This document shows positions 1 to 64,000 of a stretch of 64,000 bases of DNA, in pieces. The stretch is from positions 7,076,099 to 7,140,098 of the forward strand of contig NC_057752.1 in the NCBI RefSeq assembly GCF_004010195.1, in the 5' to 3' direction. This stretch comes from Chiloscyllium plagiosum. Its lineage: Eukaryota. The number at the start of each line of letters is the position of its first letter. Positions within the stretch are counted from its first letter, which is position 1. Under the pieces are notes generated by a model, which searched no databases, was not told the DNA's origin, and worked only from the letters and a program-made list of their open reading frames with translations. The translations under genes were made by a program, and so were the position numbers.

Positions 1-443
1 AGCTACAGGGAGAGGCTGAACAGGCTGGGGCTGTTTTCCCTGGAGTGTCGGAGGCTGAGGGGTGACCTTATAGAGGTTTACAAAATTATGAGAGGCATGG
101 ATAGGATAAATAGACAAAGTATTTTCCCTGGGGTTGGGGAGTCCAGAGCTAGAGGGCATAGGTTTAGGGTGAGAGGAGAAAGATATAAAAGAGACCTAAG
201 GGGCAACGTTTTCACACAGAGGGTGGTACATGTATGGAATGAGCTGCCTGAGGATGTGGTGGAATCTGGTACAATTGCAACGTTTAAGAGGTATTTGGAT
301 GGGTATATGAATAGGAAGGGTTTGGAGGTATATGGGCTGGGTGCTGGCAGGTGGGACTAGATTGGGTTGTGATATCTGGTAAGCATGGACAGGTTGGACC
401 GAAGGGTCTGTTTCCATGCTGTACATCTCTATGACTCTATGAC
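1..443 (+). mobile_element. CR1/L2-type LINE 3' end (RT C-terminus, 3' UTR, short tandem tail)
   Basis: Translation includes RRLRGDLIEVYKIMRG...VWNELPEDVV, typical of the CR1 ORF2 C-terminus; ends in ctctatgactctatgac tail. Confidence 0.85.
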
Positions 444-2565
444 TTGTACAATGAAAGGGGAGTGGCCAGTTCTCCCAGTTCAGGGTTTGGTTTGGTTTGG
501 CTTCAACAGTCTGGCTGTTTTTGTTTTCAGCTGCTGGTCATTCCAGGGCGCTGGACCCAAAGAAACAGCTCCATGTTGATCCTTTCTCTCTCTGCAATCT
601 CTCACCTGTAAGAACCTGTGTTTGATTTTACCTTTTGTTTTGCTAAGGGGGTGTTTATGGGGATGTTGCAAGTATTTGGACCAGCATCATTAAGTTGCGT
701 TGGAGTCGATTGGGTTTTCAAATAATTATGTTATTCTAAATTTGGTTTTCTTTTGTTCGTGTACAAATAAATTCTGTTTTGTTTAAAACTGAGTAGTTGG
801 GCTACCTACATCACTCCTGGAATGTCCACTCTGCACCTGCTTAAAACAACAAGAAAGGTTAGGGTCTGGGCTACCTTCTTGAAATATTTTGAGGGGCTCT
901 GTCCTGATCCATAACTATTCCCACATCTCGAAGAGTTGAATCATGAACTTGACTGTGTTCCAAGCAATGGTACAAATGGGGTGAGTGTGGAAATGGGTTG
1001 ACATGCATATTTTTGGAATTGTTTTATTTTCTGTTGTATTCTGCATTTTGGGACAAAAATCCTCCTTCTGAACAGGATTCTTAAAGACTCTGGATAATTC
1101 CAATACAAAAGAAAACAGTGCAAGCTAACATAATGGTATGCTCTACACTCCCAGGTCAGGACATGTTGTGAAGAGATAGAGTATGTGAAGAGGGAATTTA
1201 TCTTAATGAGTAATTTCAATTGACCAAATATAAATTGAAAAGCCTTGGTGGTCTGAGTCAAAGTGGACCACAAATAGTGGTTGATTATTTTGTGGTTCCA
1301 TGCTTTGTGGAACCCACAGGCTGTGCCCTGGAATCAATGTTTCATATGTCAAATTAGTGATAAACACAAATTCAGAAGAATGTGAACAATACAGTCAAAA
1401 CAGTAAATGCTCATCAGGGGACATGGTCATGATGTATATTGCTCAGGGGAGGCTACATTTTGAGTGTTATATTTAGTTCTGGCCTTGAAACATGAGGGAC
1501 ACATTCAGATCTTGCAGGCAGTGTAGAAAACAAAGTCATAAGATGGATCCCTGATGTTCAAGATTCGAATATTGAGTAAAAGCTGGAGCAAAAGTGATTT
1601 TCATCCTTAATAAGAGGCATCGGAAAGATGGTCTTAAAGAAGTATATTCTGATAGCAACGGGCATGGAATTAGTGGATTTGGAAAATCAAATTTTAAGAG
1701 TCAGAAAAGGTGTCTCAGAAGTAATAACATGGAAATTTTAGACTGAAATTGATAAGCACTTCTTCACAAAAAGTGTTCAATATGTGGAATGGACTCTAAT
1801 GGAGGCAAAAATCCTGGAATAATTTAAGATTCACTGAGTATTGCAGTTAAGGAACTTGTCTGTCATTCTGGTTGGTTGTCTGGAGGCTCTAAAATTGGCT
1901 GAATGGTTTTCTACATCCAAAATTATCCTGTGATCTTGTAAGGGTAAATGTCATAACACTTGAAACATCCTGCAATCCTGATAATCTCACCAGACTTTAG
2001 GACTGGGAAGGATTAGCACGAATTGGGATTGTTACGCTGGATCAGATTTTGACATATAATGTGCGTGCAGAATCCTAGTGGTCATAGTACTGGAAACAGC
2101 TAATCGTCCTGTCATGGCAAATTGTGAAATTGAATTTGGTAATTTATGGTCAGGCTTCAGAAAATCACCAGTCCCACACTATATTCACTTGACTCATCAC
2201 GCCCTCTGAGGAATAGGGATAGACCATAAATCCCACCTTGCCAGTGCCACCACATTCCAAGTAAAAAAGGAATTTTTATCTAATATTTAGATTGAGATAA
2301 ACTTGAATGTTTTATTTCTAAGTCGGAGATATTTACTGGTAAACATGTCATATTATCTTCCCACCATTTTTATGATCACTTTATTTCCCTGTTTTTCTAT
2401 TTGTGTTTTAATTCCCCATTGAAAATTTTGACTCCACATGCACAGTGAAGGTGCACTCAGAAAATTGCTGGTTTTTCCCCATAATTTGTTTCACTTTACT
2501 TCTTCCCACTGCTGTTCTCCATTGGAGCATGGAATTAGGCAGTGATTTTTTTGATGTCCTGAAGA

Positions 2566-3019
2566 TTTTTTTTATTTCAAAAATATACTTTATTCATAAA
2601 ATAATTTGATGGTCTGTACAGTTGGTCATGCCATACATACGTAAACATTTACATACAGAGATCAGAATTTATCATTTTTATATACAGGTCTGTACGTTTA
2701 TCAATCATATGTCCATATATTTAGCTGAGGCGTCAGCAGAGCCCAAATGACTGCGTGGACCCCCTGTTCTTCTTAGGCAGGCAATGTTACATGGTGGTCT
2801 TTCCCCACCGCGCCTTGGCAGCAGCTGCCCCAAGCATCAGTGCGTCCCTCAACACATAGTCCTGGACCTTGGAATGTGCCAGTCTGCAACACTCAGTCGA
2901 GGTCAACTCCTTCAGCTGGAAGATCAACAGGTTTCGGACCGCCCAGAGAGCGTCCTTCACCGAGTTGATGATCCTCCAGGCACAGTTGGTGTTCGTCTCG
3001 GTATGCGTCCTGAATGTCC
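2566..3019 (-). mobile_element. 5'-truncated Tx1/L1-like LINE 3' end with poly(A) tail and TSD
   Basis: Minus-strand peptide ...TNCAWRIINSVKDALWAVRNLLIFQ...HSKVQDYVLRD; T-run at ~2566-2573; direct repeat tttgatgtcctgaagatt at 2550-2567 and 3020-3037. Confidence 0.85.
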
Positions 3020-5134
3020 TTTGATGTCCTGAAGATTCAGTTGTGAACATACTGCTGAAGTGCAAGGCCAGGATGGTCTCAGGTATGACACTCATATGCT
3101 TGATCTCAGTAGTGGTGACAGAAGGACATTTTAGAAGTGGCCTTGCTAGGCTAGAGAGAAGAAATAACAATATACATGCCAAGCATCAGCTTTTCCAGGT
3201 CATAGGAGTTTGAACAGGACAGCTTGTCAGATTTTTCCACTAGCATCAGGGATTTTCAACCAGTTAGATCATTTGAACAACAGAACTTGTGGCTGACAAA
3301 ACCAATCAGATCAGCCAATTATTTTAAACACTGTTCAGATATCGATCAGATAAATATCCTATGAATATATAAAGCACTCATCATTATCATTAACTGACCT
3401 CAAGGCTTATCGTTTTCCAAGGTTTTCAAAAGAGAAAATATCTGAAATGTACAGCAGAGTTGGAAAAACTAATGTTTGGGTGTGACCTTTTATTGAACTC
3501 TTGAGGAAATTGTGTTTCAATTATCCTCCTAAAGTGTCTTAAAGTAAACCTGATCATTAACCAGTGACCTGCTGGAAAGTGCGCATGACAACTGATACGG
3601 ACAACACTGGTGACCATCATAAAGCAATAAACACTGGCAATAGCTAGTGACTCCCACATCCTGTCAATGAAGAAAAAAAAAAATCAGAGTTTGCTAACAT
3701 TCATTATCCAAACTCATATATGCAGAATGTCCATTTGACAAAGTACCAGCATCCAGGAAACCAATGCTTTGCATGATGCAAGAAAGGTCAGTTTTTATAT
3801 ATTTTTCCTTATATTCCTTATGGAAATTTGGGTGCTATACTTCATAAATGTTTGTGTGGGCTTGAAAGCAAAAAGTTAACAATTGGTTTGTGAATAGGTG
3901 TTTGCATTAATTAGGTGTAAATAAAGGATGGCACACAATCATTAGGAATATGAAACTAAACATTTAGACAAAGGTTAAGCAGTTAGAACAAAACAGAATG
4001 ATTACATTGATATTAGAACAGTTTAACATGATTGAGTCTGTCTGTAGGAAAAGGGTAATTCAAAATGACTCAGCTCTTTGCATTGTTATGATTGTATTCC
4101 TAAATGTTGAATGTAATTGTGTTACCAAAGGTACCAAGGAACAAGTTAGACTCCAAAATCCTCTTAATCTTTGATGGCAAAACTACCTTTTGTCTTGTCA
4201 AAAACCTGATCAAAATATTAAGTAACTTAACAAAACCTTCAAATTAGTTTGTGCATTCAGTAAAAGACAGGGGAATCTTGAATGAAGCTAAACTTCCAAA
4301 GGGTTGGAAAACATGTGCTAGTCTTCTGTATAAACCACAACTTCATTAATTAAAAGTGGCTGAACAGTCTTGCATTCTTTTCATGGGCTTTAATCTTCCT
4401 GATATGCTGCTCATTTTGTGTCAGCACAGTGAAATGATTAAAGCACAAGTTTGTCCGAGACACGGTCATAAACCTGTTTAGCCTTCTGCCTAACAAATTG
4501 CATTTACAAGTGGATGGGTTAATTCTACATTGGTAAATGGGGGGGGGAACAGCACTGGCATAAAAAACAAAACTACCCACATAATTTGGTTGGTACATAG
4601 ATGGCAAGTGAAAACTGAAAACGTTCTCTGGCTTACAATTGGAACACAAGAAAGGGATGGAGGTTGCAGGGATGGCATGGAGTGGCTCTCAGTGGATTCC
4701 CTCTTCTTGATGTTCAGTCCCTCAATGAATGCCTTTGAATGAAGCCTTCCTCCAGAGCCAGCAAACAGACACTCCACTGTTTGCTTATTGTCCTCCCTGC
4801 ATGGCAAGCCTATGTCCACTGCTCAGGTAATACCAGCTGTGGTGGGACGATGCCCTTATCTGGGTAATAATTGACCACTTAAGGGTCTCAACTGGAAGGA
4901 TAGAAGGAAGGCCACACACAAGCCTTCTGCCCCAAATTTAACCAGGATAGAGGCAGGAAGGTGGTGAGGTGCCCCACCACCACCAAAACCTACCACCAGG
5001 ATTCCATCTGTAGCTACCATTGTAATGTTAAGAAATGGAGTAACCAGACCGTTATTTTAGTGATGCTGATTGAATGATAAGTGTTAAGAGTTGGCCAAGA
5101 CATCAGAAGAGTTCTCTCAGTCTTCTTCAAATCA

Positions 5135-5350
5135 TAGAGAGTGGTTTGTGTTTGGAATGAACTTCCAGAGAAAGTGGTGGATGCAGATACAGTTACAACA
5201 TTTTAGACACATTTAGATAAGTATATGACTAAGAAATGTTTGGAGGGATACGGGCCAAATGCAGGCAGGTGGGACTAGTATAGTTTGGGAACATGGTCGG
5301 CATGGAATGGCTGAGCGAAGGGTCTGTTTCTGTGTTGTATGACTCTATAT
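5135..5350 (+). mobile_element. CR1-type LINE 3' fragment
   Basis: Similar to 220-440 (tggaatgaacttccagag...gggtctgtttc...tatgactctat). Confidence 0.75.
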
Positions 5351-6536
5351 CACTACTTTCTTTGTTTTCACCTCCTGACTTGGAGGCAGGAGTAACATCC
5401 AATGTATATGTTCTTTTAAGTATCTTCAGAGAGCAAGTATTAAGCAACTGCGCTATCCCATCTCTTGATCTTTAAGCAGAATAGATGCATTCACTGAAAT
5501 CAGTGAAAGAAGACTTTTGTTTAATTTCAATGAAATATTTCTTTTTTCTTTATTTCCCCTACCCAATCCAATTCATTCTCTTCTCTCCTGGAGGTCCGAT
5601 CTCATTTCTGGGTGTGGTTCCATAGACTGCACCAGCTGTTCACTCGCTCCTTCCAGTGTCATGCTTAATTTGCAAACTGATATCACAGGTATCAGTCAAG
5701 GAGAGGAATTGACAGAGAGATGGATCACCACAGACAAGCCCAATCAAGACATACCCCATATTCAGAAATAGATACTGTTCAGCAGAGGTCACTGAATAGT
5801 GCTTGGGTGCAAGAACTGAATGATTTTCCTTTCTAGTGTTCAGGGATGCTGAGACATTTTGCACACTTTTCTCTGTCCAAACAAGGTCAACACGGATGAG
5901 AGGTTAACCCTGGAATGTTCCTGGTTTACATTATTTGGCAAAAGCTCTTTTTGGATTGATGTGAAATCCCTTTTCTACTGATATTTTGGGCCATACACTG
6001 AAAGGGTCTACATTCCTAAGCCTCTGTCATTGTCACATGTTGAGGTCTATACCTCAGGGCCTTTAATGTCTTTCCCTTCAACTTTTCCTTCACTGGCTAT
6101 TGGGAAGTGTTTGTTTTTCAGTCTATTTTTCCCCAAAGAGAAAACTTAAATTGGGGAATCGGCAACACAAAAGCAGGTGTGAACCTGAGTCTCCTAATTT
6201 GCTACTAAGCATCAGTGCCTGTAAAGATGAACAAATCAGCATTTGCACATTGCAAGTACTTGGATCCTGCAAGGACTGAGTGTTCTTTGCAGCTTTCAAA
6301 ATAAATACACCTATCACACAGCATTGTGAAACATATTTCTGCCTGTACTTATCCCATGCATATGGTCACCTTGTGTGCGCTACCCTTCAGTGTACTGGCT
6401 ATGTAGTACTGATTTTGTGCACACTGACCTGTGTATTAATTTGAATAATTACAAAAAAAATCGGCACAGAACCAAACATAGTCTTGCTTTTTACAAGAAG
6501 GAATACATCAGACTATACCATCAGATGTCATGAACA

Positions 6537-6892
6537 ATAGGCAGCACGTGGCTCAGTGGTTAGTACTGCTGCCTCACAGCGTCAGAGACCCAAGTTCAAT
6601 TCCAGCCTCAGGTGACTGTCTGTGTGGAGTTTGCACATTCTCCCTGTGTCTGTGTAGGTTTCCTCTGGGTGCTCTGGTTTCCTCCCATAGTCAAAAGATG
6701 TGCAGATTAGGTGAATTGGCCATGCTAAATTGCCCATTGTGTTCAGGGATGTGTAGGTTAGGTGTATTAGTCGGGGGAAATGTAGAGTAATAGGGTAGGG
6801 GAATGGGTCTGGGTGGATTTTTCGGAGGGGAAGTGTGGACTTGTTCGGCCAAATGGCCTGTTCCCACACTGTAGGGATTCTGTGATTCTATG
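6537..6892 (+). mobile_element. tRNA-derived V-SINE (HE1-like)
   Basis: A-box-like tggctcagtggt, B-box-like gttcaattcc, V-domain gtggagtttgcacattctcc...ggtttcctccca, LINE-like tail. Confidence 0.85.
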
Positions 6893-7102
6893 AATGAAAC
6901 TGGGAGGACAAGGCCAAGCCTGCTAAAACTGCAAACTGCTGCTAACCATCGGTCATCCCCCAACCTGACACTGCTCCCTGCCTCCTGATCACTCCCTCAC
7001 AATTTCCACCCTCTTATTTGCTACCATCCTGATTATCATCTCTCTCAAATGCCCTTTTTCCCCTGATCTCCGGAAGAGGACAATGGGTTTAGTTTTATAT
7101 TG

Positions 7103-7268
7103 GGAGAAAGTGAGGACTGCAGATGCTGGAGATCAGAGTCGAGAATGTGTTGCTGGAAAAGCACAGCAGGTCAGGCAGCATCCAAGGAGCAGGAGAATTG
7201 ATGTTTCAGGCATAAGCCCTTCATCAGGAATGTTGCCTGACCTGCTGCGCTTTTCCAGCACCACACAC
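7103..7268 (-). mobile_element. Penelope-derived short element (pseudo-LTR fragment with inverted arms)
   Basis: gctggaaaagcacagcaggtcaggca / tgcctgacctgctgcgcttttccagc inverted pair; minus-strand ctgatga...gaaa hammerhead-like core. Confidence 0.7.
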
Positions 7269-7690
7269 TTGACAAAGAAAATGAGAGAAGCATGCAGACA
7301 GAGAATGTGAGACAGAATCAAAAAGAAAGAGAAAGAAAAGAGAACATTGACATGCAAAGAGAATAGAATTCAGACAAAAGAAGACACACAAAGAAAAACC
7401 TGCACAAGAACACAAAATTGCTATAACATCATATTATTGAGCACCAGGAATGTTAAAGGATGATTGAAGCTGTGTAGCATGTAAAATGATTGACTGTGTA
7501 CGATTTGATGAAATCGCATCTCTTAAAGGCAATCTTAAAATGACTGTGCCTGGAGACAAGTATTCAGTACCAGTACTATTTATCCATCAGCTTTCAAAAG
7601 GTTAAATTTGTTATAGTTTGCTTCACTGATGTCACAAGTAGGCTGGCTTTGCATTCATTTGATGGTTTTGCCTTCCTTAAAAGTAGCTTC

Positions 7691-7697
7691 TATATAA
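7691..7697 (+). promoter_or_regulatory. Candidate TATA box of PMEL
   Basis: tatataa 39 nt upstream of the first ATG (7730) and 57 nt upstream of the second (7748). Confidence 0.55.
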
Positions 7698-7747
7698 GAT
7701 TCAATCTCTTCGTCTCTGAAGTTTGTGAAATGAAGAAGGAAGAAAAA

Positions 7748-7811
7748 ATGCGGAACGATTTGCAGTTGCTCTTGATTTTTATCATTTGTGCTGCTCCTAT
7801 GGTTGCCAGCT
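7748..7811 (+). CDS. PMEL: PMEL exon 1 (signal peptide; in-frame upstream ATG at 7730)
   Basis: MRNDLQLLLIFIICAAPMVAS hydrophobic leader followed by a gtaagt donor at 7812; phase 1 matches exon 2. Confidence 0.8.
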
Positions 7812-8849
7812 GTAAGTTCAATGTGCTTAAATAGAATTAATACTTTTCACATTTAACAGTGTGACTTGTTATAGCTTCTGTGGTAGAGGATATTCCTATC
7901 TGCATTGCTAATTGTATGACATTGGGGAATTCTGAAACTCCTGTTTTCCTCCGAGGCAATAGGACACTTCCACATTGCTGAATGAAATCTGTTTTCAGGT
8001 TTAATAAATAATTACAATGCAAGTTCTTTTCAATACAATGTTTATTCAGGAAAATAAGTATTATATGTATAAAAATTGTATTTTTTCCAAACCAAAATTG
8101 GAATATACTCATGTTTTTACATATCTTAGGTGGTTTAAGAATGCTTTTAGGATTTAAATGATTACTGATATTATTACAACTTTTTTTTCAGCTCGGGATG
8201 TTCCTCCCTCCTGTTATATAATTGTCACTAGACTTGCAACATGTTTTGGCAGGTATCAGCATTTTTAACAGCCTGGAGGTGTTGGTACTGTACTTTATTT
8301 AAACTGTTAGTTTCACAGCTCGAACTGCTACTGTCAGTTGAATTGTTGCAGTGTAAATTAGCTACAAATCAGATGACACTTAATTTCCAAATATAAGTTT
8401 CTGGGATTTTAGACTTGTGGTCCCAAGGTTTAGAATTCATTTGGTAAGTCTTTTCCGCAACCACTAACTAAGGATGACATTCACCCTCTAATGCCCCAGG
8501 CTGATACAAAATCCTATTTCTTATGAGCCATCACAATTTAGTAGAAATTTGTTTGCCAGTATTTTAAACTCCCAAGAAATAAAGATGGCAGGGCTAAAGA
8601 AACTTAATGATGTTCAAACCCAAACTGTCAGTTTGTGACAAAGAAAGATGGATTTATATTTTGCCTTTCATCCCTCCATGGTCTCACCTCCCCCAACACT
8701 CTAACCTTCTCCAACCCTCCCATAACTTTGTGTTTCCCCAACTCCAGTCTCTTGTGCTTCCCCCACATCCCTGTGCCAATAATTAACATCTGTACTGTTA
8801 ACTATCCAGGCCCTCAACTCTGGTAATCTCCCCATATTTAAAAAGTTGC

Positions 8850-9690
8850 CAAATTTGCAGATAACACAAAAATAGGTGGGACGGCAAGGGTGAGGATGAC
8901 ATAAAGAGTCCACACCGGGATGTAGATAGGTTAAGTAAGTGGGCAAAATCTTGGCAGATGGAATATAACGTGGGAAAATATGAGGTTATAATGGAGTTGA
9001 ATAATATTTAAATGGAGAAAGACTGCAGAGAGCTACAGAACAAAGGAATTTATGCATCCTTGTCCATGAATCACAAACAGCTAGCAGTGGGTACGAGAGA
9101 AGGCAAATGGAATGTTCACCTTTATTTCATTGGGAATGGAGAATAAAAATAGGGAGGTTTTGCTAAAACCAGGCAAGGCACTCGTCAGACCACAGCTGGA
9201 ATACTGTGAACAGTTTTGGGCACCTTATCTAAGGAAAGATGTATTCACATTGGAGGCAGTCCAGAGAAGGTTCACCAGGCTGATACCAGCTATGGAGGGA
9301 ACGTTTTACAAGGAAGAATGAGAGGTGACCTTATTGAAACATATAAAATTCTTAGTGGACTTCACAGGATAGATACAGAATATTTCCCCTTGTGGGAGAG
9401 TCTAGGACCAGAGGGCATTATCTCAGAATAAGGCGTCACACATTTAAGACCAAGATGAGGAGGAATTTCTTCTCTCAGAGGGTTGTGAATCTGTGGAATT
9501 CTTGAACAACCAAGGGCTGGTAAATATATTTAAAGCTGAAATGGACAGAATTTTAATCAGTAAGGTAATGAAGGGTTATAGGAAAAAGCAGGAAAGTGGA
9601 GCTGAGGATTATCAGATCAGACATGATCTCATTGAATAGTGAAGCAGACTCAATGGGCTGAATGGCCCGCTTCTACCTCTATGTCTTATG
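8850..9690 (+). mobile_element. Decayed CR1/L2-type LINE 3' part
   Basis: KFAD.., LVRPQLEYCEQFWAPYLRKD, VQRRFTRLIP, RGDLIETYKIL motifs with frameshifts. Confidence 0.85.
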
Positions 9691-10167
9691 CCTCAGGACA
9701 TCACAAAACACTTCACAGGTGACTAAGTAGTTTTAAAGTTGTATTACAGGAAATATCAAGGGATCACAGTAAACCTAACATTTAACACATCAGATGTTTG
9801 TGCTTCTGTGTCAGTTAAACTAATGAAAGTTCCTGATTTTCCTTTGCTCCAGTACAGTTTGCTTTTTAGTTGCAGTAGAAAACATGGTTAAATTCAATTA
9901 GATGTAGCAAGCCTATTATTTTGCCAAAAAGGACTAGCTGACTAAGTTAGCCCTTCACATCGGGACCACGGAGGCAACCACCATGATGAAGACTTCTTAG
10001 AAAAAAGTCTCAGTCGTAAAGCATCTAATGGCTTGATGTGGGGTAAAAAAGAACAAGCAAGTAATTAAAAAGCCTCTTGCTACATACTTGCTTTCTTATG
10101 TTTAATCACAGGATTTCTTTGTCTTGTTCTGTAGATTAATGCAATCTTGTTACTGTGTCGCCAGTTT

Positions 10168-10366
10168 TACCAGACCATAGGGGCTGCTCTCATTAGAGAG
10201 AAGCAACTGGTGGTGATTTAACCTGAGGGCCACCAGACCTCAGAAAGGGAAGAGGTTGAGAGGGAAAGTCCTTCATGGTAACCTCAAACCGGCGATGGGA
10301 ATTGAACCCATTCTGTTGGCATCACACTGCTCTGTAAACCAACAATCCAGCCAACTGAGTTAAACC
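10168..10366 (-). mobile_element. tRNA-derived SINE (second family; related copy at ~59610-59795)
   Basis: gggaattgaaccc (reverse B box) and agccaactgag (reverse A box); two diverged copies in the window. Confidence 0.6.
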
Positions 10367-12587
10367 AATTCCCCAATCCCAATACAGTGTACAAAAGAAG
10401 GGTAAGGTGCAGGTTTTGTTTCTCCTGGCTTTGGTGTTAACACAATGTTATTTCCTCTATTTACTATTTGTAGTGAAGTCCTAAACACCAGTCCCAAAAA
10501 CCTGTTCAGCATTACACAAAATATCATCAGAGAATCTTTCTGATGTCAATGACTTGCTGTGGTGTGGTTGGTGTTAAGGTAACTTCTGTATCCATGGGGA
10601 GTGTGAAAGTCACTCTTAACTTTATTTAGTCCAATATCTAGTTGTTTACACTGTGGAATTACTAAAGGTTGTGTGTGTAGTGAGAGAAAGAGAGTGTGTG
10701 AGTCATTTTCTTGTCCTCTCTCTTGTTTCCTTTTTCTTTTTTCCCTCTCCCCCTGTTTTTAGCCTCCTACCATTCTGCTTGGCCCCTATTTTTCCTTGAT
10801 TTTTCTCTTCTTTTTACACCTTCCTTTCCCTCCCTCCATTCCCCCGACTTCTCTCATCTTTTTATCTCCCTTCTTCCTCTCAGTCTCCCCATGCTTTTTT
10901 CATCATCACCCCCACCCTTTACCCCTTGCTCACCCTTTTGCATTATTCTTTCCCCTCTCTTCCTCCCTTTATCCTTCCAAAGTCTTTGATGATTAATCTG
11001 TTTTCAGATCTTCCTCTTCGTGATTTTCTTCCATCTCCTGAAGGTATAGTGATCTTGCTGGCTTTGCTTCAATACCTGTCTGCAATCAACTCAAATGTCA
11101 ATTGTTAAATGTGAAAGTATTTGGCAGGGATTTTGGGGAAGGAGGGGAGAGGATGGTAAGTGAGATAAGTCAGAGTTAACCCCAATCTGCCAATGTGCAC
11201 AAACATTGCTAGATGAGGGAAGAAGACCTCCAGTAAGTGCAAAATACAGCAGATGCTGGAAATATGAAATACAAAAACAATATGTTGAAGGAACTCAACA
11301 GATCTAGCAGCATCTGTGGAGAGAGAAAAACAGAGTTAACATTTCGAGTCTGGTATGGACTCTCTGTAGTGTGGACTTGAGATGTTAACTCTGTTTCTTT
11401 CTTCTCAGATACTGCCAGAGAATACCTCCAGGGTCACTGAGGCTTGTAGTGTGCCTATTGCCATCCTGGTTGAAATCAGATTACTCAACAGCGATCTAAT
11501 CTGAGACCTTGTTTGTATGAATCTCAGTGCCACACTTGGCTGTGAATTTTATGTAATTTGGAAGACCCCACATTCATTCAACTTATTTCCAGAAATACTG
11601 ACCTTTAAAGAGTTAAAGAATCAAAGAGTTTGGATTTAATTAATTAATCATACTAAATATTCTGCAAGTTTGCAATGCTGTTAATATTTTAAAAAAAAGG
11701 AAACTCATTGCAATGAAGTGGTGATAATTGGATACAGTGTCAGAAACTACCATTAGCACATTAGAAATGTGTACAAAGAATTGAGCCAACATCAGCACAT
11801 ATTAGTAAAGTGCAGAAAGTCTTCAGAATTTTCTCGAAAAATGTAATGGGTATGAAAGTCCATATTTAGTCAAGTGCCTCTAATATCCCTTCATTTGGAG
11901 GTACGGGGAAAGATATACCATTTTTAAGGGGACAGTAAATGATGTCAAATTCACATTCAGTTGATGCATGACCAGTTAAATCTTTCTCATTCCTTAGTGA
12001 AATAGCCCCATTGTCACTTATAAAACATTGAGTTCAAAATAGCTCAGGTGACCAAACTAATTCAGTTTTGTCAACAGGCCAGCGATGTTACCATTGCAGA
12101 TTTAGAGACTTCCAGCTGAAATGCCTTAAAACTATGTTAAAATGGCTTGGAGATTTAAAGTTATGACTCAGTAATAAACTGAACCGATTGCAAAGCAGCA
12201 ACATTCCCTAATACAATGTGCTGCCAAAGATTATTCTTCAATCGGCACCTCTAAGAATTAATTATCTGGTATTTTATTTTATTGTTATTTGAAGGAGCTT
12301 GCTGTGCACGAACACTCCTAAAGTTACAGTTGTGACTATACTTCAAAACTATCTCCTTTCCTGTGAAGCACTTTGCGTTCACAAACGATGCTGTATGTAT
12401 TCTTTTCCTTCTTCTTTCTTTCTCATCCCAAATGTTGGCTTACTGAGGACACCAATATGCACAATGTATCTATTGTCTGCTGGGATATAGAAGAATGTAT
12501 AGTGTCATCAGTCAGTCACCTATATTTCCACGAAGCCAGCTATCCTTCATTCCTCCTCCTTCAGAGTTCAGACACATTGAAATGAAA

Positions 12588-12710
12588 TGATAAAGTGCCC
12601 TGGCCCAAAACGTCGATTTTCCTGCTCCTTGGAAGCTGCCTGACCTGCTGTGCTTTTCCAGCAACACACTGTCAACTCTGATCTCCAGCATCTGCAGACC
12701 TCACTTTCTC
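12588..12710 (+). mobile_element. Penelope-derived short insert with 15-bp TSD
   Basis: cacattgaaatgaaa at 12573-12587 and 12711-12725; ends with gcagacctcactttctc like the other copies. Confidence 0.75.
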
Positions 12711-12959
12711 CACATTGAAATGAAAGCATTGGGAACCCTGGCTGGACTGTAGGATTTTGATGTGCATTATTTTCCAACTTTGGTTGCCAGCCGTTTACAC
12801 TTTGGTGGAATAGTAAAGAGACCATTCATGTTTAAGCACCTTTCACATCCTTAGAATGCCTTGAGCCAATGATTCACTTTTGAAGGGTTGTTACACAGGT
12901 AAATGAAGCAAATTATAGTCCACAAAAGGCATGATATGAATGAGTCTTTTTTGTCCTTA

Positions 12960-15230
12960 ACAAAAACAGAAATAGCTAGAAAAGCTCAGCAGGTCTGGCA
13001 GCATCTGGGGACAGAAATCAGAGTTAATGTTTCAGGTCCAGCAACACTTCCTCAGGACTGATGGTAGCGAGGAAAATGTTGGTTTTCATAAAGAAGATAG
13101 GGGGTAAGGAGTAAATGATAGGTGGAGATAGAGCCCAAAGAGGGAAAAGAACATTTGGACAGATAAAGGAATGGATAATGGTCAGCCAAGGAGAAATGAA
13201 TGGTAGACAAGCAGGAGGCTGGAAGAACACAGCAAGCCAGGCAGTATCAGGACGTGGAGAAGTCAACATTTTGGATGTAACCCTTCTACAAATGGGACTA
13301 TTAATGGCTAACAATGGGTTGTGTGTAATAGCAGACCTTCTGAATAACAAGACCTGGTGTATTGGGGTTGGGTTAAGGACAAGGACATGGGAGAAGGTGC
13401 CTCAAGCCCTAAAATTGTTGAACTCAATATTGAGCCCCGAAGGCTGGAGCGTTCCCAAGTGGAAAATGAGGTGCTGTTCTTCCAGGTTGCACTGAGCTTC
13501 ACTGGAGCACCACAGCAAGCCTGAGACAGAGTCAGGGAACAGGGTGGTGTGTTGAAATGGTAGGCAACTGGAAGCTTAGGGTCTTTTTTGCAGGCGGAAC
13601 ATAGATGTTCTGTGAAGCGGTCACCCAGTCTATGCTTCATTTCCCCAATAGGGCATATTGTGAGCAGCGAATGCAGTAGACAAGATTGTGAGAAGTGCAG
13701 CTAAAGCACTGCTTCACCTGCAAGGTATGTTTTGGCCCTTGTATACTGAGAAGGGAGGAGGTAAGTGGGCAGGTGTTACACCTTTGGTGGTTGCAGGGGA
13801 AGGTGCTGTGGGGCAGTGGGGAGATTGTTGGGAGTGAAGGAATAGCGGACCAGGGCGTCCTGGAGGGAATGGTCTCTGTGGAAGGCGGATAAGGGAAGGG
13901 AGGGGAATATGTTTCTGGTGGTGGCATCTCACTAGAGGTGGTGGAAATGGTGGCTGATGATCTAGATGTGGATGTTGTTGGGATGGTAGGTAAGGACGAG
14001 GGGAACCCTATTGCTGTTGCGGGAGGGAGGAGAGGGGGTAAGGGCGGAAGATGTGTCAGAGCTGGTTAAGGGCCCTATCAACATCAGTGCTGGGGAATCC
14101 TCGGTTGAAGAAGGCGGTGGACATTTCAGAGGCTCCCTTGTTGAAGCTGGCCTCATTGGAACAGATGCGACAGAAATGGAGGAACTGGGAGAATAGAATG
14201 GAGTCTTTACAGGAAGCAGGGTGTGAGGATGTAGAGTCCAGGTAACTGTGGGAGTCGGCAGGCTTATAGTGAATATTAATGACTAGTCGATCCCCAGAAA
14301 TGGAAACAGAGATGTTGAGGAAGTAAAGGGAGGAGTCAGAGATAGACCAGGAGTGGAAATTGGACGCGAAATTGATGAACATTTCGACATTTTGAATTCC
14401 AGATGAGAGAGGGAAGCAGCACTGATGATATCATCGATATATTGGAGAAAGAGTTATGGGTAGGACTGGTGTAATGAATGTTCCACATACCCTCACAGAG
14501 AGACAGGCATAACTGGGGCCCATGCAGGTACCCATGGCCACCCCTCTGATCTGAAGGAAATGAGAGGAATTAAAGGAGGAGGGTGGTGGTGGGTGGGGAC
14601 GGTTCAGGCCTTTGTTCCAGGAAGAAGCAGAGAGCCTTGAGTCCATCTTAGTGGGGGATGGATGTGTAAAAGGCATTGCATGTCCATGGTGAAGAGAAGG
14701 CAGCTGGAGCCTGCAAACAGGAAATTCTGAAACTGGCATAAAGTGTCAGAGGAATCACGGATGTACATGGGCAGGGACTGGACCAAGGGAGAAAAGACGG
14801 AGTCAAAAGTAGGAAGAGATGAGTTCTGTGTGGCAGGAGCGGGCTGAAACAATGTGGTTTTTCGGAAGGAGGTAGAGCACGCTGTCCTGGTTGGGGGACT
14901 ACTGGGTAGGGCGACTATTAGCTTGGAGGCCGTGAGGGGGGAGTGCCAGATGAAATGAGGTCAGTGACTGTAGCTGATACAATGGTCTGATGTGCCATGG
15001 TGGGGTCATGGTCCAGGGAAGATAGGAGGTCTCTGAGAGCTGGCATTCAGCCTCTGCAACATAGAGGCTACAACAACACCACCTTTATCAGCAGGCTTAA
15101 TAACAAAGTCGGGGTTGGATCTAAGCACGTGGAGTGCAGTCAGTTTGGAGGGAGATAGGTTGGATTGGGTGAGGGGGGGGGCAGACAAATTGAGGCGACC
15201 AACATCATGTCAACAGTGGCTGGTAATCTT
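12960..15230 (-). mobile_element. Decayed Penelope-like element (RT + GIY-YIG endonuclease)
   Basis: Fragments IKPADKGGVVV, QIRGVAMGTCMGPSYA, HYKPADSHSYLDSTSSHP, NLVYCIRCSQ, RLGDRFTEHL. Confidence 0.85.
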
Positions 15231-15234
15231 ATTT

Positions 15235-16680
15235 AGAACAAAGAACAAAGACAGTTTACAGCCCAGGAACAGGCCCTTCGGCCCTCCAAGCCTGAGCCGT
15301 TTCAAATGTATTATCTAAACCTGTCGGTCAATTCCTAAGCATCTGTATCCCTCTGCTCCCCACCTACTCATTAATTTGTCAGGACGCATCTTAAATGAAT
15401 CTACCGTGCCTGCCTCTACCACCTCTGCTGGCAACGTGTTCCAACCGCCCACCACCTTCTGTGTGAAGGACTTACCACGTGTATCCCCCTTAAACTTTCC
15501 AGCTCTCACCTTGAAAGCGTGACCTCTCGTTTTGAATCCTTCACCCTGGGAAAAATCTTATCTCTATCCACCCTGTCTATACCCTTCATGATTTTGTAAA
15601 CCTCAATCAGGTCCCCCCTCAATCTCCTTTTCTCTAATGAAAATAAACCTAACCTACTCAACCTCTCTTCATAGCTAGCACCTTCCAAACCAGGCAACAT
15701 CCTCGTAAACCTTCTCTGCACCCTCTCCAAAGTGTCCACATCCTTTTGGTAATGTGGCGACCAGAACTGTACACAGTATTCTAAATGCAGCCGAATCAAT
15801 GTCCTGTATAATTTTAACATGACTTGCCAGCTCTTATACTCAATACCCTGTCCAATGAAGGCAAGAATACTATATGCCTTATGACCACTGTATCCACCTG
15901 TGCAGTAACCTTCAGGGTACAATGGACCTGCACTCCCAGATCTCTCTGCCCATCAACCTTTCCCAAGGCTCTTTGTTCATTGTATAATTCGCTCTAGAAT
16001 TAGCGTGTTTAAATGCATCCCCTCACATTTGTCTGGATTGAAAACCATCTGCCACTTTTCCGCCCGACTCTCCAGTCTATCTATATCCTCCTGTATTCTC
16101 TGACAGTCCCTTATGCTTTCTGCTACTCCACCAATCTTCATGTCATCTGCAAACTTGCTGATCATACCAACAGAGCCCTCTTCCAGATCATTTATGTATA
16201 TTACAAACAACAGTGGCCCAACATTGACCCCTGTGGAACACCACTGGTCACCTTTCTCCATTTCGAGAAACTCCCTTCAACCACTACTCTGTCTCCTGTT
16301 GCTCAACCAGTTCTTTATCAACCTAGCTAGAACACCCTGCACACCATATGTCTACCTTATCAAACACCTTACTAAAGTCCATGTATATGACATCAACAGC
16401 CCTTCCTTCATCTATCAACTTGGTCACTTCCTTGAAGAACTCTATTAAGTTGGTAAGGCACGATCTCCCCCGCACAAAACCATGTTGCCTATCACTGAAA
16501 AGCCCATTCTTTTCTAATTATAAATAGATCCTATCCCTCAGTACCTTCTCCAGCAACTTTCCTACCACTGACATCAGGCTCACTGGTCTGTAGTTATCCA
16601 GAATATCCCTACTACCCTTCTTGTACAGGGGACAACATGAGCAACCCTCCAGTCCTCCGGCACCTCACCTGTATTTAAGG
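15235..16680 (-). mobile_element. CR1-type LINE (RT half)
   Basis: GPLLFVIYINDL...ISKFADDMKIG, LEYCVQFWSP, RRLRGDLIEVYKIM. Confidence 0.9.
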
Positions 16681-17882
16681 AGGGAAATGAGGGACGTGCT
16701 ATATATGCCTAATCAAGCCAGCTTGTCATCATGGTTATGGGCCTTTCGCACATGTGTAATGCCTTTAAATGTGTGCAAAATGGGGCAAAGTTCACCCCAC
16801 CAGCTTCTCCCACTTGTGAAAATCTCAGAAAATTACTTCTGTAATTCTTCTGGGGTTTCTGCAGCTCACAGAAGTTTGCCTCCAGAAGCTGGGTGTGTTT
16901 TTATGCCTCTTGACAGTTTCTAATAGTTCCGGTTTACTTACTGAACAGAGGGGTTGGCTCTTTGCTATCACTGGAGTGACCTCAGATTGGAGTGATTTTG
17001 CTAACATTTGTTTTGTCGTATTAAAAACAAACAGTTACAGGAGATCTGGGAAATATAAGTATCAACTTAATTAAATATGTAAGCTGTGTTCTATGTATTC
17101 AACCTCAGCATGGAAAACAATGATGTAGGTCATGGAACAAGTTGGGAACCAACCAGACCTTGCAGGTTTTGTGGACAATAACAGTTTTTCTTTGAACCTG
17201 TGCTCTGGCATGATTTAAAAAAACGGCTAAATGTGAAGTACAATTGCATGAATGTTTAAAACAAAAGTTGCAAACCTACTTAGTATTTGGTTTCAGGTCC
17301 TCACTAACATCCCTTTAACAAGCAGGATTAGGTTCCTCAGCTGACCATCACATGAACAAGTCAGATGAAGATTTTGGGAGGCATGTGATGTGGATGTTCT
17401 CAGCAGGGATCTCGCTATATTACAATGTTTAGAGATGAAATCTATCACATGCCTTAAACAGCCTGATGTTTCTTCAGGCAAAAAAACCTAAACTCATAAA
17501 CTGTGGGAATTAATGTCCTTAGAACTAAATTAATTAAATGAAAAAGAAAGTAGAAAAGATGAAAACAATCAAAAGAAACTAATTTGCTAATTCAGAATAA
17601 TTTCAAATTAAAATTAACCTTTGGTCAATTCAACAGTATTTTAGGGGTAGATGTATCTTGGAAAGTATTTCATTGCCTCTTGTCCAGGTTTACTTTAGAC
17701 TAATTGAGGTCAATTGGTATTGTTAATCAACAATTCCATTATTGTTTGATCATATGACTACCAGGAAATGTAGAAGGCAAACAAAATGAACCTCGATAGT
17801 TTCCCTCCAAGATAAATTATAAAGTCGAGCAGAATACAATATTGTGCCTTCAATTGCTTTTTGTGGTTTGGTCTTTTGACAG

Positions 17883-18017
17883 GGTCTCCTAATGACGGAC
17901 ACAGAAGGAACAAAGAGAACTTTTCCCCTCGACAGTCAACGGGCTACAAATCCTGGAATTCTGATCTTTATCCCATTTGGAAGAATGGGGACTCTAGATG
18001 GCATGACTGTTGGAAAG
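17883..18017 (+). CDS. PMEL: PMEL exon 2
   Basis: cag|gg...g|gtgaga; encodes ...YKSWNSDLYPIWKNGDSRWHDCWK, the PMEL/GPNMB WN..LYP.W...CW motif. Confidence 0.93.
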
Positions 18018-19521
18018 GTGAGAATGTGAGACTGAAGTATATTACACATTTTGATTGTCAAAATTGGACTGATTTATGAAAATCAGTAAATACTAGAATA
18101 CTTAGTAAAGCTGGCCCGAGCACTTCAGAATTTAATGAATTATTCACTCCTTGCAGGACATAGAAGAATTTTGTATTTCTTTGCACAAAAGCCTCAATCC
18201 TAAGTCAAGCAAAGGTTTATTAGTATGATAGGAAAGCCATTCTGCAAAACACTGTGTATCAATTGCACCTCATTTTTCCTTTTATATTCCCCATTTTCCA
18301 TTCACAGCACCCCATTGACTGACTGTATCTTTCCTGTCCAACTGAAATTTGTTCAATCCTTCATTCTTTCCTTGCTCATGTGCATTTTCTTTCCTTTATG
18401 CTCAATCCTTCCCATCTCTGTCAATGTCTCCTGCCCCATAACGCTCCAAGAACTCTGTATACCTACAATTCTGAGCTCTTGTGGATCCCCCTCTTCCTTA
18501 ATCCCATAATTGATGGCCATGCCATTAGCTCTTCAGGCCTAAACTCTGGAATACCCTAACCAACCATCCCTGTCCCTTCACCTCTCCAATTAAAAGATGC
18601 TATTTCTTTGACCACGGTTTTGATCATATCTCCTACTATTTCCTTGTTGGCTTGATGTCTGATAATGTTCCTGTGAAGTGTTTTGGGACATTTCACAATA
18701 TTATGTACATGCAAGTTGTTGATATCTCAGGTTGTTCACACTAATCAATCTTGATGTTCTAATTTAGAATTCAAACAATGCGGTAACAATATTAAAAATA
18801 GTCCTTTCCAAACTTCCTGGTGCACAAATTTCAAAAAAGACAACCAGAGAATATAAAACACAAAAATAAGTAAGAATTAAGTGCCTGCATTGCCAGAGGT
18901 TTAGGAATTTGAATGTGACCACATTCTCTACTTAACATGTAACATTATATTGATAGTACTACCTATTGGTACAGTAGCTTTGGATTCCTCGCATGACACA
19001 TTATTTTTAATATGCAGTAGATCCCTGAAAGATTTATATATTTATTTTAATACTACTGCCAAGTTTCTTTGGTGTAGGTATTCAAAAACCTATATCATAG
19101 CTAGAGCATCATCCCTTGTCTGAGTTTTTGTGCATCAGCGGAATGGATCTGGGGATATGTGCAAAATGAGCAACTATTGTTGCTTTTAATAAATAACTGA
19201 GAAAATAAGTTCATTTGTAAGTATGCAAACAATTCCAAGATCAATTTGAAATATTGCAACAACTAGATGTTGAACCTAACCCATGTACAATCTCTCTGTT
19301 AGTTCAAAGCAGATGGACACTGCCCTGAAAGTGTGGGTTAGTGGTACCATGAAGATCAAGATCCTAATGGGATACTATTCATTCTGTTTATAAACACATC
19401 TTCCACCAGTTCTTGTTGTTCTAAGGACAAGTAGCCAAGGTTTGTGGACAGCTCATGGGCTTGCCTAAAAGTAACCTACATGTTTAAGTGCTACACATTC
19501 AGATTTTCTCCTTATTCACAG

Positions 19522-19668
19522 GTGGACCAATTTCACTTGAAGTTAACAACGATGCCCCCACTTTAACTGGTGCTAAAGCCACATTCTACATTAACTTGAA
19601 ATTCCCTCAGAATCAGACCATCCAGGCTGATGGTGAGATTGTTTGGACTGAAAACTGTACTTTAAATG
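19522..19668 (+). CDS. PMEL: PMEL exon 3
   Basis: GPISLEVNNDAPTLTGAKATFYINLKFPQNQ...DGEIVWTENCTLN; 147 nt, AG/GT, phase 1-1. Confidence 0.95.
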
Positions 19669-19779
19669 GTAAGATTGTGATCTTTTGCCGAATAAATAGC
19701 TGAAAATGACCAGCAGCCATATCAAACAATAACAGGATTTGGAATGGTTTAGCTAATCAGAATAGTATTATGATTTAAA

Positions 19780-21365
19780 ATAGTAGGTCCTTGAGGGTGG
19801 TAATACCTGGGCTATTGCCAGTGCCAGATGCTCGTGAGAATAGGAATAGGAGGATGGACCAGATGAATGCATGGATGAGGAGCTGATACAGAGGGCAAAA
19901 ATTCACATTTTTGGACCATTGGGGTAGAAATGACCCGTATAAGAGGAACGGATTTTGCCTGAATTGGAAGGAGACCAATATTTTTGCAGGGAAATTTGCT
20001 GGCGCTACTCAGGAGGCTTTAACCTAGTAAGTGGGGGTGGGGTGGTGGGAGGGAACCAAAGCAATAGTGAGAAAAGAGAAAAGTCTGAGGCTGGTTCAGT
20101 AGATAAGGGGGAGCAAGTCTAACAGTCAAGGCAGACAAGAGCTTTACAGAGAATGAGGTAAGACTGATAAATTAAACTGCATTTGCTTCAATACAAGAGG
20201 CCTGAAAGGTAAGACAGATGAACTTAGGGCATGGTTGGGAACATGAAACTGGGATATCAGTTATTATAGAAATGCAGCTCAGGGATGGACAGCTTGATGT
20301 TCTGGGGTATAGATGTGCCAAGAAGGATGGAAGGGAGGCAAGACATTAGGAAGATTGGCGTTTTTGGTTAGGGACAACATTATGGATGTAATTAGGCACG
20401 ATATTCTTGGGAGATCGTCCAGTGAAGTTATATGGGTGGAAATTAAAAATAAGAAAGGGATGATCACCTTGTTGGGATTGTATTATAGGCCCCCAATAGT
20501 CAGAAGAAAATTGAGAAACAAATGTGCAAGGAGATCTCAGATATGTGTAAGAAAAAAGGTTGTAATACTAAGGGATTTTAACTTTCCAAGCATAGACTGG
20601 GACTATCATATTATTAAAGGCTTGGATGGGGAGGAATTTGTGCACGAGAAAACTTTCTTATTCAATATATGGATATACCCACTAAAGAAGGAGCAATACT
20701 TGACCTTCTGTTGGGAAATAAAGTAGGGCAGTGGGGGAGCACTTTGGGGCCAGTCACCATAATTCTATTAGTTTTAAAATAACGATGAAAAAGGATTGAC
20801 CGGATAAAAAAGGTAAAGTTCTAAATTGGAGTAGGGCCAATTTTGACAGTATTCGACAGGAACTTTCAAACATTGATTGGGGGAGGCTATTCGCAGGTAA
20901 AGGGATGGTTGGGAAATGAGAGACGCTTAAAAATGAGATAATGAGAGTTCAGAGACAGTATGTACCTTTTAGGGTGAAGGGGCAAGGCTGGTAGGTATAG
21001 GGAATGCTGAATGACTAGAGAAATTGAGGCTCTGGCCAAGAATAAGAAGAAAGCATATGAATAGGGATCGAGTAAATCCCTAGAAGAGTATAAAGGCAGT
21101 AGGAGTATACTTAAGAAGGAAACCAGGGCAAAAAGGGGACATCAGATAGTTTTGGCAAATAGAGTTAAGGATAATCCAAAGAGATTCTCTAAGTACATTA
21201 CAGGCAAAAGAATTATTAGGGAGAGAATAGGACCCCTTAAAAATCAAAGTGGCCATCTATGCGTGGAACCATGGGTGAGATACTAAACAAATATTTTGCA
21301 TCAGTATTTATTGTGGAGAAGGACACAGAAGCTAGGGAACTTGGGGAAATAAATAATGATGTCTT
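19780..21365 (+). mobile_element. Decayed CR1 LINE (ORF1 end, AP endonuclease, start of ORF2 linker)
   Basis: IWVEIKNKKGMITLLGLYYRPP and DFNFPSIDW endonuclease motifs. Confidence 0.85.
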
Positions 21366-22824
21366 GATTTTAGGCCTTATCAATGCAATGGTTCCAGCCC
21401 AGCCGCAGAAAGAAGGAAACTAAAAGAAGCACTCCCTCTTTACCACAAGTCGCACACTCTCAGGGACTTTTGTTTCCAGTCAGGATCTGCACGGGAACCT
21501 CTGAAGTTTTTTAGGAGCTACACTAGTAGAATTTTTTAGGGAATTTATGACTTTTCAAGGCAAGTAGGAACAAGTTCAGGTGGTTGCCATTGGCTTAATC
21601 GCTCACTCCTTGAGTAACTTTACCTCCTAGCTGGCTCATTGTTCTCTACTTCTCTCTCTCTACTAGAGGTTAGACTGATGCACGACTCGGGCTGAGGACC
21701 GGCCATTGGGAGGGGGGGAAACAGAGAGCAGTGACATTTGTGATCTCTGATAGTGTTGTAACAGTAACATAGCTGTAACATATACAACCTGCCTATGATC
21801 ACAAATCATCCATCCTAGTCATTCCAGGATGGTTGGCAAACCTATATCAAATTGAGGTATTTAAGTTGCTTCAAGTAAGATGGACAGACAGAGAGAATCA
21901 GAGCCAGGCTGGTCAAGGGTGATGTTCAGAAGCACTTTTCCACAGAAAGAGTTGTGAAAATCTGGAAAATCCTCTCCCTGAAAAAGCTGGCTTAGGCTAG
22001 GGTCAATTGAAAATGTTAAAACTGAGATTTATAAATCTGTTATATAAGTGTTACTAAGGGATATGGAATCAAAATGGGTAACGGTCTCGCCATGAACTAG
22101 TGGTTCATGGGGCTGAGCGTCTTATTCGTGTTCATATTTACTTTAACTGTTATTGCTCCAAATTTAAACACTGCATACTTCACTTTATTCTAAATCTTTT
22201 CAGAAATCAGAACAGACATTTACATGCAAGTCTATCTTATAAATTTAAAACTATCTGAAGTTCACTTCAAAGTTCTGATTGCCTTTTCTATGTGGGAATG
22301 TTATTTTAAAGATTTTACTCACCAAGTAAATAGAAAGTGAGTTATAGAAGGGTTACATGGACACATATTGGGAGCAAAGTGTAATGTGTTATTTAGTTGC
22401 TGGCCATGAAGGTTGTGTTTTATTTGTATAAACTTGTATTGTATTTGCCAAGAAAGCTATCTGTCAAAAAATATCTCTAAAGACACCAAGGACTGAATTC
22501 CAGCTTCAAGGATTTTATGCCTAATATGGTGTGGATACAATTCTTATCAACTCAGTTCAAGTAGCTAAGATTTTCTACTTCAGTGTTTCTGCACATGAGG
22601 AATGCATATGAGGAAATATTATCCCTTTCCCAGCTTGAGATTTTCTGTCCAAAACAAAATGAGTAGTTTGAAAAATCCAGACTGGATGTATAAAGTTTCC
22701 TGCCATGTATTCCTTGTGTTCATCAGGAGTGCTGATTGGAAAATGCCATTAATTGTAAGAATGCATCATATTTAGTGATATTTTATGTGTGAGGCATATG
22801 AATTTGCCTGCGTGTATTCTACAG

Positions 22825-22965
22825 GTACGCAAATAACTGCTGGTGAGTCAGTGTATCCTAATAATACATGGCAGAATGGTGACAAGATGTTTCCGGATGG
22901 AAGGCCCTTTCCAAGAATCGCAAAGAAGAAACGATCCAAATTTATCTTTGTATGGCAAACTCTAG
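22825..22965 (+). CDS. PMEL: PMEL exon 4
   Basis: TQITAGESVYP...FPDGRPFP...FIFVWQTL; AG/GT, phase 1-1. Confidence 0.95.
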
Positions 22966-23575
22966 GTAAATGAATGATTTAACTTGGCTTTTTAAGAATG
23001 AATTATCCAAGATCTCCATTTCTGTAAAATATGAGTCAGCAAGGAAGGTTGGGCATTTCGAATGAACTCTGCACATATATCGTGCAGTGAAACTGAGGTT
23101 AGATGATTTATTATAGGATTTTTAGTTGCTCACAAGGCTGATCTCCATTTAGCTACATAAGTGTTTTTTGATAAAGGCAACATGAAATAATGCATATTAC
23201 ACTAAAAAGGCAGATATTTTTCAAGGAATGAGTTGGGAATGATTAACAAGTATTCAAAATTCATAGAAAACAAGGCTGTTGAGGTGATTCAGTCTCCAGA
23301 TACATACATCCCTCTAAAATAGATACAACTGCATGTGAAGTAATATATATAATTCTGGCACAATGGTTTCTGAAGATGTTCAGCTGCATCAGACAAAGTC
23401 TCATGGACTTTTAATAGACTAAGAAAAGAATACTTAAGCTTATACTTGTTGGAACTTTCTTTGTTAAGATCGAAAGAATGAACAGTTCAAGAACTTTGAA
23501 ATTGATGATTGGGTAAATGATGTCTGGCATCTCAAGGAATTGGCATACTGATCTTTTTTTTTGAATTGTCATCAG

Positions 23576-23737
23576 GAAAGTACCAGCAGGTTGTGGATGG
23601 GCCATCATCTCTGGTGGTTATTGACACAACAGATGTCCCATTAGGTTCCTACACCATGGAGGTAACTGTATATCATTATCGTGGACGCCAGAAATTCATT
23701 CCAATTGGAAAAGCTAATTCACAGTTTACAATTATTG
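23576..23737 (+). CDS. PMEL: PMEL exon 5
   Basis: KYQQVVDGPSSL...LGSYTMEVTVYHYRGRQKFIPIG...FTII; 162 nt, phase 1-1. Confidence 0.95.
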
Positions 23738-23999
23738 GTAAGAGGCTGGATTGGATACTGAAACCATTTGACAAAGTATGTGGTTTGGTTCTGTTTGGAA
23801 GTTGGCTTTTGAAAATTCAATAAAAACACATTCACTTTCAGCCACAGTAACCCATGTTTATATAGATATTTGGTCGGAAGTATTTAAAGGAGTATGTTGT
23901 ACATTACAATACCAGTACAAATCCCTAAAAGGCAAAGGTTCTCTATGTAGTTAACTGACCATGGTTAACAAATGAACTAGGAGGCAAGGGCAATTAGAG

Positions 24000-24174
24000 T
24001 TGAGACTGTGGTGCTGGAAAAGCACAGCAGGTCAGGCAGCATCCGAGGATTCCTGATGAAGGGCTTTTGCCCAAAATGTCGATTCTCCTGCCCTCAGATG
24101 CTGCCTGACCTGCTGTGCTTTTCCATCACCACACTCTCGACTCTGATCTCCAGCATCTGCAGTCTCACTTTCTC
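24000..24174 (+). mobile_element. Penelope-derived short insert with inverted arms and TSD
   Basis: caagg(g/a)caattagag at 23985-23999 and 24175-24189; degenerate hammerhead ctgatgaagggcttttgcccaaaa. Confidence 0.75.
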
Positions 24175-24684
24175 CAAGGACAATTAGAGATCTAGAAGAC
24201 CAAACTCCAAATCCATACCTTAAGGCATTCTCCAAAGTTTACATTGTCCTGCCTTGGAAATACATTGCCATTTGTTCATTGTCACTGGATTAACATCCTA
24301 CAACACCTGACCTAATAGCATTTTGGTAATAACTTCATATATAACGAAAGTATTTAGGAATGCCCATAATCTCCTTCTCAACACCAACTAGGAATAAGCA
24401 ATAAATTCTGACTTTTCCAATAAAGCCCTCCACCCCCAACTCCAACATTTAAAGAAGAGGGTAGGAAATCTATAAAAAAACAATGTGGATGCAGGGAACA
24501 TAATGAGATACAAATATGAGGTTAAAACAACTTACAAGGGACATCAAAGCTAACAGCAAAAGTTATATAAGTATATTAAAATAAACAAAGGTAAAGGGGA
24601 ATATGGGCCCTTTAAAGATAGCTGCAGGCAGTAAAAATAGGCAATAAAGAAATGGAAAGCACTTTGTATCTGACTGCACAGTAA

Positions 24685-25001
24685 AGATTAGATTAGATTA
24701 CATTACAGTGTGGAAACAGGCCCTTTGGCCCAACATGTCCACACCGACCCGCCGAAGTGCAACCCACCCATACCCCTATATTTACCCCTTACCTAACACT
24801 ACGGGCAATTTAGCATGGCCAATTCACCTGACCTGCATTTCTTTGGACTGTGGGAGGAAACCGGAGCACCCGGAGGAAACCCACGCAGACACGGGGAGAA
24901 TGTGCAAACTCCACACAGTCAGTCGCCTGAGGCGGGAATTGAACCCGGGTCTCAGGCGCTGTGAGGCAGCAGTGCTAACCACTGTGCCACCGTGCCGCCC
25001 A
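24685..25001 (-). mobile_element. V-SINE (HE1-like), young copy
   Basis: Near-identical to 41950-42262; (agatt)n tail, reverse A/B boxes. Confidence 0.9.
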
Positions 25002-27978
25002 CAAAGGACGACAACAAAATACCAGCAGTATAAGGGATCCTAGTCAAGAGAATGAGTCTGGTGGATTGAATGTAAGTTTTAAAATGGGAATGAAGAAAAT
25101 AATGAGATAGGTAAATCTCCAGTCCCTATTTGTTTTGATCTGATAGATTAAAACAAAGAAAATTGTAATGGTTACTTATAATTTTCTAATGTGCACTTTG
25201 TTCAGGAATCGTGCTTTTAGGACTGGAAAATAACGAATGAGGCTGCATCACTTAGAGGGAGCAAGAAACCAAGTAACTTTAGACCTGTCAGTTGTAGGGA
25301 ACTTACTGGAATCTATTACTAGAGACAGAGTGGTTAAGCATTTGGATGAGTGTGAACTGATCAAAGAGAGTCAGTATGAATTTGTGAAGGAAAAGCAGAA
25401 TATTGCAGATGGTGGAAATCAGAAATAAAAATAGAAAATGCTGGAAAAGACCTATCCGTTTAGGCAGCACTTGTGTAGACAGAGAAACAAGAGCTAACAT
25501 TTCAGGTCAGTAACCTTTTAGCAGAAAGAAAAGAACTTGGAGATGTAATAGGTTTTGAACAACAGGTGTGTGGGAAAAGCACAAAAGGAAGGTCGGTGAT
25601 AGGGTGGAAGACAGGAGAGATTGAATGATAGAACTGATAGTCCTAATGGAAGTGGAGGCGGGACAAAAAAAATTCAAAAGAAACAAAATGGGGACAATGA
25701 AATTGTTGAGCTCAACTTTGTGTGTAATGTCCTTAGTCGAAAGGTGAGGTGCTGGTGCAGTTCCTTGAGCTCACGTTGATCCTCACTGGAACAGTGCAGC
25801 AGGCCAAAGTCAGAGACGTGAGTGTGAGAGCAAGGTGGAAAATTAAACCAACAGGCCACCAGAAACTTGGGAATCATGCTTGTGAACAAATGGAGGTGTT
25901 CTGTAAGTCTTTCACCCAATTTTAAATTTGGTCTAGTCTATGTCGAGGAGACCAACTTGGAAGCAGCATCACTCATTTTGATCCCTGGCCAACTGCACTG
26001 TTCCAGGGAGGCTCAACATGAGTTTGAGGAACAGGATGAATATATCCCAAATAGGCATTTTACAACCTCCTTGTGGCAACAATTTCAGACTGTAAATACT
26101 TGTTCCTACTTGTTTCCATTTCTCAGTTCATTTTGTTTCCTTTCAGATAGCTCAGGTAGGGGAATGATATGGATGTTTCTTCTATGAACATATGGAAGTC
26201 ATTAATAAATGAATCAATAAATGCACACAGAATTGTTAGTAACTTTGTAATATATCAGCAATTGGCTGCAAGTTAGGAGGAGGCAGAATATGCATTTTAG
26301 AGAATTAGTGTGATGTGATGTTTCCCCACTGATCTGTAGTGTCGCCTCAGGTTTTCATCATACTTAATGACTTGCAGATTCAACCAAACAAAGCCCTGGG
26401 TGAAAGGTTTGAGGACGGACCTTGAGTACAGAAGATTTTGGGGTGATCTAATTGAGGTCACTGAAACGAAAAAAGGGATCCGAAGGGCAGACACCGAGAA
26501 ACAGGGGTTGGGGGTGGGGGAGGCTATGTTTATAATGCCAGATCATTTACAAGTTAAATCAGGATGCACTTTTCTTCAAACAAAGGTCAATTGAAACATG
26601 ACCTTGTATGCAAGGGTTTTGACACTTTGTTCAGAATGGACAAAAGATTTCTTATATTACTGATAAGCTCACTGCAAATAACAATTGTGTATAATGCTGC
26701 TTACTCTCCTCTGACTGACAATTAATATTTGAGTTAATCAGTTAATTCAAACTAGGAATTTGATTAGAAAATAAAATTTCAGAAGCAAGAACAGCAGTAT
26801 TAGAATGCAATTATTTACATAAATTTAAGAATTCAATTTCAGAACAATGAAACATTGCCAGCTGGTTTAAATCCTGTCTATGACATTACTCTTGTACCAA
26901 TGTGACATAAGGTAATTTATAAATAAACTTGGCTATTCGTCGAGTATTTTACTCTGCTCCATAATCTAACTCAACTATGTTAAGAGCAGGTAATCATGAA
27001 ACATACATATGCCCAAGACCCAACTTTAATCTTTAAACTGTTTCCTTTAAGAAACATGCAGTAGACAGTTCTGGTAGATTTGTAAATTGAACTCACTTGC
27101 AAACCAGTCATACAAGATGACTGCCATAACCCTATCAGCCTGTAGCATTCTGCCTCCTTTCAATTAATTTATGCCAACCACTTTATCTCTCTCTCCATCA
27201 TCAATCTTGAACAAGGCTAATCAATGTCTAAAATCACCCTGAAGCTGAAACAAATTTGTCCACCTAAACAGCTGCTTAGCATTATATGTCCATATCATTA
27301 TTTATACCAATGGCCAGATTTTCAGTTTATCGAATTATACATGTTCCCTGCACAAGGCCTAAGCAACATTGTCCTTTATGAGTAATTCTGCAAACAAAGT
27401 GTGGAAAACTGTGGGTAATCAATTTACCATGCTGCTGGCTAATCCGGCAATGCTGCCAAAAACCTTGACTGCACTGGTAATCGAAAATCAGCTTTTATAT
27501 TTCCACCAGGAGAGTAGACCAAATCCAGTTCCTAATTATATACCGGAACCCTCAGTATTAAGCCACTTCTCAATGATAATGAGGATTCTTCATTAAGAAT
27601 CTCCTTTCTTTAGGGTTCTGAGTATATGGCTTATATTTTACTCAGGGTAGGAGATGATGAAATAAATTTGAATAAATAAATGAAATATTCCCTTCCCTTC
27701 TTAAGTTATCCAGAGGTGAGAGTGTACAATTATGTTCCTAGCATTATAATTGTTCTTAGCATTTAGTAAAGTTTGAGTCAGTGTGACTTGTTTTAAATGT
27801 GCTTTTCATGTAAAATCTTTTAATGCAGTTCCTAAGATGAATCTGAGATATTATCAATGGAAACTAGATGTTCTTGCGGCTTTTTAAAACTAGTTGTTAG
27901 ATAATAGTATTTATATTAGTGTTTTTTTTAACTTCAGCTTTGAATTCTGTACTAATTTGATTTTCTTTCTCCATGCAG

Positions 27979-28410
27979 ATCAGATTCCATTCTCTGTTGA
28001 GATTTCTCAGATTAGTGATCTCAATGATGCTGACAACAGTTTCATACAGAACCGGGCTATTCTGTTTGGAATTAAACTCCATGACCCTAGCCTATATTTA
28101 AAAGATGCTGATATCAGCTTCTCTTGGGATTTTGGAGATGGAAGTGGTACCCTAATCTCCCGGGTCCCCACAGTGACGCACACGTACCTTTCAACAGGAG
28201 CATTCAAACCACAAGTATTCCTACAGGCTGCCATCCCATCAACTGTGTGTAGCACAGCCAACCCGACTATTGGGAATTCAACTCCAATGATCTCAACTAT
28301 AACCTCTGACCCCTCATCACCTCTGTCTCTCATAGGATCTTCTGTTGTGACCTCTGATCTGATTGTATCCTCAGTAACTAGTGAGCCTACTACACAGGAG
28401 GTTGCTACAG
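27979..28410 (+). CDS. PMEL: PMEL exon 6 (PKD domain + S/T-rich linker)
   Basis: [11 protein letters not shown]...LHDPSLYL...[16 protein letters not shown]...VTHTYL; AG/GT, phase 1-1. Confidence 0.97.
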
Positions 28411-30626
28411 GTAGGAGCAATCCAGGGTAATAAACAGTAGGACCAAACTGACATGGTTCATAGTTCACTCTTAGCTGCAAAAAGTAAACATGAAAACTGA
28501 GTAAAGGAAACAGTAATCTGGGTTTCTGTTATGTCAGTTCTGAAAGGCCCATATTCAAACTCTTCATGGGAAAAGTATGAATAAAAACTTGCATTTATAT
28601 AGCACCCTCAATGTCTTAAAACTTCCTAAGGCACTTCATATTAGTGTTATCAAACAAGTTGATGCCAAGCCACTGGGAAAACAACTAAACAGTTGGTCAA
28701 AGGTTTCAAAGAGCAGCTTGCAGGAAATAAGGGGTTAAGAGAGGTTGGGGGGAAGAATTTCACTGCTAAGGAGTAAATCACGATCATTAGTGAGGTGAAA
28801 ATTGGGTATGCATAAGAGCACAGAGATCTTGAAGTCTTATAAGACTGGAAGAAATTATAGAGATAGGGTGGGATAAGACCCTGGATTTGAAAGCAAGGAT
28901 AGGACTTTTAAAATTTTAGGTTTTACTGGACTGGCAGCCAATGTAAATAAACCAGCATGGGGTGATGAGTGAACAAGACTTAGCATGAGTTAAGATAGGG
29001 GCAACAGAGGTTTGAATTAACTCAAGTTTATGAAGGATTGCAGACTTGGCAGGAAAGCATTAGAAATAGTTGATTTTGGAGGTAACCATGATATGGATGA
29101 AAATTTCAGCAGCAGATGAGCTAAGGCTGGGGCAGACATGAGTAGTGTTATAGATGTAGAAGTAACAGGTGGTCTTGGTGATGGATTAGATATAGGGAAT
29201 TTATCTTCTAGAATATTGAAGCATTAGCTTTATTTATCTCCAAAACTAGAAATACCACTAAGTGAGAAGGAATTTCTTCTCTCCAAGGGTCACTGGTCTT
29301 TGGAATTCTCTTTTCACATAGTGTGCTGGAGGTTGGGTCATTGAATGAGTTAGACAGATTTTTGATCAACGAGGGAATAAAGGGTTATGGAGGACAGGCA
29401 GGAAAGCAGAGTTAAGGCTACTATCAGATTATTCATGATCTTTTTGAATGGAGAAGCAACCTCAAGGGGCCAAATGGTTTACTCTTGTTCCTATTTAAAT
29501 TGTTTGGAGGCACAATCAAAGTCATAAGGTCAAACTATTGTGCAACATGTTTGTGTAAGGGTGCAGTTTATTGTCTCAGCAACGGTGATCTGTTTCTGGG
29601 TTTTAAATATATATAGCTATCTTTTTTACTGGTTAAATATTGTAATGTGATGTAGCCAAACTCAGTCCTGTTCGAATCAAGCTATTTTTGTTGAGGTTCT
29701 CCCATTCACTGATACAGTAACCAACGTTTTTGATGGCAAGGAAAGCACTCTAGTAACATTATATCACAATGATTGCAAATAAAGTCTTTCAACCAGTGGA
29801 AGCACAATTTGAATGTGATTTGTCAAAATTTGTCTGCCTGTCTTTCTTTTCCTTCTCCTTCCAAATAAAAGTAAATGGACAGTTTTAGTTCACTGCACAC
29901 TAGGTAGCTTGGTTAGGGAACTGGCCTGCTGAAATACGTTTAAATAACTAGTAATTTGAGGTAATTTCCAAACAACACATTGACTGAGAACACTAGCACA
30001 GCATTAATTTTGCTGGATGAGTAATTGAGAAGGCTGGATTTATGATCCAGAGACAGGAGTTCAGTTACCAAATCAGCAACTGGTGAACTTAAGTCCAGTC
30101 AATAAATAAACCCAGAATTAGAAAGCTAGTATTCACGATCGTGAAACTACTGGATTGTTGTGAAATCCATGTGGTTCACTGAAGTTCTTTAGGGAAAGAA
30201 ATTTGCTGACCTCACCTGGCTTGACCAACATGTGACTCAGACCCACAGTAATGTGGTAATGTCCACTGTGATGGCTGAGCAAGCCACTCTGTTTGGAGCA
30301 ATTATGGATGGATAATGAATGCCAGTCTTGCCAGTGATGCCCACATCCTGTGGATAAATAACAAAAAGCTTGACTACTAAAGAAAGGCGTTATTTGATGT
30401 GAAAAACTCTATCTATACTAAATATGGATATTAAAAGCTTTATTTCTTCAATAATTTTCTGTCAATATTCGTACAACCTAGTTTTTTAAAAGGATTGAAT
30501 TTAGAATATTAGCAAGTTAAGGTATGTTTATTGAATACTCAAGTTAAATTGAAATTCAAAATTTGCTTTCTACTACATCTGACAAATAATTTGGACTTTA
30601 GAACTATGTTTTAATCTTTTTCATAG

Positions 30627-31274
30627 GAAATACAGCTCCTCCTCAGCCACCAACAGTTGAACCTGTTGCTGTATCAACTCTACTGCCTGATTCCCCAGTA
30701 CCGCCTTCTGAGCAGCAGACAATCATAATATTCCCCAGTTCTCCAGGAGATCCTATTCCAGTTCCTTCATCTACCATCAGTCCTGTAACCCTTGACTCTG
30801 ATGATGCAATAAATGCAGCAATCACTGTCTCAGAACAAGCTATAAATGTAGCAACCCCTGTCTCTGATGAAGCTATAAATGCGGCAACCCCTGTCTCTGA
30901 TGATGCAAGCAATGCAGCAACCCCTGTCTCTGGTGACGCAATAAATGCAGCAACCCCTATCTCTGATGATGCAATTAATGCAGCAATCGCTATCTCAGAA
31001 CAAGCTATAAATGCAACAACCCCTGCCTCTGATGAAGCTATAAATGCGGCAACCCTTGTCTCCGATGATGCAATAAATGCAGCAACCCCTGTCTCTGATG
31101 ACGCAATAAATGCAGCAATCGCTGACTCAGAACAAGCTATAAATGCGGCAACCCCTGTCACTGATGAAGCTATAAATGCGGCAACTCCTGTCACTGATGA
31201 AGCTATAAACTCAACAACCCCTCCCTCTGATGAAGACATAACTGCAGCAATCACTGTTTCAGACCAATCAACCA
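30627..31274 (+). CDS. PMEL: PMEL exon 7 (RPT domain, 14 x 11-aa repeat)
   Basis: tttttcatag| acceptor, 648-nt open frame without an ATG start (missed by the ORF track), |gtaagt donor; phase 1-1. Confidence 0.9.
30797..31258 (+). repeat. 33-bp coding minisatellite, 14 units, consensus SD(D/E)AINAATPV
   Basis: Units read directly from the sequence, e.g. tctgatgaagctataaatgcggcaacccctgtc. Confidence 0.95.
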
Positions 31275-31653
31275 GTAAGTCTTACACTATTTTTGGAGAT
31301 ATTTAATTGCTTAGAAAACCTAAAATGCAAATTCTTGAGTAAATCTGAATCTCATGCTCCACTGAGCAATATTAACCAACTGATGTAAATCAATATCATA
31401 AATTTGTTGAAATTATGTTTTTGTATAGTCCAATCATACTGTGTGATATAACTGGAAACTGGAAATTTGGAGATCTGAATTTACTGCAACTTAGGGTTTC
31501 TTTCTTAATCCATATTGAAAATACTTGCAGTATTGTTTTATACTCTTGAAATACTCTGAAATCTTCAACAACATAATCACAACATGTAAATGCCTGAAGG
31601 CAATTGCCATGTCATCAATTTACCAGCTGTGTTTTTCATAATTGAATCTACAG

Positions 31654-31809
31654 CTCTATCTGCCACAATGCCGATTCCAGAGAGTGAGACAACTACGATG
31701 GACACAAATGAAGGACTGATAGTGGTGAAACGACAGGTTATTGAGGATCCAGCAGATAACTGCCTTATCTACCGCTATGGCACCTTCAGTACCACTGTCA
31801 ATATTGTCC
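31654..31809 (+). CDS. PMEL: PMEL exon 8 (KR proprotein-convertase site)
   Basis: ...LIVVKRQVIEDPADNCLIYRYGTFSTTVNIV; KR at 31728-31733; |gtgagt donor. Confidence 0.95.
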
Positions 31810-32440
31810 GTGAGTGAGATCAAGACATTCAAATAGATATCTCCACTAATAAGTAGATATTGCTTCAACCAAAATTAACTCCTAACAGCTTCCAAGACTG
31901 TTCAATGTTAAATTCTAAACAATGTGAAGTACCATATTACTTTGAAATGTACACAAATGGCTCAGGGAGGCATTCTCTTTCATGCTCCTTACGGGACAGC
32001 ACCTAGACTCTGGTTACCTCCCATCAAACTGGCTACCATTGGGAGGGTGCAGAGCCACACCCATAATCAGTTGAAAGGTCAACTCTTTCTTTTTCCATTG
32101 ATGTTGCCTGACCTGCTGAGCATTTCCAGCATTTACTGTTTTACTTCAGATTTCCAGTGAATTATATATTTTGCATTTGTCATACCCTTTTGTTGTCATG
32201 CTAATAGTGTTTTGGTGCACCACAGCACTTCGCCTTCAGACTACCTATGATTACCTGGCTTGTATTTGGAGAATTTCTGGTATAATGGTTAGTAATGACC
32301 ATTGTTCAAAACAGTCTTCAATGTAAATTCCAAGCAAACTTTGACAGTTTTTGAAGCAATAAAACTTTGAACTTTGAAAAGAAACAAACAGCAATATCAC
32401 TTTGCTATGTTATTTTTAAAACTGGCATTAAGTAACAGCT

Positions 32441-32547
32441 GAAACTTTATTGCTGGAACAGCACAGCAGGTCAGGCAGCATCCAGGGTGCTGTTCCAGCA
32501 ATAAAGTTTCAACTTTGATCTCCAGCATCTGCAGACCTCACTTTCTC
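32441..32547 (+). mobile_element. Penelope-derived 107-bp insert with perfect 15-bp TSD
   Basis: cattaagtaacagct at 32426-32440 and 32548-32562; 24-bp internal inverted repeat. Confidence 0.8.
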
Positions 32548-35156
32548 CATTAAGTAACAGCTACAAAGCTTTTGCATTAAAATAAACAGTGCAATACATT
32601 CAATAAATCAAACTGTGATAAGTCAATTGTGTTTGTGCCCCCTGGATCCCACTTCAATATGCAATTGCATTGAAGGGTCAGATCAGCCTAAATGGTTGCA
32701 AAACAATAATAGAGCTAGCTTCAGGATAAGGCATTTCAAAAATTTGAGCAATAGGTGGCAGTAGTAACATGAGTAGTGGTCACCACTGATAGGGTGCTGT
32801 TGTCAAACCAAGAAGACGTTCTATCTATCACACAAATGAGTAATGTGGTCGATGTATTTCAGTGTTGGTGTGATGCTAGGTATGTAGAGCATATGTCCCA
32901 AAGATTGACAGATCATATCAAACAGCATGTCCCTCTCCACAACAGGCAAGATACTGACCAAACCCAACCAGCCTGCACTTGTAAAACTCACAACATAGTG
33001 TTCAACAATAGATATGATTCTGTGATTGGATAACATTTACTAAACAATCCTGAATATTTAATAATTATACTGACAATTAATTTGAGATTGTCAGTCAGCC
33101 TGCAGTGTGGTACACTTCTACGTACTGGAAGATATGTCTATTAATATACAAGGTCCTGTACTTTGCAGACAGAAGACAGAAGTAACATGTGCACACATTG
33201 TGTTAAAGTACCTATTCGAGACGGCTCAGGGAATCCCTGATGGACTTGACCTATGGCCTCTCTTGGTTCGTCCCGCAGATCATACTCTGTGATAGTCTGG
33301 AATATAAACCTCTTAAAAACAGTTTAGTTTAAATTATTACCTTTATTTACCAATGGCATCTATGTTATTACACAATAACATAGATACCTACAAGCCAGGT
33401 TTGAGCTAAGGTTCTAAAACAATGAGCAGAGTAGTGGCTCTTGCCCCTAAGAGCTCGCTCAGGCTACTCCCCTTATTGCTGCAAACAAACTGGCTTTATA
33501 CAGAAATTGGTATTAAAATTACAAAAACACCACATGTCCTTCATCAGATAAGCAGCAATAAAATGGCAAAAGTTTGCAGAGGAAGAGAAACGCATTGACA
33601 GTTGTGTGTACACTTGCCTATTTAAGCTACATGCACATCAAAGTGGGAAACCTTGATCTAGCCAGGCCCAAATGGCTGATTGCTTTGGCGAGATAACCTT
33701 CCCTTTTAACAGTACATCATAACGAAGGATTAGTCTAAACTATGTGGAAAGGTCATGGGGCCACCTCGCTCAGCTGACATGTCCAGTATCATTGTCCTAC
33801 AAAATGGCTGTTTCTTTTAAAATCATCTTAGATTCCCAGAATGCAACTTAAATTCATAACATTCCCAGATCTCGAGCTCCAGGGGACAACACTCAAACAT
33901 TTAATCCATCACAAGCCAGTGTTCACTCAAATCAGACAACAAAGAGTTAATCTTTCCACCAGCTTCTGTCCTGGTCTCTTCTCTCTCTCTGTGTGTCCTT
34001 TGAACCCTTCAGTCAGTGAATGCAATTTACAGAAGCATTTTTTTCTCTCTCGTTCTCACGTATGAACATCTTCCAACTTTCTTGCTATGTCAGGTTCAGC
34101 CTTTGTGTTTTCCTAGCCTGTAAGGGTAGTGAGACATTCACTTCCCAGAACAGTCAAGATGAGGGAGCTGAGCTTCATAAATTCAAATCTGCTCAGTGTG
34201 GTAGACATGAAAATGTATCAGTATTGTTCCATTACGTGCATATTCCACTCAGCTTATTAAATTACAAGTTCTTTTCCTATTGAGTATGAGTTTTGTTAAG
34301 AGTCTTCGATATAACCAAATGTTTAGTTATCCAACCTCCCACTGTGAAATATGCGCGCTTCCAGTCCCCGGCATGAGAAGGAAGTCCTGCCACACATTCC
34401 ACAAGTGAACAAATGTTACCACCTTATTAACTCCGATCCATTGACACTAAGAACAGATGTCCCCAATTGTTCTGAACAAATGCACCCCCCCCCTTCCCTT
34501 GTAGTCAGGCACTTTCCCATATTTCCTTAGCAGATGTGTACCATGTAAGGCTACAAGCTTTCTCAATTGCTCCTGTTTTTAAGAAAATAAGTGACAACCA
34601 TTCTCTGGATCATTGCCTAGGTCAATGTTTTGGCCAATGACAGCCTGCATGGTTTAAATTTAAATAAACCTTGGTGGTTAACTGTCAACCATCACCTAAC
34701 TTGTACATTGTCAATGGAAATACCTCTACCAATCACAATCCACTTGCCAACCAATCATCAAGCTTGTTATACAGCATAATATATCATTCCCCTTTACAAT
34801 GGCATTCTTGATGAGTACAAATGAGCACAGGGCAAAAATAACTTCAAACAAATGTCTTTTTCATTCTTATTTTTTGTCCTACCAAATGAGTATTAACAGA
34901 ACTTTCAATGGATTATGTCAATAAAGGCTTTGCATCAATGTTATAATCTCAAACTTATGTTTGTGCTATTTCCCTCGTTCTACTGCTGGTTTTACCAGGT
35001 GATCCTTACACTCAAACCTATCACTATAGCCAAGATTAATTGGATTTTTTACCCCTGTACTGTGAGACAAATCGTATCCCAGGGATCTTATTGGAAAAGA
35101 TGCTGGGATAGGCTATTGCTGGCTTAATGGTTCGTTTTGTGTTTTCTTTCTTTCAG

Positions 35157-35262
35157 AGGGCATTGAAAGTGTGGAAATTGTGCAAATATCAAACGTGGTG
35201 CCAGGATCAGTGGCAGAGATGCAGCAAAATGCTGTGGATTTCACGGTGACTTGTCAGGGAAG
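35157..35262 (+). CDS. PMEL: PMEL exon 9
   Basis: QGIESVEIVQISNVVPGSVAEMQQNAVDFTVTCQG; phase 1-2. Confidence 0.95.
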
Positions 35263-35392
35263 GTATGGTATATGAGTTTTGATTTTAATTATTATTTAAT
35301 ATGAACTATTCGATCTGAGATGTAGCTTTACGTCAAGAGCAAGAAAGCAATTACAAGAAGGCAACAAATGAAAGATTTAAATGAAACATTTA

Positions 35393-35755
35393 TGGACGGC
35401 ACGGCGACTTAGTGGTTAGCACTGCTGCCTTACAGCGCCAGGCACTGGGGTTTGATTCCACCTTCGGGTGACTAAATGTGTGGAGTTTGCACATTCTCCC
35501 TGGGTCTGCATTGGTTTCCTCCAGGTGCTCTGGTCTCCTCCCACAGTCCAAAGATGTGCAGGTTAGGTGGATTGGCCATGCTAAATTGCCCATAGTGTGC
35601 AGAAATGTGCAGAATAAAGGGATTAGCCCTGGGAAATGCAGGGTTACAGAGATCGGGTAGGAGTTGGGTCTGGGTGGGATGCTCTTTGGAGGGTCAGTGT
35701 GGACTTAATGGGCCAAACAGCCTACTCTCACACAGCAGGAATTCTATGATTTTAT
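35393..35755 (+). mobile_element. V-SINE (HE1-like)
   Basis: Same body as 6537-6892. Confidence 0.85.
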
Positions 35756-36067
35756 GATTAAAGCCAACCTATTAATTGGCTCGGAGAAACAATTAACTTT
35801 AAATGTACTTCGCATTTGTCGTACCTTTTCCTTGTCACACTTGTGGTGTTACATCAAAGCACATCTTCAGACTACCTATAATTACTTGGCTTTCATGTGG
35901 AGAATTTTTTGATGTGATTGCGAGCAATGGCCATTGTCCAAAATACTTCTTCAATGTAGACTCTGAGCAAAATTTGACAGTTTTTGAAGCAATAAAACAC
36001 TGCTTCTAATTGTAATTCTGTCACTACCCCAACTTGAAAAACCAGTAGTATGATTTTTGATATTTTA

Positions 36068-36405
36068 GAATTGGAATCCCTACGGTGTGGAAAAAGGCCC
36101 TTCCGCCCAACAAGTCCACACCAACCGTCTGAAGATTAACCCACCCAGACCCATTCCCCTATTACTCCACATTTACCCCTGACTAATGCACCTAACCTGC
36201 ACATCCCTCAACACTATGGACAACTTAGCATGACCAATTCACCTAACCTGCACATCTTTGGACTGTGGGAGGAAACTGGAGCACCCCCACACAGACACGG
36301 GGAGAATATGCAAACTCCACACAGACAGTTGCCTCAGGCTGGAATCAAACCCAGGTCCCTGGTGCTGTGAGGCAGCAGTGCTTACCACTGAGCCACCATG
36401 CCGCC
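36068..36405 (-). mobile_element. V-SINE (HE1-like)
   Basis: Reverse complement of the 6537 family. Confidence 0.85.
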
Positions 36406-36499
36406 TGAACAAATGTTAGCAAAATTTCCATTTTTGCATTTGGGCATATTGATGGATCCCAACAGCTTTTCTTCACACCTGCATCCTGACCAAGGATGT

Positions 36500-36812
36500 G
36501 TGTACAAAATTAAAAATCACAGAACACCAGGTTATAGTCCATTGTTCCGTTGTCTTTCCCTTAGGCATCTGTTGATGAAACTGCGGGTGTATCAGCTTTT
36601 GGCGAATACATTGTATAGGTGTTCTTCATCCTCTTTTTGCAGTTCTGGTGTACTGCAGTGTGTTATTTGGAAGCACACTAGCTTTCAGAGCTTTTATCAG
36701 GTGGTCAGTGACGCTCCGAAAGCTAGTGTGCTTCCAATTAAACCTGTTGGACTATAACCTGGTGTTGTGTGATTTTTAACTTTGTACACCCCAGTCCAAC
36801 ACCGGCATCTTC
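36500..36812. mobile_element. Penelope-derived insert (second family) with inverted termini
   Basis: ttaaaaatcaca..acaccaggttatagtcc / ggactataacctggtgttgtgtgatttttaa inverted pair; flanking direct repeat aaggatgtgtgt. Confidence 0.65.
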
Positions 36813-37002
36813 AAAGGATGTGTGTGGTATTGATGGGGAAAACTGATCCTGTCAAACTTTCCCAATCTAACTCTCAGCGGATCACTTGAGGTATTCTGAC
36901 AGTTGTGTTTAATGTCTGTTCTTGTGGTGCCATTATATTATAGTGAAGCAACAGGTGCAGGAAAAGAAGGTACAATTTTAAATGCTGTAATTTGTTTTCC
37001 AG

Positions 37003-37208
37003 CTTCCCGAGTGAGATCTGCACTGTTGTCTTGGATGCAGACTGCATAAATCCTCAGCAAACTGATTGTAGTGAAGTACTGCCTGCTGATGAATGTCAGC
37101 TTATCCTTCGCCAATTTTTCAACTCCTCTGGAACTTATTGCGTAAATGTCTCGATGACAAATGCAGTCAGCTTGGCTGTTGCTAGTGCCCGTGTTGATGT
37201 GAACCCAA
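37003..37208 (+). CDS. PMEL: PMEL exon 10 (kringle-like domain)
   Basis: FPSEICTVVLDADC...ECQLILRQFFNSSGTYCVNVSMTNAVSLAVAS; phase 2-1. Confidence 0.96.
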
Positions 37209-37574
37209 GTAAGTCCATCCAAAATGAGTGAATATAATGAAACCCCTGGGGGACATGGGAATAGCTGATGCAGTCTACCTTGAACATGATTATTTAGGAT
37301 GCATCTTTTATCGCTCCAGTGCATGAATGATCAAAATAGCAATATGAGAACTTACTGGGTTTGTACTATTAAAACCATGAAGTGAAGACCAGTTGTAGTT
37401 ATCAAGTGAAGTGGGATCAGAGGCCAGGGCAATAACTAAACCAGACTGCACAAATGTGAGTTGCACTGTGATTTCATTGCATTTCACACCGTTGAAATTG
37501 AGAAATTAGTCACTACAGGTCTACATGCTCCAATCATATGGTTACACATTTTATGTACCTTTCTTCGACTCCGG

Positions 37575-38129
37575 GAATTTGTGTTGCAGACGTTTCATCC
37601 CCTGTCTAGGTGACATCCTCAGTGCTCAGGAGCCTCCTGTGAAGCGCTTCTGTGATCTTTCCTCCAGCATTTGTAGTGCTTTGAATCTGCCGCTTCCGGT
37701 TGTCAGTTCCAGCCGTCCGTTGCAGTGGTCGGTATATTGGGTCCAGATCGATGTGTTTATTGATTGAATCTGTGGATGAGTGCCATGCCTCCAGGAATTC
37801 CCTGGCTGTTCTCTGTTTGGCTTGTCCTATAATAGTAGTGTTGTTCCAGTCGAATTCATGTTGCTTGTCATCTGCGTGTGTGGCTACTAAGGATAGCTGG
37901 TTGTGTCGTTTCGTGGCTAGTTGGCGTTCATGGATACGGATCGTTAGCTGTCTTCCTGTTTGTTCGATGTAGTGTTTTGTGCAGTCCTTGCATGGGATTT
38001 TGTACACTACATTGGTTTTGCTGGGTGTCGGGTCCTTCGTTCTGGTGAGTTGTTGTCTGAGAGTGGCTGTTGGTTTGATGAGGCATGGCACTCATCCACG
38101 GATTCAATCAATAAGCACATCGACCTGGA
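37575..38129 (-). mobile_element. Penelope-like element GIY-YIG fragment
   Basis: NVVYKIPCKDCTKHYIEQTGRQLTIRIHER...AREFLEAWH. Confidence 0.85.
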
Positions 38130-38162
38130 NNNNNNNNNNNNNNNNNNNNNNNNNNNNNNNNN
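38130..38162. other. Assembly gap (33 N)
   Basis: Run of n. Confidence 1.
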
Positions 38163-39680
38163 GCCTTTGTAACCAGTGCGTCCACATGAAGAGTCCAAGA
38201 AAGCTTGTTGTGGATGACCACTCCCAGGAGCTTGACACTCTCCACTCGTTCCACCTCTGTGCTGTTAATGTGTAGGGGGGCATGAGTAACATCCCACCGA
38301 AAGTCAATAGTGAGTTCCTTGGTTTTGCTGGCATTGAGAGCTAGGTTGTTGTCAGTATACCATTTTTCCAGGTCTTTCACCTCCTGTCTGTAGTCTGTTT
38401 CGTCACCATCTGAGATTCGACCGACTATGGTGGTGTCATCAGCGAATTTGTAAATGGCATTAGTCCGGTATTTGGCGACGCAGTCATGGGTAGACAGTGA
38501 GTACAGTAAGGGACTGAGTACGCACCCTGGGGGGCTCCAGTGTTGAGTGTTAATGAGGATGAAATATTGTGCCCAGTCTTCACTGATTGTGGCCTGTGGG
38601 TGAGGAAACTGATGATCCAGTTACAGAGAGTGTGGCGTGGTCCGAGATCGCTAAGTTTAGCAATCAGTCTCGAGGGGATAATAGTGTTGAAGACTGAACT
38701 GTAGTCAATGAGTAGGATCCTTACGTAGCTGTTCTTGGTGTCAAGATGTTTTAGAGAGGAGTGAAGTGCAAGTGATATGGCATCTGATGTGGATCTGTTG
38801 GTCTGATAGGCAAATTGGAGTGGGTCAAGTGTAGTGGGGAGGCTGGAATTGATTATTGCCATGACCAGCCTTTCAAAGCACTTCATGACCATCGAAGTTA
38901 GGGCCACTGGGCGGTTGTCATTGAGACAAGCTGCAAGAGCTTTCTTAGGTACAGGGATGATGTTGACCCTCTTGAAACAGGCAGGGACAGTAGCCTGCTG
39001 CAGGGAGAGGTTGCAGATGTCCGAGAAGACCTCTGTCAGTTGATCTGCACATGCTCTGAGTGCACGACCTGGTACTCCGTCTGGTCCCATCGCTTTCCTT
39101 GGATTCACAGGAAGGAAAACTGATCTGACCTCTGATGCAGTGACTGTTGAGATAGGTTCATCAGGACATGTCGGAATAGGTGTTATCTCTCCACTGAAAT
39201 TCTGCTCAAAGTGAGCATAGAAGGCGTTGAGACTATCTGGGAGGGATATGTTATCATCTGCTATCTTGCACTGTCTCTTTTTAGAACCTGTTATGTCATT
39301 CAGTCCTTGCCATGGTTGCCGGGTGTCTTTCTGGGTCTCTAGTTTGGATCGATATTGGTCCTTGGTTGTCTTAATGGTTCTGCGAAGGTCACACTTGGAT
39401 TTCTTTTAATTGAGTGGGTCTCCTTTTCTGAAGGCCTCACTCCTGGTTTTTAGCAGGTTCTGTATGTCCTGATTCATCCAGGGTTTCCTGTTGGGGAACA
39501 CCAGGATTGACTTCCTTGGTATACAGTCCTCCCCACACTTGCTGATGAAGTCTGTGACAGTGGTGGTGTACACGTCCAAGGTACCTGTGGACTGTTTGAA
39601 CATGGCCCAATCAGCTGATTCTAGACAGCACCGGAGTTGATCCTCTGCCTCCTCTGACCAGCACTGGACCTGTATCCGTA
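38163..39680 (-). mobile_element. Rex1/Babar-type LINE RT region
   Basis: KAMGPDGVPGRALRACADQL...RPVALTSMVMKCFERLV...LDPLQFAY...GAPQG; FPNRKPWMN. Confidence 0.85.
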
Positions 39681-40598
39681 TTGAATTGCAGATTTCCACT
39701 GTAAACTCATATTTCCATGTTTATGATGGAAAACCAAATTACACTACTGCCAGTGGTGGTGCTGCAACATTTCCAGTGCAAGTGAGGTGCAATTACAAGA
39801 TGACTATTTTACTTGGGTAGTTTCCATCAGAAATATGCAAATTAAAGTTCATAAATGAAACAATTGACTGTAAGTGCAGGCAGAGATAAGATTTTTGAAA
39901 ATACTTTACAGATATTTGCTTATCCACCTTCCAAATCCACAGCCACTTCCATCAAGAAGGACAAAGATAGCAGATAAATGGGAACAATACCCTCTGTAAG
40001 TTCTCCTCCAGGCCCCTCGCCATCCTGACTTAGAAACATATCACTGTTCCTTCAACGTCACTGGGCCAAAATCCTGGAACTCCCTCCCTAACAGCATTGT
40101 GGGTCTGCCTACACCATAAGTACTGTAGGAATCCGTGAAGACTGCTCACCACCACTTACTTAAAGGCAATAGAGTCAATGAACACTAAATTCTGGCCAAG
40201 CCCAGCAGCACCCATATCCCAAGAAGAAACATTAACAAAACAATTGTTTCAGTTTTGCCTTTTTATTCCATCAAAATTCATGGTAAAGAATGTTCAGGTT
40301 TGATTTCTATGTGGCTTTTCATTTGTACTGAATATGTAATTTCATCTGATTTGAACAGATAGCTTGGAAAAGCAGAGCAAGTAGTTTTAACTTCATTCGG
40401 AATGCATCAAAACTTTATCAAATTAAGCCTTTGTGTGGAACATGCTTAAACTGACTGTAGCCAAATTGTTGGTCTATTTCACCTCACTGGTCACATTTTC
40501 AACATTCCATTTTTGTTTGAAGACTGTCATCAATGTTCTGTGCATTGATTAACTAAATTGCTGTAATTTTGAACGACTTAAAGAGACTTTTCTCTCAG

Positions 40599-40692
40599 TT
40601 GCAGATGGGACACCTAATACAACTGAAGCCTTGGTAATTGTTGGGATGTTGCTCATTGCAAGTACCATTGCAGTTGTAGCCATTACCTACAG
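40599..40692 (+). CDS. PMEL: PMEL exon 11 (transmembrane helix; alternative in-frame acceptor at 40605)
   Basis: GTPNTTEALVIVGMLLIASTIAVVAITYR; |gttagt donor; phase 1-2. Confidence 0.92.
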
Positions 40693-41512
40693 GTTAGTGT
40701 ATGTAATTATCACATTAAAAGAGAGGATCCAGTTCAGGGATGACTTGCTGTTTGGGAGGTATTTAGCTTTTCATATGGATTTCTGAACACAGAAACGCAG
40801 AGAGAGATCAGAGTCAATGTTTTGGGTCCAGTGAGTTCTGAAGAAGGGTCAAAACATTGACTCAGCTTTCTCTCCACAGATGCTGCCAGACCTGCTGTGT
40901 TTCTCCAGCAATTTCTGTTTTTATTTCTAACCTCTCCTCATAATTTAACCTCTGAGGTCCAGTTCTTGTAAGCCTACGTTGTACGCCCCCCAAGGCCAAT
41001 CTATTCTTCCAATGGTGTGGCGCCCAGATCCGCTCACCGTACTCCAGGTGGGGTCTAACTAGGGTTTTGTATAACTGCAGCATAATTTCTGCATTCTTAT
41101 ACTCCAGTCCTCTAGATATAAGGATTGCTGATATGAAACATAACTGGTTGACATTCAAAATCTGGTATATTTTAATTTTCCTTGCGGGAGTGGGGATTAT
41201 GCTAATCAAAATTCGGGGGCTTATTTTATGACCATTTCTGGGGACACGTTTCATCTAGAGAGGAAAATGAACAAATTAATTTGAATATCAACTTGAGTGC
41301 TGAACAGTCAGTATTTCACACTAAACCATTTTTTCTAGTTTTGAATTAAATTGTGTACAAATGTGTTAAGAGTTCTTAATCTAACTGTCAATTTTCTATT
41401 ACTTTGGGGACGAGGTAGGATTTACACCCAGGTGCTGTTAAAGTTGTAGATTAGAGGAGGGAGATGCTTTCTCTTTAAAAAAACACTTTATTGATTTTCT
41501 TTTACTCAACAG

Positions 41513-41675
41513 GAAGTATAAGGAATATGCTCCCTTGCAGCAAAACCCTTCGAGGATTCACTCTGAGTGGATCCCGGACAGGGCTGCCGTGAACATTTTC
41601 CTAAGAAATATGTTCGGTCGTCAAAGGAGTAAAGTCAGCGAGAACAGCCCTTTGCTACATGGGTGTGTTGTCTGA
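41513..41675 (+). CDS. PMEL: PMEL exon 12 (cytoplasmic tail, stop)
   Basis: KYKEYAPLQQNPSRIHSEWIPDRAAVNIFLRNMFGRQRSKVSENSPLLHGCVV*; ENSPLL acidic dileucine motif. Confidence 0.95.
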
Positions 41676-41714
41676 GACACAGAACATGGATTATGAAAGT
41701 GGATTCATGTTACT

Positions 41715-41720
41715 AATAAA
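41715..41720 (+). terminator. Candidate polyadenylation signal of PMEL
   Basis: aataaa 40 nt after the stop; another near 41812. Confidence 0.5.
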
Positions 41721-41949
41721 ATGTAACCAACCCGAGTTGCAAGTGTGAACATTTTTTAAACGGGGGAAGGGAGATGATGTGAATTGATTCCTAACACAGT
41801 TTGAACTATCAAATAAATAAGATTTTAAGCTGCAAGGCTGCCTGACCCAGCAACGGGATACAACATTGCAACCCGTTGCTTGAATCTTGCTAGTGGCTTA
41901 ATTGGAAACACTGTCAGAAAACTGCAGGTTCAAGAACTGTCTTAGAAAG

Positions 41950-42262
41950 TTAGATTAGATTACTTACAGTGTGGAAACAGGCCCTTCGGCCCAACAAGTC
42001 CACACCGACCCGCCGAAGCGCAACCCACCCATACCTCTACATTTACCCCTTACCTAACACTACGGGCAATTTAGTATGGCCAATTCACCTGACCTGCACA
42101 TCTTTGGACTGTGGGAGGAAACCGGAGCACCCAGAGGACACCCACACAGACACAGGGCGAACGTGCAAACTCCACACAGTCAGTCGCCTGAGGCGGGAAT
42201 TGAACCCGGGTCTCTGGCGCTGTGAGGCAGCAGTGCTAACCACTGTGCCACCGTGCCGCCCA
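41950..42262 (-). mobile_element. V-SINE (HE1-like), young copy
   Basis: Near-identical to 24685-25001. Confidence 0.9.
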
Positions 42263-42449
42263 CTGTTGAGCACAGAAATCTGGCTGTCACTCAATATTTC
42301 CTCAAGCAATTGGGAATGTGCCATACAGGGACAAACTGGTCACAGACTAGTGAACCTTAATCTAAGATGCACAAATCTGTTGGCTATGCACGAATCATAA
42401 GGGACCGTGCAGAACAAGTTAATTAAGCAAAGTGAGCAGATGTTCGATG

Positions 42450-43235
42450 GAAGGTTGCTGACACTCCGGTGCAGTGTTGAAGAAGTGCTCCACTATTAGA
42501 GGTGCTGCCTTTCAGATGAGACCCTTTCTGCTCTCTCCGTTGGCCTAAAAAAAATCCCATGATACCATTTGAAGAGCAAGGAAGTTATCCTCTCTGTCTT
42601 GGGCCTTGATTTATCCCTTACTCAACATCACACAAACAGATTAGCTAGTCAATTACACAATGCTGTTTGTGGGAGTTTGCTGTGTGTAAATTAGCTACTC
42701 TGTTTTCTTTATTAACAGAGGGATTTCTCTTGAAAAATATTTAATTAGTGTTAAGTTTTCCAAGATATTTTGAGGTTGTGAATGGCACTATATAAATGCA
42801 AGTGTTCTTTGAATACAGTCTTCCTGTCCAAATGACATCGGGACAGAGAAAGAAACTAGAAGGATAACAGGCAAGCTGACTGCATTAAGCACTTCATGGA
42901 GAGAAGCGCAAAATCTAGGCTGTCATTTCAGTGCACTATTCTCGGAGGTGCTGTCTTTCAGATGAGATGTCAACCTGAGTATCTATTTACCCATTCAGGT
43001 TAATGTAAAAGATTCCATGGCAGTATTTGAACAGTGACCAATATTTATCCTGAACGAATAGAACAAACAGATTAACTGATCTCATCTCATGCTATAGTGG
43101 AGCTTGCTGTGCGCAAAATTGGTTGCTCTGTTTACCTATGAAACTGAGACTGCTTCAAAAGTAACTGACTGATTGTGAATCAAGTACCTTGAGACATCCT
43201 AAGCACATGAAAGGCGCTATATAAATGCTATTCTT
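42450..43235 (+). mobile_element. Two adjacent old Deu-domain SINE-like copies (SacSINE/AmnSINE-like)
   Basis: Two diverged copies of gaggtgctg.ctttcagatgaga...gcttgctgtg.gcaaa...ggc(a/g)ctatataaatgc at ~42500-42800 and ~42944-43230. Confidence 0.6.
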
Positions 43236-45454
43236 TCTTTCTTTCTTATGATAGTGCAAGGAAATTATGGCATCCTTGCTGTATATCTGTATGCATTGGA
43301 AAGCTATAAAAGATCTTTTGCATTTGAAGGATCAAAAGTAAATAGTTGCCAATCACAATATTGCCTGCAAATAATAAACTAATTAGCATATATCAAGGAA
43401 GGCATTAGATACAGAAGTCATTGATTATTAATTAACAAACCAATGTGGTATGCAAAAACATTGATTCACCTGTGTGATTCTTAACAGAGTATCTCAATTT
43501 GCTTATCTGAGAAGGTGCAAAATGGTCTCCCTACAGTGCAATAGTGACCCTTTTTCAAAATACTTAATTGGCTACAAACCTCTTCGGGATTTCCAAATGT
43601 CATGCATAACACATTATTTGGCTTAGGATCCCTTTTTCCTGCCTCTTCAATCACAAAATGTGACATAGGAGCAAATGCATAACTTTTAGAAGAGAGAGAT
43701 TTTAGCAATGACTGCAATTTAGATTTGGCAACTATACCAAATAAAGACTCAGAGCATATGGAAGTTACAGGAAAAGACCAGTCAATTTTGGGAAAATTCT
43801 GCCTCCTCCCAACCCAAGTCTATGGATGTGATTATGAAATTAAGATCAGCTGATGTATGGACAATTGGTCACTAAAGGTATATGTGTTCTAATCATATGT
43901 TTTCACATATGTCACACTTCTTCTGTACTTTTTTTCTATATCATCTAATGCAAATTTAAACTTCAGAAAGGGGATTGAGATTTGTGCAACTAAATGCCAA
44001 AAGGCAGTAATGTTTTTTTTACCTCCTCGCTGAGCTTCAATCTGAATGAGCTCATTTCCATAAATATCAAACACAGCATTACACAGAGATGATCAGTTTG
44101 AGACTCTTTAATGTAGTCAAAGATTTCTTAAGTTGAGAACTGTGATTCAAACCTTGTCTCCCTAAATGGTAAGCAAATGTAATTGTCACTTTAGTACTGA
44201 GATCATGCCTATTCATTAGCACAGAAGTAGGCTTGACTTTAATTATTCTTTCTGAATCAAAAGCTTGTCAGTCAAGAATGGGTTTTCTGAATTATGTTAA
44301 AGTAATGGCAATCTAGGCTTCCTTGCCAGCCCCAGAGATTAATATTGTTTCAATCAGGATGTGGGCATTGCTGACAAATCCAGTATTTATTGCCCACCGA
44401 TAAATACCCTCGAGATTGTACTGGTGAGCTAACTTCACTGTAAATCACTGTAAACATAGCAGTTTGATACATCTTTTAGGCTAAGAATCAACCACATTTC
44501 TGAGGGTCTGGAATCACATATTGGCTTGGGCAAGTAAAGACAGCAGGTTTCCTTCCTTAAAGGACATTGATAAAGCAGATGGATTTTTACAACAATCTGG
44601 TTGTGACTTGATTTTAAATTCTATGTTTATTTAATTAATTGAATTCTAATTCCCCAGCTACCTTGTTGAAATTTGAATTCACATCACTGCATCAATAGTC
44701 CATCCTTCTGGATTCCTAGTTCCAATAACATAACAAGGATACTACCAAACCTTGTCGACTCATACATTGTGCAAGCAGGCCATTCATCCCATTGAGACCG
44801 CACCAACCCTCCAAAGAGTATCACACCAATGCAATATTAAAAGATTAAATTGTACTAACTCTCTGGACAATAATGTAATGTTAAAGGGTTAAACTGTGCT
44901 GTCTCTGTTTGGGGGGGACATTCATGCAGAAATACGGATAACTCCAATTTCATTTAGACAGTCATTTGCCACTACTCTCCTGCTATTATCAAATTAAACT
45001 TTCATTCAGTCCCTTCCATTCAGAAATGCTTTCATAGCCATCTCCCAAAGCTAGGACATATGACACCTACATTGTCTTGGGGAAATCATTGAATCGGGAA
45101 ATCATTTGCATAACAATTCCCCAGGATAAGGACATTTACATTTACATTATCTCCGAGGATGACCTCATCCTACCATTGTACCTGGGTAATATGTGATTAT
45201 TGGGGGGGTGGTGAGCATTACCAACTGACCTGTATAAAGGGAATGTATTTCCTTTGTTCAGGGCCTCACTTTGACCCAACTTTGCATGCCTGTGAAGAGG
45301 GTCAAAGGGGGTCACCTAGCTTGTACAGGCTTTAATAAACTTTAACTGTTTGCAGAAGTTGGTGTGTGCGAATTGCATCTTGTGTGTGAAACCTCAAGAA
45401 AAGAACCTAATACCAAGACCCAGCCCCCTGCATTTTCCATGACTAATCAATCTA

Positions 45455-45665
45455 GTCCACACATCCCTGGACACTACGGGCAACTTAGCATGGCCAATCC
45501 ATCTAACCTGCACATCTTTGGACTGTGGGAGGAAACCAGAGCACCCGAAGGAATCCCACGCAGACACGGTCAATGTGCAAACTTCACACAGACAGTCGCC
45601 TGAGGGTGGAATTGAACCTGGGTTCCTGGAGCTATGAGGCAGCAGTGTTAACCACTGAGCCACCC
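45455..45665 (-). mobile_element. V-SINE (HE1-like), truncated tail
   Basis: Reverse complement of the 6537 family head and V-domain. Confidence 0.8.
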
Positions 45666-46069
45666 CTGATGTGGTCAGTTTGACGATAAGATGCAGTGCT
45701 GGGGAACCTGTGAACCCAGAAAGTGTTCCCATCCTAATAGAATGAGGGTAGAACATTTTTAGAAGAATACTTTCACTCCACATAGTTGCAAACGCACCCT
45801 TCGCTGTGCTACATAGTTGAGCCTTTTATGAGTTATATCAGCTCTATATGCTAATGAGCTTTTCAAAGAAATGACAAATTCTAGTCATCTATTAAATAAC
45901 GTATTGCTCAGGAATCCCTCTCCTTTATAACAGGATGCAAAAATCAGAATTATATCAATCAAAAAGCACAAATCATTGTGTTTTATGAAGTATAACTCTC
46001 GGTTTTCATTGAATTGACTTTTAGACATATTTTCAAGTTCGACACACACTTTCCTTCATTATTCTTTAG

Positions 46070-48300
46070 TGGACCAACTCTTTCTCTGGTTACCCTCTTG
46101 CTTCTTATATATGAATAAAAGGCCTTGGGAATTCTCCTTAATTCTGCTCACTAAAGTTATTTCATGATCCCTTTTAGCCCGCTTGATTCTTCATTTAAGA
46201 TTGGTCCTACTCCCGTGATATTTCTCCAAGGCCCGTTCTGTTTTTAGCTGCCTGGACCTTATGTACGCTTCCATTTCCTCTTGGCTAGTCGCACGATTTC
46301 TCCTGTCATTCACGGTTCATGAATCTTGCCTTTCCTATCCCTTATTTTCAAAGGGACATGCCTACCCTGCACTATCTTCAACCTATCTATGAAAGCCTCC
46401 CACATATCAAATGTGGACTTCCTTTCAAATAGTTGCCCCAAATCCACATTTCCCAGCTACTGCCGAATTTTGATATAATTGATCTTGGCCCAGTTTAGTA
46501 CTCTTCCCTTAGGACCATTCTCACCTTTGTCTACAAGTATTTTAAAACTTACAGAATTGTGGTCACTATTCCCAAAGAAATCCCCCAGTGCAACTTCTAC
46601 CAACTGGGCTGGCTCATTCCCCAACACCAGGTCCAATATGGCCCCTTCCCTAGTTGGACTATTGACATACTGCTCTAGAAACCTTTCCTAGATGCTCCTT
46701 ACAAATTCTGCCCCATCCAGACCTCTGACACTAAGTGTATCCCAGTCAATGTTGGGAAAATTAAAACCTCCCATCACTACCGCCCTGTTGCCTCTACATC
46801 TTTCCATAATCTGTTTACCTATTTGTTCTTCTACCTCACACTCACTTATTTGTTCTTCTACCTCACACTCACTGTTGGGAGGCTTGTAGTACAGCCCCAA
46901 CAATGTAACTGAACCCTTCTTTTTTCTCAACTCTATCCATAATGCCTCACTGCTCAAGCCCTTCAGAGTATCCTCCTTTAGCACAGCCGTGATATCATCC
47001 CTGACCAGCAATGCAACTCCTCCCCACCTTTTACTTCCCTCCTTGTCCTGCTTGAGGCATCCATATCCTGGAACATTTAGTTGCCAATCATGCCCTTCCT
47101 TCAACCAAGTGTCTGTGATGGCAATAATGTCATTCTCCCAGGCACCAATCCAAGCCCTAAGTTCATCTGCCTTACCCACTATACTCCTTGCATTAAAATA
47201 TATGCACTTCAGACCACCAGTTCCTTTGTGTTCATCTGCTCTCTGCCTACTCTTCCCCTTGGTAATGCTAACTTCATGAGCCTTACAGTCTCTAGTTTCC
47301 ACCTCACTGTCTACTAGTCTTCTCTTCTGGTTCCCAGCCCCTTGCTACATTAGTTTAAACTCTCCCCAACAGCAGTGGCAAAAACTCCTCCAAGGACATT
47401 AGTTCCAGTCTAGTTCAGGAGTAGACCATCCGATTTGTAATAGCCCCACCTTCCCCAGAACCGGTCCCAATGTCCCACAAATCTGAACCCCTCCCACCTA
47501 CACCATCCCTCAAGCCACGTGTTCATCCTGCCTAATCTTTCATTTCTACCCTGGCTAACACGTGGCACTGGTAGTAATCCTGAGATCATTATCTTTGAGG
47601 TCCTCCTCTTTAAATTCTCTCCTAGCTCCCTGAATTCTGCTTTCAGGACCTCATCTCATTTTTTACTTATATCATTGGTCCCTATATGCACCACAACAAC
47701 TGGTTGTTCACCACCACCGCCCCTCCAAAACGGTATACCTGTTTTGGAGGGAGATGACCGCAGGGGACACCTGCACTGCCTTCCTACTCTTTCTCTGCCT
47801 TTTGGTCACCCATTCACTGTCCCCCTCAGCAATTCTAATCTGCGGTGTAACCAGTGCACTAAACGTGCTATCTATGAGCTCCTCAGCATCACGGATGCTC
47901 CACAGTGAGTCCATCCGCAGCTCCAGAGCCGTCATGCGGTCAAACAAGAGCTTCAGCTGGACACATTTCTTGCAAGTGTAAGAGCCAGGGACGTCAGCCA
48001 CGTCCCTGAGCTCCCACATCAGGCAAGAGGCACATGCCGCAGGTCTGAGGTCCCCTGCCATTGTAAGCATTAGCTTTAACTCAACTAACTAAAACCAAAC
48101 AATGCACTTAAATATATGAGAAAAGAAAAAAACCTTACCTTACACAGTCCTTTTCTTCTGGTTAGGTTGGGGGAAGGGAGATACTACATGTGTAGTATCT
48201 CGGGTTTAGCCACTGCCCAAGTACATACTAAGTCCTTAGCTTCCCGGCAACCTCCTGGTCTCCAACGTCACCTCAGCTCTGTCTCCCGCTGCTCCCGGAT
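46070..48300 (-). mobile_element. CR1 LINE 5' portion (ORF1 zinc finger/coiled coil + AP endonuclease)
   Basis: CASCLMWELRD...YTCKKCVQLKLL (ORF1); CIYFNARSIVGKADEL...IIAITDTWL...GGGVALLV-like...FNFPNIDW (APE). Confidence 0.9.
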
Positions 48301-48669
48301 GATAATCATGCTTGATTATTTCCAAATGACCCTCCAGGTTCACATACAATGAAAAGGCAAGCAGAACAGTTAGATCAGGCTATGAATTCATTGACACAGA
48401 AATGGCTCAAATATAGACTGATGCTCACTGAGCTATTTCAATACTAAGTAGTCAAGTTAAGTAACAAATGTAATTTTTGAGTTGGGTCACAGATTAGATA
48501 AGTAAAATTATAGGTAGTGGAATGTCCCTTTCAAGTTAAATAACAGCTCTTTTGGACACTGAAAGCAACACTGGTCAACTGAACAGCATGCTGGGAATTG
48601 GATCAGGCCAGACAGACAGATATGCAAACTGTTCAGCAGGCCTGTCAGCAATATGGAAAGAAATCAGAG

Positions 48670-49052
48670 CTGCATCAAGCTGAGCGATGACCCTCAGTAC
48701 ACAAACACCAACTGTCACTATGTACAGAGGTTCCACCTTTTTCCAGTGTTATGGAGGATGGGTCTGGCCTCAGCACTGTGGAACATTCCAAGTAGTTGGA
48801 CTGTCTCATATCACAGTCCTTTGTGGAGAAATTTGTAAAGGAAAACACCTTTGACCACAAGCCCACCAGAAAGTGGTCAGGACGCACTATCCTCGAGACC
48901 CTCCGGGAAAAGGAAGCAGTTGAGTTTGTCGGGTGGTTCGCTGAAGTAAGACTGTCAAAGTCATTTGGCAGAGTGCCTCATCACCAGAACTTTCTAACAA
49001 GCACCAAGATGTAGCTTGGCTGGTGGTGAAAAGGGCACTAACTGTGAGATCC
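48670..49052 (+). mobile_element. Tx1/L1-like LINE ORF2, left part (interrupted by the R2-type insertion)
   Basis: Ends ...KHQDVAWLVVKRALTVRS, which precedes the CCHC knuckle found after 53578. Confidence 0.75.
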
Positions 49053-49153
49053 TTAGCTTTAACTCAATTAACTTATTTGGTTGGTTGGTCTCCCAACGGT
49101 GCCTGTGTAGTCACCTTTGCAATCGTTTCTATGTATCTTATCAGTTGCAAAGT

Positions 49154-49392
49154 TGGTCGAACCTCCACGTGGTTCCCCCTGGAAACGACCTGTGAGAGGA
49201 AGCTCAATAACAGAGGAGTGGTTTTAACTTGTTTAAGAGGTTATATTGCCATGGATTTATCATTGGTTTTATCACTGATTTTATCATTGGTTTTACCTTT
49301 GGTTTTATCCAGTGCTGTATAGCCACTGACAGTTTTAACATTCTCTTTCTGTTGCATAAGCATTACTCTATTCAGGTCGGCTAATACGACCA
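49154..49392 (+). ncRNA. HDV-like self-cleaving ribozyme core (R2 5' UTR)
   Basis: P2 tggtcg(49154-59)/cgacca(49387-92); P3 acc/ggt with L3 tccacgt; P1 3' strand tccccct; P1.1 gg; P4 cgacctg(49186-92)/caggtcg(49373-79); J4/2 gctaata. Confidence 0.85.
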
Positions 49393-49446
49393 GAGAAAAG
49401 ATATGAGGCAGCTGGTGACCTATCGGTCAATGTTAGAAACCTATTT

Positions 49447-52400
49447 TTGGCAGCGGCGATTATGTTGAATTCCAAAATTTCTGATTGGGTGGGAAACCAG
49501 GAAAATAACTGCCCCGCAAGGTTGTTATTGGCGACACCGTGTGCTAAATGTGTTAGCCAAACAAGGACTAGACTATCCATTTCTATGCAAACTGAAGAGA
49601 CCATAATAGTCACTTCGGCACGGCTGCCCTCTGGCAGGCACGAGGAAGCTGGTAGTAAAGTCCAGAGGACTCAGGATCAAGTTCAAATTGAAGGATTCAT
49701 TGAGAAGACCCCTCTAGAATAATCTTGTTCTTTTAATAGCCGGACAATTTTTAGTTCAAATTTTAAAGGGCCCTTTGATTTTAGTCAAATTGGAGAACCA
49801 GAGAGCAATAAAGAGAAAAGTGAGAGTAGGATTATTCATCCTGTTGTTAATGAGAAAGATAAAATAGAAATAATAATAGAATATCCATTAGATAATTTTA
49901 TACGTAAATTTTGTAATAACATTTATAATACGACGGGAATGTTTAGAAAACATTTAAAATTGTGTAAAGGAATTAAAGCTGTGAGAGTTAAATGTAGTAA
50001 ATGCGGCTGGGAGGGTAGTTACCACTCAATCGTGTGTCACTACCCTAAATGTAATAGTAATATAAAAGAGAGGGAAGAAGGTAAATCAGTCCAATGTGAA
50101 ATTTGCCCGATTAGATTTACAACAGCTATAGGTTTAGGACAGCACGAGAGGCACGTGCACCCTAATTTGAGAAATGCTAAAAGAAATAAAGAAAAAAAAG
50201 GTAATTTGGAAAAAGTAGAGAAAGGTAAAAGAGGAGTGTGGTCCAACTCCAAAATAAAAATGTTACAACAATTAGAACAGGAATTTATAGGTTGTAAAAA
50301 TATTAATAAACTTATCGCTGAAAAATTGAAAACTAAGACGTCAAAACAAATTTCCAATAAAAGAAGATTGTTAGTTAAACATAATAAGATTAGCGATAAA
50401 GTTGAGGGCACAAGTCAGGAAGTAGTTCCCATTAATGATAATAGAAGTGAAGAGAATAGTGATCTAGATTTAGATACTCCAATAGAGGAGATAGTAATAG
50501 ATGAGTGTAACCATCAAGGAAATAATAATATTAATGGGAATGGAGAAACTAAAGATGGATCATTAATAGAATTAGTAGACATGATGAAGGACAAAATAAG
50601 GAAAAGCAAATGTATAATAAATGACTATGACAACATTATGGATATGATAATTGGTAAATTAGGGACCAAGGATAAGAGCAATAGGTCAAAGAAATTGAAA
50701 TATAAAAAGGGATTAATTACTAAGCAGAAGGATAGTAGACAAGAAGGTAAGACGAGGGTAAATAATGCTAAAAGAAGATATAGTAGGGAAAAAGGAAAGT
50801 TTAAAGAAACACAGGTTTTATATAAGAATAAAAGACAATATTTAGCTAGAACTATGATGGGAGCTCCAGCTAAATGCGAATGTCCGCTTAGCAAGGAGGA
50901 ATTGGAGGATTATTTTAAAAATAGATTATCTAATCCTAATGATAAAAGTAATTTGAGAGGTTTTGTCAAATATAAAGGTCAAATTGAGGGATCAATGTGT
51001 GACATGCTGACCGGCCCTATAACGGTAGAGGACGTCAATCAGGCCATTAAGGCGATGGACTTTAAAACTGTGGCGGGGCCGGATCAGATGACGCTTAAAG
51101 AAGTGATTAGAATATTTAATAAAGATAATACGATAATCCTCAGAATTTATACCATTTGGTTGAAAACAGGCAGTATCCCTGATATAGTAAAAATAAATAG
51201 AGCAGTATTAATCCCCAAAGTTAGTGATGAGGTTGGGTTAAAGGATTGGAGACCCATCACAATAGGTCCAATTTTGCTTAGGCTTTTAACGAAAATTATA
51301 GCTAATAGGTTAAGTAAAGTTATAAATTTAAATAAACGGCAAAAAGGTTTTATGGCAGGAGTAGCAGGTTGTGAAGAGAACATTAACATTTTGGAGAATA
51401 TCATTAATGGAGCTAAGAAAAAGAAAATCGACACAAATTGATAATAAATGCCCTGAAGAGAACTCAACTCCCTCCAGTTTTTATTAAATTAATTATGAGC
51501 TTATACAATAATAATTTTACTAGGATCGAAGGTTTTAATTGTAAAGCAAATAAGATCAAAATTTTAAGAGGGGTTAAACAAGTACTATTGAAGAAACGAA
51601 AAAAGGAATATTTTTGGGTCAAGATAAAGAGAGTTATCATTGTGTAACCTTAGCGTTTGCCGATGATATAGCTTTGATCAGCCAATCCTATGAAGGAATG
51701 GCATACAATTTAAAACTGATAGAAAAACTTTGTAATAATACTGGGATAGAGGTTAATGTAAGAAAAACAAAAGGATTCTACTTTGCTTATAAAAATAAAA
51801 TTTATAATGATAGGGCAAATTGGAAATTTAATGAGGGAAATATACAGTTTATAGATCCAGGAAGCACCGATAAATACCTTGGTACAAAAATTGATCCATG
51901 GATTGGGGTAAGCCAATTGAACTGGGAAGACCAATTAGGTATTTGGATAGATAATCTTAAAGGATCTCTTTTAAAACCTGTACAGAAATTGGAACTCTTT
52001 AAAGTGTATTTTATCCCTAGACGTTATTACTATTTAATTTTATCGGAAGTATCATTAAACTATCTTAATAAACTAGATAATATAATTAAAAGTGCAGTAA
52101 AAGAAATATTACATCTCCCACAATCCATCACAGATGGGTTTTTATATACTAAGACCCGTGATGGTGGCCTTGCGTTGAATAAACTGTCTACATTTATTCC
52201 AATTACTATTTTAAGGAAATATGAAATGCTATACAAATCCGAGGATGAAATTTTACATGCCTCATTTTCATTCGAGGGTGTTAGTATCGATACAAAAATG
52301 CAATAACTTAGTAAATTGAAAGTTTTAGAGAAGATTTAGAATCCAAATATAAATTGACAATTGGAAGAAATGGATATCACTCATGAGGAGAATTATGGTA

Positions 52401-53170
52401 TAGAGGAATTTAGTAATAAGAACGATACCAACTGGAGGTCTATAGAACTTCAGAAATGGATGGCCTTGCCCTGTCAAGGGGCGGGCATCCATTACTTCAA
52501 GAACGATAATTTCTCCAATAATTGGTTGACAAAAATTCAATATATGAAGATGTCCAAAGTAATAAATTCAATTTTATTATGAACGAACTTATATCCTACA
52601 AGGGCGTCTCTAGCTTATGGAAGGTCATTTAACATCAAGAATTGTCGGCGATGCAATGATAACTCAGAAACGATTGCGCATATTTCAGGATGGTGTCCCT
52701 ATGCAAAACATATGAGGATTAAGAGACACAATAGAATAATGGAAGAACTAATAAAGTTTATCAAGATAAAAGGATGGATAACATACGTGGAGCCACGCAT
52801 AAAAGATAACACTGGGAAATTATGGATACCAGATTTTTGGATACCAGATTTAATTTTTAAGAAGGAAAATCATGTTATCGTGGTAGACGTAACGATTAGA
52901 ATGGACATGCAAATTAACTCACTGGAACAGGCTTGGGAAGAAAAGAAAGAAAAATATAAACATCTAGAAAAGGAAATAATGGTCCTTACAAAAGGAACAA
53001 GAATATCCTTTTATGGATTTGTGATGGGATCCCGAGGAAAATGGTTTGAAAAGAACAATTAACTAATGAAAGACCTCGGGATTGAGAAATTTAAAACTTT
53101 TGTTCAAAATATCACACATCTTGTGCTATCTTTGACTCTCGAGCTTTTAAGGATTTTTATGGACTCATAG
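49447..53170 (+). pseudogene. Disrupted R2 polyprotein ORF
   Basis: Collinear fragments 49447-49722, 49939-51441, 51438-51647, 51614-52306, 52361-52582, 52712-53062; final ...RIFMDS* at 53170; stops, frameshifts and two RT deletions. Confidence 0.88.
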
Positions 53171-53577
53171 GATTCTCCATTTGACAGAATTTAATAATTT
53201 TTAATTTTAGATTATTTTAAATAAGGTTTTAGGTTAATTTTAAACTAGTATTAATTTTAAATTAGTATTTTATGATTTTAATATTTTATTAGTAAAAGTA
53301 AATTATTTTAAGTCATTGATTATGGGTGGTGGGTAATATTGGTGTAATATAATTAAAGTGCACGCAACACATAAGAAATGATGAGCGGTAATATAATCGA
53401 ACGGTTGAAAAACCCAGCTCATTCCTCGCTTTATTGATGATTCTGGTTTACAACATTTTATCCTGTTCCTTTTAAGATCATCTGGCTGTGGTTAGCTAGA
53501 TAGGGGTATACTTTTGTTGACGAGCGATGATAAAACTCGAAAAGGACATGATCCATTCATATGGTGAGTGCATGAAA

Positions 53578-54218
53578 TATGCCCAGCATATGCTGCCCTC
53601 AAACCAGTTGCGGGGTGTGTGGGGGGGTAGAGACTGTCACACATCTCCTGTTAGAATGTGCCTTTGCAAAGGAAGTCTAGAGAAAAATGCAGTGGTTTTT
53701 GTCAAGGTTCATCTGGAGCATGATGAGTCGTGATGCAGGACTCCATGCTCTGCAGTCTGTTCCCCAGGATGCACCCCGAGACAAACATCAATTGCACCTG
53801 GAAGACCATCAAATCAGTGAAAGACACTCTTTGGTCTGCCCAAAGCTTGTTGGTCTTCCAGTGCAAAGAGCTGACCTCAACTGAGTGTTACAGACTGGCA
53901 CATTCCAAGGTCCAGGACCACGTGCTGAGGGATGTACAAAAGCTTGGGGAAGCTGCTGCTGACGCGCAGTGGAGAAAGACCACCACCTAAGGTCTTTCTG
54001 CCAAAGTTAAATGGGGTCCGTTCAACTGTAAAGTGCTCGCGTTGTCTCAAATGTAAATGTAAATAGTGTCCTACATAGGTAAGAAATGTCTTTGACCGTT
54101 GCAACCGTCAGATCCAACTTATGTTTTTCTTGACGTGCAAAGACTATATGGAATTGCTGTAGTAGCTGTGTGTGTACAAAATTTTTTTAATTAATAAAGT
54201 CTATTTTTGCAATTAAAA
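53578..54218 (+). mobile_element. Tx1/L1-like LINE ORF2 C-terminus and 3' UTR, right part
   Basis: CPQTSCG...ETVTHLLLEC knuckle; WKTIKSVKDTLWSAQSLLVFQCKELTSTECYRLAHSKVQD (same family as 2566-3019); aataaa at 54193. Confidence 0.85.
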
Positions 54219-54379
54219 GTTACAGAGATGAACAGATTGGCAAATTAACTAGGAGCAATGTTACGAAATGTTTGAATACACTGTGCCTGAAAGGGCAACT
54301 GAAGTAAAATATAGAATAACTTTGAAAAGCAAACTGCATAGAAACTTAAAGGGACAAAACTTCGTAGGCTACAGTAAAC

Positions 54380-55820
54380 AAGATTTGGAGGTGCCGGTGT
54401 TGGACCGAGGTGTACAAAGTTAAAAATCACACAATACCAGGTTATAGTCCAACAGGTTCATTTGGAAGCACTAGATTCTGTCAATCCATTTTTAGATGAG
54501 AATCAGTCTGCCCATTGTGGCACTGACAGTCTCACACAGGGCAGCTCACACCTTAAATGCATTATCTGGGTCGACATGGCACCAATTGTTAAAGTTCACT
54601 TGAGAATGTAACTTTGAAATGTTCTGGAATTTACATATGAAAGAACTGAAACCAACATGTTCATTCTAAAAGATTAAAAATCACACAACACCAGGTTATA
54701 GCCCAACAGGTTTAATTGGAAGCACACAAGCTTTCGGAGCGTCGCTCCTTCATCAGGTGATAGTGGAGGGCTCAATCCTAACACACAGAATTTATAGCAA
54801 ACATTTACAGTGTGATGTAACTGAAATTATACATTGAAAAATTGATTGTCTGTTAAGTCTTTCATCTGGTTGAATGCCACGATTAAAAATCACACAATGC
54901 CACTTCTTTCATGTGTAAATCACAAAACCTTTTTTAAAAAGTTGCATTCTCAGGTTAGATGTTAACAATGGTGATAGCTAGACAATATGTTGAAGGTGTT
55001 AGCCCCCTGTGTTCTCTGTCTATGCCATGATGTTTAGATTGATTCTAATCTAAAAAGTGAGATAACGGAGTTTTACATTAATTCATGCAGTTTTTGAGCA
55101 AAGTACAATGTAACCCTGCAAGTACAAATTCACCCCACAAAATATATTTGCGCATGTGGGTCTTTGTCTGTGTGTCTGTCTGGGTTGGGGGGGGTCGTGA
55201 GTGTGAGAAAGTGTATGTGTGTGTGTGTAGTAAGTGTTGAGTGTCTTAAATCTGTGACGGGGTGCATGTGTGAGTGTGTGTGTCTGTAAGGGTGTGTGTG
55301 GGTGTCTGTGTGCGCATCTGTGTGTCCTTGTGTGTGTGTATAGGAGTGTCTGTGTGTATGTGAGAGTGTGTGTGTGTAGGGGTGTCTGTGTATGGGTGTA
55401 TAGTGCAATGGTGGTCACATCAGTTCAGTTTTATCACACTCTAAATTTTTGCTATAAATTCTGTGTGTTAGGATTGAGCCCTCCACTATCACCTGATGAA
55501 GGAGCAAAGCTCCAAAAGCTACTGTGCTTCCAATTAAACCTGTTGGACTATAACTTGGTGTTGTGTGATTTTTAACTTTGTACACTCCAGTCCACGACCG
55601 GCATCTCCAAATCATTCTAAAAGATGAGAGACTTAACAAATAATCCAGGTCTTTTTCAATATATCATTTCAGTTGCATCACACAGTAAACTTTCACTATA
55701 AATTCTGTGTCTTATGATATTATACTCCACAACCACCTGAAGAAGTAGCGCTCCGAAAGCTAATGCTTCCAAATAAACCTGTTGAACTGTAACCTGGCGT
55801 TGTGTAATTTTTAACTTTGT
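54380..55820. mobile_element. Penelope-derived composite (direct and inverted pseudo-LTRs around a TG-rich tract)
   Basis: Repeated ttaaaaatcacac..accaggttatag in both orientations; hammerhead-like cores at ~54724-54760(-), ~55490 and ~55735(+). Confidence 0.7.
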
Positions 55821-56029
55821 AGTAAACAAGGGAATGAGATTAATTGGACATCGTTTTCAGAGACTTAGGACAGGGAGGATGGTCAAAATGCTCTCCTATA
55901 TCTGAATCCTTCTATCAACTGATTACATATTTCGTACCTCTGAATAACAACAGCAGATACTGCACATAGCAACATGTTTACAATTTAAGGAGACTCCGGG
56001 ACCCGCCTAAACGGACAAATTCAGCTGAC

Positions 56030-56187
56030 CCGGAAATGGCGTATTTAATAATTTTGGATACACTTTTAATCTATTTGAAAATTATTATAAATGTATAATA
56101 TGCCTAGCCCTTCTGTAATATATTTAGATCGAAATAAATTGTCAAAAGAAAAGAATGCTGCAAAACTAATTGCTGTAACCCGGAAGT
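56030..56187 (+). promoter_or_regulatory. CpG-enriched housekeeping-type promoter of MCRS1 (ETS and YY1 motifs)
   Basis: ccggaaatggcg (overlapping ETS/YY1) at 56030-56041; acccggaagt at 56178-56187; local CpG enrichment. Confidence 0.7.
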
Positions 56188-56254
56188 CTTTGTGTATCGC
56201 CTCGGTTAAGTTTGGGGCCTGGAACAAGCGATAAGAAGCGGGAGCTTAGTGTAA

Positions 56255-56264
56255 ATGAATAAAG
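56255..56264 (+). CDS. MCRS1: MCRS1 first coding exon (M-N-K + 1 nt)
   Basis: atgaataaag|gtatga; parallels the vertebrate MCRS1 start MDK; phase 1 matches the exon at 63600. Confidence 0.65.
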
Positions 56265-56559
56265 GTATGAGGTTCTCGGGAAAATAGATATATGTGTTTT
56301 TTTTTGTAAAGGGGCTAATGTCTAGTGTTCATTTTTTTTCTATGCCAAAGTGAGTGGTTATGATGGAAATAAATAACACGCTTCAGGCTGCGGATCTGCT
56401 TGAACCTCTAGTTGTCTTTGAGCAACTTTCAGGGTCAGTGTCTGTATTAAACAGACAACGATGAACGTTGTGTGTTTTACTTTCCAATTTCAGCTCTTTT
56501 TTCCATTCCGCAAAATTGCTGCACCATACTCAAATTTTAAGGCTTAGCCATTACTGATT

Positions 56560-57505
56560 TTAGATGTGGGAATCAAATATAATATTACTAAATTTGCAAA
56601 TGACTAAACTAGGTGCACGTACGACTTGTGAATGCAAAGATGTTTCAAGGGGATCAAGAGAGGTAGAGCGGGCGGATTTGGGGATTGTAATATAGAGTAA
56701 TGAGGTTACCCATTTTGGTAGGAGCAATAGAAACACCGATCCTTTCTTAAATGTTGAACTTCAAAAGGACTTGGGTGCTTTCTTTCATGTGTCACTGAAA
56801 GATACTATGAAGGTACATCAAGTGATTTAAGAAGGTGGATGGTATATATTTTTAAGCAACTCTTTCAGATATATTATGATGCAGGTGGCGCAGGTGGCGT
56901 TTGAACCCAGGTCTTTTGGCCTAGACGTGGGGGATACTACACCTATATCAAATGAGCACCCTGGAAGGCAAATGGCATATTGGCTTTTATTGTAAGAGGG
57001 TTTAGTATAGAAATAAAGATGTCTTACAGTAATTATATAGAGTCTTTATGAAATCACGCATGAAGTTTTGTGTGCAGTTTTAATCTTGCCTAAGGAAAGA
57101 TATACTTGCCATGGAGGGAGTACAGTGAAGTATTGCTAGACTGATTCTTGAGATGTAGGAGTTGTCCTATGATGATGAACTAAATGGGCTGAGCCTATAT
57201 TCTGTGGTCTTCAGAAGAGTGGGAGATGATCACATTGAAATGTCAATATTTTTTCAGGGTTTGACACCATCGATACAAGAAAGAAAATTTTCTCTGAATG
57301 AGGAATTGAGATGAAGAGGAATTTCTTCACTCAGAATTGTGAATTCTCAAGCCCAGAGAGCTGTGGGGGCTCAGTTATTGAGTATGCTAAAGACTTGGAT
57401 TGATAGATTTCGACATATTTACAAACGTCAAGGGACATTGAAGTAGGATATCAGTTGTCATCTCATTGAAGAGCTGAATAGCCTACTCTACTTCCTATGT
57501 CCTCT
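56560..57505 (+). mobile_element. Highly decayed CR1/L2-type LINE
   Basis: aaatttgcaaatgac (KFADD remnant), tgtgtgcagttt, gaggaatttcttcactcag motifs shared with 8850-9690. Confidence 0.65.
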
Positions 57506-59199
57506 GCTCTTTGTTCTTGAACTGTGGTCCTTTTTTATGTAAGCATCAATTATGTTTCCTAATGTTTTACCTTTAACCAGATTCTTAAATTAACAGATCA
57601 GAGTCTTCCTACACTTTCTGTACACCACAATCCAGCCCTTATAAAAGTCACAAATCTGTCATGATAACTGTCATGGAGGAATTATCTTTTGTTGTTTTTC
57701 TCCAAATCTTTGGTTATTGAAACAGTTGACTAAACCATCTTCCTCCAACATCTTTTTGTTGTCCAGCTTGGTAGTCTGTCAGGTTTTGTCCCTAACCATT
57801 TGATTGAAGCCAAAGCATCTGACATTCCCTTCTCGTCTTGATGCTGTTCCCTCCCGATTCCAGAAATGATTTATCTTTGGTCTTTATCTTAGTGGGGTCC
57901 ATATGGAGACTGACATGCTTCCAGGTGTACCTCTCCTTTACCCCTTTTGACCCCTCATGTTGTCATGTTGCTTGTTTGAATTGGGTGAGCTGCAGTTTCT
58001 TCAGCTAAACATCAAAACTGAATGATAATCTTAAACCGAGGTACTAAAGTCTTATTGTGAACCTTGAGCCTCCTCAGAGGCAAGTCAGAGAGTACTTCTG
58101 GTGCTAGGGGAGCCAAGGCCAGCTATGGCACCTTTTGGTTTTTTTTTGATGGGGGGGTTGTGGTGAGGGGAGAGATATAAAGAACTGAGTAATTCCTTGC
58201 TGTTAATGAGCAGAATAAACAGCAACAGAATGAAAGGTTTGTTATGTTTTAAAATCGCTTTTATTCACAGTTTAGTTACCCATACCATTGTGTGTGAAAT
58301 TTGCAAATGAATGTCTCGTTCTTGCAAAATAACATTTTCACATGACCCAGCAGCACTAATTGAAGCAATACATCATCCAAGCAAAAGGGGGATCAAATCT
58401 GATCAAACACCTCCGAAGAACTGCTGTAAATTTGTGTTGGTAACTTAGTGCTACTAAGATCAACCTTTTCACATAGAATCGTATAACATTTATAAATAGA
58501 CCATTTGACCCAACAGCGTTTATGTTTTATACAATGCATCGTCCTTGTTAGTTTTCAACAAATTTAGCCTTAGCCATAGCCATTTGCATTGACTCAGTGG
58601 CAGATTTAAAAAAAATGGGTAACCCTGTCAACCAAACTTGTGGGAGCAAAATAAATTTCCCCTGGATTTTATTTTCTTGGGAATTTTGAGCCTTTCCCAT
58701 TTGTGAAAGAACGATTGCACTCAGCTACCTCGAGCAAATTGCTCCTTCTGTAAGAAAAGGCCAAGGGCTAGTGATTCCATGTCTGATTGAGGGGGGAGGA
58801 AAAAGGTTACTGTTGCAGAACTGACCCAGTGAAGCTGGAGGAAGCATGCTTGTGTGACAGTGAACAGGTCGAGGTTAAGACTTCAAAAGTTAATTACTTT
58901 CACTTAGGTTAGAAAGGTGCAGTACAGTTCTAGAGTCAAAGGTCAGAGTCTTGTGCACATAGGTCTTGAGTGCGAGACTTCCAAAAAAAAGCTGCACGTT
59001 GTTTATAGTTTATACTGCAATATAATTTTGCTCCCTTGCAAAACCTAAACAATTCTGGAGAATTATGCCTTTTAACGAACCAGTGTAATTAACACCATCA
59101 ATAAAATCTCTTCCTGTTAACTTCTGTGATCTGCAGTTTTATAACTTGAATGATTTAATCTGTTCCTGGCCAGTTCTAAATTATTTTTAATAAATTTGT

Positions 59200-59415
59200 T
59201 TAGAGGGTGGTACGTGTATGGAATGAGTTGCCAGAGGATGTGGTGGAGGCTGGTACAATTGCAACATTTAAGAGGCATTTGGATGGGTATATGAATAGGA
59301 AGGGTTTGGAGGGATATGGGCCGGGTGCTGGCAGGTCGGACTAGATTGGGTTGGGATATATGGACGGGTTGGACTGAAGGGTCTTTTTCCATGCTGTACA
59401 TCTCTATGACTCTAT
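59200..59415 (+). mobile_element. CR1 LINE 3' end
   Basis: Near-identical to 218-440. Confidence 0.85.
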
Positions 59416-61499
59416 ATATACTTTTTCAATATTGTTGAAAATAGGGCCTTTGGCCATGCTGTCCCATTTAAAAGTGCTCTGTAGGATGGTAAAAATACAT
59501 GTATTCAGCTCCTTCTCACTAAATTTTGCACAGTGCAGAACAACAGTTAACAATATATCTTCAGCTGTTTGTGACTGGTACCTCTAGTAAACGTAAAATC
59601 ACCGCAGTCCCGGAGGATCATCAAGCTGTTCTCTTCTTAGAGAAAGACAACTAGTGACGGTTTAACCTGAGGGTCACCATGCCTTATGTGAGGGGAGAGG
59701 TTGAGAAGGAGAGTCCTTCGTGGTGACATTAGCTGGTGTGAGACTTGAATCCGTATTATTGGCATCACTCTGCATTGCCAATCAGCTGCCCAACCATCTG
59801 TAGTATAGCTGAAACATAAAATACAAGTCAGAAGTATAAATTATTGTGTAAAATTGAGGTTATTTTAGTCAGGTATTTGTAGAGCTCAGAAGTTGAGCCT
59901 GACTGAACTCAAAATCGAAGGGAAGCAAGCTTAACTGCTGGAGAATTGATACCAGTTTTAAATTTGTTTTCCAGATCTACAAACTTTTGATCAATGAGAT
60001 ACCATTGCATGGAAAGCCTCGTACAGTGACTTTGCTAGTATCACGTTGCCACGGATGATGAGCAATTCTACCTTGATTGGTCAGAATAGCTCTCTGGAAG
60101 GAAGAAATTTAGATAAAGGTATTGTATTCTCTGGAGCTTGGTGCTTATTTTAAAAAAAAGTTTGCTCAAGTTGCTTCTGGTTCTTTTGTCAATCATCTGA
60201 AATTTATGTCCTCTGGTTACCAATGCTTCTATTACGTATTTATTCAAACAAAGCTGTTTGTGATTTTGAACACCTTGATCAAGTCTGCTGTAAGGAGAGC
60301 GACCCCACCTTTTGCAGTCTTTCCAAACAGTTAAGGTCCCTCTGTTCTGTTATAATTTCAGTAAATCTCTTCTGTGCCCTTTCTAAAGCTTAGAGATGTG
60401 CATCTCTTTCCCCATCTTCAGAACCGCAGTGTTTGCATGTGTAGGTGTAATAATAGTGGATTCGTGAAAGAGGAATTTAACAAATGAGGTAATCAAGTGA
60501 CAATCTGAACTGTGAGTTTTCACAGTTGTGTGCTGTTGAAGAATAACAAATAAGTTTCTGTGTGCATTGTGGAAGATTGTGATTTCTCCCCCTCTCCTGT
60601 ATTTTAGTTGCATGAATCTCAAAAGCTTTTTTATTCATTAATGGGATGTGGGCATCGAAGGCTAGGCTTGCATTTATTGCCCATCCCGAGTTGCCCTGGA
60701 TAAGGCACTTGGGCTGCCTCCTTGAACCGCTGCAGTCTCACAGTGCTATTAGGAAGGAAGTTCGGGACAGTGACAGTGAAGGAATGACATTATAGTTCCA
60801 AGGCAGGATGGTGAGAGGCTTGGAAGGGAACTTGCAGGTGGTGGTGTTTTCACGTATCTGCTACCTTCTCCTTTTAGATGGTAGAGGTCGTGGGTTTTAA
60901 AGATGCTGTCAAAGGAGGCTTGCTGAGCTGTTACAGTGCATCTTGTAGACAGCACACATTTTAGACTAAGCCTGAATTTTATCTGGGTCTTGTGACATTT
61001 GGACACGAACTGCTTTGATATCTGAAGAGTTACAAATTCCCTCCATTATAAGGTCAGAAACAGGGATGTTTGCAAAATGTTCAGCACCATTTGCAGAATA
61101 CTTGATACTGAAGCAGCTTGTGTCCATGCACAGCCAGACCTGGAAGAGATCCAGGGTTAGCTTATAAGTGGCAAGTAATATTTGCACCATGGAAGTGCTG
61201 GGCAATGACCATATCCAAAAAGAAAATATCTAACCAGTGCCATTCCTGGATCTTCCACTTTAACATCCTGGGAATTACCATCGCTCAGAGACTGAACTGG
61301 CCCAAGCATATCAATACTATGGCTGCAAATGCAGGTTGGAGGCTCAGAATTGAGAGAGGAATAACTGATCTTCTGACTCCCCAAGGTCTGTTGATCGTCT
61401 ACACTCTAGAATTTAGAAGCTTAAGGGGTGATCTGATTGAAGTCTTCAAGATATTAACAGGAAAAGACAGGGTAGATTAAGATAAACTATTTCCTCTGG

Positions 61500-62600
61500 T
61501 TGAAAATGTGTTGCTGGAAAAGCGCAGCAGGTCAGGAATCCTGAAGACGGGCTTTTGCCCGAAACGTCGATTCTCCTGTTCCTTGGATGCTGCCTGACCT
61601 GCTGTGCTTTTCCAGCAACACATTTTCAGCTCTGATCTCCAGCATCTGCAGTCCTCACTTTCTCCTCAAAGATTAGATCTGTTGCAGTGTTCCTTAACGC
61701 AAGTTCAAAGAACAACACTTCATTTTCCATCTTCTCCTGCTGAACACTCTCTGCTCATTCCTGAAGAAGGGCCTGTGCCCGAAACGTCGAATCTCCTGTT
61801 CCCTGGATGCTGCCTGACCTGCTGTGCTGTTCCAGCAATAAAGTTTCAACTTTGATCTCCAGCATCTGCAGACCTCACTTTCTCCCTGTGTTCTCTGTCT
61901 ATGACCTGGTGTTGAGATTGATTCTAATCTAAAAAGTGAGATAACAGAGTTTTACATAAATTCATGCAGCTTTTGAGCTCAGAGTTCTACATGAATGTAT
62001 GCAGTTTTTGAGCGAAGTGCAATGTAACCCTGAAAGTACAAATTCACCCCACAAAATATGTGTGTGCATGTGGGTCTTTGTGTGTGTGTGTGTCTGTCTG
62101 GGGTGGGGGTTGAGAGTGTGAGAAAGTGTGTGTGTATGTGTGTAGTGAGTGCAGAGTGTCTTAAGTCTGTGAGGGGGTGCATGTGGGAGTGTGTGTGTGT
62201 CTATAAGGGTGTGTGTGCACGTCTGTGTGTACCTGTGTCCGTGTGTGTGTGTGTAGGAATATCTGTGTGTGCAATGGTGATCACCATTGCAATGTGACAT
62301 GAACCCATGTGACAGAGAACACAGGGGGCTAACACCTTCAACATATTGTCTAGCTATCACCATTGTTAACAGCTAACTCGAGAATGCAACTTTTTAAAAA
62401 AAAGAGTTTTGTGATTTACACATGAAAGAAGTGAAACTATCACTGTACTCTAACAGATGAAAGGCTTAACAGACAATCAATTTTTCAATGTATAATTTCA
62501 GTTACATCACACTGCAGATTTTTGCTATAAATACGATTGAGCCCTCCACAATCACCTGATGAAGGACTATAACCTGGTGTTGTATGATTTTTAACTTAGT
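61500..62600. mobile_element. Penelope-derived composite (two tandem pseudo-LTRs plus second-family TG-rich fragment)
   Basis: Two copies of ctgaaga..gggc....gcccgaaacgtc...cactttctc; 61885-62600 matches 54750-55570. Confidence 0.75.
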
Positions 62601-63599
62601 TCACAGCAGCCTGCTTGTTTCACATAATCATCCACCAAAATCCACGTTCACTCCCTCAACTAAATGCACAGAGGCAGCCATTTTTATCATCTACAAGGTG
62701 CACTGCGGCAACTTATAAGGCTCTTTCAAAAGTATCTTCCAAACCATCATCTCTACTTTCTAGAAGGACAAATCATATACATGAAAACACCACCGAGTTC
62801 CCTTCTAAGCCATGTATCTGACTTCGGACTGTATTGCTTTTCCCTCACCGTTATTGGGTAAAATTCTGGAACTCTATAACAGCACTGTAGGTGTTTCTAC
62901 GTCTCCTAGACTGCAGCATTTCAAGAAGGTGGCTCACCATTATCTTCTTGAAGGTAATTGGAAATGGACGCTTAAATACCCCATGTCCCGTGAATAAAGT
63001 TTTTAAAAAATCCATTCTGACCTCCTTTCTCAAACAATGTAACCCATCAGTCACTCCCAGATTCAGTCTTTGCTGTGTGCTGCAATAGCTTTTTGGCTTG
63101 GGTCTTAGTAGAGGTGCTGGAAGAGGTACTTCTTGGCTAGAGGAAGGAAACACTGTCAGGATTTGTATTTGTGATCCCTGCTGCTGGAAGATGGTAAAAA
63201 TGTGATTGAGGTTGATTGTAATTTTTTGGGTCCCATGCATCCTGTCATCAAGTTGTATGTCGCCCCTTGCTGTCCCAAATAAAGGCCACTTGGGGGCGAA
63301 GCGACAGTGGGTATGTAATATCTATTGATTTATACCCGAGCACTCAGGAGATGATGCAAGAAAGATGTGAGAAAATGCATTTCTTGTGAAGGAAAGGGTA
63401 AAATTACTTCAGTTAATAGGCTTGCTAGTTATCAATCAGTGTAGACAGTGTGTACTTTAGGGCGATATTACAAGTCAGGTAGAGTCACAGCATTAAAGTG
63501 AGTAAGTCAATCTTGCTGCTTATATGTTAGATCACATGGATGGTAAAACTCATCTGTTTTTACATGAAATAATAAGCAATGCTCTTTTTCTTTATGAAG

Positions 63600-63750
63600 C
63601 TGATCAGCAGTGTACATTGGGTACTATTGGGACAAGGCTTATGTCGACAGGGTCTGTGGGGAGATCTGATGGGGCCCAGTCCCCCTCGGCACAGAAACGC
63701 ACCGCAACTCAAGCTTTCAGCCTACTTCCCAAACGCAGAAGCTCATCCAG
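63600..63750 (+). CDS. MCRS1: MCRS1 (microspherule protein 1) N-terminal coding exon; gene continues beyond the window
   Basis: LMSTGSVGRSDGAQSPSAQKRTATQAFSLLPKRRSSSR aligns by eye to recalled human LMASGTASRSEDEESLAGQKRASSQALGTIPKRRSSSR; tttatgaag| and |gtaat boundaries. Confidence 0.88.
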
Positions 63751-64000
63751 GTAATGCAGGGGTGGAAATGCTGTCTCTTCAGCTCGCCTACAGCCTTTTA
63801 TTTACATGTCATTTATATGACAGTGCCACTTCTACTTGAAATGGTTCTCTGCAATATTCATCACCTGTCCCACTCGATATTCTGAATTTTATTTATGGTG
63901 TGGGGTGGAGCTCTGAGTGCTGGCACTGGCAAAAGCAAAGCAAGATTATAAATGCTCATTCGTTTCCAAATGGCAGTCAGATGTTTGACAGTGGCTCATG

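What the first reader, a model, noticed from the sequence alone, without database searches (positions are those of the whole stretch)
49053..53577. Near full-length R2-type retrotransposon in a probable shark genome, outside 28S rDNA
Seen: the complete R2 domain order (three N-terminal zinc fingers, Myb, RT, CCHC knuckle, PD..D..K restriction-like endonuclease), a ribozyme-bearing 5' UTR and a ~400-nt 3' UTR. Neither flank is 28S rDNA; both flanks are collinear halves of a Tx1/L1-like ORF2. Established: R2 normally inserts at one 28S site (TTAAGG/TAGCCA), and three zinc fingers mark the R2-A lineage used for RNA-templated genome insertion. Inference: this is either an off-target copy of a cartilaginous-fish R2 or a lineage with relaxed or changed target specificity. 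To my recollection chondrichthyan R2s are poorly documented; this needs checking.
Basis: partly seen in the sequence, partly recalled or inferred. Interest (0 to 1): 0.92.

Follow-up and report, generated by a model that had tools for sequence, protein, structure and literature searches.

The report
Dead shark R2 copy outside rDNA
This is a broken, near full-length copy of a known shark R2 jumping gene that landed in another repeat instead of its usual ribosomal RNA gene target; it is one of many such old stray copies, and three of them hit the same spot in that repeat.

Summary
Window 49054-53577 (+) is a 4.5-kb R2 element with a 5' UTR, one ORF (three zinc fingers, Myb, RT, CCHC, restriction-like endonuclease) and a 407-nt 3' UTR. 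It sits cleanly inside a zf-RVT-encoding LINE-type repeat, not in 28S.

- **Lineage:** A-type R2. PDB R2Tg scores 3e-64 against R2Bm 9e-15.
- **Closest relative:** colinear with the bamboo-shark protein chiPu_0022439, published as R2-1_CPu in canonical 28S (PMC13188248, Table S2). Shark R2s are therefore documented.
- **State of this copy:** dead. It has 6 premature stops and two private frameshifting deletions that remove RT motifs A and B. It also lacks the 5' G-run of a candidate HDV-like ribozyme.
- **Family in this genome:** at least 31 R2/28S junctions and 27 independent non-28S junctions.
- **Off-target junctions:** they keep a 28S-like nick signature (TA in the first 4 nt in 24 of 27; TT just upstream in 12 of 14).
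- **Recurrence:** three independent copies occupy the same LINE site.

Best reading: fossil off-target insertions of a 28S-specific R2, which persist because copies outside rDNA escape array turnover. A sublineage with relaxed specificity is not excluded. Moderate interest; a new member of a known kind.

The parts
48668..49053 (+). 5' half of the host LINE-type repeat copy (C-terminal part of ORF2, upstream of its Cys-rich motif)
   Evidence: All 39 other scored genomic copies align from about window 48669 to 49053 at 80-82% identity. An uninterrupted copy, L062, has an open 123-aa frame with Pfam zf-RVT at 40.8 bits.
49054..49461 (+). R2 5' UTR. The first 21 nt (49054-49074) are a diverged leader or filler, and the family's 5' G-run (GGGGGGATG...) is absent.
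   Evidence: Other copies start with a run of 3-8 G followed by (A)ATGTGACTACAG. The alignment including the window row is A1.
49155..49190 (+). Conserved HDV-like ribozyme core: P2 GGTCG, P3 ACC/GGT, L3 TCCACGT, P1 3' strand TCCCCCT, P1.1 GG, P2 3' strand CGACC. There is no P4.
   Evidence: 90.7% of 558 cells are paired, against 32-48% when partners are slid. Covariation is not above shuffles. The MFE fold recovers P1 and the J1/2 hairpins in copy L002. There is no Rfam hit.
49462..53170 (+). Single R2 ORF, broken. Premature stops lie at 49720, 52304, 52337, 52355, 52580 and 53060.
   Evidence: tblastn of P0001 residues 1-1289 covers 49462-53167 in three frames.
49870..50379 (+). N-terminal DNA-binding region: ZF3 (first Cys lost), ZF2, ZF1 and Myb
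   Evidence: Aligns to R2Tg 9dou_A residues 221-391. In the alignment to P0001, CPYC has become RKFC.
51211..51859 (+). Reverse transcriptase core. A 49-nt deletion lies between 51431 and 51432 (motif A, the ..VDLAKAFD.. segment). A 52-nt deletion lies between 51579 and 51580 (motif B, the QGDxLSP segment).
   Evidence: Pfam RVT_1 matches two fragments at 22.8 and 27.9 bits, both below the cut-off. All 12 other copies that span this region in the alignment retain both segments.
52643..52696 (+). CCHC zinc knuckle (CX2CX8HX4C)
   Evidence: Aligns to R2Tg residues 1192-1344 and to 9nl3_A at 9.4e-38. Translation.
52824..52987 (+). Restriction-like endonuclease (PD..D..K region), with a 15-nt tandem duplication (WIPDF WIPD) at about 52824-52853
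   Evidence: The duplication shows as a 5-residue gap against R2Tg.
53171..53577 (+). R2 3' UTR, ending ...TATGGTGAGTGCATGAAA with no poly(A)
   Evidence: The 3' ends of the copies coincide. In 28S-resident copies ...AAA is followed directly by TAGCCAAATGCC.
53578..54024 (+). 3' half of the same host repeat copy. It continues the frame through the Cys-rich ...CGVCGG.ETVTHLLLEC... motif.
   Evidence: Homology to the flanks of the two other R2-bearing copies ends at 54023/54024.

Best explanation
The element is a dead, near full-length copy of an A-lineage R2 non-LTR retrotransposon. It belongs to the family published from bamboo sharks as R2-1_CPu/CPl. That family normally inserts at the 28S site TTAAGG|TAGCC.

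This copy arose by the element's own target-primed reverse transcription at an off-target site. The R2 protein nicked a LINE-type repeat at ..TCCTT|TATGCC.., used the nick to prime cDNA synthesis on the R2 3' UTR, and joined the 5' end with little or no change to the target. It has since decayed.

Such stray insertions are rare per event. They accumulate as fossils because copies outside the rDNA arrays escape the turnover that purges old copies inside the arrays.

Shown here: R2 identity, the clean insertion, the junctions, the existence of many 28S and non-28S relatives, and the decay. Inferred: the order of nicking and priming (from R2Bm and avian R2 biochemistry), the survivorship argument, and the age.
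For: Identity:
- PDB R2Tg 3e-64, 4.4e-47 and 1.3e-37 for three ORF pieces, against R2Bm 9e-15, 3e-15 and 2e-06.
- Colinear with P0001 over residues 1-1289 at 52-66% identity. By eye, P0001's N-terminus equals the R2-1_CPu ORF in Table S2 of PMC13188248.

The family uses 28S:
- The flanks of L020 are LSU rRNA at 1112 and 851 bits.
- 31 of 41 matches to an R2/28S junction probe span the junction.
- 9 of 9 fetched junctions read ...AAA|TAGCCAAATGCC.
- The empty 28S site is canonical.

Clean insertion: empty repeat copies read ..GAGATCCTTT ATGC.. across the site.

R2-type off-target signature, from 27 independent non-28S 3' junctions and 14 independent 5' junctions:
- TA within the first 4 nt in 24 of 27, against 55 of 312 control windows (p = 5e-14).
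- TAG within the first 6 nt in 15 of 27, against 11 of 208 control windows (p = 4e-10).
- TT in the last 8 nt of the 5' flank in 12 of 14, against 18 of 70 control windows (p = 4e-5).
- This fits the R2Bm nick-site motif TTNANN|T, in which T(+1) is essential (passages of PMC10499050).

No poly(A) and a fixed 3' end.

Decay: 6 stops and two private deletions. The nearest copies are 91-94% identical.
Against: - In the tree of 3' ends, only 1 of 19 tips in the window's major clade (L032) is flanked by 28S.
- Of 28 exact hits to the 3'-end motif, 25 are real R2 ends. Of these 25, 1 is 28S-flanked and 24 are not, and 8 of those 24 belong to one secondarily amplified group. In the assembly, the better-preserved ends are therefore mostly outside 28S.
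- The searches score only 40 candidates each (of 114, 167 and 278), and rDNA is usually under-assembled. The 28S to non-28S ratio is therefore not measured.
- The junction motifs were chosen after looking at the data.
Confidence: 0.75

Rival explanations
1. The window belongs to an R2 sublineage whose target specificity was relaxed or shifted. It would insert at short 28S-like sites (..YTT..|TA(G)..) and use one position in a LINE-type repeat as a secondary target. An element-encoded ribozyme P1 would free it from 28S co-transcripts.
For: - Only 1 of 19 tips in the window's major clade is 28S-flanked.
- Three R2 copies occupy the same repeat site within about 4 bp.
- They are independent. The junction offsets differ (window CCTTA| and |TATGCC; the C27 copy CCTTCATG| and |CAAGCC). 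They fall in different clades. The R2 inserts are more alike (91% window vs C5) than their repeat flanks (76.5%).
- Most non-28S copies with a preserved 5' end start at the element's own G-run with no 28S leader.
Against: - The junctions keep the 28S-like TA(G)(C)(C)(A) signature, up to 6 nt. This is easiest to explain by donors or nick preferences tied to 28S.
- A 28S-resident member (L032) lies inside the same major clade.
- All copies seen are old and broken, so survivorship outside rDNA explains the bias.
- The similarity between the repeat site and 28S is modest: 16 of 27, with the next-best offset at 14 of 27.
- No young burst was seen. The closest pairs are 91-94% identical.
Confidence: 0.2
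2. The three R2-in-repeat loci descend from one event. A repeat copy carrying R2 was then duplicated, or retrotransposed as a composite.
For: All three share the same orientation and nearly the same position. Flank homology ends at the repeat's common 3' end (window 54023/54024).
Against: - The junction positions differ by 3-4 nt between the window and the C27 copy.
- The R2 parts fall in different clades.
- The repeat flanks are more diverged (74-76.5%) than the R2 inserts (78-91%).
- The outer flanks are unrelated.
Confidence: 0.03
3. The element is not R2 but a member of another endonuclease-bearing clade (NeSL, R4, Hero, Utopia), or it was mobilised in trans by another LINE.
For: No RT tree with reference clades was built here.
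Against: - All top PDB hits are R2 proteins.
- A Myb domain is present, and family members sit at the R2 28S site.
- The copies have no poly(A) or LINE-type tail.
- Where an empty copy of the target could be compared, as at the window and C27 junctions, there is no long target-site duplication.
Confidence: 0.02

Closest known systems
R2-1_CPu (Chiloscyllium punctatum; NCBI hypothetical protein chiPu_0022439 = P0001) and R2-1_CPl (C. plagiosum), Table S2 of PMC13188248
   Same: - Colinear single ORF, 52-66% amino-acid identity to the decayed window copy.
- By eye in the supplement rows, the same 5' leader (GGGGGGAT GTGACTACAG...) and the same core (GGTCGAACCTCCACGTGGTTCCCCCTGG.AACGACC).
- The same 3' junction to TAGCCAAATGCC.
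   Different: - Those entries are embedded in 28S and have long ORFs. The window copy sits in a LINE-type repeat, is broken, and lacks the G-run.
- The best copy in this genome is 80% identical to P0001, so the host is a related but different species.
R2Tg (zebra finch; PDB 9dou) and the R2 proteins of 9nl2/9nl3/9nl4 (A-lineage R2 used for RNA-templated insertion)
   Same: Same domain order: ZF3-ZF2-ZF1-Myb, RT, linker, CCHC, RLE. E-values down to 3e-64.
   Different: About 30-45% identity in the alignments shown. The window copy is non-functional. The host is a cartilaginous fish rather than a bird or turtle (the organism of the 9nl entries is recalled, not shown by the tool).
R2Bm (Bombyx mori; PDB 8gh6, 8ibw), D-lineage
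   Same: Same RT and RLE core. Its nick-site motif TTNANN|T, with T(+1) essential (PMC10499050 passages), resembles the off-target junction signature found here. Its ribozyme has a long J1/2 and no P4 (PMC3774820 passages), like the fold proposed here.
   Different: It has one N-terminal zinc finger and much weaker similarity (9e-15, 3e-15, 2e-06).
Non-target-specific R2 families R2NS-1_SMed and R2NS-1_CSi (PMC5035012), the cockroach R2-like elements (PMC7650587, abstract only seen) and the sponge R2-homologous elements (PMC13188248)
   Same: R2-type elements found at sites other than 28S.
   Different: Those families are described as having lost 28S specificity, with some copies more than 98% identical to their consensus. 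Here the same family has many canonical 28S copies, and the dispersed copies are old.
Non-rDNA R2 copies in Drosophila species, and the single non-28S R2Bm insertion (PMC2718515, PMC10499050)
   Same: Occasional stray insertions of a 28S-specific R2. The B. mori case also retains a nick-site-like motif.
   Different: Few copies are reported there. Here there are at least 27 independent junctions and one recurrent site, in a vertebrate A-lineage family.

Membership tests
R2 non-LTR retrotransposons (lineage A) | Single ORF with N-terminal zinc fingers plus Myb, RT, CCHC knuckle and C-terminal PD-(D/E)xK restriction-like endonuclease, in that order | tested here: met
   Colinear alignments to R2Tg and to P0001 across all domains. 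The frame is broken in this copy.
R2 non-LTR retrotransposons (lineage A) | Three N-terminal zinc fingers (ZF3, ZF2, ZF1) | tested here: met
   The region aligns to R2Tg 221-391. ZF2 and ZF1 have all their ligands. ZF3 has lost its first Cys in the window copy, but P0001 keeps it.
R2 non-LTR retrotransposons (lineage A) | Insertion at the 28S site ..CTCTTAAGG|TAGCCAAATGCC.. | tested here: not met
   Not met by the window copy, whose flanks are a LINE-type repeat. Met by the family: L020, 31 of 41 junction-probe matches and 9 of 9 fetched junctions.
R2 non-LTR retrotransposons (lineage A) | Closest sequence relatives are R2 proteins rather than other RLE clades | tested here: met
   The 3 A-lineage R2 sequences rank first and R2Bm follows in the PDB searches with three ORF pieces. 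The best database protein is a shark R2 ORF. No tree with NeSL, R4 or Hero references was made.
R2 non-LTR retrotransposons (lineage A) | Defined 3' end without poly(A), set by the 3' UTR used for target-primed reverse transcription | tested here: met
   The 3' ends of 37 distinct junctions coincide at ...GTGAGTGCA(Y)(N)AAA. Protein binding could not be tested.
HDV-like self-cleaving ribozymes (R2 5' end type) | Nested double pseudoknot: 7-bp P1 starting at G1 (G.U), P2, 3-bp P3 with about 7-nt L3, 2-bp P1.1, and a catalytic C in J4/2 | tested here: inconclusive
   The helices can be drawn and are 90.7% paired across 15 copies, against 32-48% when partners are slid. Only 2 pairs covary, and that is not above shuffles. 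There is no P4, and the catalytic C is not assignable with confidence. Rfam finds nothing even at E <= 10. The window copy lacks the P1 5' strand.
Non-target-specific R2 (R2NS type) | No 28S-resident copies, and young near-identical copies at unrelated sites | tested here: not met
   Many 28S junctions exist. The nearest copies to the window are 91-94% identical.
L1/Tx1-type LINE (host repeat) | ORF2 with a C-terminal Cys-rich zf-RVT domain; clade assignment by RT and endonuclease | tested here: inconclusive
   zf-RVT scores 40.8 bits in the uninterrupted copy L062. No RT or endonuclease was recovered: the 2.4 kb upstream of one copy has no ORF of 100 aa or more. The PDB search gave no hit.

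The most novel reading that the evidence does not exclude
A vertebrate A-lineage R2 sublineage in this shark had loosened target choice. It would have needed only a short nick-site-like motif (..TT..|TA(G)..) plus partial mimicry of the upstream 28S sequence. It repeatedly used one position in the ORF2 tail of an abundant LINE-type repeat as a secondary landing site. A self-contained, P4-less HDV-like ribozyme, with P1 encoded in the element itself, would let it be processed from any host transcript. The dispersed fossils would then be a natural map of what an A-lineage R2 protein needs in order to cut and prime.
Probability: 0.2. Interest if true: 0.6.

Novelty: new member of a known kind. 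Interest (0 to 1): 0.38.

Why it matters
A-lineage R2 proteins are being developed for RNA-templated gene insertion, where off-target choice is the main safety question. This genome holds at least 27 independent natural off-target insertions of such an element. Their junctions share a signature and one site recurs. A full census would give a free, evolution-scale off-target spectrum to compare with biochemical motifs such as the R2Bm nick-site motif.

For genome annotation the result is ordinary.

Tried and rejected
- **Rfam, ribozyme:** searches of the window region, of five loci, and of the best-preserved 5' end at E <= 10 gave no HDV-like or other ribozyme family. A weak SNORD74 match at 49419-49493 (23.3 bits, cut-off 41) is taken as chance.
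- **Pfam:** on the window's ORF pieces it gave only sub-threshold RVT_1 and zf-RVT hits. The PDB and protein-database searches were what identified the element.
- **Intact copies:** none of the first 20 loci has an intact ORF; the longest open frame is 654 aa.
- **Flank homology:** blast of the window flanks against 19 other loci found no shared flank. A common target repeat for the whole family is therefore rejected.
- **Exact 3'-end motif as a census:** 28 hits, of which 3 are unrelated sequence. This is too strict for decayed copies.
- **28S mimicry of the repeat site:** the best ungapped match of the 28S -30..-4 segment in the 835-nt repeat copy falls exactly at the insertion site, but only at 16 of 27 (next 14). 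A 17-mer ranks second. Suggestive only, and the register was chosen after seeing the alignment.
- **Host repeat clade:** the sequence upstream of one copy had no LINE ORFs and the PDB gave no hit.
- **Earlier notes of this scan:** nothing on R2 and nothing similar to the repeat flank.
- **Literature:** three searches for non-28S R2 copies turned up no description of dispersed R2 copies or a LINE hotspot in sharks. These searches cover only the held library.
Full report
**What is there**

The window lies in a 3.56-Gb assembly. A search of that genome with window 49053-53577 gave 62 matching pieces (278 candidates, 40 scored) at 69-93% identity on many contigs. Blast of the window element with 1.5-kb flanks against the 19 other fetched loci showed homology only between 49075 and 53581 and no shared flanks.

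Other copies carry a further 5' leader that starts with a run of 3-8 G followed by (A)ATGTGACTACAG. In the window the corresponding 21 nt (49054-49074) are diverged and the G-run is missing. It is AT-rich, at 29-36% GC against 41-50% in the flanks.

**Identity**

The ORF pieces hit solved R2 proteins:
- Piece 49723-51441 gives R2Tg (9dou_A) 3e-64, 9nl3_A 1e-63, 9nl2_A 6e-55 and R2Bm 8.9e-15.
- Piece 51578-52306 gives 3.4e-47 to 7e-47 for the three A-lineage entries and 3.2e-15 for R2Bm.
- Piece 52583-53062 gives 9.4e-38 for 9nl3_A and 2.2e-06 for R2Bm.
- Two short pieces map colinearly, one of them weakly at E = 0.58.

Together they cover R2Tg residues 221-391 (three zinc fingers and Myb), 535-767, 787-837, 857-1078, 1138-1183 and 1192-1344 (CCHC and endonuclease).

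The best protein in the large collection is a 1289-aa 'hypothetical protein chiPu_0022439 [Chiloscyllium punctatum]' (2.1e-174; 6 proteins with E <= 1e-10 among 4573 candidates). tblastn shows it colinear with window 49462-53167 over residues 1-677, 696-745 and 763-1289, at 52%, 66% and 66% identity. This sets the ATG at 49462, the true stop at 53168-70, the 5' UTR at about 408 nt and the 3' UTR at 407 nt.

**State of the copy**

There are six premature stops, at 49720, 52304, 52337, 52355, 52580 and 53060. Two deletions are private to this copy:
- 49 nt between 51431 and 51432.
- 52 nt between 51579 and 51580.

All 12 other copies that span this region keep the missing segments, which encode the RT motif with ..VDLAKAFD.. 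and the motif QGDxLSP... A 15-nt tandem duplication sits in the endonuclease, and ZF3 has lost its first cysteine. The copy cannot encode a working protein. None of the first 20 loci has an intact frame; the longest is 654 aa.

**The flanks**

The 5' flank matches an abundant repeat: 2934 candidates, 40 scored including the window itself, and the other 39 align from about 48669 to 49053 at 80-82%. Three uninterrupted copies read straight through the site..CCTGTGAGATCCTTT ATGCACGCCCGG...

In the window the 5' flank ends ..GAGATCCTTA and the 3' flank starts TATGCCC. The insertion is therefore clean, with at most 1-2 bp of change. Uninterrupted copy L062 has an open 123-aa frame across the site with Pfam zf-RVT (40.8 bits, cut-off 27.5). 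The flanks are thus colinear halves of a LINE ORF2 tail.

I could not assign the clade. The 2.4 kb upstream of one copy has no ORF of 100 aa or more, and the PDB search found nothing.

**The family and 28S**

Locus L020 is flanked on both sides by LSU rRNA (1112 and 851 bits). An empty 28S unit in this genome reads ..GGGAGTAACTATGACTCTCTTAAGG TAGCCAAATGCC...

A probe made of 200 nt of R2 3' end plus 200 nt of 28S gave 41 matches (167 candidates, 40 scored):

| Class | Matches |
|---|---|
| Span the junction, on many chromosomes and small contigs, 82-100% identity (probe locus included) | 31 |
| 28S only | 4 |
| R2 only | 5 |
| Fragment | 1 |

Nine fetched junctions all read ...GTGAGTGCA.(N)AAA followed by TAGCCAAATGCC. 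In two of these loci the 28S continues for 766 and 552 nt and then breaks. Many of these are therefore dispersed, decaying rDNA fragments.

A protein search of the genome with P0001 found copies at up to 80% identity, and several long open frames (1277, 1276 and 1196 aa, with 1, 1 and 0 stops). One of these is on a contig whose R2 3' end joins 28S. The host is thus related to, but is not, the source species of P0001. This fits a shark or other cartilaginous fish. Earlier notes of this scan say the same but are unchecked.

**Copies outside 28S**

A 350-nt probe from the window's 3' end gave 40 scored places out of 114 candidates. From these and earlier loci I read 37 distinct 3' junctions:
- 3 are in 28S.
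- 8 share one non-28S flank.
- 2 share another.
- 3 lie in the same repeat as the window.

The group of 8 grew to 11 with later fetches. Two of its copies, on contig C8, begin at the same R2 position, 2528. I take the group as one insertion amplified secondarily.

Counting each such group once and adding one new junction gives 27 independent non-28S junctions. Their signature is as follows.

| Feature | Observed | Control windows | Fisher p |
|---|---|---|---|
| TA within first 4 nt after the terminal A-run | 24 of 27 | 55 of 312 | 5e-14 |
| TAG within first 6 nt | 15 of 27 | 11 of 208 | 4e-10 |
| TT in last 8 nt of the 5' flank | 12 of 14 | 18 of 70 | 4e-5 |
| CTT in last 8 nt of the 5' flank | 6 of 14 | 7 of 70 | 0.0065 |

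Up to six letters of TAGCCA occur at the 3' junction. I chose these motifs after seeing the data.

They resemble the 28S nick site. They also resemble the R2Bm motif TTNANN|T, in which T(+1) is essential (PMC10499050, passages). Two mechanisms could produce this and I cannot separate them:
- The endonuclease may prefer nick-site-like sequences.
- Templates may carry a few 28S letters past the 3' end.

**A recurrent site**

A probe spanning the window's 3' junction (200 nt R2 plus 150 nt repeat) found only three of 40 scored places that extend into the repeat: the window, C27:9401670 and C5:119994535. These are independent events:
- In the C27 copy the 5' flank runs to ..CCTTCATG and the 3' flank starts CAAGCC. 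In the window these are ..CCTTA and TATGCC.
- In a FastTree of the last 800 nt (40 sequences; 2 short rows dropped), the window and the C5 copy lie in one clade with four unrelated-site copies, and the C27 copy lies in another.
- The R2 inserts are more alike than their repeat flanks: 91% against 76.5% for window vs C5, and 78-82% against 74% for window vs C27 (flank values).
- Flank homology stops at the repeat's own 3' end (window 54023/54024).

The site shows some likeness to the upstream half of the 28S target. TAACTGTGAGATCCTTA matches TAACTATGACTCTCTTA at 12 of 17. The 27-mer covering 28S -30..-4 has its best ungapped match in the whole 835-nt repeat copy exactly at the insertion point, at 16 of 27 with the next best at 14. 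This is modest, and the register was picked after the fact. A-clade N-terminal regions bind only the upstream half-site (PMC11204384, passages), which makes upstream mimicry a reasonable but unproven cause.

**The 5' UTR**

Across 15 copies one can draw an HDV-like fold:
- P1: GGGGGGA with TCCCCCT, with G1.U.
- J1/2: about 100 nt, with hairpins.
- P2: GGTCG with CGACC.
- P3: ACC with GGT.
- L3: TCCACGT.
- P1.1: CC with GG.
- An AAA linker in place of P4.

90.7% of 558 cells pair, against 32-48% when the partners are slid. Only 2 pairs change on both sides, and no measure exceeds the shuffles. The structure was also derived from these same sequences. RNAfold recovers P1 and the J1/2 hairpins in copy L002, with z = -1.71 and 10 of 200 shuffles as good. 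Rfam finds nothing.

A long J1/2 and a missing P4 have precedent in the silkmoth R2 ribozymes, which do cleave (PMC3774820, passages). The same core letters appear in the R2-1_CPu and R2-1_CPl rows of the 2026 supplement (by eye). The family probably has such a ribozyme. The window copy lacks its 5' strand.

**Literature**

- PMC5035012 (passages): lists R2Sqj from an angel shark and describes two R2 families without target specificity.
- PMC13188248 (passages, plus 4 rows shown of 15 occurrences of 'Chondrichthyes' in Table S2; files 13-16 not searched): reports chondrichthyan R2s of both lineages. The rows seen are the small-spotted catshark, the great white shark and two bamboo sharks, the last two with 28S junctions. 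The R2-1_CPu ORF begins with the same residues as P0001.
- PMC2718515 (passages): reports R2 copies outside 28S in five Drosophila species.
- PMC10499050 (passages): says non-28S R2Bm insertions are rare.

My three searches found no account of dispersed R2 copies or of a LINE hotspot in sharks. Repbase and Dfam could not be consulted.

**Verdict**

This is a real R2, correctly delimited, in a family that is already published and that uses the canonical 28S site. The window copy is an old, dead off-target insertion. The points worth keeping are the size of the off-target fossil record, its shared junction signature, and the thrice-hit repeat site.

Results that lean towards relaxed specificity are reported above: 1 of 19 tips in the window's major clade is 28S-flanked, and 24 of 25 well-preserved 3' ends lie outside 28S. 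They keep that reading alive at about one in five.

Noticed in passing
G000 C8 (for example 32270699-32272696, 53742140-53744105, 35522687, 9495420, 32247062) and small contigs; loci L046, L048, L049, L053-L055, L057, L059, L071, L072, L075: At least 11 copies of an R2 3' fragment share the same downstream flank (GTATGGAAAATCGACACGCCCCC...). The two C8 copies seen also start at the same R2 position, 2528. This looks like one insertion amplified later as part of a larger repeat or tandem unit.
   Followed up: partly
31 places in G000, for example C26:15869803-15870220, C37:6082634-6083047, C16:31957558-31957975; loci L066, L067, L076-L084: R2-bearing 28S fragments are dispersed over many chromosomes at 82-89% identity to the probe. 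In two of them the 28S runs on for 766 and 552 nt and then breaks, once at a tRNA-like SINE. These are orphan rDNA pieces carrying R2.
   Followed up: partly
G000 C101626:27960-31784, C16:22317891-22321697, C20:54987982-54991485: These R2 copies have long open frames (1277, 1276 and 1196 aa; 1, 1 and 0 stops in the matched part) at about 60% identity to P0001. The first joins 28S at its 3' end. They belong to other R2 sublineages than the window copy.
   Followed up: no
window 46457-47344 and 47410-48088, minus strand: Open frames of another retroelement lie just upstream of the host repeat. One reads like an apurinic-type endonuclease start (..CIYFNARSI..DIIAITDTWL..). The label comes from reading the translation, not from a search.
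   Followed up: no
window 55083-55424: A CA/TG-rich low-complexity stretch gives long His/Thr- or Cys/Val-rich frames on both strands.
   Followed up: no
R2 5' leader against 28S -28..-22 (L068, L060, alignment A1): The element's first letters, GGGGGGA, resemble the 28S segment GGCGGGA that starts exactly 28 nt upstream of the insertion site. Many R2 ribozymes cleave at that position (PMC3774820). The leader might be an internalised copy of that P1 strand. This is speculative.
   Followed up: no
loci L036 (C11:91287326) and L034 (C100076:33321): Two R2 copies share the same non-28S flank (TAAAC.ATCTCACA.GTGGTCATGA...). This is probably a duplicated locus or an allelic contig.
   Followed up: no

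Follow-up and report, generated by a model that had tools for sequence, protein, structure and literature searches.

The window, i.e., the whole stretch of 64,000 nucleotides of the bamboo shark Chiloscyllium plagiosum that was analyzed (contig NC_057752.1), harbors a complete PMEL gene of 12 exons on the plus strand (7748-41672). It includes a repeat exon rich in proline, alanine and threonine (approximately 30626-31294), and one of its exons shows 94% identity to a Hemiscyllium protein. Located 7.4 kb downstream and likewise on the plus strand is an element that is identifiable as a dead, nearly full-length copy of an R2 retrotransposon of lineage A (49073-53577), whose ends were defined by alignment to sister copies. 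Compared with these, it lacks the first 18-19 nt or so of the family leader. A preceding sequence-only reading had placed its start at 49053, but 49053-49054 are target DNA and 49055-49072 are filler. Coding remnants are spread over three plus-strand ORF fragments. The first (49723-51441) carries three zinc fingers, a Myb-like segment and the start of the reverse transcriptase (RT). These three Cys/His motifs and the Myb-like segment were recognized by eye, while Pfam gave one weak C2H2 match (E 0.021), none for Myb, and RVT_1 at E 8.7e-5, both matches lying under the cut-off. The remainder of the RT follows in the second fragment (51578-52306; RVT_1 E 2.3e-6, again under the cut-off), and the third (52583-53062) comprises a CCHC knuckle (zf-RVT, E 0.001) and a restriction-like endonuclease motif, the latter seen by eye.

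The assignment to lineage A is made via L118, a relative from the same genome that is nearly intact and with which the window fragments cluster in a protein tree. Its single ORF of 1196 amino acids combines the RT with a C-terminal restriction-like endonuclease and is closest to R2 proteins (E 5.6e-187 to R2Tg and 1.3e-65 to the R2Bm-length chain 8gh6, versus 1e-28 to LINE-1). L118 itself (G000:C20) is an off-target copy of the youngest subfamily, in which the G-run and approximately 12 nt of target are gone, apparently via microhomology. A search of the shark's own genome with the 5' region yielded at least 43 matches from 40 scored of 99 candidates, and all copy counts given here are lower bounds. 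The 45 matches to a 3'-end pattern are not a copy number, as most of the newly fetched ones contained no element. RNA reads over one non-rDNA copy numbered 9 and 0, without a 5'-end signal.

At its 5' end, the window copy encodes a predicted HDV-like ribozyme that extends to 49392, and of which only the leader is missing. It had initially been read as ending at 49182, but P4, the J4/2 C at 49381 and the P2 3' strand all lie beyond this point. The 3' strand of a first J1/2 helix, gtagtcac, is present, yet one base further on than first placed (49107-49114); its partner in the family is GTGACTAC of the leader, so that it is orphaned here. A second J1/2 hairpin (49115-49152) is followed by the P2 5' strand (49154-49159, pairing with 49387-49392), P3 with L3 (acc tccacgt ggt, 49161-49173; 95% of cells paired) and the P1 3' strand tccccct, which indeed occupies 49174-49180 as proposed. 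The P1.1 GG (49181-49182) pairs with the L3 CC in 94% of cells. P4 (49186-49379) joins 49186-49192 with 49373-49379 around a loop of approximately 180 nt, and J4/2 together with the P2 3' strand (49387-49392) completes the structure (49380-49392). The C at 49381, presumed to be catalytic by analogy with HDV-like ribozymes, is conserved in 33 of 35 copies including that of the window.

Alignment of the family accommodates the nested double pseudoknot of P1, P1.1, P2, P3 and P4. Across 35 aligned copies, the 44 named pairs are formed in 90.6% of cells, compared with 25-44% in controls slid by one to three columns, and two-sided changes occur in 60 cells versus 22.6 +/- 4.8 after shuffling, a test that is inflated by the relatedness of the copies. 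Such changes were found in P2, in P4 (3/7 pairs) and in both J1/2 helices (6/11 pairs of the second hairpin), while none occur in P1 within the family. The first J1/2 helix is paired in 92% of cells, and the outer P2 pair alternates between the two A-U orientations (20 and 11 copies). The predicted fold hence exceeds chance. Rfam returned no ribozyme match; the only Rfam match within 46000-56000, SNORD74 (E 0.13), is below threshold and was taken as chance.

As had been noted from the sequence, tccccct has no good upstream partner in the window copy: the best 7-mer in 48850-49160 forms 5/7 pairs, and within the kilobase upstream no candidate exceeds 6/7, a value reached three times at a distance of about 1 kb, inside another repeat. 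An alternative local P1, which would have overturned this view, was sought, but P1 is unformed in the predicted fold of the window copy. In the fold of a sister with intact leader, P1 forms with a probability of 0.94-1.0 at 6/7 positions. Most sister copies start with a G-run and the leader (GGGGGGA-TGTGACTACAG), and do so at unrelated flanks. P1' was readable in 41 cases (44 leader-motif loci, counted one per place, of which one was unparsed and two lacked a readable P1'). With their own P1', 14 of these copies form all seven pairs of P1 and 26 form at least six. Of 51 rows of 5' junctions, 39 were retained as non-redundant, and a run of at least four G precedes the leader in 26 of these; the closest relatives of the window copy (L002, L013, L010 and L003) all carry the G-run at non-28S sites.

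Two origins of the gap had been proposed, namely that the source element used upstream 28S rRNA as its P1 5' strand or that it encoded a G-run of its own that was lost in this copy. The proposed alignment of 5' ends speaks for the latter, as it recovered TCCCCCT together with an element-encoded G-run, while TCCCGCT, the complement expected of a ribozyme that depends on 28S GGCGGGA for cleavage at -28, is found in none of the 41 copies. For TCCCCCT, the duplex with GGGGGGA (-12.6 kcal/mol) is also more stable than that with GGCGGGA of 28S (-8.4 kcal/mol). Similarly, the imperfect pairing of gtagtcac with 28S that had been considered (GTAACTAT, -2.7 kcal/mol) falls far behind that with GTGACTAC of the element (-10.4 kcal/mol). 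The leader of the sisters and the preference of both duplexes for element strands indicate that the source carried its own P1, which the window copy has lost. Judged from sequence, the missing strand is a loss specific to this copy and not a family trait.

In place of the leader, the window copy has an 18-nt filler (49055-49072, plus strand) that is bordered by microhomology, TT at one end and T at the other. It is identical at 17/18 positions to 48072-48089, 1 kb upstream on the plus strand; the chance of such a match within 1.1 kb is approximately 2e-6, and a 15-mer common to both occurs nowhere else in the window. This segment, or another copy of the same repeat, is the likely template. It is the end of a neighboring minus-strand LINE, which we take to be CR1-like by the look of its ORFs. 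The gap is an ordinary 5' truncation. On the target side, the break coincides to the base with that of the intact copy L013, in agreement with a loss of the leader at insertion. Such a loss is likely, while a later repair may have acted instead and would be indistinguishable from it. Selection against cleavage of a host pre-mRNA was considered for PMEL only and ruled out, because its last exon ends at 41672, 7.4 kb upstream.

The insertion site of the window copy can be recognized as a mimic of the 28S target within an L1/Tx1-like LINE. Comparison with empty sites in other copies of this LINE defines its upstream half (49025-49054, plus strand), and the LINE resumes the empty-site sequence downstream (53578-54020, plus strand) past an inferred loss of 4 nt; AAGG is also lost at several 28S junctions. 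Of 32 compared positions, 19 match 28S. The host LINE is abundant (1823 candidates), and its ORF shows RT and zinc-knuckle-like motifs by eye. The spacing T-6 T n A n n T+1, reported for R2Bm in the available part of PMC10499050, occurs in three of the six empty LINE sites shown. The same LINE site is occupied by four family copies (the window copy, L240/L102, L104 and L118). These are independent insertions, since their flanks are only 70-79% alike and they belong to different subfamilies or are no closer to each other than to other sisters. Even with 100,000 host copies, the chance of four such hits would be approximately 4e-12. That the window copy and L013/L240 stem from one duplicated insertion was ruled out, because the flanking host sequences are no more than 73-77% alike, with the likeness confined to the LINE. 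Copies of a second R2 family (L267 and L277) are also found at the LINE mimic site, and three others (L269, L274 and L279) have one upstream flank in common that derives from another repeat and constitutes a second hot spot.

Beyond this site, TAG follows the element at 16 of 29 non-28S 3' junctions (2.6 expected) and TAGC at 11 of them (0.4 expected). Part of the TAG excess may stem from the RNA's 3' end, as is reported for R2Tg off-targets in the accessible text of PMC12222951. Upstream flanks of off-target copies are weakly 28S-like, with 9.0 versus 7.9 +/- 0.3 matches of 20 (n=27, including three from the same LINE site; 2/29 loci were unparsed). An excess of TT upstream (12/27) is in part an artefact of G stripping, and a per-position target logo of 11 joined sites was uninformative because the 5' deletions vary.

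The family as a whole is also present at the canonical 28S site. Seven loci (L111, L119, L120, L121, L122, L132 and L138) have 28S on both sides. The G-run is intact at 7/11 28S junctions and not at the other 4/11; these 11 of the 39 junctions represent no frequency, as many were found with a 28S-junction query. An exact leader pattern matched the assembly 36 times, compared with two matches for a control, and 34 of the 36 are accompanied by a recognizable ribozyme core. Four of them follow 28S, six follow another R2 in tandem and 26 lie elsewhere. A DNA tree of 45 copies does not separate those in 28S from those elsewhere but intermingles them, and the youngest subfamily comprises a copy in 28S (L132) as well as another at the LINE site (L118). 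None of the ten copies in the clade of the window is 28S-flanked, so that this subfamily might have had sources outside rDNA.

The second R2 family of the same genome, readable at 28 of 30 loci, mostly has a P1' of the CCCGCY type and carries a 28S leader from -28 at 21 readable loci, while long 28S surrounds only 1/28. An exact TCCCGCY-core pattern had no match, as it was too tight: this P1' type goes along with another P3. Hence, a 28S-type P1 is no bar to dispersal, and conversely the G-run copies at the canonical 28S site imply that a P1 strand of its own does not mean that an element has departed from rDNA. The two origins proposed for the gap consequently do not separate off-target insertion from true retargeting, as had been expected of them. 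With its 28S insertions and target motif, the G-run family also differs from R2NS elements, which are defined by having neither.

Six loci on short contigs (L029, L131, L165, L171, L172 and L231) are head-to-tail R2 tandems in which a partial leader comes after the 3' end of one copy and a full leader after that, with L231 terminating in 28S; these are possibly template jumps that were afterwards amplified in rDNA. In the 28S genes L067 and L068, no more than approximately 60 nt from the R2 3' end occupy the R2 site, and the 28S sequence beyond is diverged. At the 28S junctions of L072, L073 and L075, approximately 20 nt of target are deleted back to a GTAA that resembles the leader, which suggests that residual homology between leader and target guides some joins. 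L123/L233 and L124, outside rDNA, have only approximately 100 nt of upstream or 76 nt of downstream 28S, as would result either if they had inserted into short fragments of 28S or if an rDNA source had passed on some of its 28S. Ten loci on contig C8 and small contigs (L128, L129, L135, L136, L141, L142, L228, L229, L248 and L259) have one 3' flank in common but different 5' extents and likely represent one insertion that was amplified with a tandem cluster and then variously deleted. Finally, 5' ends are longer in a subfamily of the second family (L276, L278, L280, L282, L284-L286, L288, L289 and L292), where repeated 28S-like pieces separate the core from the 28S leader in a way that resembles the extension route of Fig. 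8b-c in the part of PMC3774820 at hand.

Several observations point to a 28S origin of the G-run leader itself. It equals 28S from -28 to -12 at 12/17 positions if one extra T is allowed, and 6/7 of the bases after P1 are identical to 28S (p ~0.004). In the oldest subfamily, the off-target copy L299 reads GTGACTATG, 8/9 of which equal 28S (chance ~3e-4). The helix partners in this subfamily (L298 and L299) are CATAGTTRC, that of L298 being fully complementary to 28S; this apparent intermediate is represented by two decayed copies, one of them without ribozyme core. Differences between leader and 28S are matched by changes of the partner strands in two helices. A midpoint-rooted protein tree (28 rows) unites the family in a single clade (100/100), within which P0121 of C. 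punctatum nests. Its sister clade comprises the second R2 family and catshark proteins (98/96), inside a shark clade (100/99). Among 12 chondrichthyan rows of Table S2 in PMC13188248, seven show a ribozyme core by eye, though these elements are outside the tree; in the portion available, P1' is of the CGCY type in SCa, HSa, STig-1 and CMi, a C-run in the distant element STig-2, and TCCCCCT in CPl and CPu, which belong to the window family. According to the accessible part of PMC3774820, -28 is the most common R2 cleavage site and is also predicted for the R2 of zebra finch. The paired leader changes, the intermediate state of the oldest subfamily and the 28S-type sister lineages together argue that the leader likely descends from 28S -28 to -12 and that the G-run state is likely derived from a 28S-dependent one. 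As two-sided P1 changes do not occur within the family, the P1 switch would have to lie between families. The ancestral 28S dependence suggested by the sequence-only reading thus probably holds one level deeper, in the origin of the leader, while the gap itself is specific to the window copy.

Taken together, it appears highly probable that this shark R2 family has its own G-run P1 strand with predicted self-cleavage at the first G, and that the window copy lost this leader, likely while inserting off-target at a 28S mimic. In this scenario, an ancestor would have cleaved at 28S -28, with GGCGGGA as P1 strand and the following 28S bases in the J1/2 helix. A duplicate of this 28S stretch may then have joined the element and changed together with its partners, P1 from GGCGGGA:TCCCGCY to GGGGGGA:TCCCCCY and the J1/2 helix from GTAACTATG:CATAGTTAC to GTGACTAC:GTAGTCAC, which would have shifted cleavage to the element's 5' end. 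Source copies likely remained in rDNA and were transcribed by read-through, while the protein presumably also nicked look-alike sites. A cDNA end without 28S homology would be joined via microhomology, giving variable 5' junctions; in the window copy, this step would have cost approximately 18 nt and added the 18-nt templated filler. The course of events follows a published model, given in the available text of PMC3774820, in which duplicated 28S and a compensatory P1' change shift cleavage to the end of the element. The same source ties such cleavage to variable 5' junctions, which are also seen in the G-run family.

Other explanations have to be weighed against this. That the source lacked a P1 strand and relied on GGCGGGA of 28S instead, so that the window copy would be complete and only look truncated outside rDNA, is contradicted by the alignments of the copies and exceedingly improbable. 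GGCGGGA does still pair with TCCCCCT at 6/7 positions, and the 28S junctions without intact G-run might fall back on it, but the closest relatives carry the G-run away from 28S, P1' is never TCCCGCT, and the window copy lacks leader bases that its sisters have and is devoid of any 28S. A G-run leader that arose independently of 28S, for example by non-templated addition of G, with a likeness due to chance and to a constraint for a GC-rich P1, must be considered very unlikely. As many R2s have a G-rich P1 strand, the first seven leader matches weigh little, and the alignment requires a one-base insertion; however, the match to 28S continues over the seven to nine bases past P1, and the L298 helix partner is perfectly complementary to 28S.

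More thought is due to the idea that the autonomous leader freed one subfamily, including that of the window, from rDNA, with dispersed sources copied from host read-through transcripts and thus a partial true retargeting. A self-contained ribozyme would excise from any transcript, the clade of the window is devoid of 28S-flanked copies, and few exact leader matches follow 28S. Nevertheless, this remains unlikely, given that the 28S-type family is just as dispersed and autonomy is thus unnecessary for dispersal, that the off-target sites of the window clade retain 28S-like features and that the youngest subfamily resides in rDNA. In addition, rDNA arrays are likely under-assembled and old subfamilies are purged there, which likewise counts against an escape from rDNA. 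A bolder version, in which the fossils record a stepwise capture of P1 (GGCGGGA-GTAACTATG to GGGGGGA-T-GTGACTATG to GGGGGGA-T-GTGACTACA) and the self-contained ribozyme let the window subfamily propagate outside rDNA with the LINE mimic as second home, is a doubtful prospect at present. If true, it would represent retargeting in progress, with an abundant L1/Tx1 LINE site adopted beside 28S.

The G-run family can be compared with known systems. R2-1_CPu and R2-1_CPl, bamboo-shark R2s of lineage A in Table S2 of PMC13188248, belong to the same family. By eye, the visible parts of the ORF and of the 5' sequence of R2-1_CPl agree with L132/L064, and R2-1_CPu has the same G-run leader and TCCCCCT directly after 28S, whereas the window copy is of an older subfamily, broken and outside rDNA. 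The available part of that table assigns the G-run of CPu to upstream 28S and lists a CPl copy that is itself without G-run; ribozyme and dispersed copies are not analyzed in the portion at hand. A parallel is provided by R2 B and C of Ciona intestinalis (model of Figure 8d-e, PMC3774820), for which the accessible text proposes cleavage at the 5' end, P1 from duplicated 28S and a compensatory P1'. In the vertebrate-hosted shark family, the change would have gone further, involving P1 and the J1/2 helix, and fossil copies retain an apparent intermediate. The R2Tg element of zebra finch (PDB 9dou), like further lineage-A R2s of vertebrates, has the RT and endonuclease in common with the shark family and also, going by motifs seen by eye in the latter, three zinc fingers and Myb. 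The 28S nick site of R2Tg is the same, and its off-target sites keep target-like bases according to the excerpt of PMC12222951, as in the shark. Yet, R2Tg has a predicted -28 cleavage and is highly specific in cells, while the shark family supplies the P1 strand from its own sequence and has left off-target copies in the germline by the dozen.

Rare non-28S insertions of R2 (PMC10499050) and loss of specificity (PMC5035012) were already known from the parts of these papers available, the latter describing R2NS-1_SMed and R2NS-1_CSi as R2-clade elements that lie outside rDNA like the window copy. R2NS elements have lost specificity, whereas canonical 28S insertions still occur in the shark family, whose stray sites are mimics of 28S. 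In the literature covered, to which subscription journals and Repbase did not belong, no paper on the ribozyme or the dispersed copies of the G-run family was found, and sharks are unmentioned in the accessible part of PMC13580325. New here are the leader of probable 28S origin, for which an apparent intermediate is seen, and the parallel view of two contrasting R2 families.

These findings imply that the 5' ends of catalogued bamboo-shark R2s were likely drawn a few bases short, and that the type of ribozyme is no basis for regarding an R2 as retargeted. In a single genome, an R2 family with a 28S-type P1 coexists with a related one that brings its own P1 strand, and both have dated off-target copies of which some occupy the same mimic site. 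The 2013 model of cleavage-site movement can thus be tested in a vertebrate, and 5' junctions that arose with 28S homology can be compared in a natural setting with those that arose without it, a comparison relevant to R2-based gene insertion.

What the first reader, a model, noticed from the sequence alone, without database searches (positions are those of the whole stretch)
49154..49392. HDV-like ribozyme with a ~190-nt P4 extension in the R2 5' UTR
Seen: P2 tggtcg/cgacca, P3 acc/ggt around L3 tccacgt, P1.1 gg, P4 base cgacctg/caggtcg, and J4/2 g-C-t-a-a-t-a with candidate catalytic C at 49381. The core acctccacgtggt resembles the vertebrate R2 ribozymes I recall. P4 encloses about 180 nt, including a 12-nt-period tandem (g(g/a)ttttatca(t/c)t, ~49253-49310). 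All these pairings are intact although the ORF is heavily decayed.
Basis: partly seen in the sequence, partly recalled or inferred. Interest (0 to 1): 0.85.

Follow-up and report, generated by a model that had tools for sequence, protein, structure and literature searches.

The report
Relic of an R2 self-cleaving ribozyme
This stretch is the dead, front-truncated copy of the hepatitis-delta-type self-cutting RNA that heads an R2 jumping gene, a known kind of element, here in an unusually large form whose sister copies still carry the missing strand.

Summary
A descriptor for this P1-less motif hits only this locus in the window, against 1 hit in 60 shuffled windows.

The element is a true R2: its protein matches the zebra finch R2 protein (R2Tg), and sister copies sit at the canonical 28S site.

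The window copy lies outside rDNA. It has lost its first ~20 nt and has at least 4 premature stops and 2 frameshifts. In 26 of 41 other copies the element starts with a run of at least 5 G followed by A (consensus GGGGGGA). This is the missing P1 strand, complementary to 49174-49180.

Across 42 copies, 92.9% of the core and J1/2 pairs form, against 34-45% in slid controls. Compensatory changes occur in P2, P4 and a J1/2 hairpin. The 194-nt P4 is a conserved rod (z -7.4).

The family therefore encodes a ~330-nt HDV-like ribozyme that most likely cuts at the element's own 5' end. This is a new member of a known kind. Cleavage itself was not tested.

One further point: the first 28-29 nt resemble the 28S leader (-28 to -1). 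This fits the published model of a cleavage-site shift.

The parts
49055..49074 (+). 20-nt junction filler (agctttaactcaattaactt) standing where sister copies have the element's first ~20 nt, GGGGGGATGTGACTACAGTT. That lost segment held the P1 5' strand and the 5' arm of the first J1/2 hairpin.
   Evidence: Flank comparison with L004 and L015, which sit at the same site of the same host repeat. The family homology boundary falls at about 49075-49079.
49075..49153 (+). Remnant of J1/2. It holds the orphan 3' arm of hairpin H1 (tgtagtcac, 49106-49114), a small hairpin gttgg/ccaac (about 49083-49096), and the intact hairpin H2 (ctttgcaa 49115-49122 with ttgcaaag 49145-49152).
   Evidence: H2 has a compensatory pair (UA 26, CG 10, UG 6) and H1 is 88.2% paired across the copies.
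49154..49159 (+). P2 5' strand (tggtcg)
   Evidence: Pairs with 49387-49392. The outermost pair is AU in 24 copies, UA in 17 and GU in 1.
49161..49173 (+). P3 (acc/ggt) around L3 (tccacgt). The L3 CC at 49165-66 pairs with G49181-82 to form P1.1.
   Evidence: P3 is 95.8% paired and P1.1 92.3% paired. The 11-mer CCTCCACGTGG occurs in 15 of 42 copies and CCTCCTCGTGG in 5 of 42.
49174..49180 (+). P1 3' strand (tccccct). Its partner GGGGGGA is missing in this copy.
49181..49185 (+). P1.1 guanines (49181-82) and J1/4 (aaa)
   Evidence: GG in 35 of 42 copies. J1/4 is TAA in 23 and AAA in 17.
49186..49379 (+). P4: a 194-nt rod-like imperfect hairpin (base cgacctg/caggtcg)
   Evidence: MFE -66.2 kcal/mol, z -7.36, 0 of 200 shuffles as stable. 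84.9% of cells paired against 32.6-52.2% in slid controls, and 21 of 68 pairs changed on both sides.
49252..49309 (+). 12-nt tandem repeat (TGGTTTTATCAT, 4.8 copies) forming the distal part of the P4 rod. The copy number differs among copies.
   Evidence: Deletions of repeat units are seen in L010, L015-L017, L022, L024 and L065.
49380..49386 (+). J4/2 (gCtaata), with the candidate catalytic C at 49381
   Evidence: C in 39 of 42 copies and T in 3. The next base is free (T 26, G 11, A 4, C 1), followed by AAUA, which is nearly invariant.
49387..49392 (+). P2 3' strand (cgacca)
49360..53062 (+). Decayed R2 open reading frame (zinc fingers, RT, CCHC and endonuclease region). The frame is open from 49360, so it overlaps the 3' side of the ribozyme.
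   Evidence: ORF pieces, 4 premature stops, 2 frame changes; R2Tg and other R2 proteins; RVT_1 and zf-RVT, both below Pfam's cut-off.
53063..53577 (+). R2 3' UTR. The element ends at about 53577 (...gcatgaaa).
   Evidence: homology of 29 other copies ends here; the host repeat resumes with tatgc.

Best explanation
Window 49154-49392 is the 3' four-fifths of the HDV-like self-cleaving ribozyme that forms the 5' end of an R2 non-LTR retrotransposon family of this genome.

In complete copies the RNA has this layout:
- It begins with GGGGGGA (P1).
- A ~95-nt J1/2 follows, holding two conserved hairpins.
- Then come P2, P3/L3, the P1 partner UCCCCCU and the two P1.1 guanines.
- Then a ~187-nt rod-like P4.
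- Then J4/2 with the catalytic C, and finally the P2 partner.
- The total is about 330 nt.

Inferred mechanism, taken from the R2 and HDV literature:
- The element is transcribed as part of a longer transcript (28S rRNA for rDNA copies).
- The double pseudoknot folds, and the J4/2 cytosine promotes cleavage just 5' of G1.
- The R2 RNA is released with the ribozyme at its 5' end and no upstream rRNA ('position 0', as in Drosophila).
- The J1/2 hairpins probably act as a clamp that brings P1 and P2 together.

The window copy is a dead relic. It was inserted outside rDNA into a 28S-like site of an abundant repeat, it has lost its first ~20 nt (and so P1), and its ORF is broken.

What is shown: the helices, their conservation and covariation, element starts at or within the G run in most copies, and R2 identity. 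What is inferred: catalysis, the exact cut site and the roles of J1/2 and P4.
For: 1. All core helices are present in the window and are rare by chance: 1 locus in the window against 1 hit in 60 shuffles.
2. The missing P1 strand is found at the first bases of the other copies. The G run before ATGTGAC is 6 long in 18 of 41 and 5 or more in 26 of 41. P1 has 6 or more of 7 pairs in 27 of 42. The first pair is G-U in 19, G-C in 7 and A-U in 3.
3. In the 42-copy alignment, 92.9% of 2166 cells pair, against 33.7-45.2% when partners are slid by 1-3 columns. Both-sided changes: P2 AU24/UA17, P4 base GC23/AU13, J1/2 hairpin UA26/CG10, P4 extension AU20/GC15 and GC17/AU14.
4. The J4/2 C is kept in 39 of 42, GG of P1.1 in 35 of 42 and the L3 CC in 39-40 of 42.
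5. 11 of 42 copies keep every core helix plus the C.
6. The P4 rod: z -7.36, 84.9% paired, 21 pairs with both-sided change.
7. R2 identity.
8. The core 11-mer CCTCCTCGTGG (5 of 42 copies) is the motif that Kojima et al. 2016 quote for R2Dm and R2-1_TG (PMC5035012, passages).
9. None of the non-rDNA copies whose flanks I read carries a 28S leader before the G run. This fits cleavage at G1 and not at -28.
10. 5' junctions in 28S are variable (L075 ...CTCTT|T|GGGGGG; L021 deletion plus atct; L076 deletion; L090 and L092 ...TTAAG|TG(TG)ACTACAG). Eickbush et al. 2013 tie this variability to position-0 cleavage (PMC3774820, abstract and sections 3, 14, 17).
Against: - No cleavage assay was done, and no usable RNA data were found.
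- Rfam's HDV-like models give no hit, either in the window or on a complete copy at E up to 10. This is expected with about 280 nt of insertions, but it means no independent model recognises the fold.
- The compensatory changes are few clade-level events inherited by many copies. Two of the five shuffle measures were not exceptional: pairs with both-sided change were reached in 132 of 500 shuffles and further pair types in 112 of 500.
- P1, P3 and P1.1 show no both-sided change, only conservation.
- The P4 structure tested was derived from the window's own fold, which favours it on percent paired.
- Only 11 of 42 copies are fully intact, and no two copies are more than 97.5% alike in the 5' UTR. 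There is therefore no sign of very recent activity in the assembled copies.
- Two rDNA-resident copies (L090, L092) lack the G run altogether.
Confidence: 0.85

Rival explanations
1. The ribozyme is real but cuts at -28 in 28S rRNA, as in most R2 lineages including birds. It would use the 28S GGCGGGA as P1, and the element's own GGGGGGA would be only part of J1/2.
For: The 28S leader GGCGGGA would pair with UCCCCCU at 6 of 7 positions. Two rDNA copies lack the G run and join 28S ...TTAAG directly to TG(TG)ACTACAG, while keeping UCCCCCU. According to Eickbush et al. 2013, -28 is the commonest R2 cleavage site.
Against: - That pairing has a C-C mismatch at position 3, whereas the element's own strand pairs 7 of 7.
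- Eickbush et al. report that one P1 mismatch abolished or nearly abolished cleavage in horseshoe crab.
- None of the non-rDNA copies whose flanks I read starts with a 28S leader. 26 of 41 start with a run of at least 5 G.
- 5' junctions in 28S are variable, not uniform.
Confidence: 0.07
2. The region is a conserved structured 5' leader, for example for protein binding or translation, that merely resembles the HDV fold and does not cleave.
For: Catalysis is untested. Rfam HDV-like models do not match. The long P4 rod and the J1/2 hairpins are conserved beyond what a minimal ribozyme needs.
Against: - Every defining core element of the fold is present in the right order with the right spacings.
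- The J4/2 C, the L3 CC and G, and a G-U closing pair are conserved.
- Element copies begin at the predicted cut site.
- Ribozymes of this fold are active in R2 of many animals (PMC3774820 abstract; PMC11331408 passages).
Confidence: 0.06
3. The motif in the window is a chance arrangement of short complementary words.
For: Short helices with G-U allowed are common. One shuffle in 60 gave a hit.
Against: - The expected number is about 0.02 per window.
- The same arrangement is kept in dozens of copies, with compensatory changes.
- It lies at the head of an R2 element.
- The predicted P1 partner turns up at the element's first bases.
Confidence: 0.01

Closest known systems
Drosophila R2 HDV-like ribozyme (Eickbush & Eickbush 2010; described in PMC3774820)
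   Same: It sits at the 5' end of R2. It is wholly encoded by the element, with cleavage at the element boundary (position 0), and the 5' junctions are variable. The conserved core CCUCCUCGUGG lies more than 100 nt from the 5' end because J1/2 is long (R2Dm nt 135-145 according to PMC5035012; here P3 starts about 110 nt from G1).
   Different: The host is a different animal lineage, with a protein closest to zebra finch R2 among solved structures. P4 here is a ~187-nt rod carrying a 12-nt tandem repeat. I could not check the Drosophila P4 and J1/2 sizes, because the 2010 paper is not held and figures are not available.
Avian R2 ribozymes (zebra finch, white-throated sparrow)
   Same: The element family is the same and the protein is the closest among solved structures. 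The fold is the same HDV-like one, and some copies here share the core 11-mer.
   Different: The avian ribozymes are reported or predicted to cut at -28 in 28S and to use 28S sequence as P1 (PMC3774820 section 15; PMC11331408 passages). In zebra finch R2-1_TG the core lies at nt 37-47. Here P1 is the element's own sequence.
Sea squirt R2 B and C elements and the Figure 8 model of Eickbush, Burke & Eickbush 2013
   Same: In the model, a duplicated 28S leader at the R2 5' end becomes the new P1 after a compensatory change in P1', which moves cleavage to position 0. Here the first 28-29 nt resemble 28S -28..-1, and P1/P1' differ from the -28 pairing by one compensated position.
   Different: The leader here is already diverged (about 21 of 30 aligned columns identical). 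In the window's own subfamily it is hardly recognisable.
Large HDV-like ribozymes with a J1/2 peripheral helix (drz-Agam-2; Webb et al. 2016, PMC4908430)
   Same: A helix in J1/2 next to P1 and P2 is proposed to pinch the two helices together and speed cleavage. This family has two conserved hairpins filling J1/2.
   Different: The retrotransposon family is different, and the effect on rate is untested here.
HDV genomic and CPEB3 ribozymes
   Same: The same nested double pseudoknot order (P1-J1/2-P2-P3-L3-P3'-P1'-P1.1-P4-J4/2-P2'), with a G-U at the cut site and a catalytic C followed by purines.
   Different: Those are about 70-85 nt long (recalled). This one is about 330 nt, and no Rfam model matches it.

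Membership tests
HDV-like self-cleaving ribozyme | P1 of 6-7 bp whose first base (a purine, usually G in a G-U pair) marks the cut site | tested here: met
   Met in the family: 6 or more of 7 pairs in 27 of 42 copies, and the first pair is G-U 19, G-C 7, A-U 3. Not met in the window copy (2 of 7), which lacks the 5' strand.
HDV-like self-cleaving ribozyme | P2 of at least 5 bp closing the outer pseudoknot | tested here: met
   6 bp, 96.4% of cells paired, outermost pair AU24/UA17. The window has 6 of 6.
HDV-like self-cleaving ribozyme | A 3-bp P3 with a ~7-nt L3, and a two-pair P1.1 between L3 and the bases just after P1' | tested here: met
   P3 95.8% paired, P1.1 92.3% paired. L3 CC is kept in 39-40 of 42 and the L3 G in 39 of 42. 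There is no both-sided change, so this rests on conservation only.
HDV-like self-cleaving ribozyme | P4 helix followed by J4/2 with the catalytic cytosine | tested here: met
   P4 base 93.5% paired with GC23/AU13. C in 39 of 42 copies, and C49381 in the window.
HDV-like self-cleaving ribozyme | Recognition by curated covariance models (Rfam HDV-like families) | tested here: not met
   No hit at gathering threshold in the window. No hit at E up to 10 for 48500-50000 or for the complete copy L004 1430-1820. About 280 nt of J1/2 and P4 insertions make this test weak.
HDV-like self-cleaving ribozyme | Mg2+-dependent self-cleavage giving a 5'-OH product, lost when the J4/2 C is changed | not testable with these tools
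   This needs an in vitro transcription and cleavage assay.
R2 non-LTR retrotransposon | Insertion at the conserved 28S site (...TTAAGG|TAGCCAAATGCC...) | tested here: met
   Met for sister copies: L040 3' junction; L021, L075 and L076 5' flanks; L090 and L092; uninterrupted 28S in L091. The window copy itself lies in a different repeat.
R2 non-LTR retrotransposon | A single ORF with N-terminal zinc fingers/Myb, RT, and a C-terminal CCHC plus restriction-like endonuclease | tested here: met
   PDB sequence search: R2Tg 3e-64, other R2 proteins 1e-63 and 6e-55, Bombyx R2 9e-15. Pfam RVT_1 and zf-RVT appear only below the curated cut-off. The endonuclease part was read by eye and not scored.
R2 ribozymes of the position-0 class | P1 5' strand encoded by the element itself, with variable 5' junctions | tested here: met
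   GGGGGGA occupies the first bases of the element. The 5 junctions in 28S that I read are all different.

The most novel reading that the evidence does not exclude
The first 28-29 nt of this R2 lineage (GGGGGGAUGUGACUACAGUGUUUUUAAGG) are an internalised, diverged copy of the 28 nt of 28S rRNA just upstream of the R2 site (GGCGGGAGUAACUAUGACUCUCUUAAGG). The C-to-G change in P1 is matched by a G-to-C change in P1'.

On this reading the family is a vertebrate example, still legible, of the cleavage-site shift from -28 to position 0 that Eickbush et al. proposed. The resulting self-contained ~330-nt ribozyme may be what let the element leave dozens of copies outside rDNA, including at a 28S-like site in an abundant repeat. 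The conserved P4 rod with its 12-nt repeats may carry a second function.
Probability: 0.4. Interest if true: 0.55.

Novelty: new member of a known kind. Interest (0 to 1): 0.35.

Why it matters
HDV-like ribozymes at the head of R2 are well established, so the find does not change the picture. It adds three things:
- a well-supported, unusually large example (about 330 nt, with a 95-nt J1/2 and a 187-nt P4) from a lineage whose protein is closest to zebra finch R2 among solved structures;
- evidence that cutting at the element's own end is not peculiar to flies;
- a possible natural record of how the cut site moves.

R2 systems are being developed for gene insertion, and the 5' ribozyme module affects efficiency and junction type (PMC11331408). 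Natural variants of this module therefore have some practical interest. The window copy itself is a dead relic.

Tried and rejected
- **Rfam scans**: no HDV-like family matched. The only sub-threshold matches were SNORD74, mir-153, snoR143 and astro_FSE, all far below their gathering scores, and I take them as chance.
- **Covariance model of my own:** not built. The ~330-nt model exceeds what the calibration limit allows.
- **RNA evidence:** no RNA holder was listed. I laid three contig runs of guessed kind and one raw single-cell polyA run on L021:980-1880. The contigs look like genomic copies (their loose ends match known flanks), and the raw run gave 0 reads from about 2% of the run. This is no test of expression or of the cut site.
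- **First leader-similarity test**: it used the 25 nt left at L075's own junction, which lacks AAGG. It gave 201 of 20,000 shuffles, and without the first 7 nt 4,356 of 20,000, which is not significant. The later test with the full 28-nt leader from an uninterrupted 28S is the one reported, but the non-P1 signal leans on the terminal UUAAGG.
- **RNAalifold pairing of GACUA with UGGUC in J1/2**: set aside in favour of the 9-bp GUGACUACA/UGUAGUCAC hairpin. Neither has real covariation.
- **Segmental duplication as the reason that the window, L004 and L015 share flanks:** rejected as the sole cause. The flanks are much more diverged than the R2 parts, and the 5' junctions differ.
- **Earlier scan notes**: nothing on this genome or sequence.
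- **Papers not held:** Ruminski 2011 and Eickbush & Eickbush 2010.
- **Protein searches:** I did not run the large protein homology searches, because R2 identity was already settled.

Full report
**What is in the window**

- P2: tggtcg 49154-59 with cgacca 49387-92.
- P3: acc/ggt around L3 tccacgt (49161-73).
- A 7-nt stretch tccccct (49174-80) in the place of a P1 3' strand.
- gg (49181-82) for P1.1.
- P4 base: cgacctg 49186-92 with caggtcg 49373-79, enclosing 180 nt.
- J4/2: gCtaata, with the C at 49381.

Tandem Repeats Finder gives a 12-nt period with 4.8 copies at 49252-49309.

I wrote a descriptor for this P1-less arrangement. On both strands of the window it found only this locus, and it found 1 hit in 60 dinucleotide-preserving shuffles of the window. 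The motif alone is therefore unlikely to be chance.

Rfam finds nothing here, at gathering scores or at E up to 10.

**The element is an R2**

Downstream lies a broken ORF (49360-53062, + strand) with 4 premature stops and 2 frame changes. Its first large piece matches solved R2 proteins:
- zebra finch R2Tg, E 3e-64;
- two other R2 proteins, 1e-63 and 6e-55;
- Bombyx R2, 9e-15.

Pfam sees only sub-threshold RVT_1 and zf-RVT.

The genome that holds the window (3.56 Gb) has at least 40 scored matches to the 5' region (85 candidates, 40 scored) and as many to the 3' end.

Some sister copies sit in 28S rDNA at the canonical R2 site:
- L040 has the 3' junction ...GAATA|TAGCCAAATGCCTCG.
- L021 is flanked by 28S (Rfam LSU, 1089.9 bits).
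- L075 and L076 have 28S up to ...CTCTT before the element.
- An uninterrupted 28S reads ...CTCTTAAGG|TAGCC (L091).

**The missing P1 strand**

Homology of the family to the window stops at about 49075-79. In most other copies the element runs about 20 nt further 5' and begins GGGGGGATGTGACTACAG.

GGGGGGA is the exact partner of tccccct: 7 of 7 pairs, with the first G opposite the last T as a G-U pair, as at HDV-type cut sites.

Among the 41 other aligned copies, the G run before ATGTGAC has these lengths:

| G-run length | Copies |
|---|---|
| 8 | 1 |
| 7 | 4 |
| 6 | 18 |
| 5 | 3 |
| 4 | 5 |
| 3 | 4 |
| 2 | 1 |
| 1 | 3 |
| 0 | 2 |

None of the non-rDNA copies whose flanks I read has 28S sequence before the run.

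The window copy has an unrelated 20 nt (49055-74) in place of these bases. It pairs at only 2 of 7 P1 positions.

**Conservation and covariation**

I aligned 42 copies (A1). Partial copies L006, L012, L080, L081, L083, L085 and L086 were left out.

For a 53-pair structure (P1, P1.1, P2, P3, P4 base and two P4 extensions, two J1/2 hairpins), 92.9% of 2166 cells form standard pairs. When the 3' partners are slid by 1-3 columns the figure is 33.7-45.2%.

Both-sided changes:

| Helix (alignment columns) | Pair types and counts |
|---|---|
| P2 outermost pair (128-384) | AU 24, UA 17 |
| P4 base (175-369) | GC 23, AU 13 |
| J1/2 hairpin (89-120) | UA 26, CG 10, UG 6 |
| P4 extension (196-344) | AU 20, GC 15 |
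| P4 extension (199-341) | GC 17, AU 14 |

RNAalifold, run blind, recovered P2, the P4 base, the P4 extensions and the second J1/2 hairpin.

Limits of this evidence:
- The changes are few clade-level events.
- Two of the five shuffle measures were unexceptional (132 and 112 of 500 shuffles reached them).
- P1, P3 and P1.1 are only conserved, not covarying.

Core residues:
- The J4/2 C is kept in 39 of 42 copies.
- The base after it is free (T 26, G 11, A 4, C 1).
- P1.1 GG is kept in 35 of 42.
- L3 CC is kept in 39-40 of 42.

Eleven of 42 copies keep every core helix and the C. Twenty-three, including the window, keep all but P1.

**Peripheral domains**

The ribozyme is large:

| Part | Median (nt) | Range (nt) |
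|---|---|---|
| G1 to end of P2 | 332 | 297-347 |
| J1/2 | 95 | 78-107 |
| P4 | 187 | 151-195 |

The window's P4 (49186-49379) folds as one long imperfect hairpin of -66.2 kcal/mol, z -7.36, with 0 of 200 shuffles as stable.

That fold, mapped on the alignment, is 84.9% paired against 32.6-52.2% in slid controls. It has 21 of 68 pairs changed on both sides. This structure came from one of the aligned sequences, which favours it.

The 12-nt repeats form the distal arms of the rod and vary in number among copies.

J1/2 holds two hairpins: GUGACUACA/UGUAGUCAC directly after P1, and CUUUGCAA/UUGCAAAG directly before P2.

The literature already covers such features:
- Long structured J1/2 regions and very variable P4 are described for R2 ribozymes. 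P1 and P1' can be 23 to over 700 nt apart, and P4 ranges from none to extensive stems (PMC3774820, sections 16 and 17).
- A J1/2 helix can speed cleavage by pinching P1 and P2 together (PMC4908430, abstract and passages).

The size is therefore notable but not new in kind.

**Where it cuts**

P1 is made from the element's own first bases, and 26 of 41 copies start with a run of at least 5 G. The five 28S junctions I read all differ:
- L075: ...CTCTT|T|GGGGGG.
- L021: a deletion plus atct.
- L076: a deletion.
- L090 and L092...TTAAG|TG(TG)ACTACAG without the G run.

This is the pattern that Eickbush et al. 2013 tie to cleavage at the element boundary. It contrasts with the uniform junctions of -28 cutters such as zebra finch (PMC3774820, abstract and sections 14, 15, 17).

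The 28S GGCGGGA at -28 would pair with UCCCCCU with one C-C mismatch. Upstream cleavage is therefore a minor rival, and possibly a fallback for the two rDNA copies that lack the G run.

**A possible record of cut-site migration**

In the rDNA-associated subfamilies, the first 28-29 nt of the element resemble the 28S leader from -28 to -1, ending in the same UUAAGG.

Global alignment scores were reached by few of 20,000 shuffles:

| Copy | Whole stretch | Without the first 7 nt |
|---|---|---|
| L075 | 0 of 20,000 | p 0.00075 |
| L065, L018, L027 | 1 of 20,000 (p 5e-05) | p about 0.004-0.005 |
| L002 (window's subfamily) | p 0.029 | p 0.51 |
| L004 (window's subfamily) | p 0.006 | p 0.20 |

An earlier test with the truncated 25-nt leader was much weaker: 201 of 20,000, and 4,356 of 20,000 without P1.

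The segment was chosen after I noticed the likeness, and the copies are not independent. I hold this reading at about 0.4.

It matches the Figure 8 model of Eickbush et al. 2013 (section 17 part 2): a duplicated 28S leader, a substitution in the internal P1, a compensating substitution in P1', and a shift of cleavage to position 0.

**The window copy's setting**

The element (49055 to about 53577) is inserted between ...CTGTGAGATCCTT and TATGC... of an abundant repeat (2,869 first-look candidates). Two uninterrupted copies of that repeat show the empty site.

L004 and L015 are inserted at the same point of other copies of this repeat, with different 5' junctions and with flanks more diverged than the R2 parts. 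By eye, the site resembles the 28S target: TAACTGTGAGATCCTT|TA.GC against TAACTATGACTCTCTTAAGG|TAGC. I did not test this statistically.

**Verdict**

The finding is real and correctly interpreted. It is a decayed, P1-less genomic copy of an R2 5' HDV-like ribozyme. The family-level evidence (the P1 strand at the element's start, covariation, conserved catalytic positions) is strong, but no cleavage was tested.

It is a new member of a known kind. Two points add modest interest: the ribozyme's size, and a position-0 architecture in an R2 whose protein is closest to the zebra finch's among solved structures. The possible internalised 28S leader adds a little more.

On prior publication: my searches and the passages I read of the 2026 survey of animal R2 (PMC13188248; 'ribozyme' occurs twice there) show no description of this ribozyme. 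I do not know the organism's name, so I cannot exclude that it has been described. I did not open any supplements.

Noticed in passing
window 48650-49054 and 53578-53990; L004, L015/L043; L088, L089: Three R2 copies (the window, L004, L015) are inserted at the same nucleotide of different copies of an abundant repeat (2,869 first-look candidates). By eye, the sequence around the insertion point resembles the 28S R2 target: TAACTGTGAGATCCTT|TATGC against TAACTATGACTCTCTTAAGG|TAGCC. This looks like repeated off-target use of a pseudo-target.
   Followed up: partly
L030, L069, L072, L077, L079 (upstream of the G run); L070, L074, L085: There are head-to-tail R2-R2 junctions on small unplaced contigs. 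In one form, the 3' end of one R2 is followed by a 15-17-nt partial copy of the 5' end (GATGTGACTACAGTGAT) and then a full element. In the other form it is joined directly to GATGTGAC without the G run. Template jumping of the R2 enzyme between RNAs would give this pattern.
   Followed up: no
L092 (G000:C89898:2270-2425) and L090: These are rDNA-resident copies whose 5' junction is 28S ...CTCTTAAG joined to TG(TG)ACTACAG, so they lack the P1 G run. L092 also shows 28S running through the R2 site, then a short R2 5' fragment, then a repeated 28S upstream segment before the element.
   Followed up: partly
L034, L039, L045-L047, L049-L051, L054 (3' junctions): About 9 of 29 copies outside the window, not in rDNA, have TAG or TAGC right after the R2 3' end. 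These are the first bases of 28S downstream of the R2 site. They could be carried over from rDNA co-transcripts or reflect target preference.
   Followed up: no
window 49416-49429: A small hairpin (tgacc tatc ggtca) about 25 nt downstream of the ribozyme is conserved in most copies (alignment). The weak SNORD74 match at 49419-49493 (23.3 bits against a gathering score of 41) overlaps it and is probably chance.
   Followed up: no
window about 49083-49096 (alignment A1 columns 50-67): The small hairpin inside J1/2 is kept in two different registers in different subfamilies: GTTGG-TCTC-CCAAC against GGTC-TCC-GACC. A single consensus structure cannot show this.
   Followed up: no
window 46457-48088, minus strand: ORF pieces of another LINE are present: an endonuclease-like N-terminal part (218 aa ORF at 46688-47344) and further pieces. 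It is unrelated to the R2.
   Followed up: no
window 49360-49722: The R2 reading frame is open, stop to stop, from 49360, inside the 3' side of P4. It is separated from the main ORF piece by one stop at 49720-22. The coding region may therefore begin within or right after the ribozyme.
   Followed up: no
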